DNA from: Promethearchaeota archaeon
GTDB taxonomy: Archaea; Asgardarchaeota; Lokiarchaeia; Sigyniarchaeales; SOKP01
Assembly (NCBI GenBank): GCA_013375475.1
Contig: JABXKD010000036.1
Span: forward strand, 1 to 36,218
Direction of reading: 5' to 3'
DNA length: 36,218 bases
The position numbers and the translations under genes are program-made. The notes beneath the pieces were generated by a model that worked only from the letters and a program-made list of their open reading frames with translations, was not told the origin of the DNA and made no database searches. This document shows positions 1 to 36,218 of this stretch, piece after piece. The first letter of the stretch is position 1; each line of letters starts with the position of its first letter.

Positions 1-248
1 TTTTAAGTAAAAAGAAAGATATATCCTAGAAATTTAAGATTTAACTTAGTGCTTCACATTGAAGCGATTTAATTTGTTTCCTCTATGAAATCTTGACTGG
101 ACTATCTTCTTTCTTATATAATTATGCCCATCAAGATTGGAAATAACTTCTTTTAAATAATAATTTATATTTTTTTATAAAGAAGATGGAGTTAATTGAG
201 AAATTATTATCTTTTTATTTAATAAAAGAAAAGTAAAAAAATAGAAAT

Positions 249-521
249 TTACGTACTGAGCAATTTAAAGAGTATCGTAGCATGAGGGATATAAAATTGA
301 TCTTTAACCTTAATTACAACAGTATGAAAGTATTCAGCTAAACCTAAAAAACCCCTTATCACAGATTCATCCTCTTCGAACTTAAACACTACATTCGCTA
401 TTGCTGAGCTAGTACTAAAGTTGGCTTTTTCATATACCCTTTCATCGATTAAAGGAATTTTCAATTCATTTACGATCTCATATACACGCTTGATGAAGAG
501 TTCTCTTTTTGGAATATTCAC
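249..521 (-). CDS. small hypothetical protein (90 aa)
   Basis: Clean ORF with GTG start preceded by AGGTG; globular-looking composition; no motif recognised. Confidence 0.75.
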   Translation of the reverse strand: MNIPKRELFIKRVYEIVNELKIPLIDERVYEKANFSTSSAIANVVFKFEEDESVIRGFLGLAEYFHTVVIKVKDQFYIPHATILFKLLST

Positions 522-788
522 ACACCTATTAATATTGAAAACTAATTATTATAGATACAAATGAAATATGATATATAATTATATTAGATTTGCTATTTTT
601 AATTGTATTTTTTTTTTGAAAAAATTTTAGATTGTAAGGAACTAATTTAATTAAGGTGAAAACTAAGATGCGATTCAAGTATTATAAAAAAATAAAAATA
701 AAAATATAAATTAATATAATACAATTACTACTATAACTGTATATTATTCCATAAAAAAATATAAAAAATTAGAGGAATTGATGGGAAA

Positions 789-1493
789 TTGGTTTCGAAA
801 GAATATAAGAAGATGGAGAGAGTCATAAACTTTATGAAAAAAGGTTTAACATCCCTTTCTGACGATTTAGAAGAAACTGTAAAAGGGATTAACGATTTTA
901 AAAAATCTTTAAACAAAGCCTTGAAAGATTTGAAAGATGTCTCTATTGAACCAGAATTAAAAACTGTTAGCTCATCCTCTAAAAAAGTCGTAGGTGCTTC
1001 AACGGGACAAGCAAAAACTGCCGCCGCCAGTACTTTGTTTAATTTACTAAGTGGTAGCCCTGGAGCTGCACAACAAGCACCACCAACTGCTACTGCGAGC
1101 GCTTCACCTACGGTTGGTGGCCCTCCTAAATCGCCTGGAGCTGGCCCTCCAAAAAGACCTGCAAGTGGAGCACCTCCTAAAGCACCAGTCACGGGTGGAC
1201 CCCCTAGACGCTCTGATTTACCACCTGCACCAAAATTACCTCCTACTGCTGGAAGCGGTCCCCCTCAAGCACCAAATAAGGGATTGGTTCAAACACCATC
1301 ATTTGCTAAAAGACCAACTCCACCTGCAGCTCCTGCTATGGGTATTCCTGCAAGACCACCTGGCGCACCTACAACATCACCAGGAGTAGCGGCTCCATTA
1401 GCTGCACCTCAAGCTGGTGGTGGATTGAGTTCTTTACGCGACGAGATGTTAGAAGAATTGAATCGCTTAAAGAAAATAATGAGAGGAGATTAA
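789..1493 (+). CDS. proline-rich protein with N-terminal helical/coiled-coil region and C-terminal WH2/VASP-like helix
   Basis: N-terminal ~50 aa with heptad-like helical pattern; long P/A/G/S/T low-complexity region with GPP repeats; C-terminus GGGLSSLRDEMLEELNRLKKIMRGD. TTG start; followed by a T-rich tract. Confidence 0.8.
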   Translation: MVSKEYKKMERVINFMKKGLTSLSDDLEETVKGINDFKKSLNKALKDLKDVSIEPELKTVSSSSKKVVGASTGQAKTAAASTLFNLLSGSPGAAQQAPPTATASASPTVGGPPKSPGAGPPKRPASGAPPKAPVTGGPPRRSDLPPAPKLPPTAGSGPPQAPNKGLVQTPSFAKRPTPPAAPAMGIPARPPGAPTTSPGVAAPLAAPQAGGGLSSLRDEMLEELNRLKKIMRGD

Positions 1494-1509
1494 AGAACAC
1501 ATTATAATA

Positions 1510-1565
1510 TTTTTTGTTATTCTTTTTAATCTTTAATTTACTAATTCTTAGTTTTTTCTTTTTCA
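1510..1565 (+). terminator. T-rich tract, probable archaeal intrinsic terminator
   Basis: Several oligo-T runs immediately after the stop codon of 789..1493. Confidence 0.35.
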
Positions 1566-1607
1566 TTCAACAACTTTTTATTTTAAATTATCAGATATTT
1601 AATAGAG

Positions 1608-2354
1608 ATGGAGAATAACAATTCTATTATTAGAGATAACGATATTCCCGTAGTAGTTCCTAAACGTATATTGGTCTTTGCGGGTCACCCAGATGATGAA
1701 ATAATATCATGTGGCGGAACGATACTTAAATATCAGGCTTTGGGTTCTGAATTATTCGTAGTTGTAGCAACAAGTGGATTGGGTGGATATGCAAGATCCG
1801 ATCAAAAATCAGATATAGAATATCAAAGACAGCAAGAACTTGAATTAATTCAGACAACTTTGAAATGCAGGATAATCGAATTAGGATACGATGAATTAAA
1901 TGTCAATAGCAAACATATCTCGGAAATAACGAACTTAATAAGAGATATAAAACCGCAAATTATTCTACTACCTCATTATTCAGATTTTCACCGTATTCAT
2001 AGGAATTTATCCTTAATCTCAAAAGAAGCAATCTATCATTGTTCAACGGGTAAAGCATATGGAGGTTATGAGAGAAACTGGACGCCCTTAGGAGTTTATT
2101 ATTACGAATCCCCATCGTGCAAGTTCCAATATGTAGAAGGTTCAGTTTTTATAGTAGTAGATATCGAAAAATTCTGGCAGAAAAAAAAAGAAATCTTTAA
2201 TAGTGTATATAAATCACAGAAAGAAGTATTAGAAAGAATTCTTGAATGGGCAGAAGATACAGCTATTTTACGTGGGAATGAAATAAATTCTCAATATGGA
2301 GAAGCTTACATACCTGATACAACTTATACTCCCTTAAGAATTTTACTAGTATAG
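1608..2354 (+). CDS. PIG-L/LmbE family deacetylase
   Basis: ILVFAGHPDDE..CGGT motif; second metal motif HRIH (usually HxDH); 'LIRDIKPQIIL' segment; C-terminal YGEAY. Confidence 0.9.
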   Translation: MENNNSIIRDNDIPVVVPKRILVFAGHPDDEIISCGGTILKYQALGSELFVVVATSGLGGYARSDQKSDIEYQRQQELELIQTTLKCRIIELGYDELNVNSKHISEITNLIRDIKPQIILLPHYSDFHRIHRNLSLISKEAIYHCSTGKAYGGYERNWTPLGVYYYESPSCKFQYVEGSVFIVVDIEKFWQKKKEIFNSVYKSQKEVLERILEWAEDTAILRGNEINSQYGEAYIPDTTYTPLRILLV

Positions 2355-2356
2355 TA

Positions 2357-3289
2357 TTATCTAACCCAATACTGTTTTATTTTTATCTCTAAATCCGATT
2401 CAATAGGTTTAATATTATATGTTTTAGCATAATATTCTAAATCTGATAAAAAATCTTGTAACTTATACAATTTAGAATAAATTCTCACTTGTTTATCGTT
2501 TATAATCCCATTTCGACTAAGTGAGGCAATGGCATCAAAATCCGTCTTTATATTCTTTAAATCTCTAAAACTTAACTGAAAGTAATACTTTCCATGTTTT
2601 CGAATTTTAAACGGTACCCATAGCAGATACATTAAAATGATTCCCAGATTAAATTCGATTAATGTATTTACTAACATTGTTATCAAACTCCAACCACCTT
2701 GTTCTTGACGGATTCCTGAAACTGAAAGAGTAAATTCAAGAGCAAATTCAACTAACGTTCCTACCAAAAATAGATATAGGATATCTTCTAATCTTAGCTT
2801 TTTTTTATAATATAAAGCAGCTGCAATAATAATGTTGACAAGTACCATTATTAGTTCATTTAATCTTTGGTTTTCAACGTTCATATCTCTATATACTTCA
2901 ATTATTATATCGTTAAGAGGTAAAAGCTGGGATCCTACGGAAACTAGCGCCCAACCGATGTAAAATAGCATTGTCCAAAAAATCAACTCATTCCTATTTC
3001 TCTTTTCAAACATTACAATTACATATGAAAATTGGACAAATCCAGGTGAAATGCAGAACCACAAAAAGAAAAGAAAAGGGTCTAGAGGTCCAGTATAATG
3101 CCTTGTCTGAGTAATTAAATACCAATACACATAGTCTACGAAAATGTAAATTATCCAACCTAGTAATCCCCATTTAATTGGGGTCCAATACTTTCTCTTG
3201 ATTAAAAAAATTACCCAAATTGTTATAAAAAGTAGATCTAAGTAAATAAAATCAATTCCGATTGTTCTAGCTACAACTGCCTCTGTCAT
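2357..3289 (-). CDS. multi-pass membrane protein, unknown function
   Basis: About seven hydrophobic segments followed by a soluble C-terminal tail. Confidence 0.8.
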   Translation of the reverse strand: MTEAVVARTIGIDFIYLDLLFITIWVIFLIKRKYWTPIKWGLLGWIIYIFVDYVYWYLITQTRHYTGPLDPFLFFLWFCISPGFVQFSYVIVMFEKRNRNELIFWTMLFYIGWALVSVGSQLLPLNDIIIEVYRDMNVENQRLNELIMVLVNIIIAAALYYKKKLRLEDILYLFLVGTLVEFALEFTLSVSGIRQEQGGWSLITMLVNTLIEFNLGIILMYLLWVPFKIRKHGKYYFQLSFRDLKNIKTDFDAIASLSRNGIINDKQVRIYSKLYKLQDFLSDLEYYAKTYNIKPIESDLEIKIKQYWVR

Positions 3290-3501
3290 GGTAATTTATG
3301 AATTATTGCGTTTTTGTTGAAAAAATATTTAATACCTTATTAAATCCTTCAAAAGAAGTGAATAATGGAAAAAAGAGATGGAAATTGTTGAAATCAAAAT
3401 TAAAACTATTTTTAACCATCCGATATTATTAGGCTAAAAATAAATAGGTTAAATTGTTAATTTATCTAAAGAGGCATATAAGTAATTTGTCAGTTTAAGA
3501 A

Positions 3502-4614
3502 ATGAACCTTACTGTAGTATTAGATATTGGGCAATTTTCGGCTAAAGCAGGCTTCGGGGGGGAAGATATGCCATCTCAAGTTTTCTTCACAATCGTAGGA
3601 ACACCGAAATATAGGCAGATTGATTACGAATATGCGGGAATTAGAAAGGACGATTTTTATGTAGGAGACGAAATCCAATCAATAGGATTGTACAAAGTTT
3701 TTTACCCGATAAACAAAGGTATAATCCAAGACTGGCTTTCATTTGAGAAAATAATTGATTACATTTTTTACAATTTAAGAGTAGATCCGAGCTTGGTTAA
3801 TGTGTTATTTGCGGTACATCCTTTGTTTCCCCACAGCGATTTAAAGAAATTATTTGAATTATTCTTAGAAAAATATCAATGTAGAGCTTTTTATCCTGTC
3901 TTAGACTCTATGCTTACTTTATACGCCGGAGGTTTTCAAACGGGCTTAGTTGTAGAGATCGGAGATAGTCTTACAAGAATAACCCCCATCTATCAAGGAT
4001 ATAAACTAGACCATGCAATCAAGTATCTTGATATTGGTGGAAGAACCTTAACGAGGTTCATGGAAAAAATATTAGGTGAAAGAGGATTTGCGACTGACTC
4101 TTCAATTAGACGAGAACTCGTAAGAGCCTTAAAGGAAAAAGCGTGTTTTGTGTCTCTTGATTATAAAGAAGATTTGAAAAGAGTTGAACAATACGAAAAA
4201 GAATATTCCTTACCAGATGGATCAACAATTTCTTTAGCTAGAGAGAGGTTTGAAGTGCCTGAATTACTGTTCAATCCATCTATGGAATTGGAGGAAATAT
4301 CTCTCCCAGAGGCCATAATGGATGTAATTGAAATGTGCGACTTAGATGTTCGTCCAGATTTATTAAACAATATTTTTTTATCAGGAGGTTCTTCTATGTT
4401 TCCCAACATAAAATCTCGAATTTATCAAGAATTAGAAATTGAGCTAGCTCGCCGAAATAAAAAAAATCAAGTCATCAAAATAATTGCTCCCCGGGAACGT
4501 ATTTTCTCAGTTTGGGTTGGAGGATCGATCCTAGCGATGATCCCAGAATTTGAACAAAACTGGGTAACCAGAGCGAAATACTTCAATGAAGGCATTCCTG
4601 ACAACCTTCTATGA
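3502..4614 (+). CDS. actin-related protein (Asgard Arp-type actin homologue)
   Basis: Actin-family motifs throughout: VVLDIG..AKAGFGGED.P, YVGDE, YPINKGII.DW, TGLVVEIGD, GGRTLT, KEKACFVSLDY, YSLPDG, ERFEVPELLF.P, IFLSGGSSMFP, APRER.FSVWVGGSILA. Confidence 0.95.
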   Translation: MNLTVVLDIGQFSAKAGFGGEDMPSQVFFTIVGTPKYRQIDYEYAGIRKDDFYVGDEIQSIGLYKVFYPINKGIIQDWLSFEKIIDYIFYNLRVDPSLVNVLFAVHPLFPHSDLKKLFELFLEKYQCRAFYPVLDSMLTLYAGGFQTGLVVEIGDSLTRITPIYQGYKLDHAIKYLDIGGRTLTRFMEKILGERGFATDSSIRRELVRALKEKACFVSLDYKEDLKRVEQYEKEYSLPDGSTISLARERFEVPELLFNPSMELEEISLPEAIMDVIEMCDLDVRPDLLNNIFLSGGSSMFPNIKSRIYQELEIELARRNKKNQVIKIIAPRERIFSVWVGGSILAMIPEFEQNWVTRAKYFNEGIPDNLL

Positions 4615-4747
4615 GTCATCGTTTAAAATATAAACATCTGATTTTCAAGGTATCATAGTAATATTACAAGCATATTACAGTTTTATAAAAATATTATTCT
4701 GGTATTATATCTTAGTAGAATTTTTATCTCAAGTAAAGTGATAAAAA

Positions 4748-5113
4748 ATGGAAGGACCACAAAATACAAGTTTTGAACAAACGAAAATCCTTAAAAAGTA
4801 CTATAAACCTGATTATTCTCAGTTATTTAATAAATTAAAAAACATTAAAACTCCTGTAAAAAACGACATATTAGTTTCCCTGCTTGACGGGAATTGGCAC
4901 ACAGAGTTGGATTTAATTAGAGTAGCTAAACAAAAAATGAAATACATGGGTGCTGTAACCTTAGGGACAATGATTCACTCGTTAAACCATCACCTAAAAA
5001 ACGATTATGTAGAAAGAAAAGTAATAAACGGAAAATTGTCTTATAGAATATCAGATAACTATGTAGGTCTTACTCGAGCTGCATATAACAAATATAGTTT
5101 TAAATTGGACTAA
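4748..5113 (+). CDS. small basic protein, probable winged-helix domain
   Basis: ILVSLLDGNWHTELDL helix pattern and C-terminal VERKVINGKLSYRIS beta-wing-like segment; Lys-rich. Confidence 0.65.
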   Translation: MEGPQNTSFEQTKILKKYYKPDYSQLFNKLKNIKTPVKNDILVSLLDGNWHTELDLIRVAKQKMKYMGAVTLGTMIHSLNHHLKNDYVERKVINGKLSYRISDNYVGLTRAAYNKYSFKLD

Positions 5114-5133
5114 ACTTTAATCAAATAATTTTT

Positions 5134-7320
5134 TTAATTTCTTTTAACGCACTGCTCTTTAGAGATTTGAAAATTTTCGCAAGCAGAACAGAATCCATTT
5201 GTTCCTTCTTTAAAGCTATCGCTCCAACATTTTGGACAAATGTAATAGACAGTAGTTTTATTGTCCTTCTTTTTTAGGATTTTGAACACATTAAAACCGC
5301 ATTTTAAACACTTCGTAGATTTTAATATAGTAATCCTTCCAGTTTTTGGAACTGGAACATAAGTCTTGCAATTTCTATCTGAACACGCAAGAAATCTTTT
5401 CTTTTGAGAGGTTGTGACCAAATTCATGACATTTATTTTACAAGTTGGGCATTTAGAAGTAGTTTGAGGAAAATTTTTCTGCATAGGATTTTGTTGCATT
5501 GCTGTTTTTAAACTACTTTTCACACTATCGAATTGAAAAGTTATCAGATTTTTATTTTGGCGGAATTTATCAAATAAATCGAGGAATAGCTTTTTTACGA
5601 TACTTATCACATTATCCATTGTTTTTCTATTTTCTTTGACATCTTCGAGCAACTGCTCAACGAATCGGGTAAATTCTGGTTTTAAAAACGGTAGCCAGAC
5701 TTTGATTAATTCACTGATAAGAAATTTGCCCCATTCTGTTATTTTAAAGCGATTTTTAGCAACTCTATTTGTTAGTTTACGATCCACCAGAATATTAATT
5801 ATTGTAGGACGTGTGGATTTTGTTCCTAGATGTTCTCTCTCCATCAGTTTTAACAAAGTTGTATCTGTGTAATGTGGAGGTGGTTGCGTTTCTTTTTCTT
5901 CTAAAAAGATTTTTTTAACTGGAAGTTCCTTAGCTTGGATCTCAAATAATGGTTGATAAACCTTTTTCAAAAAAGGAGCGATTTCGTAAAATCCACTGTA
6001 AGTTAACGCTACGATTTGAGATGTAAATATTTCATTTTTAATTGATAATTTCAATTTGGTCCTTAATTCTTTAGCCTGTTCACCGAAGAGAGCTAAATAA
6101 TGTCGTGCTAAGAGATCATAGACCTTTTTCTCTAGATTATTTTCAAATTTTGGACTATTTTGTTCCAAGCTTACTAACGGAGTAATGGGCGGATGGTCTC
6201 CAGCGTTAACCTTACCTATTGTTGGATTCATTCGATTGTTTTTAAAAAGTTTAGTTGTGTATGATCCGTAGTTGGTGTGAGGTTTGAAATTTTCTAGGTA
6301 TAGTTTGTGGTCAAAATTCGAGTTGTATTTATCGCTGTCAGTTCTAGGATAAGAAATAATTTGATTCAAATAGAGTGAATTCATAGTGTTCATAGCAGCT
6401 TTGGCACTAATTCTTAATGTCTTAGTTAGTAATACAAGAGCTTTAGAAGTATTTAGGGGTGTTGGGGGATTGATTACTGCAGATTCTTTTATATTGTTTA
6501 ATATTATCGCTATTTTCTCATTTTTAATCTTTTGATATATCGATTTCGCTTCAGATTCTTTTTCTTTAGTAAAAGGATTTTTTGTATGCACAGCTTTAAT
6601 AACATGAGTTTTATATACAAGATTAGCGATAATTGTCCAATATGGTTCTGGTACAAATTGTTCTATCTCAAGGTCTCTTAAATAAATTAAATAGAGTAAA
6701 GAAGTTTGCACTCTACCAATTGAAACAAATTTATTGTTGATTTCGTCTAAAATGGGTTTAAATGTATTTGTTGCTTCTCTTGTGCTTGAAAAACCTATAA
6801 TTGCATCAATTATAGCTCTTGCTTCTCCTGATTCTCCCCAACTCCATCTCGGGGGAATTAATTTTCTATATTTCGAAACGATTTCTTTTTTTTCTAATGA
6901 ACTTAACCATAATTGGTTTACTTTTATATTTCTATTAGCCTTAGTTACAAAGGGTAAGGCGTCAAAAAGACCAATATTACAACCTTCTATGTCTGCATCG
7001 GTTGCAATCACGCATTCGTCGCAGATCTTAGAATATTCGGTTAAAGCATTGATGTAGGGTTTCGCATAACTTATAGCTACCTTGTCAATTGATTTTGGAT
7101 TTGTAATAATCTCCCTTGGATCCGTATATGTCCAGCTTTTATATTGCGCTGTATTTCTATATTCTAAAATATGTCCTCGAAGAGGGACAACATAAATATT
7201 CTTTGAAGGTATTTGATACACTTTTAGGTATTTATTTTTATTAATAACGATAACAGGTCCTAAAGCTTCTGCGATTTGTTTGGCAGCTTTATTTTTTTCA
7301 GAAATTATTAAACTCGGCAT
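5134..7320 (-). CDS. topA: DNA topoisomerase type IA (archaeal topo I/III) with C-terminal zinc ribbons
   Basis: TOPRIM IISEK and ATDADIEG, SIGRVQT, catalytic ISYPRTDS, HPPITP, LGTKSTR, and several CxxC pairs at the C-terminus. Confidence 0.95.
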   Translation of the reverse strand: MPSLIISEKNKAAKQIAEALGPVIVINKNKYLKVYQIPSKNIYVVPLRGHILEYRNTAQYKSWTYTDPREIITNPKSIDKVAISYAKPYINALTEYSKICDECVIATDADIEGCNIGLFDALPFVTKANRNIKVNQLWLSSLEKKEIVSKYRKLIPPRWSWGESGEARAIIDAIIGFSSTREATNTFKPILDEINNKFVSIGRVQTSLLYLIYLRDLEIEQFVPEPYWTIIANLVYKTHVIKAVHTKNPFTKEKESEAKSIYQKIKNEKIAIILNNIKESAVINPPTPLNTSKALVLLTKTLRISAKAAMNTMNSLYLNQIISYPRTDSDKYNSNFDHKLYLENFKPHTNYGSYTTKLFKNNRMNPTIGKVNAGDHPPITPLVSLEQNSPKFENNLEKKVYDLLARHYLALFGEQAKELRTKLKLSIKNEIFTSQIVALTYSGFYEIAPFLKKVYQPLFEIQAKELPVKKIFLEEKETQPPPHYTDTTLLKLMEREHLGTKSTRPTIINILVDRKLTNRVAKNRFKITEWGKFLISELIKVWLPFLKPEFTRFVEQLLEDVKENRKTMDNVISIVKKLFLDLFDKFRQNKNLITFQFDSVKSSLKTAMQQNPMQKNFPQTTSKCPTCKINVMNLVTTSQKKRFLACSDRNCKTYVPVPKTGRITILKSTKCLKCGFNVFKILKKKDNKTTVYYICPKCWSDSFKEGTNGFCSACENFQISKEQCVKRN

Positions 7321-7506
7321 TAGATTTTTGGTTTTATGCCATACATAATTTAGGTTATTATTATTTCAAGGATTTATAAACAACAATAGATTTATATATT
7401 TCTAATTGTTGCTAAATAAAGCCCTTCAATTTGAATAAGAAAATTCAGCTTATTATAATTTTTTATTGTAGATATTGACTTTATCCTGATCTCTAAAAAG
7501 GGGATA

Positions 7507-9867
7507 CTATTTTGGTAGAACAAAACTAAATTTAGTACCCATGTCTATTCCTTTTGACTCAACCCAAATTTTTCCTCCATGAGCTTCGATAAATCCTCTT
7601 GTGATATACAGCCCTAATCCACTTCCTTTCTCTAGAGTAGAGTATCCATCAATGTCTTGTTCAATTGTAACGAATTTACTGAATATCTTTTGCATTTCTT
7701 CAGGTGTTAAACCTTTTCCGTTATCTTTTATGCTAAAAACGACACTTTGATCATCCTCTGTATATGATAATTCAATTTTCCCATATTTCGGAGTAAATTT
7801 GACAGCATTCGATAGAAGATTCAAAAAGACTTGTAAAATTCTGAAGTGATCTACTTTTAACATAAGATTTTCGGAGATGTCAAGGTTAATCGTTAGATGT
7901 TTCTGTTCAATTTGAAACTCTAAATCAGAAAGACAGCTAGTAATAATATCATGAACATTTTCTTCTCTTTTAACTAATTCAACTTTTTTCGCGTCTATTT
8001 TCATAACATCCAGCAACCGATTGATATACTCTTCTAAGCGATATGCATTATTCAAGACTCTGTTTAAATCTTCTTTTACTTCTAATTTCAATTCTTTTTC
8101 TCTTAGGAGAATTAGATCAATATAACCCCCGACAGAAATTAGTGGAGTTTTCAAATCGTGAGCCGCAATACTAATAAAATCTGTTTTCAATCGATCCAAC
8201 TCTTTCAATTCAATATTTTGTTCTCTTAATTTTCGTTCGGATTCTTTTAGTTTTTCTTCTGCTATTTTTTTTTCTGTAACATCTTGTATTATTATTTGAA
8301 TCATTTTTTGACCACTTATATTAATGCTAGATAGTTCAGATTCGGCCCAAATCAATTCTTTCTCTTTATTATATATTTCGGTAATTTGAGGCTTCCAAAT
8401 TGGATTATCTGGTTCCCCTTTAGAGATTAAATCCCGAACTAATCTTAACCCGGCTTTTGTTTCTTTAGGGAAGACTCCTTTGAGAGTTAAATAATTTTTA
8501 TCGATAATATCTTCTTTTTTGTATCCAAACAGTTCTGTAGTTTTTCTATTCATATCAACGATTTTACCATTATAATCCATAAGTACAATGCTAAATGGTG
8601 AATGCTCAAATAAATGTCGATATTTTTCTTCAGATTCTGATATTTTTATTTCAGCTCGTTTAGTATCCGTAATATCATTAAAAGTTACAGCAAAAAATCC
8701 TTTTTTAGGGGAATACCCTGATACTTTGTACCATCGATCGAGTGGTTCTGAATAATCTATTACATTTAAGGGAACTCCTGTGAGACCAACATTACCAAAC
8801 TTCCCTATCCAATTTGCAGGATCGTTTTCAATGCCTGGTAATATTTCGGTTACGGTTTTTCCGATTATTTCGCTTACTTTTAGTCCGGTCATTTCTTCAA
8901 ATTGACTATTGGCTTCAATAAATCTATAATCTATTGGTTTACCGCTATCATCTACTACTACTTCGTGATATGCAAATGCTGTATTCATATTTTCAAACAA
9001 GGAACGATATTTCTCTTCGGATTCTTTTAACCTTTCTTGAGCTCTTTTCTGTTTTGTAATATCCATAACAAGAGCTAAGTCTGCAAATTTATCTTGGTAA
9101 GAAATAGTTTTGCTGTAAGTTTCAATCCATTTTATATCTCCTTTTTTAGTTTTAATCCGGTAACAATCTGTATTAGGAAGAGTAATTTCTCCAGAAAGCT
9201 TTACTTTAAGATGATCTTTAGCTCTTTGCCGATCTTCGATATATATGTGGTTTATCATTTCGGTTGGAGTCCAATCCATTATCTCCTCTCTAGTATATCC
9301 ATTGATTTCAAACATCGCTTCGTTCGCGTACTTTATTTTTCCATCTTGGACGATTGTGATACCAATATCTGAATACTCAGTTATAGTCCTAAACATTTCT
9401 TCTGATTCTTTTAGCTTTTGCTCTGCTTTTTTACGTTCTGTTATATCTATAACTGAGATTAAATCGGCAGGTTTACCCATATAATCGATCGTTTTGGAAT
9501 AATTATCTAACCATCTAATTTCTCCGGATTTATTAATGATTCGATACTGATAGTTAGTTAAATAATCCTTCGCACCACTTTGTTTTTTTTGTAATTGTTC
9601 CAAAGCCCATATTCTATCTTTTGGATGAACGAAATCAAAAATTTCTGTTGGATTTAATTCTTTCGTCTCATCAACTGTAAATCCTGTTAAATCTGTAGAT
9701 TGCTTGTTGACAAACTTAATTCTATTATCTTGGATTATCACAATTCCCATTAGAGAGTTTTCTGCAATTGTTTTAAATTTTTCTTCTAAATCTTTAAGAT
9801 CTTTTGTACGTTCTTGTAATTTTTCTTCCAATTCTTTATTCAATGCCATTAGTTCTTCGTTAGACAT
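7507..9867 (-). CDS. cytoplasmic sensor histidine kinase with four PAS domains
   Basis: Four PAS/PAC repeats ending DITE/DITK/DITD/DVTE; H-box AAHDLKTPL; N-box NLLSNAVKF; G boxes DNGKG and GSGLGL; no transmembrane segment. GAAGGTG SD-like motif upstream. Confidence 0.95.
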   Translation of the reverse strand: MSNEELMALNKELEEKLQERTKDLKDLEEKFKTIAENSLMGIVIIQDNRIKFVNKQSTDLTGFTVDETKELNPTEIFDFVHPKDRIWALEQLQKKQSGAKDYLTNYQYRIINKSGEIRWLDNYSKTIDYMGKPADLISVIDITERKKAEQKLKESEEMFRTITEYSDIGITIVQDGKIKYANEAMFEINGYTREEIMDWTPTEMINHIYIEDRQRAKDHLKVKLSGEITLPNTDCYRIKTKKGDIKWIETYSKTISYQDKFADLALVMDITKQKRAQERLKESEEKYRSLFENMNTAFAYHEVVVDDSGKPIDYRFIEANSQFEEMTGLKVSEIIGKTVTEILPGIENDPANWIGKFGNVGLTGVPLNVIDYSEPLDRWYKVSGYSPKKGFFAVTFNDITDTKRAEIKISESEEKYRHLFEHSPFSIVLMDYNGKIVDMNRKTTELFGYKKEDIIDKNYLTLKGVFPKETKAGLRLVRDLISKGEPDNPIWKPQITEIYNKEKELIWAESELSSINISGQKMIQIIIQDVTEKKIAEEKLKESERKLREQNIELKELDRLKTDFISIAAHDLKTPLISVGGYIDLILLREKELKLEVKEDLNRVLNNAYRLEEYINRLLDVMKIDAKKVELVKREENVHDIITSCLSDLEFQIEQKHLTINLDISENLMLKVDHFRILQVFLNLLSNAVKFTPKYGKIELSYTEDDQSVVFSIKDNGKGLTPEEMQKIFSKFVTIEQDIDGYSTLEKGSGLGLYITRGFIEAHGGKIWVESKGIDMGTKFSFVLPK

Positions 9868-9883
9868 TTAAATTTTCACCTTC

Positions 9884-9973
9884 TTAGTTTATATTTAAAA
9901 CAGAATATAGGTCATCAAAACTTTTTACAAGGATTTGACCGGCTTTATACCCAAAATCAGAATTTGAAAGCAT
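9884..9973 (-). CDS. possible 29-aa upstream small ORF (MLSNSDFGYKAGQILVKSFDDLYSVLNIN)
   Basis: Hand translation: ATG at 9973, TAA at 9886-9884, ending directly at the SD motif of the kinase gene. Confidence 0.25.
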   Translation of the reverse strand: MLSNSDFGYKAGQILVKSFDDLYSVLNIN

Positions 9974-10131
9974 TTTTATCTTAAACCTCGTAAACTTATA
10001 GGATATTAACTTCCTATTTTATATTTTAGTAAAGATTTTTAATAATTATATTCTTTCCTTAAAATTGCTGTGTAAAAATATTAAAGTAAAATTTCTGATC
10101 TTTATAATAATAATAGTAAATTAATGATATA

Positions 10132-10740
10132 ATGGTTGTTATTGAACCTTCTTTTGAGATCGACGAGAAAGGACGAGTCATATGCCAGACTCATTCAAAA
10201 TATCCTCATTTTATTAAACCAGCTATGACTCCTTCAGAGGATCGTCAAATGGAAAAACAATTAACATGCATTTCATGTTCACATTATCTAAATGATGATT
10301 GTTATTTTCCTAAATCTGAGATAGACAAAATCGAATTAGACAGATTAAACCGGTCTCGCTTTCAGTGCAACCTTTGTGGAAATAAAATCGATCTAATGTT
10401 GACTATAATGCAAAAGATTTATTTAGAAGTCAGATTTAACATTGACATGCCCTTAATTTGTTGTGATTGCTATTCAAGCTTAGCAGAAAAAAGATATATT
10501 AAGAATAATAACAATCGAATTATTTTATCAATTTTATTCTATCTACCTATTGTTATTTTTATGATTACTCTATTTCGCCCAACAATTGTAGTCATTTTCA
10601 TATCTTTTTTATTTGGAATCGTTTTAAAAATAATCTTTAAACGGATTGGTAGTCAAAGTCTCTTTATATTCGATCTACTACAAGGAAGAAGATTCTATAA
10701 AAAATATTTTCGAAATAAAGATAAAGTGAACTCACCCTAA
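10132..10740 (+). CDS. Cys-rich (putative metal-binding) protein with two C-terminal transmembrane helices
   Basis: CxxH, CxxCxH..C, CxxC and CCxC motifs, then two hydrophobic helices and a basic tail. Confidence 0.8.
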   Translation: MVVIEPSFEIDEKGRVICQTHSKYPHFIKPAMTPSEDRQMEKQLTCISCSHYLNDDCYFPKSEIDKIELDRLNRSRFQCNLCGNKIDLMLTIMQKIYLEVRFNIDMPLICCDCYSSLAEKRYIKNNNNRIILSILFYLPIVIFMITLFRPTIVVIFISFLFGIVLKIIFKRIGSQSLFIFDLLQGRRFYKKYFRNKDKVNSP

Positions 10741-11841
10741 ATTTCCAGCCCATCCTCTTACTATTTTTCTCATCCTTTCTTGTTTTCTAACAATCAAATC
10801 TAGTTCTTCTTTAGTTTTGTTATTCAAATTCTCTATTTCGGGAATAAATTGATGTTTGATAAAGTAATTTTTAATTTCTTTTGATATTAAATTATTTGGA
10901 ATTTTTTTAGGATTGAGTTTAAAATTATCATAAAGATCCTCCCAAGTTTCAAGAAAAGCATAAATATCATCCTTGTATTCAAAGATAGGTAGGGTTCCTA
11001 AGTTGTTGGTAGTAGTGATTGCGACATTTGCTCTACTGACAGTAAATCGATTGCCGTTGAATGAAACGGCTAGACCATTTTCGTCTTTTAACCTCTGAAG
11101 CATATTTATGTCTGTAATTGAATCACCTAATGCAACAATTTCAGATAATGGGACCTTAGTCTGATTAGAAATAGATTCAACTGCTAATTCCTTTCTTCTT
11201 CCTCCACGTACTTTAATCTGGTTCATAGCTTTAATATAATCAGTATCTTTTCCTTTCCAGAAAAAATCGTTTAAATCATTTATAACTTCGTCTAAATGTT
11301 TACCGCTGTCGACAAATTGCTGGTAAATACCCTTTACCAGTAAATCTACATCACATTTAATGCTATGAAAAACCTCATTAGAACTTTTTATGTTCAGCTC
11401 GGTGCAAAACACATGATCAGTAGGAATTTTTAACGCTTTTGCTATAGTGTAGGAAAAGTGAGAATAACTTGTAGAGATGATATAGATATCCCAATCTCTA
11501 TGGAGTCTTTTCATAAGATCTATACATCCAGGTAATAGTCCTAAATTTTGCTTGGCTAACATTATTAATTCTTCGTCAGAAAACGAAGATATATATAATG
11601 GCGCTACTAACCTAAGCGTATCTCCTGGTTGGTAATCGGAGATATTTAATTCTTCTTTCACTCCTGGGACTTCAATCAGGTAATCATCGTACTCTGATAA
11701 CATCTTATAAAATATCTCCATATCGTACCTTTGTAATCCAAATTTAGTTTTGCTGCTTAATAATTTGCTTATTTCCGCTGCAAAATCTAAAATACTTATA
11801 GGTCCCTCTAAATCAAAGCAACATACTTTTCTGACTTTCAA
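10732..11841 (-). CDS. HAD-superfamily hydrolase (COG4030/EhaR-like)
   Basis: Motif I FDLEGP, motif II IISTS, motif III Lys (GGRRK), motif IV GDSITD followed by SFNGN. Confidence 0.85.
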   Translation of the reverse strand: MKVRKVCCFDLEGPISILDFAAEISKLLSSKTKFGLQRYDMEIFYKMLSEYDDYLIEVPGVKEELNISDYQPGDTLRLVAPLYISSFSDEELIMLAKQNLGLLPGCIDLMKRLHRDWDIYIISTSYSHFSYTIAKALKIPTDHVFCTELNIKSSNEVFHSIKCDVDLLVKGIYQQFVDSGKHLDEVINDLNDFFWKGKDTDYIKAMNQIKVRGGRRKELAVESISNQTKVPLSEIVALGDSITDINMLQRLKDENGLAVSFNGNRFTVSRANVAITTTNNLGTLPIFEYKDDIYAFLETWEDLYDNFKLNPKKIPNNLISKEIKNYFIKHQFIPEIENLNNKTKEELDLIVRKQERMRKIVRGWAGNLG

Positions 11842-11964
11842 ATTCTAACACTTTTGATTTTTATGTAGATTCAGATGAATGATTCTTGATTGTTTTTAAT
11901 TTTAATTAATATCACATTGATTTGATTAAAAGAATAAGGAATAGCTGTTTTGGATAACAAATAG

Positions 11965-12456
11965 TTATATTGGTGTTTTAAAAATATCCTGAATTGATTT
12001 TTGTTTTCTCTCTTTCTCGATGATTTGACGCCAGTTTGGTTTGATTACATCAAACGCTTTTTCAGCTAGTTGTAACAACTTTTCGTCAGGGGAATTTAGA
12101 AAATAACTTATGGATTCTAAAGCTCTTCTATCTTTTATTCTAGTTAAACTTTCAATAATGAATATAACTCTTAATTTGTTTATCTCAATTTCTGGTTTCT
12201 TTATTTCTTCTTCTAATTTTTCTGTAATTCTAAGTGTCGCCCTCCCATCCTCTATTCGTCCTAACGCTTCTATTATTCTATTTATTACAATGGGATCATC
12301 CTCAGATTTTAATGCGCGACATAATAAGTTTACGGCTCGACCATCTTGAAGAAAACCAAGTTGTCTAGCTGCTTCTGCCCTTTTATCTGATTCTTTATCG
12401 TGAAATATCTGTTTTATTAATAGGTTAAAATTTGTGTTTTTAGCTTGCCAATTCAT
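11965..12456 (-). CDS. HEAT (PBS-lyase-like) repeat protein
   Basis: Repeated AARQLGFLQDGRAV / IIEALGRIEDGRAT / IIESLTRIKDRRAL units. Confidence 0.85.
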   Translation of the reverse strand: MNWQAKNTNFNLLIKQIFHDKESDKRAEAARQLGFLQDGRAVNLLCRALKSEDDPIVINRIIEALGRIEDGRATLRITEKLEEEIKKPEIEINKLRVIFIIESLTRIKDRRALESISYFLNSPDEKLLQLAEKAFDVIKPNWRQIIEKERKQKSIQDIFKTPI

Positions 12457-12552
12457 AATCTAAGTAGATTTAAAATTGAAATTATTATAATTTGATCTTT
12501 ATAAAATATAATTCGAGAGCTAGTAAGATCCAATTAATAGTCGAATTAGATC

Positions 12553-13875
12553 CTATTTTAAGAGATATTTCATGTGATCGATTCTTTTTTGGAGTAACTT
12601 TCGTGTTCCAATATCTTTTCTATAAAATAATCTACCACTAATGCATCCAATTCCTTGTTCAGCTACTTTCTCAGCACTTTCTAGATCGTCAGCGATCCCT
12701 ACTATCCCCATAGCTCTTGACGAGGTAGTATAAACATTTTCGCCTTCCCGATATACAGATGCGTAATAATACTTAGCTCCAATTTGCTCCAGTTTGTCTT
12801 TATTAATTACAACTAATTCGTCCTTTATTGGAGAAGTAGGGTATCCTTCGGGGGCCAAATATTTGCAAACGGTAGCTTTTTTTTCAAATAAAATATCTGG
12901 CTTTAAATTTCCGTTAATAATCCCCATACAAATATCAATGAAATTAGTTTTTAATAAGGGTAAAACGTTCATCGCTTCAGGATCTCCAAGCCTTGCGTTA
13001 AATTCTATTAATTTTATGCCATTTGCGGTTTTAATATATCCCCCGTAAAGAAATCCTTTATATTCAACCCCCGTCTCTGCTTTAGTAGCAGCAACAACTT
13101 TCTTCATGTCTTCAACTGCTTCGTTTACATCTTCTTGTGAAATAAAGGGCATAAGGTGATCTTCCATTGAATAACTCCCCATACCTCCTGTATTTGGTCC
13201 AGTATCGTCCTCATAAGCTCTTTTATGATCTTGAACGAGTGGAGTAGCAATTACATTCTTACCATCGACGAAAGTTTGGAGAGTAAATTCTTCTCCCTCA
13301 ACTTTCTCTTCGAGAAGAAACGAAGCTTTTTGATCAACTAAATCTCGGCAATAAGACAGTATATCTTGCTTAGAAAATAGATGATCTCCATAGACCTTTA
13401 CACCCTTTCCCCCTGTGAGACCGTCTGGTTTAACTACTATATTTTCTTCCCCTAAGTCCTTAATGTAACTTTCCACATCTTGCATAGAACTGAAGCTCTT
13501 ACTATTGATATTTGAGGATATTTTATATTTTTCCAGAAGGGATCTAGTAAATATTTTTGAACCCTCTAATTGGGCTACTTCAATTCTTGGACCTACGCAC
13601 GAAATTCCATTTCTTTCTAATGCATCAACTATTCCAACGACTAAAGGTGCTTCTGGGCCAATTACAGCGAAATCAATCTTATTTTCTTTCGAAAACTCTA
13701 TGATTTCCTTAAAATCTGTTTCGGAATGAATCTTTACATTCCCCTTACTTAAATCCTCTAATCCCGCATTTTTAGAACTCATGAACGCGTATAATTCGGC
13801 TCCATCTCTAACCAATGTCTCTCCTATCACATGTTCTCTAGCACCATGTCCAATTATAATAGTCTTGACTGTCAA
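12553..13875 (-). CDS. purD: phosphoribosylamine--glycine ligase
   Basis: G.GAREH, IGPEAPL, LEGSK, VVKPDGLTGGKGV, QDHKRAYE.DTGPNTGGMG, EFNARLGDPE, YRKDIG. Confidence 0.97.
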   Translation of the reverse strand: MTVKTIIIGHGAREHVIGETLVRDGAELYAFMSSKNAGLEDLSKGNVKIHSETDFKEIIEFSKENKIDFAVIGPEAPLVVGIVDALERNGISCVGPRIEVAQLEGSKIFTRSLLEKYKISSNINSKSFSSMQDVESYIKDLGEENIVVKPDGLTGGKGVKVYGDHLFSKQDILSYCRDLVDQKASFLLEEKVEGEEFTLQTFVDGKNVIATPLVQDHKRAYEDDTGPNTGGMGSYSMEDHLMPFISQEDVNEAVEDMKKVVAATKAETGVEYKGFLYGGYIKTANGIKLIEFNARLGDPEAMNVLPLLKTNFIDICMGIINGNLKPDILFEKKATVCKYLAPEGYPTSPIKDELVVINKDKLEQIGAKYYYASVYREGENVYTTSSRAMGIVGIADDLESAEKVAEQGIGCISGRLFYRKDIGTRKLLQKRIDHMKYLLK

Positions 13876-14093
13876 ATTTTAAACTCTCCAAAAAATGAAT
13901 TTCTTATGAGTATTATGATTATATAATTGAATTTAAATTGTATTACATCAAATTTAAAGTAATTATTAATCAAAGATTATAAAGTCTAACAAAATTAAAA
14001 CTCCCTTAAGATTTATAGATTTTAAGTTTTCATTCAAAATGTTAATATAGTAATTATCTTAAATAAAATTAAAATTAGCATAATACTAACTTG

Positions 14094-14369
14094 ATGGAAC
14101 CTAAGAACATTTTTACTTTAAAGAACGAAAATCTAAGGTGTGCTGCGATGCCTTTAGGGGGTATAGGAACAGGTACCATTGCAATTGGGGGCGATGGACT
14201 TCTAAAGCAATGACAAATCACTAATACAGTAAATCATCGCGCTTTCGTGCCTAACAGTTTTTTTGCTGTAAGAACTACCTCTTTAAGCAACTTGAGCGAA
14301 AAACCAATATCGCGAGCACTTATATGTACAAAACCACATGAGGAGCCCAATTTTTGTTTTTCAAAATAA
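14094..14369 (+). pseudogene. truncated GH116 (non-lysosomal glucosylceramidase-like) N-terminal fragment with internal TGA
   Basis: Hand translation: MEPKNIFTLKNENLRCAAMPLGGIGTGTIAIGGDGLLKQ*QITNTVNHRAFVPNSFFAVR...; MPLGGIGxG..G....WQI is the GH116 N-terminal signature. TGA at 14211-14213 replaces the Trp; the frame ends at TAA 14369. Confidence 0.75.
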
Positions 14370-14378
14370 CCGGTTAAG

Positions 14379-14903
14379 TTATTCAAGAAGCTTTTGCTTA
14401 AACACTTCTATAGTATCAGAAATTTCGTTTAAACGTAGTGAAAATTCTTTTGGTTTTAATTTCTTCAATTTTTCAAAATCGTTTATAATCTCTTTAAACT
14501 CATTGATCCAGATCTTCATTAAAATCTCGCTTTCTTTTCCTTCAATGTGCTTTTTAATAACCTTAGCAATAGAAGAATCAATTTTATCCATGAGCTTCTT
14601 CTCGTTAATCGTATAGGAAATTCTTAAGACATCCTGTTCTGTTTTTAGCTTTTCCATATCTTCTTTCATGGAAGTTTTGTGTTTTAAAAGTTCTTCGTTA
14701 AACTTGTTTATCATATCCACTATAATTTCTTCTTGGGTTTTAATCGTCTGCTCGATCCTTTCTTGGCTATATAAAATATCACTTTTGATTGATCTTATCT
14801 CTTCTTTTATAAAATGGATATCATTTTCTGTGTTTTTTACTTGATTAATTAAATTTTGAAAATCTTTGAGTGTTATTTCTTCAATTTTTTCTTTTTTAGG
14901 AAT
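14379..14903 (-). CDS. coiled-coil protein (about 174 aa, probable ATT start; track gives only 14379..14720)
   Basis: Frame stays open 61 codons upstream of the track's GTG with the same heptad-like composition (IPKKEKIEEITLKDFQNLINQVKNTENDIHFIKEEIRSIK...); GAAGGTG lies 7 nt before ATT at 14903. Confidence 0.7.
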   Translation of the reverse strand: MPKKEKIEEITLKDFQNLINQVKNTENDIHFIKEEIRSIKSDILYSQERIEQTIKTQEEIIVDMINKFNEELLKHKTSMKEDMEKLKTEQDVLRISYTINEKKLMDKIDSSIAKVIKKHIEGKESEILMKIWINEFKEIINDFEKLKKLKPKEFSLRLNEISDTIEVFKQKLLE

Positions 14904-14937
14904 TATATAGCACCTTCATATAGAGTTTAAAAATTGA

Positions 14938-15909
14938 TTATGATTGTTGTTTGTTTGAGTCTAATTCTAAAATCGAATCTAATTTTAATTCAAAATCCTT
15001 TTTTAAATTTGCCAAGTCTTCTAGGGATTTATCAATGTTATTGATTAGAGAATCGATTGGAGCTTTTTTTAAATTTGTTATAAGATCAGATATAATTGAG
15101 AAATTATTTTTGAACGCATCTATAATGTTTTCTTTAATTAAACTCTTGTTGACATCAAACTCTTGAGCTTTTGTGAGATCCTTAATTTCCCTTAGTGGGA
15201 ATTCTTTGATTTCAGCTAATTTAACATTTTTTTTAATAATAGTTGGAGTAATTTTATTATGAAGGGTATTAGGATCGATTTCTTCTAAATTTATGACTAA
15301 GTAATCTAAATCCCCTTCATTTTTATTAATAGATTCTAAAAATTTCTTGGAAATTCCCGTGAATTCTTTTTGGTTGCTCTTTTTCTCGATTTTTTTCAAG
15401 AAATTGAAAATAACAAGAGTAAACGCCTCAGAAATATTATCCTGGGTTTTCGCTGATATAAAAATAATAGGAAAACCTTCGATCTGATATTGACGAATAT
15501 TATTTAAAAGAATTTCTGAATCTTCTGGTTTTATTAAATCAGATTTATTTCCTATTAAATAAGTTATACATTCTGGAGAGTGTTGAGATAAATTTTTCAT
15601 ATATGTTTGAATTAATTCTTGTAATGTTTCTTTAGGATTATCTAAGTCGAAAATTAACAAAGCTGAATCTAAATTACTAAAGAATACCGGGTTTAGGGGA
15701 TTAAAACTTCTTTGTCCCCCAATATCCCAAATATTTAATCTAATATGGTTAGATGATAAGTTATACTCCTTTCTGGCGATATTACTCCCAATTGTGGGAA
15801 TGTACATAGCGGGAAAGTCTTTTCCTATAAATGTATTTACAATCGAAGTTTTACCAACTCCCCATTGACCTAGTATAGCCAATTTAATATTGATTTCTGA
15901 GACAATCAT
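14938..15909 (-). CDS. Rab-like small GTPase with long C-terminal helical/coiled-coil extension
   Basis: G1 GQWGVGKT, G2 PTIG, G3 WDIGGQ, G4 NKSD, G5 SAK; about 150 aa helical tail; no CAAX/CC motif. Confidence 0.9.
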   Translation of the reverse strand: MIVSEINIKLAILGQWGVGKTSIVNTFIGKDFPAMYIPTIGSNIARKEYNLSSNHIRLNIWDIGGQRSFNPLNPVFFSNLDSALLIFDLDNPKETLQELIQTYMKNLSQHSPECITYLIGNKSDLIKPEDSEILLNNIRQYQIEGFPIIFISAKTQDNISEAFTLVIFNFLKKIEKKSNQKEFTGISKKFLESINKNEGDLDYLVINLEEIDPNTLHNKITPTIIKKNVKLAEIKEFPLREIKDLTKAQEFDVNKSLIKENIIDAFKNNFSIISDLITNLKKAPIDSLINNIDKSLEDLANLKKDFELKLDSILELDSNKQQS

Positions 15910-16030
15910 ACATGTTCATTTGAGAGAAAATGAATTAATTTAATAACGTATTAAATGTTTATTAAAACTCTTTCTATATAAATATGCTTTGTATAATATC
16001 AGAATCAATAATGAACCAATTTTAGGTAAG

Positions 16031-16630
16031 TCATTCATTAGGAGACTTATCTTCTTTTTTTGCTGAGAAATTCTTAAAAGCATACACGATCCTTTGAACT
16101 ACTGTAATATTTGTCCCAATTGCTAGCAAAATCATTGTCCACCATATAGCCAAAGGGAACCATATTTGTAAAATCGATCCGATCAAAATAATCGGGACTC
16201 TATCTGTTCTCTCCAGTAAACCAACTCCATACAAATTTGGGATTCCTAAACTCTCGATTTTAGCTCTAGTATATGATGTCAGAAATGCGCCAGCAAGTGT
16301 TATCAAACCTATATATATTTCAGTATATCCCCCGAGGATAATCCCAAAAAAAATAAGATAATCTCCAATTCTATCTAATGTAGAATCCAGAAACGATCCT
16401 AGTTTAGTCGGTCCTTGAAGACGAGCTATAACACCATCTAATTGATCAAAAAACTCTATTAACGCTAAACTAATTATGATTAAAGGTAAATTATGGAAAA
16501 TTAAGAATAAAAATGCTAATCCTGCGGAAAATAAACCCAAAGCCGTTATTATATTTGCAGGTATTCTTTTTAACTTCTTACCTAAAGGAAGAAGTAGTTT
16601 TTCTGAATATTTTTTGACTCCTAATAACAT
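16031..16630 (-). CDS. CDP-alcohol phosphatidyltransferase (archaetidylinositol-phosphate synthase-like)
   Basis: DQLDGVIAR...GSFLDSTLDRIGD signature; SYTRAK.E and GLLERTDR; hydrophobic. Confidence 0.92.
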   Translation of the reverse strand: MLLGVKKYSEKLLLPLGKKLKRIPANIITALGLFSAGLAFLFLIFHNLPLIIISLALIEFFDQLDGVIARLQGPTKLGSFLDSTLDRIGDYLIFFGIILGGYTEIYIGLITLAGAFLTSYTRAKIESLGIPNLYGVGLLERTDRVPIILIGSILQIWFPLAIWWTMILLAIGTNITVVQRIVYAFKNFSAKKEDKSPNE

Positions 16631-16730
16631 TATATTCTTCCATACTTGGATTGTTCATGGGTTTGTTTTCTAAATATAAGACTCGTAGTAATTTATAATT
16701 ATTCCAAATAATAAAAAAAAAAAGAAAAGA

Positions 16731-18236
16731 TTATACATTATAAATTGGATAGAATTTCTTCTCTAAATACTCAATAAAATAGTTTGGATTTAATTCTTCT
16801 CCGGTTACTCTTTTTACTAAATCTCTCGCGTGATATATTCTGCCATATTGATGAATATTATCTCTTAAAAACGCTAGCAAGTTAGAAAAGTTTCCATCTT
16901 CATAATCATTAGGTAATGAAGGATACTGTTTAAGGGCGGTGTTATAAAACTGAGCTCCATATAGATTTCCCAAGAAATACGTAGGAAAGTAACCAAAAGA
17001 TCCCCTAGACCAATGGACATCTTGCAAAACACCATCAGAATTAGTAGGAGGCGTTATTCCTAGTAAATTTTCCATCTGTTCATTCCACAGCTCTGGTAAT
17101 TCGCTAACTCGAACATTACCTTCTATGATGTCTTTTTCTAATTCAAATCTGAGAATAATATGCATTCCGTAAGTAACTTCATCAGCTTCAACACGAATCA
17201 ATGAAGGTTGCACTGTGTTAACGCTTCGATAGAAATCATTAATACTTTTATCTTTTAAATTGTTTGGAAAACTATTTTTAAGTATAGGATACCAATATTT
17301 CCAAAATTCCATACTCCGTCCAACCATATTTTCCCATATGCGCGATTGGGATTCGTGAATTCCCATCGAGACCCCATCTGCTAAAACTGAATCGTGAATC
17401 GATTCCATAAATCCCATCTCGTATAAAGCATGTCCACATTCGTGAATCGAGCCAAAAATGCATGGTGAAAAGAAATCTTCGTCGATGCGAGTTGTAAATC
17501 TAGTATCTGATGAAGATAATGATGTAGTAAACGGATGTACAGATTTGTCTTGACGTCCTTTGTTAAGATCGTAATTCAGCCCTTTAATAACCTCCATGCT
17601 AAAATCCCATTGTTTATCAACATTCCATTTTTGTGTAAGAATTGAAAAATCCGGTTTATCGCTCGAAACATTCAATTTTTTTATAATATGGTTGAGATTT
17701 TGCTTAGATTTGTTAAAAATATTGGCAATCCAATCATATGTTGCTCCAGGCTCGTAAAGATCGATGAGAGTCGAGTATGGATCGGGGTGAGTATCTAATT
17801 TCTCCGCAACCTGAATTTTGAGCCCGATCAATTTTTCTAACAGGGGTTGAAAAATAGAAAAATCATTTTTTTCCCTTGCTTCTACCCATTTTATATATCC
17901 ATGGGAGGAGGTCTTCGATATTTCTTCAACTAACTCGGTAGGTAATTTAACCTCTAGCTCGTATTCCCTTTTTGCTTCGCGTAAAGTGGCACTATCAATT
18001 AAATTCAAATCTGTTAACTTTTCAGCTTCTTTTATTAATTTTCCAATTTTATCGGAAATTAGTCGTTCGTGGACTATTTTACTCATCAGCGCGTTTTGTT
18101 CAGCTCTCGCTCCAAACGACCCTTTAGGTAAATTAACCTGTTCATCCCATCCAAGTAATGCCCTAATATAATTAAGGCGAGTTATTTCACTAAATTCCTT
18201 CTTTAATTCTTCTATAGCATTCATATTTCTATACAA
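16731..18236 (-). CDS. carboxypeptidase, M32 family (Taq-like)
   Basis: LLGWD, HPF, HECGHALYE (HEXXH), GIHESQS, IRVEADE, QDVHW, FGYFPTY.LG. True start may be ATG at 18224. Confidence 0.95.
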   Translation of the reverse strand: MYRNMNAIEELKKEFSEITRLNYIRALLGWDEQVNLPKGSFGARAEQNALMSKIVHERLISDKIGKLIKEAEKLTDLNLIDSATLREAKREYELEVKLPTELVEEISKTSSHGYIKWVEAREKNDFSIFQPLLEKLIGLKIQVAEKLDTHPDPYSTLIDLYEPGATYDWIANIFNKSKQNLNHIIKKLNVSSDKPDFSILTQKWNVDKQWDFSMEVIKGLNYDLNKGRQDKSVHPFTTSLSSSDTRFTTRIDEDFFSPCIFGSIHECGHALYEMGFMESIHDSVLADGVSMGIHESQSRIWENMVGRSMEFWKYWYPILKNSFPNNLKDKSINDFYRSVNTVQPSLIRVEADEVTYGMHIILRFELEKDIIEGNVRVSELPELWNEQMENLLGITPPTNSDGVLQDVHWSRGSFGYFPTYFLGNLYGAQFYNTALKQYPSLPNDYEDGNFSNLLAFLRDNIHQYGRIYHARDLVKRVTGEELNPNYFIEYLEKKFYPIYNV

Positions 18237-18353
18237 TTGATTATTTTTTCTTTTACATTTAGTATAAACGATTTTAATATAGATAAATAAATAAGATTTG
18301 CTTTTGTAAAGAAAAACTCTCTTTAAATAGAATCAAAAAAAAGAAATGAAAAT

Positions 18354-19838
18354 TTATAACATGTCGTGCTTTACAAACACATTTGCTGCTAATTCAAGGT
18401 CCTCAACAGTGAGAGGTCTAGCTAAGGTTTTTTGGAGTTCCGCTAAAAGTTGCTCACATAAATTTAAGGTTAACGAACTGCCTTGTTTTTCAATCAGTTG
18501 CTGGAGCATTAACGGAAATTCATCATCCTTCTCCTCCACGATTTCTAATGTAGGACGTTTTTCTTCTGAAATAACTTTATTTATATCAAGCGTAATATCT
18601 TCTTTATCTATTTCTTCCCCGTCTGAAGAATCATCTGTGGAAAATAACAATAAATCTTCTGTTTTTTGCTTAATCTTTGTGGGGGATCTAGGTATTTCTA
18701 TGGGGGGTGCTTTTATTAGCGCATTACTTGTTGGTAAGGGTTGTACTTGAATTCTTCGAGTAAATTGAATTTTCCCAGGGATTTCAAATTTCTTTTTTGC
18801 GTCAATTTCCTTTCTAATTTTAGCTTGTTCGTCAACTCTTTCTTGTAAACTCTCTATTTTATTCTTGAGAGTAGTCATATAAGTAAAGTCTTGATATTCA
18901 TTAGAAATTTTTATTAATCCCTTGTACTTGGCAATCGCAAGAACATCGTTTCCCTCACTTTCTACATTTTTAGCTTCGTTAAACAATTCTGTGAAATTGT
19001 GAGGGAGTAATTTTTTAAGATTCAGAACCTTAGCAACTAAATTTTTAATCTTTTCTTTCGCACCTGCGTCAATTAAAGATACTTCTTCAATATTCGAAAT
19101 GTTTAATTCGTTTTTAATTATCCTTATATCTTCTTGTCGAACTAAATCACGTTTATTACCAATAATTAAAAGTTTGGAGAATTTACTTTCTTGTTTTTGC
19201 AAATCTAAAAAGTGATTAATCACTCGTAAATGATAATTAGATAAGTCGAAAAGAAGAATAACTAAATCAGAACCTTGGATGAATTTAGACCACAAAAGCG
19301 AGAAATTATCTTTTAGTTCAAAATCCCATAAATCGAATCTTAAATTGTCGATAGAATAGATCGAAGCTGATGCAAAATTCATAATCGGACGAGCTCCATT
19401 ACTCTTAAACATGTTAAATAACATAGTCTTTCCTGAATTATGAGGGCCTACGATAGCGATTTTAGAGTGTAGTTCATATTGTTGCTCTCGTAAGAAATCT
19501 ACAAACTCTCTTTTAACGTTATTAGATGTATTTATATCCTCTGGTTTAGGAAATAACTCGTTAAATTTCCGAATAGTATTTTCGATAGTAGGCCCAACAT
19601 ACTCAATACTATCAACAAGATCGGTAATAAACAAAAAGAGCATGTCTTTGTCAGACCTGTGGAATATTTGAAAGTTTTCAGACACGGGTTTCTGGAAAGT
19701 TTTGCCTATCATAGGCATATCTATATAAGATTGAATGATTTTGATTACATTATTCAATTCATCGTCTCCAAGTGCAAGAGCATAAGTGTGATTATAGATG
19801 CAATCATTTTTATGAAAAATGTGAATTTGGCGAAGCAT
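18354..19838 (-). CDS. longin-like domain + degenerate small GTPase + helical/low-complexity C-terminal fusion protein
   Basis: G1 GPHNSGKT, G3 reads WDFE (no Gly), G4 NKRD; N-terminal ~120 aa has the beta-beta-alpha-beta-beta-beta-alpha-alpha pattern of longins (inference). Confidence 0.75.
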   Translation of the reverse strand: MLRQIHIFHKNDCIYNHTYALALGDDELNNVIKIIQSYIDMPMIGKTFQKPVSENFQIFHRSDKDMLFLFITDLVDSIEYVGPTIENTIRKFNELFPKPEDINTSNNVKREFVDFLREQQYELHSKIAIVGPHNSGKTMLFNMFKSNGARPIMNFASASIYSIDNLRFDLWDFELKDNFSLLWSKFIQGSDLVILLFDLSNYHLRVINHFLDLQKQESKFSKLLIIGNKRDLVRQEDIRIIKNELNISNIEEVSLIDAGAKEKIKNLVAKVLNLKKLLPHNFTELFNEAKNVESEGNDVLAIAKYKGLIKISNEYQDFTYMTTLKNKIESLQERVDEQAKIRKEIDAKKKFEIPGKIQFTRRIQVQPLPTSNALIKAPPIEIPRSPTKIKQKTEDLLLFSTDDSSDGEEIDKEDITLDINKVISEEKRPTLEIVEEKDDEFPLMLQQLIEKQGSSLTLNLCEQLLAELQKTLARPLTVEDLELAANVFVKHDML

Positions 19839-20025
19839 TTTCTTCAGATTCTTTTTTTTAAGGAAACCTTTTTATTAGCTTTAATAATATATATTTAAAT
19901 TCTCATTAATATAGTTTACAATTTTCTTTAAGTCTAATTGAAACCCAATAGAAAAGTTTAGAATCTGTGTTTTATATTACATTCATTGTAAGATTGAATA
20001 ATTTTAATTAAAAAATCACCGAAAA

Positions 20026-20985
20026 ATGCCGCTAGAACCAGAACATATCGACAAATTCTTAGAAGAAGAAATCGATACTAAGATTAAAACAGAATTGTTA
20101 GAACTTTTAAAAAAAAGAATTGACAATTTATGTTTTAAAGAGTGCGAAATCGATAGAATCCAGTGTACGTTAACTCCACTTTGCACTCGTAGAACATTAT
20201 TAAAACTTCGGTTATTAAATGGGCTTACGATAGAAGATCAGCCTAAATTCTGTTATAGCGTTCATAAAAACATTATTTTTCGAGATTTCCGAAATAAAAC
20301 GGTAATTTACAAACCTAATGATGCATATTTGTATTTAGTAGATTTTTTTGATGTATTCTTCCACGGTGATTACAGAAAACTAAATAAATTTTTCTCCAAG
20401 CAAGATTTTAAAGGAGCCAAAAAAATTTTTGAAGATAGAATTAATAATAGGGAAGAAAATTTTCAATATCTTTTAACTAAGAATAAGAATTTTATGATCT
20501 TTAAGTACGACGAAAAAATCCATGTCTGCTTTATTATTGAAAATTATGCTCTTTGTAACGCGAACAGAGAAAATATTTCTAATCTGGAATTATTATTTGG
20601 ATTATGCAAATTATTTGCAAAGATATATTTTCCAGAAGTTAAGTTAAAACTAAACCATTCTAATTGCGTTGAAATAAAAACTTTTATCCCAAAAGATGCT
20701 CTTTTAAAAATTAGCAAAACACCTCCTACGGATGAAGATTCTAAAAGCGATAACTATATTTGGAATGTATTTCCTGGAGAATTAGACGCGTTAAGCCAAT
20801 TTTGTAAGGAAATTAATATATATATAGATTCAAAAGAAAACTTAGCAATAAAACTAAATATTGGTGTCGTACCAGAAGTTCGCATGAATAAAAATTCGAA
20901 TGCTTTGTTGAGGTATCGAGATTTACGATTAGTTTTCAATATTATATATCGATTGTATAATGATTTCTATATCTTGCATGTATAA
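20026..20985 (+). CDS. hypothetical protein with N-terminal Cys cluster
   Basis: Long ORF; CFKECEIDRIQCTLTPLC...FCYSVH; no family recognised. Confidence 0.8.
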   Translation: MPLEPEHIDKFLEEEIDTKIKTELLELLKKRIDNLCFKECEIDRIQCTLTPLCTRRTLLKLRLLNGLTIEDQPKFCYSVHKNIIFRDFRNKTVIYKPNDAYLYLVDFFDVFFHGDYRKLNKFFSKQDFKGAKKIFEDRINNREENFQYLLTKNKNFMIFKYDEKIHVCFIIENYALCNANRENISNLELLFGLCKLFAKIYFPEVKLKLNHSNCVEIKTFIPKDALLKISKTPPTDEDSKSDNYIWNVFPGELDALSQFCKEINIYIDSKENLAIKLNIGVVPEVRMNKNSNALLRYRDLRLVFNIIYRLYNDFYILHV

Positions 20986-21028
20986 AATTTAAATGGATAA
21001 AAAATTAAAGAAATAGCAAGTAGGTATA

Positions 21029-22240
21029 ATGACTGAAAAAGACCAAAAAAATCCTGAAATTATTAAAATCCAAGATTTCGTAAAAGATGGAAGAATCGAT
21101 GACGCAGTAAACATCATCGCATTATATCTTGGAGATTCAACTCAAGATGATTATCTTGATAGGTTAGAGGACATTATTGAAATGCTCTTATCACTTCACG
21201 GTGGAAGAACTGTATTGAGGTTCTTAATAGAACGCCTAATTATAGATATTCCATCCTTATTAGAAAATCTTTCTAAACGTGATTCAGTTTTACGATATTC
21301 TTTCTTATTATTATTAAAAACATTATGCGAGAACGAGTGTGATTTATTCCTCCCTCATAGCGAGGATTTATTAGATTCTGACGATCCTAATGTTAGAGAA
21401 GCTGATCTTCAGCTAATAATTTTTATGGCAGGAGGAGAGGCTGAGGTTGATGACGAATCACTTATAGCCAAAATCGCTTTAAGGTTAGCAGATGAACAAG
21501 AGTTTGTAGTCGAAAAAGCAATTCAAGCTTTGATATCAATAGGGAGAAAGCATCCATCTTTTGTCACCAAAGCAGTTACAAATGCAGCTAAGGAAGATCC
21601 CGAAAATGAAGAGTTAAAAAAATCAGTAGATTCCGTTTTAAAATCAATAGTTACCGTTGAAAAAATTGAAGAAATTAGAGAGGAAACTCCGTCAGAAGAG
21701 ATCGAGATAAGTGATAAAGAGCTTGAATTAAAGAAAAAAGAAATAGAAATCAAGAAAAAAAAGATAGAATTAGAAGAAAAAGAAAATGAATTAGAAGAAA
21801 AAATTATATTAGAAAAGGAGAAAACTCTTAAATTAAAAGAAGAAATCCTTGAAAAAGAAACGATAGTTCCACCAGAAGCGGATCTTATACCTAAAAAAGT
21901 TAAAAAACAATTGAAAAAGGAAGAATCAGATATTATCGATAAAGAGATCGAGCTTAAGAAGAAAGCTTTGGAAATCAAAAAGAAAAAACTAGAACTGGAG
22001 TTTAAAGAGCGCGAAATTGAAGAGATGGTAATAGAAGAAAAAGAAAAAACATTAAAAATAAAAGAAGAACTAATTGAAAAAGAAAGCGAATTATCTCGAG
22101 CAGAAATTGAATTAAAACAAAGGATTATCAAAGAAAAGGAGCAGAAAATTATAGAAAGTGAAATCAAAAGAGCAGTAGAAGAGTTTATGCTTACTGATGA
22201 CAAAGAGAAAGAAGAGGAAAACAAAAAGGAGAAAGATTAA
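21029..22240 (+). CDS. HEAT/ARM-like repeat protein with E/K-rich helical C-terminus
   Basis: LLDSDDPNVREA and LADEQEFVVEKAIQALISIG HEAT-like units; C-terminal half is almost all E/K/I/L. Confidence 0.85.
   Translation: MTEKDQKNPEIIKIQDFVKDGRIDDAVNIIALYLGDSTQDDYLDRLEDIIEMLLSLHGGRTVLRFLIERLIIDIPSLLENLSKRDSVLRYSFLLLLKTLCENECDLFLPHSEDLLDSDDPNVREADLQLIIFMAGGEAEVDDESLIAKIALRLADEQEFVVEKAIQALISIGRKHPSFVTKAVTNAAKEDPENEELKKSVDSVLKSIVTVEKIEEIREETPSEEIEISDKELELKKKEIEIKKKKIELEEKENELEEKIILEKEKTLKLKEEILEKETIVPPEADLIPKKVKKQLKKEESDIIDKEIELKKKALEIKKKKLELEFKEREIEEMVIEEKEKTLKIKEELIEKESELSRAEIELKQRIIKEKEQKIIESEIKRAVEEFMLTDDKEKEEENKKEKD
21713..22084 (+). repeat. intragenic imperfect direct repeat, two ~147-nt copies 225 nt apart
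   Basis: DKELELKKKEIEIKKKKIELEEKENELEEKIILEKEKTLKLKEEILEKE (21713-21859) versus DKEIELKKKALEIKKKKLELEFKEREIEEMVIEEKEKTLKIKEELIEKE (21938-22084). Confidence 0.8.
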
Positions 22241-22256
22241 GCTTTAATAATTCTTT

Positions 22257-23273
22257 CTAATTAATTTTATCTTCAGTTATCGGAGCGGTATACAAGCGCT
22301 TCACAATTTTCCTTATCTCGCCTACTTTTACGCTATCAGCGGGTAAATTTTTTTGTATTGCTTTAGCAAGACTGTAGGCAAGCTCAATATAATTCAAATC
22401 TTCCAAAAATTCGACAATCTGGATTTTATAATCGTTGTCTTCAACCCCTGTTCCATATTCCATCAGTTTCTCTTTCAATAAAAGATCAATTTTGTCAGTT
22501 CTTTCGATGTGGCGTACTTTCTTAACTAATTGTTTAAAAGAATTGAAGATATTGTAAAGTTCCGACTGAGGATAATCATCTATGTTCCTTAAAACGTAGA
22601 ATATAAAGAGTTCGGCTTTTTCATATCGCTTTATTTTTAAACTTATTTCTAAAAGCTCAAGAAGCGCTTGTTCGTAAAGGAATTTACTTTCCATATTGGG
22701 TACAATTTTTTCAAAAATCCAATCGATCAAATTTGGCTGATTAAACCTTTCTATTACATCAATGAGGAGTTTTATTATAGAAAAATACAACTTAGCGTTT
22801 TCCGTTTTGGTAGCAGTCAAAAATGAAACTAAAGCATATTTAACTCTACCCATGGCATCGTCTAAATTAACTGGAGTTTCAGCAAATTTATAAAACGCAG
22901 ATTCTAAAATTGGTTGAACTTTTGCTCTATTTTTAAAATCATATATAAAATATTCGCTCCAATTTGGAGCGATTTTATCCGGAGCAGCCTTTTCTTTCTC
23001 TTTTGCAGGAACAGTCTTTAACGGCGCCGGTTTAGAGCTTTGAATTTTTTCAGAGAGATTCTTTGCTTCGGTTTCAGACAAAAACTCTAAAATAATTTTA
23101 TTCTTTTCATTAGGAACAATAAGTTTAAAAAATATATCTTCAGTTTCATCAAATAACGCTTCTCTTAATTCTTTTGGGAACGTAACACCCGTTTTAGTTT
23201 TTTTAATTACATCCTGAAAAAAAACATCTTTATCTGGTTCTTTATCTTCTGCCATAATTAATGTTAAGAACAA
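22257..23273 (-). CDS. hypothetical protein: AbrB-like N-terminus, linker, alpha-helical solenoid-like C-terminus
   Basis: GVTFPKELREAL resembles the AbrB/MazE 'i.iPk.iR..L' motif; P/A/K linker; helical remainder. Likely start is ATG at 23255. Confidence 0.75.
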   Translation of the reverse strand: MFLTLIMAEDKEPDKDVFFQDVIKKTKTGVTFPKELREALFDETEDIFFKLIVPNEKNKIILEFLSETEAKNLSEKIQSSKPAPLKTVPAKEKEKAAPDKIAPNWSEYFIYDFKNRAKVQPILESAFYKFAETPVNLDDAMGRVKYALVSFLTATKTENAKLYFSIIKLLIDVIERFNQPNLIDWIFEKIVPNMESKFLYEQALLELLEISLKIKRYEKAELFIFYVLRNIDDYPQSELYNIFNSFKQLVKKVRHIERTDKIDLLLKEKLMEYGTGVEDNDYKIQIVEFLEDLNYIELAYSLAKAIQKNLPADSVKVGEIRKIVKRLYTAPITEDKIN

Positions 23274-23348
23274 TAATTTTTTAATTATATGTCGGAATAG
23301 AATAAGAAGTTGTTAATATGCAATTAAATCTTTCTATAAAGAAAAAAA

Positions 23349-23942
23349 TTAACCGGTAACATTTACTAATTCTACTCCCCTAATATCGTAATTTTTGTCA
23401 ATAAAGCATAAGATTGCATGTCCTTTATGGTTATATACGATAGGGACAGGATATGACTCTGCGTTTTCAATAAAGCTTCTTTTAACGATTACTGGAAGGA
23501 TACCATTACATACCATACAAGGGACCTTAAGATCCATAACTAAATTTAATGAGTTAAAGTCATTAATAATATTATCAATTTCTTCTTTAAAGGAACTAAA
23601 CATACTAATGGAGAAATTATCATATTTTATGTAAGACTCAATATCATATATCCCGTTAAATACTTCAGAAACTTTTTCAATAAAAGCTTCTAATAATTGA
23701 AATTGAACTTCATTATTTGAGCCAACAGTATAAATCAAGTTTTTCAATCGGATATGGACAATTTTCATTTCTCCTCTAAAGAGATGAAAAAAGATATTGC
23801 TTACAGGATTTTTTTTTATAACGTTTAAGTCTAGAATATAACTCTTATATGATTTTAGGGGTTTCCATTCAAATATTGTGAACTTGTCAGTGCTAATGTT
23901 GAAAAATTTGAGATTTTGCAAAATTCGTGAATAGTCTACCAT
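23349..23942 (-). CDS. longin-like protein with C-terminal CxxC / His domain
   Basis: VHIRLKNLIYTVGS..LLEAFIEKVSEVF...FSSFKEEIDNII longin-like pattern (inference); C-terminal VPCMVC...YNHKGHAILCFIDKNYDIRGVE. Confidence 0.7.
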   Translation of the reverse strand: MVDYSRILQNLKFFNISTDKFTIFEWKPLKSYKSYILDLNVIKKNPVSNIFFHLFRGEMKIVHIRLKNLIYTVGSNNEVQFQLLEAFIEKVSEVFNGIYDIESYIKYDNFSISMFSSFKEEIDNIINDFNSLNLVMDLKVPCMVCNGILPVIVKRSFIENAESYPVPIVYNHKGHAILCFIDKNYDIRGVELVNVTG

Positions 23943-24191
23943 AATAATCTGTCGTAGGGTGTAATTTATACTGTATTATATGTTTGAATATATTTTTAAT
24001 GCAAAATTATAATTCAATTTTTTAAATATTACAAATAAACTTTATTAAATATATCTGAGCTTTCCTATTTAATCTTTTACAGCTAATTAAACAAAAATAG
24101 GTTTTTTATCCAAATTAAAGGATTAAATGGAAAGGTTTTTTTAACAATCTATTATATTACATTCGCTATTAACAAGTATAAATTCATACTT

Positions 24192-25022
24192 ATGAGTTTT
24201 GCAAATATACATGGTATAAAAATATCATATCGAGTTTACGGTAATGGCTTTCCTGTGGTTCTCATACATGGTTATGGTGCAAAAAAGGAAATATGGAAAC
24301 CTCAAGTTGCGGAAATTAGCAAAAAGTTTAAAGTAGTAATTTTTGATTTGCGTGGAACTGGAGAAAGTGATCGACCAAATATTCCCTACACTATGAAGAT
24401 GATGGCTGAAGATGTGAATGAATTAATAGAGTCTTTAAATATTAGAAAAGCGCATATTATAGGACGATCATTCGGAGGTATGATTGCTCAAAATTTTGCT
24501 CTTCTCTATCCAGAAAAAATTGACAAACTCGTTTTGATTGCCACTAATTATGGTAGAAAGGATACAGAATGGGTTGAAATTCCAAAAAAGGGTAGACTTG
24601 CAGAAATTAAAACTTTAGAACACGACCCGTTGAAAGCATTCAAACAAAAATCAAAATGGCTCTTTCATATTAAGTTTAGAAGAGAAATGGAAGCACATCC
24701 AGCCAAAAGATTTTATGAAGTCTTTTCGATGGAAGATTTAATTAGGGAAAGCACGATTAGCCCTTCAAGACCACAAGATATAATTAATCAAGCAGAAGCT
24801 ATGAAAACACATTATACTTTTGATAAATTAGGTGAAATTAAACAAAAAACTCTTCTTATCGCCGCTTCTCACGATAGACAGACGCCTGTATCAGTCATGA
24901 TAGAAATGAATAATAAAATCCCTAATAGTAAATTGAAAATCATAAATGAGGCTGGACACTTTATGACTCTCTCAAGAGCTTCAGAAGTTAATAAAATGAT
25001 TCTTGATTTCTTGGAGAATTAA
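24192..25022 (+). CDS. alpha/beta-fold hydrolase
   Basis: LIHG oxyanion motif, DLRGTGESD, nucleophile elbow GRSFGG, acid D (SHDR), catalytic H (AGH). Confidence 0.93.
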   Translation: MSFANIHGIKISYRVYGNGFPVVLIHGYGAKKEIWKPQVAEISKKFKVVIFDLRGTGESDRPNIPYTMKMMAEDVNELIESLNIRKAHIIGRSFGGMIAQNFALLYPEKIDKLVLIATNYGRKDTEWVEIPKKGRLAEIKTLEHDPLKAFKQKSKWLFHIKFRREMEAHPAKRFYEVFSMEDLIRESTISPSRPQDIINQAEAMKTHYTFDKLGEIKQKTLLIAASHDRQTPVSVMIEMNNKIPNSKLKIINEAGHFMTLSRASEVNKMILDFLEN

Positions 25023-25140
25023 AAATTTGATTATAATCACCCTTAAATAGGACAAAATTGTAAGATAGCATGAGAAAATTTTTATATCCTAAATCTAAAA
25101 ATCTTAATTAATACTCATTAAATCTATTATTATAGTTATT

Positions 25141-26832
25141 ATGAAAGATTACTCAAGTTGGGAACCGATTTATGATTATGAGAACGAGTCTCCTTATTTG
25201 GAGAATTTTAGCAGACCGTGGTTAAAATACAGACCCTCAAATGTACCGAAATCTATAAAATTTGACCCTATACCCGTCCATGAATTTATAAAACTAACAG
25301 CTAAGAAATTTCCTAATAATGTATGTGTTTACAACAAACCAGCTGATAAAAAATATACCTACCGAGAGCTAATCCACATTTCTAGTAAGTTAGCTAATGC
25401 TTTATTTCAATTAGGAGTAAAAAAGGGAGATACTATAGGTATTATGACTTCAAATTGTCCAGAGTTTCTTTTTTGCTGTATTGGTATTCTGGAAGCAGGT
25501 GCTATTGTAGTACCAATCAATCCTTTGCTTAAAGAAAACGATGTAGCTCATATTATTAGGGAATCTGGAAATATGCGATTAGTCTTCGTGCATAGAGGAA
25601 ATTATAGAACAATGAAAAAAGTTCAGAAAGAGGCGAAGATTGAAAATATAATCTTGCTTCAAGCAGACACAGCAAAGGAAGGTGCTACTACATTTGAAGA
25701 CTTCATTTCCGATGTAGCCCCAATACCACCAGATATAGAATTTAATCCTTCAGACGATCTTGCAGCTTTATTGTTTACAGGTGGGACTACAGGCTTACCT
25801 AAAGGCGTTATGCTAACACACAATAATTTAGTTTTTTGTACCCTTTCAACACTACTCATGGGAGGAGAACCTGAAGAAGGAGAGGATAGATTTGGGAAAA
25901 CTGTTAATCTCTCGATTTTACCGTTATGCCACTCGTTCGGTTTTTTAATATCCATTATTGCTTTATTTGGAGCCGCTATGCTGGTCATATTTGCTTCTTT
26001 CAATTCTACCGATGTTCTTGAAGCTATTGAATATTATGGAGTAACAAATTTTGTAGGGGTTCCTGTTATGTATCAAATGATAATTAATTCGCCTGACTTC
26101 ACCGAGCGAGATCTTTCAAGCCTCGAAGAAGCAAACTCCGGTTCAGCCGCATTACCTCCAGATTTAGCTAAGAAATGGGAAAAAGTAGTAGGATTTAAGG
26201 TAGGACAAGGTTTCGGGTTAACAGAAACTTCCCCTATCACTCACATTGCCGCCAAATGGATGCCTGAAATACGTTCGGAGAGCATAGGTATTCCAATAAT
26301 TGATACGGACGCGAAGATTGTTAATCCAGACACTTTAGAAGAGTTGGAACCCGGTGACATCGGAGAATTATTAATTAAAGGACCTCAAGTAATGAAAGGG
26401 TATTGGAAAAATCCCGAAATAACCAACGATACGATTATAGATGGTTGGTTAAGGACGGGAGACTTAGCAAGGATGGATGAACAAGGGTATTTTTACATTG
26501 AAGGCCGTTCAAAAGATATCATTAAATATAAAGGCTATAAAGTAATGCCTCGAGAAGTCGAGGAAAAATTATACGAACATCCAGCAATTCTCGAAGTAGG
26601 TGTAGTCTCAGCCCCGGATGAAAACATCGGAGAAACGATTAAAGCATATGTAGTGTTAAAGCCTGAATATAAAGACGGAAAAATCACAGAACGAAATATT
26701 ATCGATTGGGCTAAAGAACGACTCGCAGCTTACAAATATCCCCGCCAAGTTGAATTCATAAACATCTTACCACGAACAGCTGTAGGTAAAATATTCCGAA
26801 GAAAATTAAGAGAAAGGACAATGAAAAGTTAA
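25141..26832 (+). CDS. long-chain-fatty-acid--CoA ligase (AMP-binding family)
   Basis: FTGGTTGLPKG, GFGLTETSP, GWLRTGD, GRSKD, LPRTAVGKI. Confidence 0.95.
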   Translation: MKDYSSWEPIYDYENESPYLENFSRPWLKYRPSNVPKSIKFDPIPVHEFIKLTAKKFPNNVCVYNKPADKKYTYRELIHISSKLANALFQLGVKKGDTIGIMTSNCPEFLFCCIGILEAGAIVVPINPLLKENDVAHIIRESGNMRLVFVHRGNYRTMKKVQKEAKIENIILLQADTAKEGATTFEDFISDVAPIPPDIEFNPSDDLAALLFTGGTTGLPKGVMLTHNNLVFCTLSTLLMGGEPEEGEDRFGKTVNLSILPLCHSFGFLISIIALFGAAMLVIFASFNSTDVLEAIEYYGVTNFVGVPVMYQMIINSPDFTERDLSSLEEANSGSAALPPDLAKKWEKVVGFKVGQGFGLTETSPITHIAAKWMPEIRSESIGIPIIDTDAKIVNPDTLEELEPGDIGELLIKGPQVMKGYWKNPEITNDTIIDGWLRTGDLARMDEQGYFYIEGRSKDIIKYKGYKVMPREVEEKLYEHPAILEVGVVSAPDENIGETIKAYVVLKPEYKDGKITERNIIDWAKERLAAYKYPRQVEFINILPRTAVGKIFRRKLRERTMKS

Positions 26833-26902
26833 ATGTTTATCCTTTATATGTCAGAATATCTGAATTTATCATATTGAACTAGCAAGAAAGAAGGTAAAAA
26901 TT

Positions 26903-28321
26903 GTGAATAAAGAAGAAATTTGTTATATGTCTGCTTATGAAATGGTTAATGCTATTAAAAACCAAGAAATTACCTCAGAAGAAATAACTGAGGTTATAAT
27001 TGAAAGAATTGAAAAAATCAATCCTATCATTAACGCTTATTGCACTACAACCTTTGAAATGGCGCGAGAAATGGCAAAACGCGCTGATAAAAGGGTAAAG
27101 AATGGAGCAAATATTGGAATTCTTAATGGAGTACCTACATCAATAAAAGACCTTATGGTAGTTGAAGGCGTTAGAACTACATATGGTTCTAAAATATATG
27201 AAAACAATGTTGCTACAGAGGATTCCATCGTGGTAAAACGATTAAAAGATGCAGGGTGCGTAATACTAGGAAAAACGAATACTCCTGAATTCGGACATAA
27301 AGGTGTAACTGATAATTTAATATTTGGTCCAACACTTAATCCTTGGAACTTAGAAAGAACTTCTGGTGGATCGAGTGGTGGAGCGGCAGCTTCCGTTGTT
27401 ACGGGAATGGGCCCTCTAGCTCAAGGGTCAGATGGTGGAGGATCAATTCGCCATCCCGCCTGTTTTTGTGGTGTTTATGGGATAAAACCGACTTTTGGGA
27501 GAGTCCCAAGATATCCAAGACTGTTTATTTCAGCTCAAGACTGTTCTGCTACAGGTCCTCTAGTAAATCATATATCTGACGCGGCTCTCATGCTCGATGC
27601 AATAAAAGGGCCTTTTGAAGGTGATAGATTCTCGCTTCCTGCTGATAATATTAAATATATTGAGCATTACAATGAAATTCCTAATAAGTTGAGAATAGGC
27701 TATTCGTTTGATCTAGGATTTGCCAAAATCGTGCAAAACGACATTAAAGAAAGTGTGCTGAAAGCTATTGAAAAATTCTCTCAATTTGATTGGGTTACAG
27801 AAAAGGTCAAAATTAAAAGAACTCGGGTTTCAGAAGCATTCAGCATTAATTGGTTAGTGACTTTTGCTTACGAACTTCAACCATTCCTTGAGAAATGGAA
27901 GGATAAAATGGATCCAAATTTAGTTAAATGGGTTGAAGCTGGTTTAAGCTATCCAGCTTCATCACTCCCTAGTTCAATGATGACAAGAGAGAAGTTCTAT
28001 AGAGTACTCCATAGTACTTTCCAAAATTATGATGTTTTGATTACTCCTACTACCGCTGTTACAGCTTTTGAATGTGGGATAGCAGCTCCTACAATAATTG
28101 AAGGGAAAGGAGTATCTCCTACAGGGTGGCAAGCATTTACCTTCCCATTCAATTTTACAGGGCATCCTGCAGCCTCAATTCCTTGTGGATTTGATCGTGA
28201 TGGATTACCTATCGGAATGCAAATTGTAGGAAAGCTACATGATGAATTAACAGTTTTGCAAGTTTCAAAGGCTTTTGAAGAACTAGCCCCTTGGCAAAAT
28301 AGGCGACCAATATTGAATTAA
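26903..28321 (+). CDS. amidase-signature family enzyme
   Basis: GVPTSIKD, GKTNTPEF, GGSSGG, GSDGGGSIR.PA..CG, FNFTGHPA.SIPCG. GTG start after GAAGGT. Confidence 0.95.
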   Translation: MNKEEICYMSAYEMVNAIKNQEITSEEITEVIIERIEKINPIINAYCTTTFEMAREMAKRADKRVKNGANIGILNGVPTSIKDLMVVEGVRTTYGSKIYENNVATEDSIVVKRLKDAGCVILGKTNTPEFGHKGVTDNLIFGPTLNPWNLERTSGGSSGGAAASVVTGMGPLAQGSDGGGSIRHPACFCGVYGIKPTFGRVPRYPRLFISAQDCSATGPLVNHISDAALMLDAIKGPFEGDRFSLPADNIKYIEHYNEIPNKLRIGYSFDLGFAKIVQNDIKESVLKAIEKFSQFDWVTEKVKIKRTRVSEAFSINWLVTFAYELQPFLEKWKDKMDPNLVKWVEAGLSYPASSLPSSMMTREKFYRVLHSTFQNYDVLITPTTAVTAFECGIAAPTIIEGKGVSPTGWQAFTFPFNFTGHPAASIPCGFDRDGLPIGMQIVGKLHDELTVLQVSKAFEELAPWQNRRPILN

Positions 28322-28433
28322 ATAGGACAATATTATTTTTCTCTTTTTTTTTTGTCGAAATATCTTTTAAACGAAATTTAATATAACTAATTAAATTTGT
28401 AGTCATGATATAATTCCCTTACTAAATAAAACC

Positions 28434-29276
28434 ATGAATAAAAAACTTCTGAGAAAGGAGATAACAGATTTTCAACCAACTCAGAGAGCACCAGAATATA
28501 ACAATTTGGAATTTACTGTATTACTGGTAAGACCAGAACATGCGGGAAATATTGGATCTATTGCTCGAATCATGAAAAACTTCAACTTTGTTAATTTAGT
28601 TGTATTTAATCCTGTCGAAAGCGAAGAGATCATACGAAGTCATCATACTCAAGGATTTGCGATGCATGGTAAATATATTCTTTTAAACGCAGATATAATT
28701 GAACTTAATAATCAAAACAGCCATCTAGAAAAATATAAAGAGTTATTAAAAAAGTTCGATTTAGTAATTGCATCAACAGCTAAAGGAATGCATTATAAAA
28801 ACATAAGAAGGTTAGCTACATTCCCTGCAGAATTAACTCTCCCTATTTCGGAAAAACCACTATCAATCGCTTTAGTATTTGGGAAGGAATCACGAGGACT
28901 TACCAACGAAGAAATAGAATTTGCAGATTTACTACTTAGAATACCCTCTGATAATATTTATCCTACTTTGAATCTTTCTCACGCTTGCGGAATTATTCTT
29001 TATGAAATCTATAACAAAATACATAATGTTACAATCGGAAGAGGAATTAAACCTGTATTATTAGCAAATAAGAACGATAAACAACTACTTTACAATTCCA
29101 TAAAAAATTTAAGCGTAAATCTCAAATTTCGGCCATACACAGCTGAAAATCTTTTCTTCTCTTTTAAAAATGTATTTGAACGTGCATTTATTTCAAAAAA
29201 AGAGTTAAACTTAATTATGGGCGTATTCTCAAAATTGAATTCTCTCTTAAAAAAAGGGAAAATATATGAAGATTAA
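28434..29276 (+). CDS. trmJ: SPOUT tRNA methyltransferase, TrmJ/LasT-type
   Basis: LVRPEHAGNIGSIARIMKNF, ALVFGKESRGLTNEE, IPS...YPTLNLSHA...LYE. Confidence 0.88.
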   Translation: MNKKLLRKEITDFQPTQRAPEYNNLEFTVLLVRPEHAGNIGSIARIMKNFNFVNLVVFNPVESEEIIRSHHTQGFAMHGKYILLNADIIELNNQNSHLEKYKELLKKFDLVIASTAKGMHYKNIRRLATFPAELTLPISEKPLSIALVFGKESRGLTNEEIEFADLLLRIPSDNIYPTLNLSHACGIILYEIYNKIHNVTIGRGIKPVLLANKNDKQLLYNSIKNLSVNLKFRPYTAENLFFSFKNVFERAFISKKELNLIMGVFSKLNSLLKKGKIYED

Positions 29277-29281
29277 ATTTT

Positions 29282-29506
29282 CTAAACTGCTTGATAATAC
29301 CGTGGTTTTCGATTAGCATTAACTACTAGTTTATCAGGCGTATCGTTTACAATTCTTCTAATAACTTTAGCAAGAGCGTTGTGTGTGTCGTATCCCATGG
29401 CGCTTGCCCATTCGCTAGCGGTACATCGTCCCAATTCTTTTAATTTATCTAAACAAATCTGTTCAAAAGTCCTTGGTCTTGGAGTTGCTTTTTTTAATTT
29501 TAAAAT
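29282..29506 (-). CDS. small winged-helix-like protein (about 74 aa, probable ATT start; absent from ORF track)
   Basis: Hand translation ILKLKKATPRPRTFEQICLDKLKELGRCTASEWASAMGYDTHNALAKVIRRIVNDTPDKLVVNANRKPRYYQAV*; GGAGG at 29520-29516, 9 nt before ATT. Confidence 0.7.
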   Translation of the reverse strand: MLKLKKATPRPRTFEQICLDKLKELGRCTASEWASAMGYDTHNALAKVIRRIVNDTPDKLVVNANRKPRYYQAV

Positions 29507-30013
29507 TGATAATAACCTCCATTTTTTCTTATTCTATTATTTTATTCTAATCTATTAAGAAAAACACTTATTATATGAATGTTTTATAGAATATTGTTTA
29601 CATCACTACTCATGATAATAAGAATAGCGGCAATTTTACAGATGTGCTATTACTGTGGCGCTATCTCCTAGTTTTCCAACGATTTATCTATCTTGAATAA
29701 AAAATAGGTCAGAGGCTATTTAAAGCATGATGTCAGATATTTGTAAACGAATACATATTTTTTGTACTAAGATCCTAATTAACCCCCTAATCAATCCCCT
29801 AGTCGATGTTAAGAAATCCCCGACAAAAATAGATTTTAGTGGACAAATTTGTATTTTTAATTACGAAAATTTGACATAAGAAATAACTTTGATAATGAAT
29901 ACTTTACATATTAAATGGGTGTGAACAAGATTAATGTTTTTTAGATTAAATTCGTTCCATTAATAGGATTTTCCTTCGTTAATTTCTCCCATTTAAATAT
30001 ATCTTCAAAATAC

Positions 30014-30072
30014 GGGAATTAATTCCCACCGAGATATCAGAATTTTTACGCTATTTTGATTAACGCGTTAAT
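30014..30072. repeat. two perfect 14-bp palindromes
   Basis: GGGAATTAATTCCC (30014-30027) and ATTAACGCGTTAAT (30059-30072). Confidence 0.6.
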
Positions 30073-30100
30073 ATTAGATAGATATTCAAAATTTAAAAAA

Positions 30101-30640
30101 TTAGGAACTAAAATAATAATTAACATTCTCCTTTATATCTAAGCGAATTTTGCCTAAATTATGCAAGCCATAGCATAGATTTTCAATTTCTGAGATTGAC
30201 ATATCAAAATTGGTATTTTCAATACACCTATCATGTAAAGATTTTGCCGTAAAAGCCTTTCCTTTGTTTTCGCTGATATATTGAACTAAAATTGTTCCAA
30301 CTTTATTTTGAACTTTTTTCTGTGTAATAATCTCTTGCTCTTTCTTTAACATTTTACGCTCGGTAAAAAAACTCAACAAAGTTATCGCGATACCAAGAAA
30401 TATAAAAACTAATTCGATATAAAATGTTGAGTATAGATTAACTGGTTCAAAAATAAAGATCGAATCAATATAATATTCAAGCCCTCCAACTTGTATAGAA
30501 AGCCCAACTATCCCTACGATTGCTATTATGAGCGGAATAGCGTTCCAAAAACGGTTTTTCTTGTAAGCTAAAAACCCACCAACACCTAATGAAACTATTG
30601 AATGTTCAATATATAAATCTTTATGTTCAAGTTTGTATTT
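30101..30640 (-). CDS. membrane protein with C-terminal winged-helix-like domain; 5' end uncertain or truncated (track gives 30101..30379)
   Basis: Frame is open back to TAG at 30643-30641 and adds three hydrophobic segments (SIVSLGVGGFLAY; AIPLIIAIVGIVGLSI; FYIELVFIFLGIAITLL). No ATG/GTG/TTG upstream of 30379. C-terminus YISENKGKAFTAKSL..LHNLGKI..YYF is wHTH-like. Confidence 0.55.
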   Translation of the reverse strand, partial: KYKLEHKDLYIEHSIVSLGVGGFLAYKKNRFWNAIPLIIAIVGIVGLSIQVGGLEYYIDSIFIFEPVNLYSTFYIELVFIFLGIAITLLSFFTERKMLKKEQEIITQKKVQNKVGTILVQYISENKGKAFTAKSLHDRCIENTNFDMSISEIENLCYGLHNLGKIRLDIKENVNYYFSS

Positions 30641-30701
30641 CTACAAACTTTACCATAGTTCTATGTAAAGTACTAACGATTAGTGAGTTGAAAAAGAGTA
30701 G

Positions 30702-31184
30702 TTGGCACCTTCTGGGAATCTTTTAAAATTCAGTACCTTCAAATTCTCTAATTCTTTGAAATGGGATACCGCCTCGTCTCGAGATAATTTATTTGGTGGA
30801 TTCAATGATTATGCTACTACTAAGACAAACAGAAAGTATGTTTTAGGTTACACAAGGGCTAATTTTCCTGATCAAAGCGATAGCAAGTATACGTACTTTA
30901 AGAGAATAGAAGACTGTCTAAATTATGCTATATGTTATTGTGCTGAAGCAATCAATCTTACTGCTGCTAATTTCGTCGATTGCAATTGTGGAGGGGAATC
31001 TAAAGCGTAGCCTAATTTAACTCAAACTACCCCCGAAAACTTGCTCCAAGAGAACCTGGTAACTCAAGTATATTTTACTGTTTGGGGGTTAACGAGCGTG
31101 TTCTCATCTTTATATGTCATCTCGCTTGTAGCTGCAGCTTCAAAGTTAAAGGAGTTAGTTGCTACGATTTCTGTTAAAATCTAA
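30702..31184 (+). pseudogene. possible degraded or interrupted ORF (102 aa + TAG + 57 aa hydrophobic tail)
   Basis: After TAG at 31008-31010 the frame continues PNLTQTTPENLLQENLVTQVYFTVWGLTSVFSSLYVISLVAAASKLKELVATISVKI to TAA at 31184; no family recognised. Confidence 0.3.
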
Positions 31185-31324
31185 TATTTATTTCTCCTTT
31201 TTATTTTTATTCAGCGTAATAATTACTGAAATTATGGAATTACAATAAACCGGAAAAGTGGAGAGATTTATATAAAACTCAAGAGTTTGTTATTTTGGAA
31301 TCAACTTTATTGGAATGGTAAGAA

Positions 31325-31466
31325 AAAATAGGGAAAAGACACAATCAACCATGACTCCTGCGCCACCCTGGATTTTTGTCTTTTGGTAACGCGAATTTTC
31401 GCGTATTCTAAATTCTTACCCTATTTTAATTCAGACCTTATTATTAGGTCTTGGCGACAGGAGTCA
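31325..31466. ncRNA. candidate structured non-coding RNA / cis-element, family unknown
   Basis: Five or more complementary segment pairs within 142 nt of intergenic DNA, including a 14-bp GC-rich helix (details in findings). Confidence 0.45.
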
Positions 31467-31731
31467 ACCTTTTATATTAAAACCATGTTATTAAAAAGAC
31501 TCAATTTACATTTCAATTTCTACAATAATAAATAGTTTATCGTCAGCAACCGTAGATTTAAACTTGATTATCGTCCAACACTTATTCCATTTTATATAGT
31601 TCTGTTAATTTAGACCCTATTACAGAAATATTGTATTCCATAAACACCCAACTGTAATGTTATCCACAAATATTGAGATTATATTAAAATAAAAAGATAT
31701 ATATACACTAATGTGGTATTTTTAATTAACC

Positions 31732-32190
31732 ATGTCCCAATCGTATAAAGATTTTTTGGAGAAATACAAAATCGACGATTTTAAAACGAATTTAAAGCTT
31801 TCAGGACACACAAAAATAGATTTCTACAACGATATCGACAAGCTATTAAGAAGTATGAATACAATTTTCGATAAACTTGCAACAATAGGAACTTTACGAG
31901 GTGCCCAGGTATTAATGGCCATTGCAAAATTAAGCGGCCCAGATAAAGTAGTAAACAAAACAGACGTAAAAAATTGTTTAAACATAGAGAGATTAGAAAA
32001 AATCTTACCAGCAATTGATTATTTAGAAAAAGCAAAGTACATTACGATTGAGGAAAAAACAAAAAGATTTCATATAATAAAGTTAAACGAAAAAGATAAT
32101 CCAGACTTAAGAGTATTTAGGGAAATAATTCAAAAGTACTGGAAATCCCCTCGAGAAGAAGTAGACCAAGCAGAGAAGTGGAGCAAATAA
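31732..32190 (+). CDS. winged-helix-like hypothetical protein
   Basis: QVLMAIAKL..VNKTDVKNCL..ILPAIDYLEKAKYITIE..IIKL follows the wHTH pattern. Confidence 0.75.
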   Translation: MSQSYKDFLEKYKIDDFKTNLKLSGHTKIDFYNDIDKLLRSMNTIFDKLATIGTLRGAQVLMAIAKLSGPDKVVNKTDVKNCLNIERLEKILPAIDYLEKAKYITIEEKTKRFHIIKLNEKDNPDLRVFREIIQKYWKSPREEVDQAEKWSK

Positions 32191-33194
32191 ATATGAGAAA
32201 TTCACTTAAAGGCGTAGTAGAGCTGAATTTTGAGGATGAGCAGGGTCTCAAAGATTCTGTAAAGACAATAAGATCAGAGTACATCAAAAAAGCCTTTAAG
32301 TCAATTGTATATATAACTGTCATTTCGATTGTGGCACTTTCATATTTTCTCTACGTTTATTTACCCTATATTGAGAAGAATTTTTTTACTAACTTATTAA
32401 CTACTGAGACTTCTAATTCAGAAGGAAATAGCTTTCCTTTAAATTTAACCTTAAGTTGGACGCTTTTCAGTACGAGTATTTTCTTAATAGTATATTTTGT
32501 ACGATTGAGCCAAGTTAAATTTACACCATCTCTAATTAAGTACATCGAACGGGAAACAAAATACGCGGGATTTGAATTCATAAAGAAGATTGAAAGCGTT
32601 GGTTTATTTATGATTCTCACAGCAATTTCTATTGCAGTTCTTTTTTATGTAGACACTAGACTTATCCAATTTAATGACAATTCCTGGAGTATTATGTTTC
32701 AAAATTCTTTTTACATCTATTTGTTACTAAGTTTAATTCTCCCGATTGTTTTCATCTTTAGACACGACAAATTTACCATCAAAGTAAAGGATAATGTTTT
32801 CGTTCTTTGTAATCTACATTACAATGTACGGAAAAATAAGGATTACGATCCTAATTTATTAGGAATGGTTCTAACGTCAAATAGGTTGTGTTCTAGGTTC
32901 GACAAATCAGGAAAATTGATTTATTCCAAGATTTCAGAAGATAGGTGGCTTATTAGAATTGAACCTTCTACTATTTCGCCATATCTTCATTTTGAGGAGT
33001 ATTCAGTACCATTCAACTTCCAAAAACAATTTTTAAACATTGTATTAGCTCTTAACGATTGGGAAAATAATTACAGTTCAAATCTTGATTCAATGAATTA
33101 TTATTTCTCAAATACATTTCCATTCCACAAGTATGGAGCAAAGAAAGAAGAAAAAACAGACCAACTTATCTATTTAAAGTTTTTAAACCAATAA
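32178..33194 (+). CDS. membrane protein (about four TM helices) with soluble C-terminal domain
   Basis: Four hydrophobic segments; likely start is ATG at 32193, right after the upstream stop, suggesting an operon. Confidence 0.8.
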   Translation: MEQINMRNSLKGVVELNFEDEQGLKDSVKTIRSEYIKKAFKSIVYITVISIVALSYFLYVYLPYIEKNFFTNLLTTETSNSEGNSFPLNLTLSWTLFSTSIFLIVYFVRLSQVKFTPSLIKYIERETKYAGFEFIKKIESVGLFMILTAISIAVLFYVDTRLIQFNDNSWSIMFQNSFYIYLLLSLILPIVFIFRHDKFTIKVKDNVFVLCNLHYNVRKNKDYDPNLLGMVLTSNRLCSRFDKSGKLIYSKISEDRWLIRIEPSTISPYLHFEEYSVPFNFQKQFLNIVLALNDWENNYSSNLDSMNYYFSNTFPFHKYGAKKEEKTDQLIYLKFLNQ

Positions 33195-33215
33195 TAATAG
33201 AAAAAAATTATATAT

Positions 33216-33866
33216 TTAAATAAAATATTTTTGCTGAAGCATAACATACTCGTTGTGTTCACTGAATTCTGCTTCAACAAGGCTAGAAACAATATCATAT
33301 AACTGTCGAAATAATTCTTCAGGAAAAGCATGGTGTTCAAACACTATATTGCTTACTAATTCTTCGGTTAATATTTGCGAATTGACAGGTTTATTATACA
33401 ATAAGAACTTCATCATAGCAGATTCTATTTTAGATTTAACTATGTTCTTGATTATTTCTAAACTTAAATCTCGCTCTGGATCTATAAAATATGGGAAATT
33501 CATGTTATCTAAAATTTTGATATAACCAAAAGTCGATGTAATTTTACTAACACAATATTCTAACGAGCTAATTTCCAAATTAAACTTTATACAGAATTCT
33601 TTTTTCGTCTCGTGAGCAGGAAACGCAAATGGATGTCTCGTAACTATATAATAAGCCGCAATACAAAATTTGTACAAATTTTGAGGTACTTTTCCTTTAA
33701 TTCTGAGATATTTATAAATTATTGAGACTGTGTCAAGCAGAAAATCTTGATTGATGTCAAATTGCTTTAAGAATTCTTCTCCATCTTTAATTAAATCAAT
33801 GGTTATTCTGTCCTTTGTATTTAATATTTCAAGATCAGGAGTATATAATTCCAACATTTCACACAC
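33216..33866 (-). CDS. hypothetical protein, cyclin-box/TFIIB-repeat-like
   Basis: DTVSIIYKYL..FCIAAYYIVTR..TKKEFCIKFNLEISSLEYCVSKI resembles a TFIIB cyclin repeat (aAclYia.R...t.kei); no Zn ribbon. Confidence 0.6.
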   Translation of the reverse strand: MCEMLELYTPDLEILNTKDRITIDLIKDGEEFLKQFDINQDFLLDTVSIIYKYLRIKGKVPQNLYKFCIAAYYIVTRHPFAFPAHETKKEFCIKFNLEISSLEYCVSKITSTFGYIKILDNMNFPYFIDPERDLSLEIIKNIVKSKIESAMMKFLLYNKPVNSQILTEELVSNIVFEHHAFPEELFRQLYDIVSSLVEAEFSEHNEYVMLQQKYFI

Positions 33867-34047
33867 GCAACCTAAGCTTTTATATTTTTTTCAAAGAAAT
33901 ATCGATATACCACTTTGATAATATAAGAATATCATCCCCCTTTATAAATCTATGCATCACTGAAGATGCATTAAATGATCAAAAAAACAGAAGATTTAAA
34001 AAGATGAAATTAATTGATTATTATAGAACCAAATTTTTGTCGATAAT

Positions 34048-34479
34048 TTGATCATGTCATCAGAAGAAAATAAATCATCAAACCTTCCAAGAATAACGGT
34101 AAGTCTAGATTATTTCGATGAAACAGTTATTAAACTGATGGCGGAAAAAATGGGTAAATCTAAATCTGAAATCTTACGAAATATTCTAAATGATTGGATA
34201 ATATCTAACCCAGATATATTAGAGTCCAAATATGGAATCGTATCAGTCGATGTAAGAAGAGAAATTCAACTTAGAAACAATGAGAGGAAGATAGATGACG
34301 ATCTCCTTAAAATTATTAATTTCTTTAATCGTGTAAAAAGTATAGACATAGATCGATTAGCAGAAAAACTAGTAATGAGTTCTAAAACATTGATGGATAT
34401 AATTGATGAATTCGGAGATAGGTTGGAGCAAAAAGGTCTTAAATTAGGAATTGAAGGAAATCTTATTGTAAAATACTAA
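34048..34479 (+). CDS. ribbon-helix-helix (CopG-like) protein with C-terminal HTH-like domain
   Basis: RITVSLD..IKLMAEKMGKSKSEILRNIL is the RHH consensus; IDIDRLAEKLVMSSKTL is HTH-like. Likely start is ATG at 34054. Confidence 0.8.
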   Translation: MIMSSEENKSSNLPRITVSLDYFDETVIKLMAEKMGKSKSEILRNILNDWIISNPDILESKYGIVSVDVRREIQLRNNERKIDDDLLKIINFFNRVKSIDIDRLAEKLVMSSKTLMDIIDEFGDRLEQKGLKLGIEGNLIVKY

Positions 34480-34492
34480 AATGTAATAAATT

Positions 34493-34666
34493 ATGAAGAA
34501 AATAACGATCGTTGGTTCACCTGAACTATTTCATAATCAAACGGATATTTATTCAGGTCAAGAATCTATCAGATTTAATGATCGACATCCCATATTCAGA
34601 ACACTAATGAAAATAGAATTCGAAGAAGTCCTACGAAATTATCGAAAGATAATTTTAAAAGATTAA
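34493..34666 (+). CDS. small hypothetical protein (57 aa, absent from track)
   Basis: Hand translation MKKITIVGSPELFHNQTDIYSGQESIRFNDRHPIFRTLMKIEFEEVLRNYRKIILKD*; fills the gap between co-oriented neighbours. Confidence 0.55.
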   Translation: MKKITIVGSPELFHNQTDIYSGQESIRFNDRHPIFRTLMKIEFEEVLRNYRKIILKD

Positions 34667-34696
34667 TATGATGTAATCGAAGGAAGTGAACATAAT

Positions 34697-34900
34697 ATGA
34701 GTACTGAAAGAATTAGAGAAGCTATAAGAGAAAGATTAGAGGAAATCTACGAAATTGATTTAGAATATCAATTTGATCTTTCTAAAGTGGTCATTCCATT
34801 TGATCAATTTTTTAAAAAATCAGATTCTGATGATAAAGAGAAAGAATCCTCTAACAAATGGAAAGAGGAGTATAAAAAGCTTCTGATGCAAGAACTTTAA
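34697..34900 (+). CDS. small charged hypothetical protein (67 aa)
   Basis: ATG preceded by purine-rich GAAGGAAGTG; E/K-rich helical composition. Confidence 0.6.
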   Translation: MSTERIREAIRERLEEIYEIDLEYQFDLSKVVIPFDQFFKKSDSDDKEKESSNKWKEEYKKLLMQEL

Positions 34901-35092
34901 GTTAATATTAAGCAAAAGTAGCTATCAATCTTATTCTACTACATTTTAAAAAGAAGCTATTCTATTCGGTTGGAATTCTTCAAAATAAAATTGTATAAAT
35001 GAACTAAAACTATTATACTTAAATATTAAATTTCAAGGTTAGACTATATAGCTACTAATCTTATGATATTAAAGTCACAATTATAAATTATT

Positions 35093-36218
35093 ATGATTGA
35101 AGAGAGCCGAATTAAAAGAAACCTTAAAAAATTTGCGTTCCCTCGATTATCTGGGACAGAATATGAACTTGAAGCTTTTAACCTGATAAAATCTGAAGTA
35201 GAAAACTTAAATCTTGATTTCGAAGTTCAAAATTTTATTTTCAGTTCGTTTTATTCTAGAATATATCCTAAAATCGCATTCTCATCCGGTTCGTTAATAT
35301 ACATATCTCTTTACTTGAGGTATCATCTGATTATGACTACGATTATATTAATTGTATTAGCGAGCATTTTGATATCATCCATTCTGTTGACAAGAAAACC
35401 AGAAAGAATTCAATTTATTAAAATATTTAACTCACAAAACCTGGTTGTTAAGATTAAACCTTTATCAGAAAAAATTAAAAACAACGATAGAGTCGCATTG
35501 TTTATTAGTCATTTAGATTCTAAAGGACAACGATTCAGGATTCAAACCCGTATAAAGACAATTAGATTGTGGATTGCGACCTCAATAGCGCTATTGTTTA
35601 TATTACCTTTTAGATTCTTGATATCTTTAAAATTTGAGGATCTTTTTTATGTTATTGCGGGGTGTCCTTTGATTTTAAACATTTTAGCCTTAATAATATT
35701 AAATCTTAATTCAACAGATAACAGCTCTGAAGGTGCTGTTGATAACGCTTCAGGTATCGCGTGCAATTTAGAACTCTTAAATCATTATAGTATTGAAAAA
35801 AATAGATTAACAAATTATAATGTTTGGCTGCTTTTTACTGGAGCAGAAGAATGCGGAACTATGGGTGCAAGGCATTTTTACAATAATATCGAAAATTATG
35901 ATCCCATTAAATCTGTAGCGTTTAATTTTGAATCCATAGCTAAGCATGTTTATTTATTTCCAGGAGGAAAAGAAGGTCCTAATGCTCAAGATATCGATAA
36001 CTTGCTGATAAATAATACTAGAAATCTTAGGATTCATCATTACATCACTAATAGAGTTCTTGGAACTCATTCTGATGGGGGATTTCTAGGAAATAAAGGT
36101 TTTCAAGGATATGGAATTGGGGAGGTCGAAGCCTATGATTATATGCATACTTCTAACGATAGTTTGGATAAAATAGATACGGCTATTTTAAAGAAGCTCT
36201 GTTTAGTTCTTACAGATA
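35093..36218 (+). CDS. membrane-associated M28 family metallopeptidase (runs off window end)
   Basis: Hand translation from ATG at 35093: FPRLSGTE, SHLDSK, GAVDNASG, FTGAEECG, HSD, MHTSNDSLDKID, with inserted TM segments; no stop before the window end. Confidence 0.9.
   Translation, partial: MIEESRIKRNLKKFAFPRLSGTEYELEAFNLIKSEVENLNLDFEVQNFIFSSFYSRIYPKIAFSSGSLIYISLYLRYHLIMTTIILIVLASILISSILLTRKPERIQFIKIFNSQNLVVKIKPLSEKIKNNDRVALFISHLDSKGQRFRIQTRIKTIRLWIATSIALLFILPFRFLISLKFEDLFYVIAGCPLILNILALIILNLNSTDNSSEGAVDNASGIACNLELLNHYSIEKNRLTNYNVWLLFTGAEECGTMGARHFYNNIENYDPIKSVAFNFESIAKHVYLFPGGKEGPNAQDIDNLLINNTRNLRIHHYITNRVLGTHSDGGFLGNKGFQGYGIGEVEAYDYMHTSNDSLDKIDTAILKKLCLVLTD

Follow-up and report, generated by a model that had tools for sequence, protein, structure and literature searches.

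WH2 elements of actin regulators consist of a short amphipathic helix followed by a non-helical linker and then by an extended LKK[TV] motif. VASP and WH2-array proteins combine a coiled coil for oligomerisation with a region rich in proline and a short helical actin site, the WH2 sites occurring in arrays. The MIM1 consensus corresponds to a Leu-x-x-x-Leu-x-x-Leu-Lys/Arg spacing within an amphipathic helix placed at the extreme C-terminus. Arcadin-2 is reported to occupy the hydrophobic groove of crenactin with its 17 C-terminal residues, and ParR to act likewise on ParM, so that docking of a C-terminal helix into the groove of an actin-fold protein is an established mechanism in archaea and bacteria (PMC5173319). 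In the literature on Asgard archaea, profilins and gelsolins are the only established actin regulators (10.1101/2025.11.30.690169; PMC12050087), and WH2-like motifs are reported only inside gelsolins (PMC9433394; 10.1101/2025.11.30.690169). Regarding the Vps4 MIT domain of these archaea, ligands are described only among ESCRT-III tails, those of the Vps2/24/46 class being presented as MIM1-like (PMC7240154).

The DNA considered here (the window) is a stretch of 36,218 nucleotides from a Promethearchaeota archaeon of the Lokiarchaeia (contig JABXKD010000036.1). Its + strand carries at 789..1493 a gene for a protein of 234 residues, called as an open reading frame from a TTG start at 789 to a stop codon at 1491-1493, whose product very probably belongs to a family of adaptors with a tethered docking helix. 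An alternative in-frame ATG is found at 813; however, 789 is the likelier start because the residues ahead of this ATG (MVSKEYKK) are kept as protein in the homologues, many of which start with ATG. Comparison with 19 relatives of the genus gave 214 nucleotide differences in the last 24 codons, distributed 30/0/184 over codon positions 1/2/3, and a split of 119/63/360 in the N-terminal 45 codons, from which it follows that the + frame is under purifying selection. By the same codon-position pattern, an opposite-strand open reading frame of 153 codons (731-1192) is a mere shadow of this gene. In addition, contigs from four RNA libraries (three studies) cover 753-1569, a single one of 734 bases spanning 753-1486. 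These contigs are 88-99% alike and so derive from relatives; they report presence in RNA libraries, and neither strand nor level. In the four runs, no contig covered 506-752 or the region beyond 1577, gaps in contig data proving nothing. The adaptor reading frame is a genuine gene.

The first-pass annotation, made from the sequence of the window, had described N-terminal helices followed by a Pro/Ala/Gly-rich stretch and a terminal helix, and this layout is borne out by an AlphaFold2 model and by the composition of the protein. The model, built on a 20-sequence alignment (A1), contains three helices (residues 4-49, 73-87 and 213-231), the remainder being coil, with a pTM of 0.21. The long N-terminal helix (residues 4-49; 798..935, + strand; block pLDDT 81-93) has hydrophobic residues at a fraction of 0.92 of its heptad a/d positions versus 0.13 elsewhere, and this periodicity suggests that it is probably a coiled-coil element through which the protein oligomerises. 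Residues 73-87 form another, shorter helix with the sequence AKTAAASTLFNLLSG (1005..1049, + strand; block pLDDT 55-62), with A79, A80, L83 and L87 invariant in A1. It is followed by a disordered arm of about 125 residues with GPPK-type repeats (1050..1412, + strand), predicted as coil (block pLDDT 42-68) and composed of P35, A24, G18, S10 and T9, with Pro, Ala and Gly contributing 28%, 19% and 14% of its residues. Both length and sequence of the arm drift, which appears in A1 as gapped columns. Two motifs stand out within it: LPPAPKLPP (residues 144-152; 1218..1244, + strand), in which P145, P148, P151 and P152 are invariant in A1 and L144 and K149 are kept at 90% or more, and PSFAKRP (residues 170-176; 1296..1316, + strand), with P176 invariant in A1 and the motif as a whole conserved in a larger alignment of 121 sequences. 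The protein closes with the putative docking helix and a glycine hinge (residues 209-234; 1413..1490, + strand). The tail quoted by the first annotation, GGGLSSLRDEMLEELNRLKKIMRGD, is indeed encoded at 1416-1490. The helix itself (213-231) has 19 residues, a block pLDDT of up to 91, and an amphipathic character with a hydrophobic face formed by positions 213, 216, 220, 224, 227 and 231.

It had been proposed that the last 25 or so residues would be conserved and the linker would drift, and this is the pattern found in the 121-sequence alignment (query and 120 homologues). Measured as the average frequency of the most common residue in a region, conservation was 0.98 in the tail, 0.90 in helix 2, 0.87 in the N-terminal helix, 0.71 in the spacer and 0.66 in the arm. 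By pattern match the tail was present in 119 of the 121 proteins, and just 10 distinct 26-mers occurred among all the tails. Across four families of the order (f1-f4), 13 tail positions are invariant, namely L216, R217, E219, M220, L221, E223, L224, R226, L227, K228, I230, M231 and G233. As we read them, the variable positions (218, 222, 225, 229 and 232) lie on one stripe of the helix, which leaves it invariant around some three quarters of its circumference. Taken by itself, this conservation would fit any highly conserved receptor.

The adaptor family is undescribed, is spread across Asgard archaea and was judged near-universal among them. A word-indexed search returned 203 homologous proteins at E<=0.01, the best 120 of which have 185-247 residues and are 53-93% identical, those bearing a name being all called "hypothetical". 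In whole-genome searches, 37 of 41 relatives had a match; when A1 served as the query, matches were obtained for 230 of the 400 phylum genomes searched. Within the class, the A1-based matches comprised 119/134 genomes of f1, 14/14 of f2, 1/1 of f3, 4/4 of f4 and 7/7 of f5-f7; in other classes they comprised 16/19 genomes of f19, 5/5 of f20 and 4/4 of f27, many further families among the 400 genomes being only partly covered. In the genome of origin the motif profile scores this gene alone (58.8 and 52.7 bits, the next best matches reaching 8.3-8.8 bits), and in each of three complete f2 genomes the tail profile gives a single match. No Pfam or NCBIfam family passed its cut-off on the whole protein, and the only match among PDB sequences with the adaptor as query, at E 2, was unrelated. 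Going by titles, abstracts and passages, the literature searched contains no description of the family. A search for longer proteins bearing the tail region scored none of 48 candidates, a result of little weight.

The end helix also occurs on proteins that lack the N-terminal helix. When 1.84 billion representatives were searched exhaustively with a profile, 64 proteins were retrieved at E<=0.001, several of which match through the tail only; matches from the genome searches add to these. On single-pass coiled-coil membrane proteins (L061, L063, P0180, P0184) the motif follows proline-rich stretches; it is also borne by multipass membrane proteins (P0185, P0188), by a small zinc-finger protein (P0187), and by Ras/Roc-type GTPases (Pfam assignment) in which the GTPase domain is followed by a zinc ribbon (L031, P0164). 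In four further proteins (P0167, P0169, P0179, P0183) the zinc ribbon seen in the GTPases is preceded by the motif in two or three tandem copies. The GTPase-zinc-ribbon protein of the genome of origin has no copy of the motif. Judged by these matches, the end helix is a short, portable motif that has come to be attached to a wide range of anchors in the course of evolution.

The gene neighbourhood offers two leads of unequal reach. Downstream of the adaptor gene lie a gene for a PIG-L-type deacetylase (1608-2354), a gene for a membrane protein on the - strand (2357-3289) and an actin-fold gene co-oriented with the adaptor gene (3502-4614; Pfam Actin, E 5.1e-89). The first annotation had pointed to a co-oriented actin homologue downstream, and such a gene is present; however, it is a paralogue and not Lokiactin, the main Asgard actin, as judged from its score. 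The genome has four actin-family genes, the copy in the window reaching 293 bits and a Lokiactin-type gene on another contig 442 bits. Moreover, the linkage is confined to f1: of 45 f1 loci (11 genomes being represented twice), 40 have the actin paralogue no more than 1.5 kb from the adaptor gene, whereas all 12 loci from f2-f4 are without it. The neighbours in f2-f4 include adenylosuccinate synthetase, a DNA methylase and molybdenum-cofactor genes, with a Ras GTPase and an ICMT-like methyltransferase seen once; no recurrent informative neighbour and no cytoskeletal or ESCRT hint emerged from these neighbourhoods.

The second lead is a gene for a protein of 90 residues, located on the - strand at 249..521 and divergent from the adaptor gene. 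Contigs from RNA libraries cover 222-504, over this gene. The two genes adjoin each other in f1 and f3; in f19, which belongs to another class, they are adjacent with convergent orientation, in f27 they are 1.7 kb apart and in f2 they are unlinked. The 90-residue gene is a steady gene partner of the adaptor across classes. Its profile was found in 181 of 400 genomes, in the same lineages as those with the N-terminal-helix form of the adaptor. The small protein probably works with the N-terminal head of the adaptor. In six motif-carrying families (f9, f11, f13, f16, f18 and f28), where the motif bearers are membrane-anchored only, the 90-residue protein was not found, and it was rejected as a universal receptor of the tail. 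The protein has no recognised fold. Its AlphaFold2 model is confident (pLDDT 90, pTM 0.81) and matches no solved fold (best Foldseek hit against the PDB, E 0.16; best VIA-align wide Z, 4.3), no Pfam or NCBIfam family was found for it, and an Atlas search returned no named family.

The resemblance that had led the first-pass annotation to a WH2 or Ena/VASP-like assignment is real at the level of layout: like Ena/VASP and WH2 regulators, the adaptor combines a coiled coil, a proline-rich region and a short end helix, and some of its relatives carry two or three motif copies in tandem, as WH2 arrays do. The order of the parts is reversed relative to VASP. Membership in either group was not borne out by the comparisons. 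The last 54 residues matched no Pfam family at E<=10, WH2 (PF02205) included, with the reservation that HMMER filters drop most weak matches, so that a very weak WH2 likeness could escape such a search. No EVH1 or VASP tetramerisation family of Pfam was found on the adaptor at E<=1, and the best match of the tail profile among PDB sequences was a lectin neck repeat (E 0.04), with no actin- or ESCRT-related protein and no VASP chain among the matches. Unlike WH2, where a non-helical linker precedes the extended LKK[TV], the model of the tail shows a single helix (213-231) that continues through LKKI, and neither Gly nor Pro stands between the helix and this tetrapeptide. Finally, LKKI is kept within the order, but its place is taken in other classes by IKEI, LKAL, LKKL, LKKF or LRDI, meaning that LKK is not conserved outside the Lokiarchaeia.

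Our preferred candidate for the receptor of the end helix is the hydrophobic groove of Lokiactin, at a probability well below an even chance. Like arcadin-2 of Pyrobaculum calidifontis and like ParR, the adaptor is a small non-enzymatic protein with a conserved C-terminal helix as its working part, and as for arcadin-2 its gene can lie near an actin-family gene. Unlike arcadin-2, with which it is compared by description, the adaptor bears a coiled-coil head and a long arm rich in proline, and its linkage to an actin gene is seen in one family only and concerns a paralogue. Lokiactin is 88-92% identical over f1-f4, where the tail is invariant, and 71-80% identical in other classes; its stretches Y150-G157 and S345-F359, presumed groove-lining segments by analogy with actin of eukaryotes, do not vary. 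The invariance of the tail would fit Lokiactin better than the Vps4 MIT domain, which is 30-42% identical (compared with f2/f4) and variable in its third helix. The presence of the actin paralogue at 40 of 45 f1 loci was counted in favour of actin. Counted against it were family f25, which keeps a divergent actin (52-54% identical) yet shows neither the motif (0/5) nor an MIT match (0/5), the limitation of the actin-gene linkage to f1 and to a paralogue, the lack of any match to WH2 or another actin-binding family in the searches above, and the rank of the tail under a profile of ESCRT-III tails, given below. In the main text of the Lokiactin co-immunoprecipitation study, gelsolins, a profilin and an Arf GTPase are mentioned and no adaptor-like protein is (10.1101/2025.11.30.690169). 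The first annotation had also offered an ESCRT-type MIT-interacting tail as an alternative. The end helix would then be a MIM1-type motif docking Vps4 through its N-terminal MIT domain, or other MIT-like modules, with the coiled coil giving the adaptor two or more arms and membrane-anchored relatives recruiting Vps4 to membranes. We consider this only slightly less likely than actin. The helix sits at the extreme C-terminus behind a proline-rich stretch, as do MIM1 tails of the Vps2/24/46 class with respect to their own flexible stretch, and M220, L224, L227 and K228 fit the MIM1 spacing; where the consensus has Arg the tail has Glu, and so do the ESCRT-III tails of the same genome. These ESCRT-III proteins end in ...KELEDELNKLKSRD and ...KLEDEIDKLRKELEGS, sharing E-[LI]-[ND]-[KR]-L-[KR] with the adaptor tail, and a core E-[LM]-x-x-E-[LI]-x-[KR]-L-K is common to the adaptor tail and Asgard ESCRT-III tails in general. 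A profile made from 15 distinct tails of Vps4-adjacent ESCRT-III proteins from 20 relatives ranked the adaptor tail 2nd of 4399 C-termini of open reading frames of the genome, the 1st being ESCRT-III itself, and ungapped BLOSUM comparisons of ESCRT-III tails with the adaptor tail gave rank 7 in one run and ranks 8 and 34 in another, of 4399 each. The joint absence of MIT and motif from f25 speaks for this reading too, as does the presence in the genome of two giant proteins in which MIT-like modules are repeated in tandem. Nevertheless, the rank-2 match scores just 7.6 bits (E 1.2), and in the reverse direction the motif profile gave at most 9.1 bits on the ESCRT-III tails of relatives and did not list the two ESCRT-III reading frames of the genome among its matches at E<=200. 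Unlike MIM1 tails, the adaptor helix is longer and far more conserved, with additional invariant residues (L216, R217, M220, I230, M231) that are missing from ESCRT-III tails, and true ESCRT-III tails drift even inside f1. The adaptor has no Snf7 core (no PF03357 match), the two Snf7 genes of the genome being located elsewhere. Co-variation of the tail with ESCRT-III tails of the same genome, apparent with six genomes (18 of 720 permutations), was not upheld with 17 (11,697 of 100,000), in which none was found. MIT domains were also present in families where the motif was not found or almost not (MIT versus motif 7/7 versus 0/7 in f24, 3/3 versus 0/3 in f14 and 12/12 versus 1/12 in f15), and MIT is near-universal (330/400 genomes), so that its distribution does not discriminate. 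From these sequence comparisons, the MIT-interacting reading seems at least as alive as a WH2/VASP-type actin reading.

The end helix may instead dock onto another highly conserved cytoplasmic protein, for example of the GTPase system, of translation, a chaperone or a non-actin cytoskeletal element, which we hold to be slightly more likely than actin, if short of an even chance. Its likeness to actin- and MIT-binding helices would then be generic to amphipathic helices rich in E, L and K. A simple groove contact would require less than an invariant surface of about three quarters of the helix, several proteins combine the motif with Ras-like GTPase and zinc-ribbon modules, and the f2-f4 neighbourhoods, as described above, are silent on cytoskeleton and ESCRT alike; on the other hand, no positive candidate emerged, the 90-residue neighbour being excluded as universal receptor. 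It is, by comparison, highly improbable that the helix works without any separate receptor, by self-association, by folding back on the N-terminal helix or by binding membranes. The amphipathic nature of the end helix and the heptad character of the N-terminal helix are compatible with such behaviour, but the helices make no mutual contact in the AlphaFold2 model (at its pTM of 0.21), the invariant charged residues R217, E219, E223, R226 and K228 are unusual for a lipid-binding helix, and the motif recurs on unrelated anchors that have no N-terminal helix.

For the adaptor family as such, a common scheme can be proposed in which the end helix would dock onto a cytoplasmic protein of very high conservation, this docking would become multivalent through the coiled coil, and the N-terminal part would work with the neighbouring 90-residue protein. 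If the receptor is actin, the adaptor may act by gathering actin subunits, by sequestering them or by delivering them, and those of its relatives that are anchored in membranes or carry a GTPase may couple membranes and switches to actin. In its most far-reaching form, which we consider rather unlikely as a whole, the end helix would be an ancestral, portable groove-binding actin peptide. On the coiled-coil, proline-rich arm it would make a VASP- or arcadin-like factor for assembly or sequestration, and on membrane proteins, Ras-like GTPases and tandem arrays it would wire membranes and switches directly to Lokiactin.

In summary, the adaptor is a single-copy protein present in most genomes searched of its class and without a family name. 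Its end helix is almost frozen and is reused elsewhere on membrane proteins and GTPases, and it therefore provides a cheap-to-test handle on one of two eukaryote-like machineries, cytoskeleton or membrane remodelling, a peptide of 25 residues being enough to fish for the partner of the tail. Tied to the adaptor is another uncharacterised protein, the conserved 90-residue neighbour, whose fold matches none that is recognised. Should the end helix prove to be an ancestral actin peptide, the family would add a third class to the profilins and gelsolins that regulate actin in Asgard archaea, the archaea most closely related to eukaryotes.

The adaptor gene is adjoined by a gene for a 90-residue protein (window positions 249-521, minus strand), and this adjacency is kept in several Asgard classes. 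A confident alpha/beta fold (pLDDT 90) is predicted for the product, which has no family in Pfam or NCBIfam and whose predicted fold is matched by none of the solved folds compared with it. The protein has 410 homologues at an E-value of 0.001 or below. Among the 120 of these that were listed, identity ranges from 72 to 99%, and those bearing a name are called "hypothetical".

A PIG-L deacetylase gene connects the adaptor gene to an actin-family paralogue (3502-4614, plus strand; 293 bits against Pfam Actin) that is 41% identical to the Lokiactin of the same genome, a linkage found only in family f1. In another family, f25 (genomes G292-G296, 75-83% complete), an MIT match, the docking motif and the 90-residue partner were all not found, and the actin is merely 52-54% identical to Lokiactin.

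Elsewhere in the window lie a multi-PAS sensor histidine kinase (7507-9867, minus strand; 786 aa, with PAS folds, HisKA and HATPase_c) and two minus-strand genes for small GTPases of the Ras/Arf family that are extended by long additional regions (14938-15909, 323 aa; 18354-19838, 494 aa), both GTPases being devoid of the docking motif. Within a single protein family, either a Ras-like GTPase or two to three copies of the docking motif are fused to a conserved CxxC...CCxC zinc ribbon, as in L031:3370-4560 (minus strand, genome G037) and proteins P0164, P0167, P0169, P0179 and P0183. Some members carry after the ribbon an additional C-terminal domain with no family assigned, and the member encoded by the window's own genome (contig C88, a 260-aa frame) is without docking motif.

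Outside the window, the same genome encodes two giant soluble proteins on the plus strand, of 1645 aa (contig C226, from base 20377) and 1615 aa (contig C286, from base 5866). Both consist of about 15 tandem MIT-like/TPR-hairpin modules, with sub-threshold PF04212 (MIT profile) matches, joined by Lys/Glu-rich coiled-coil linkers. [quoted passage not shown]
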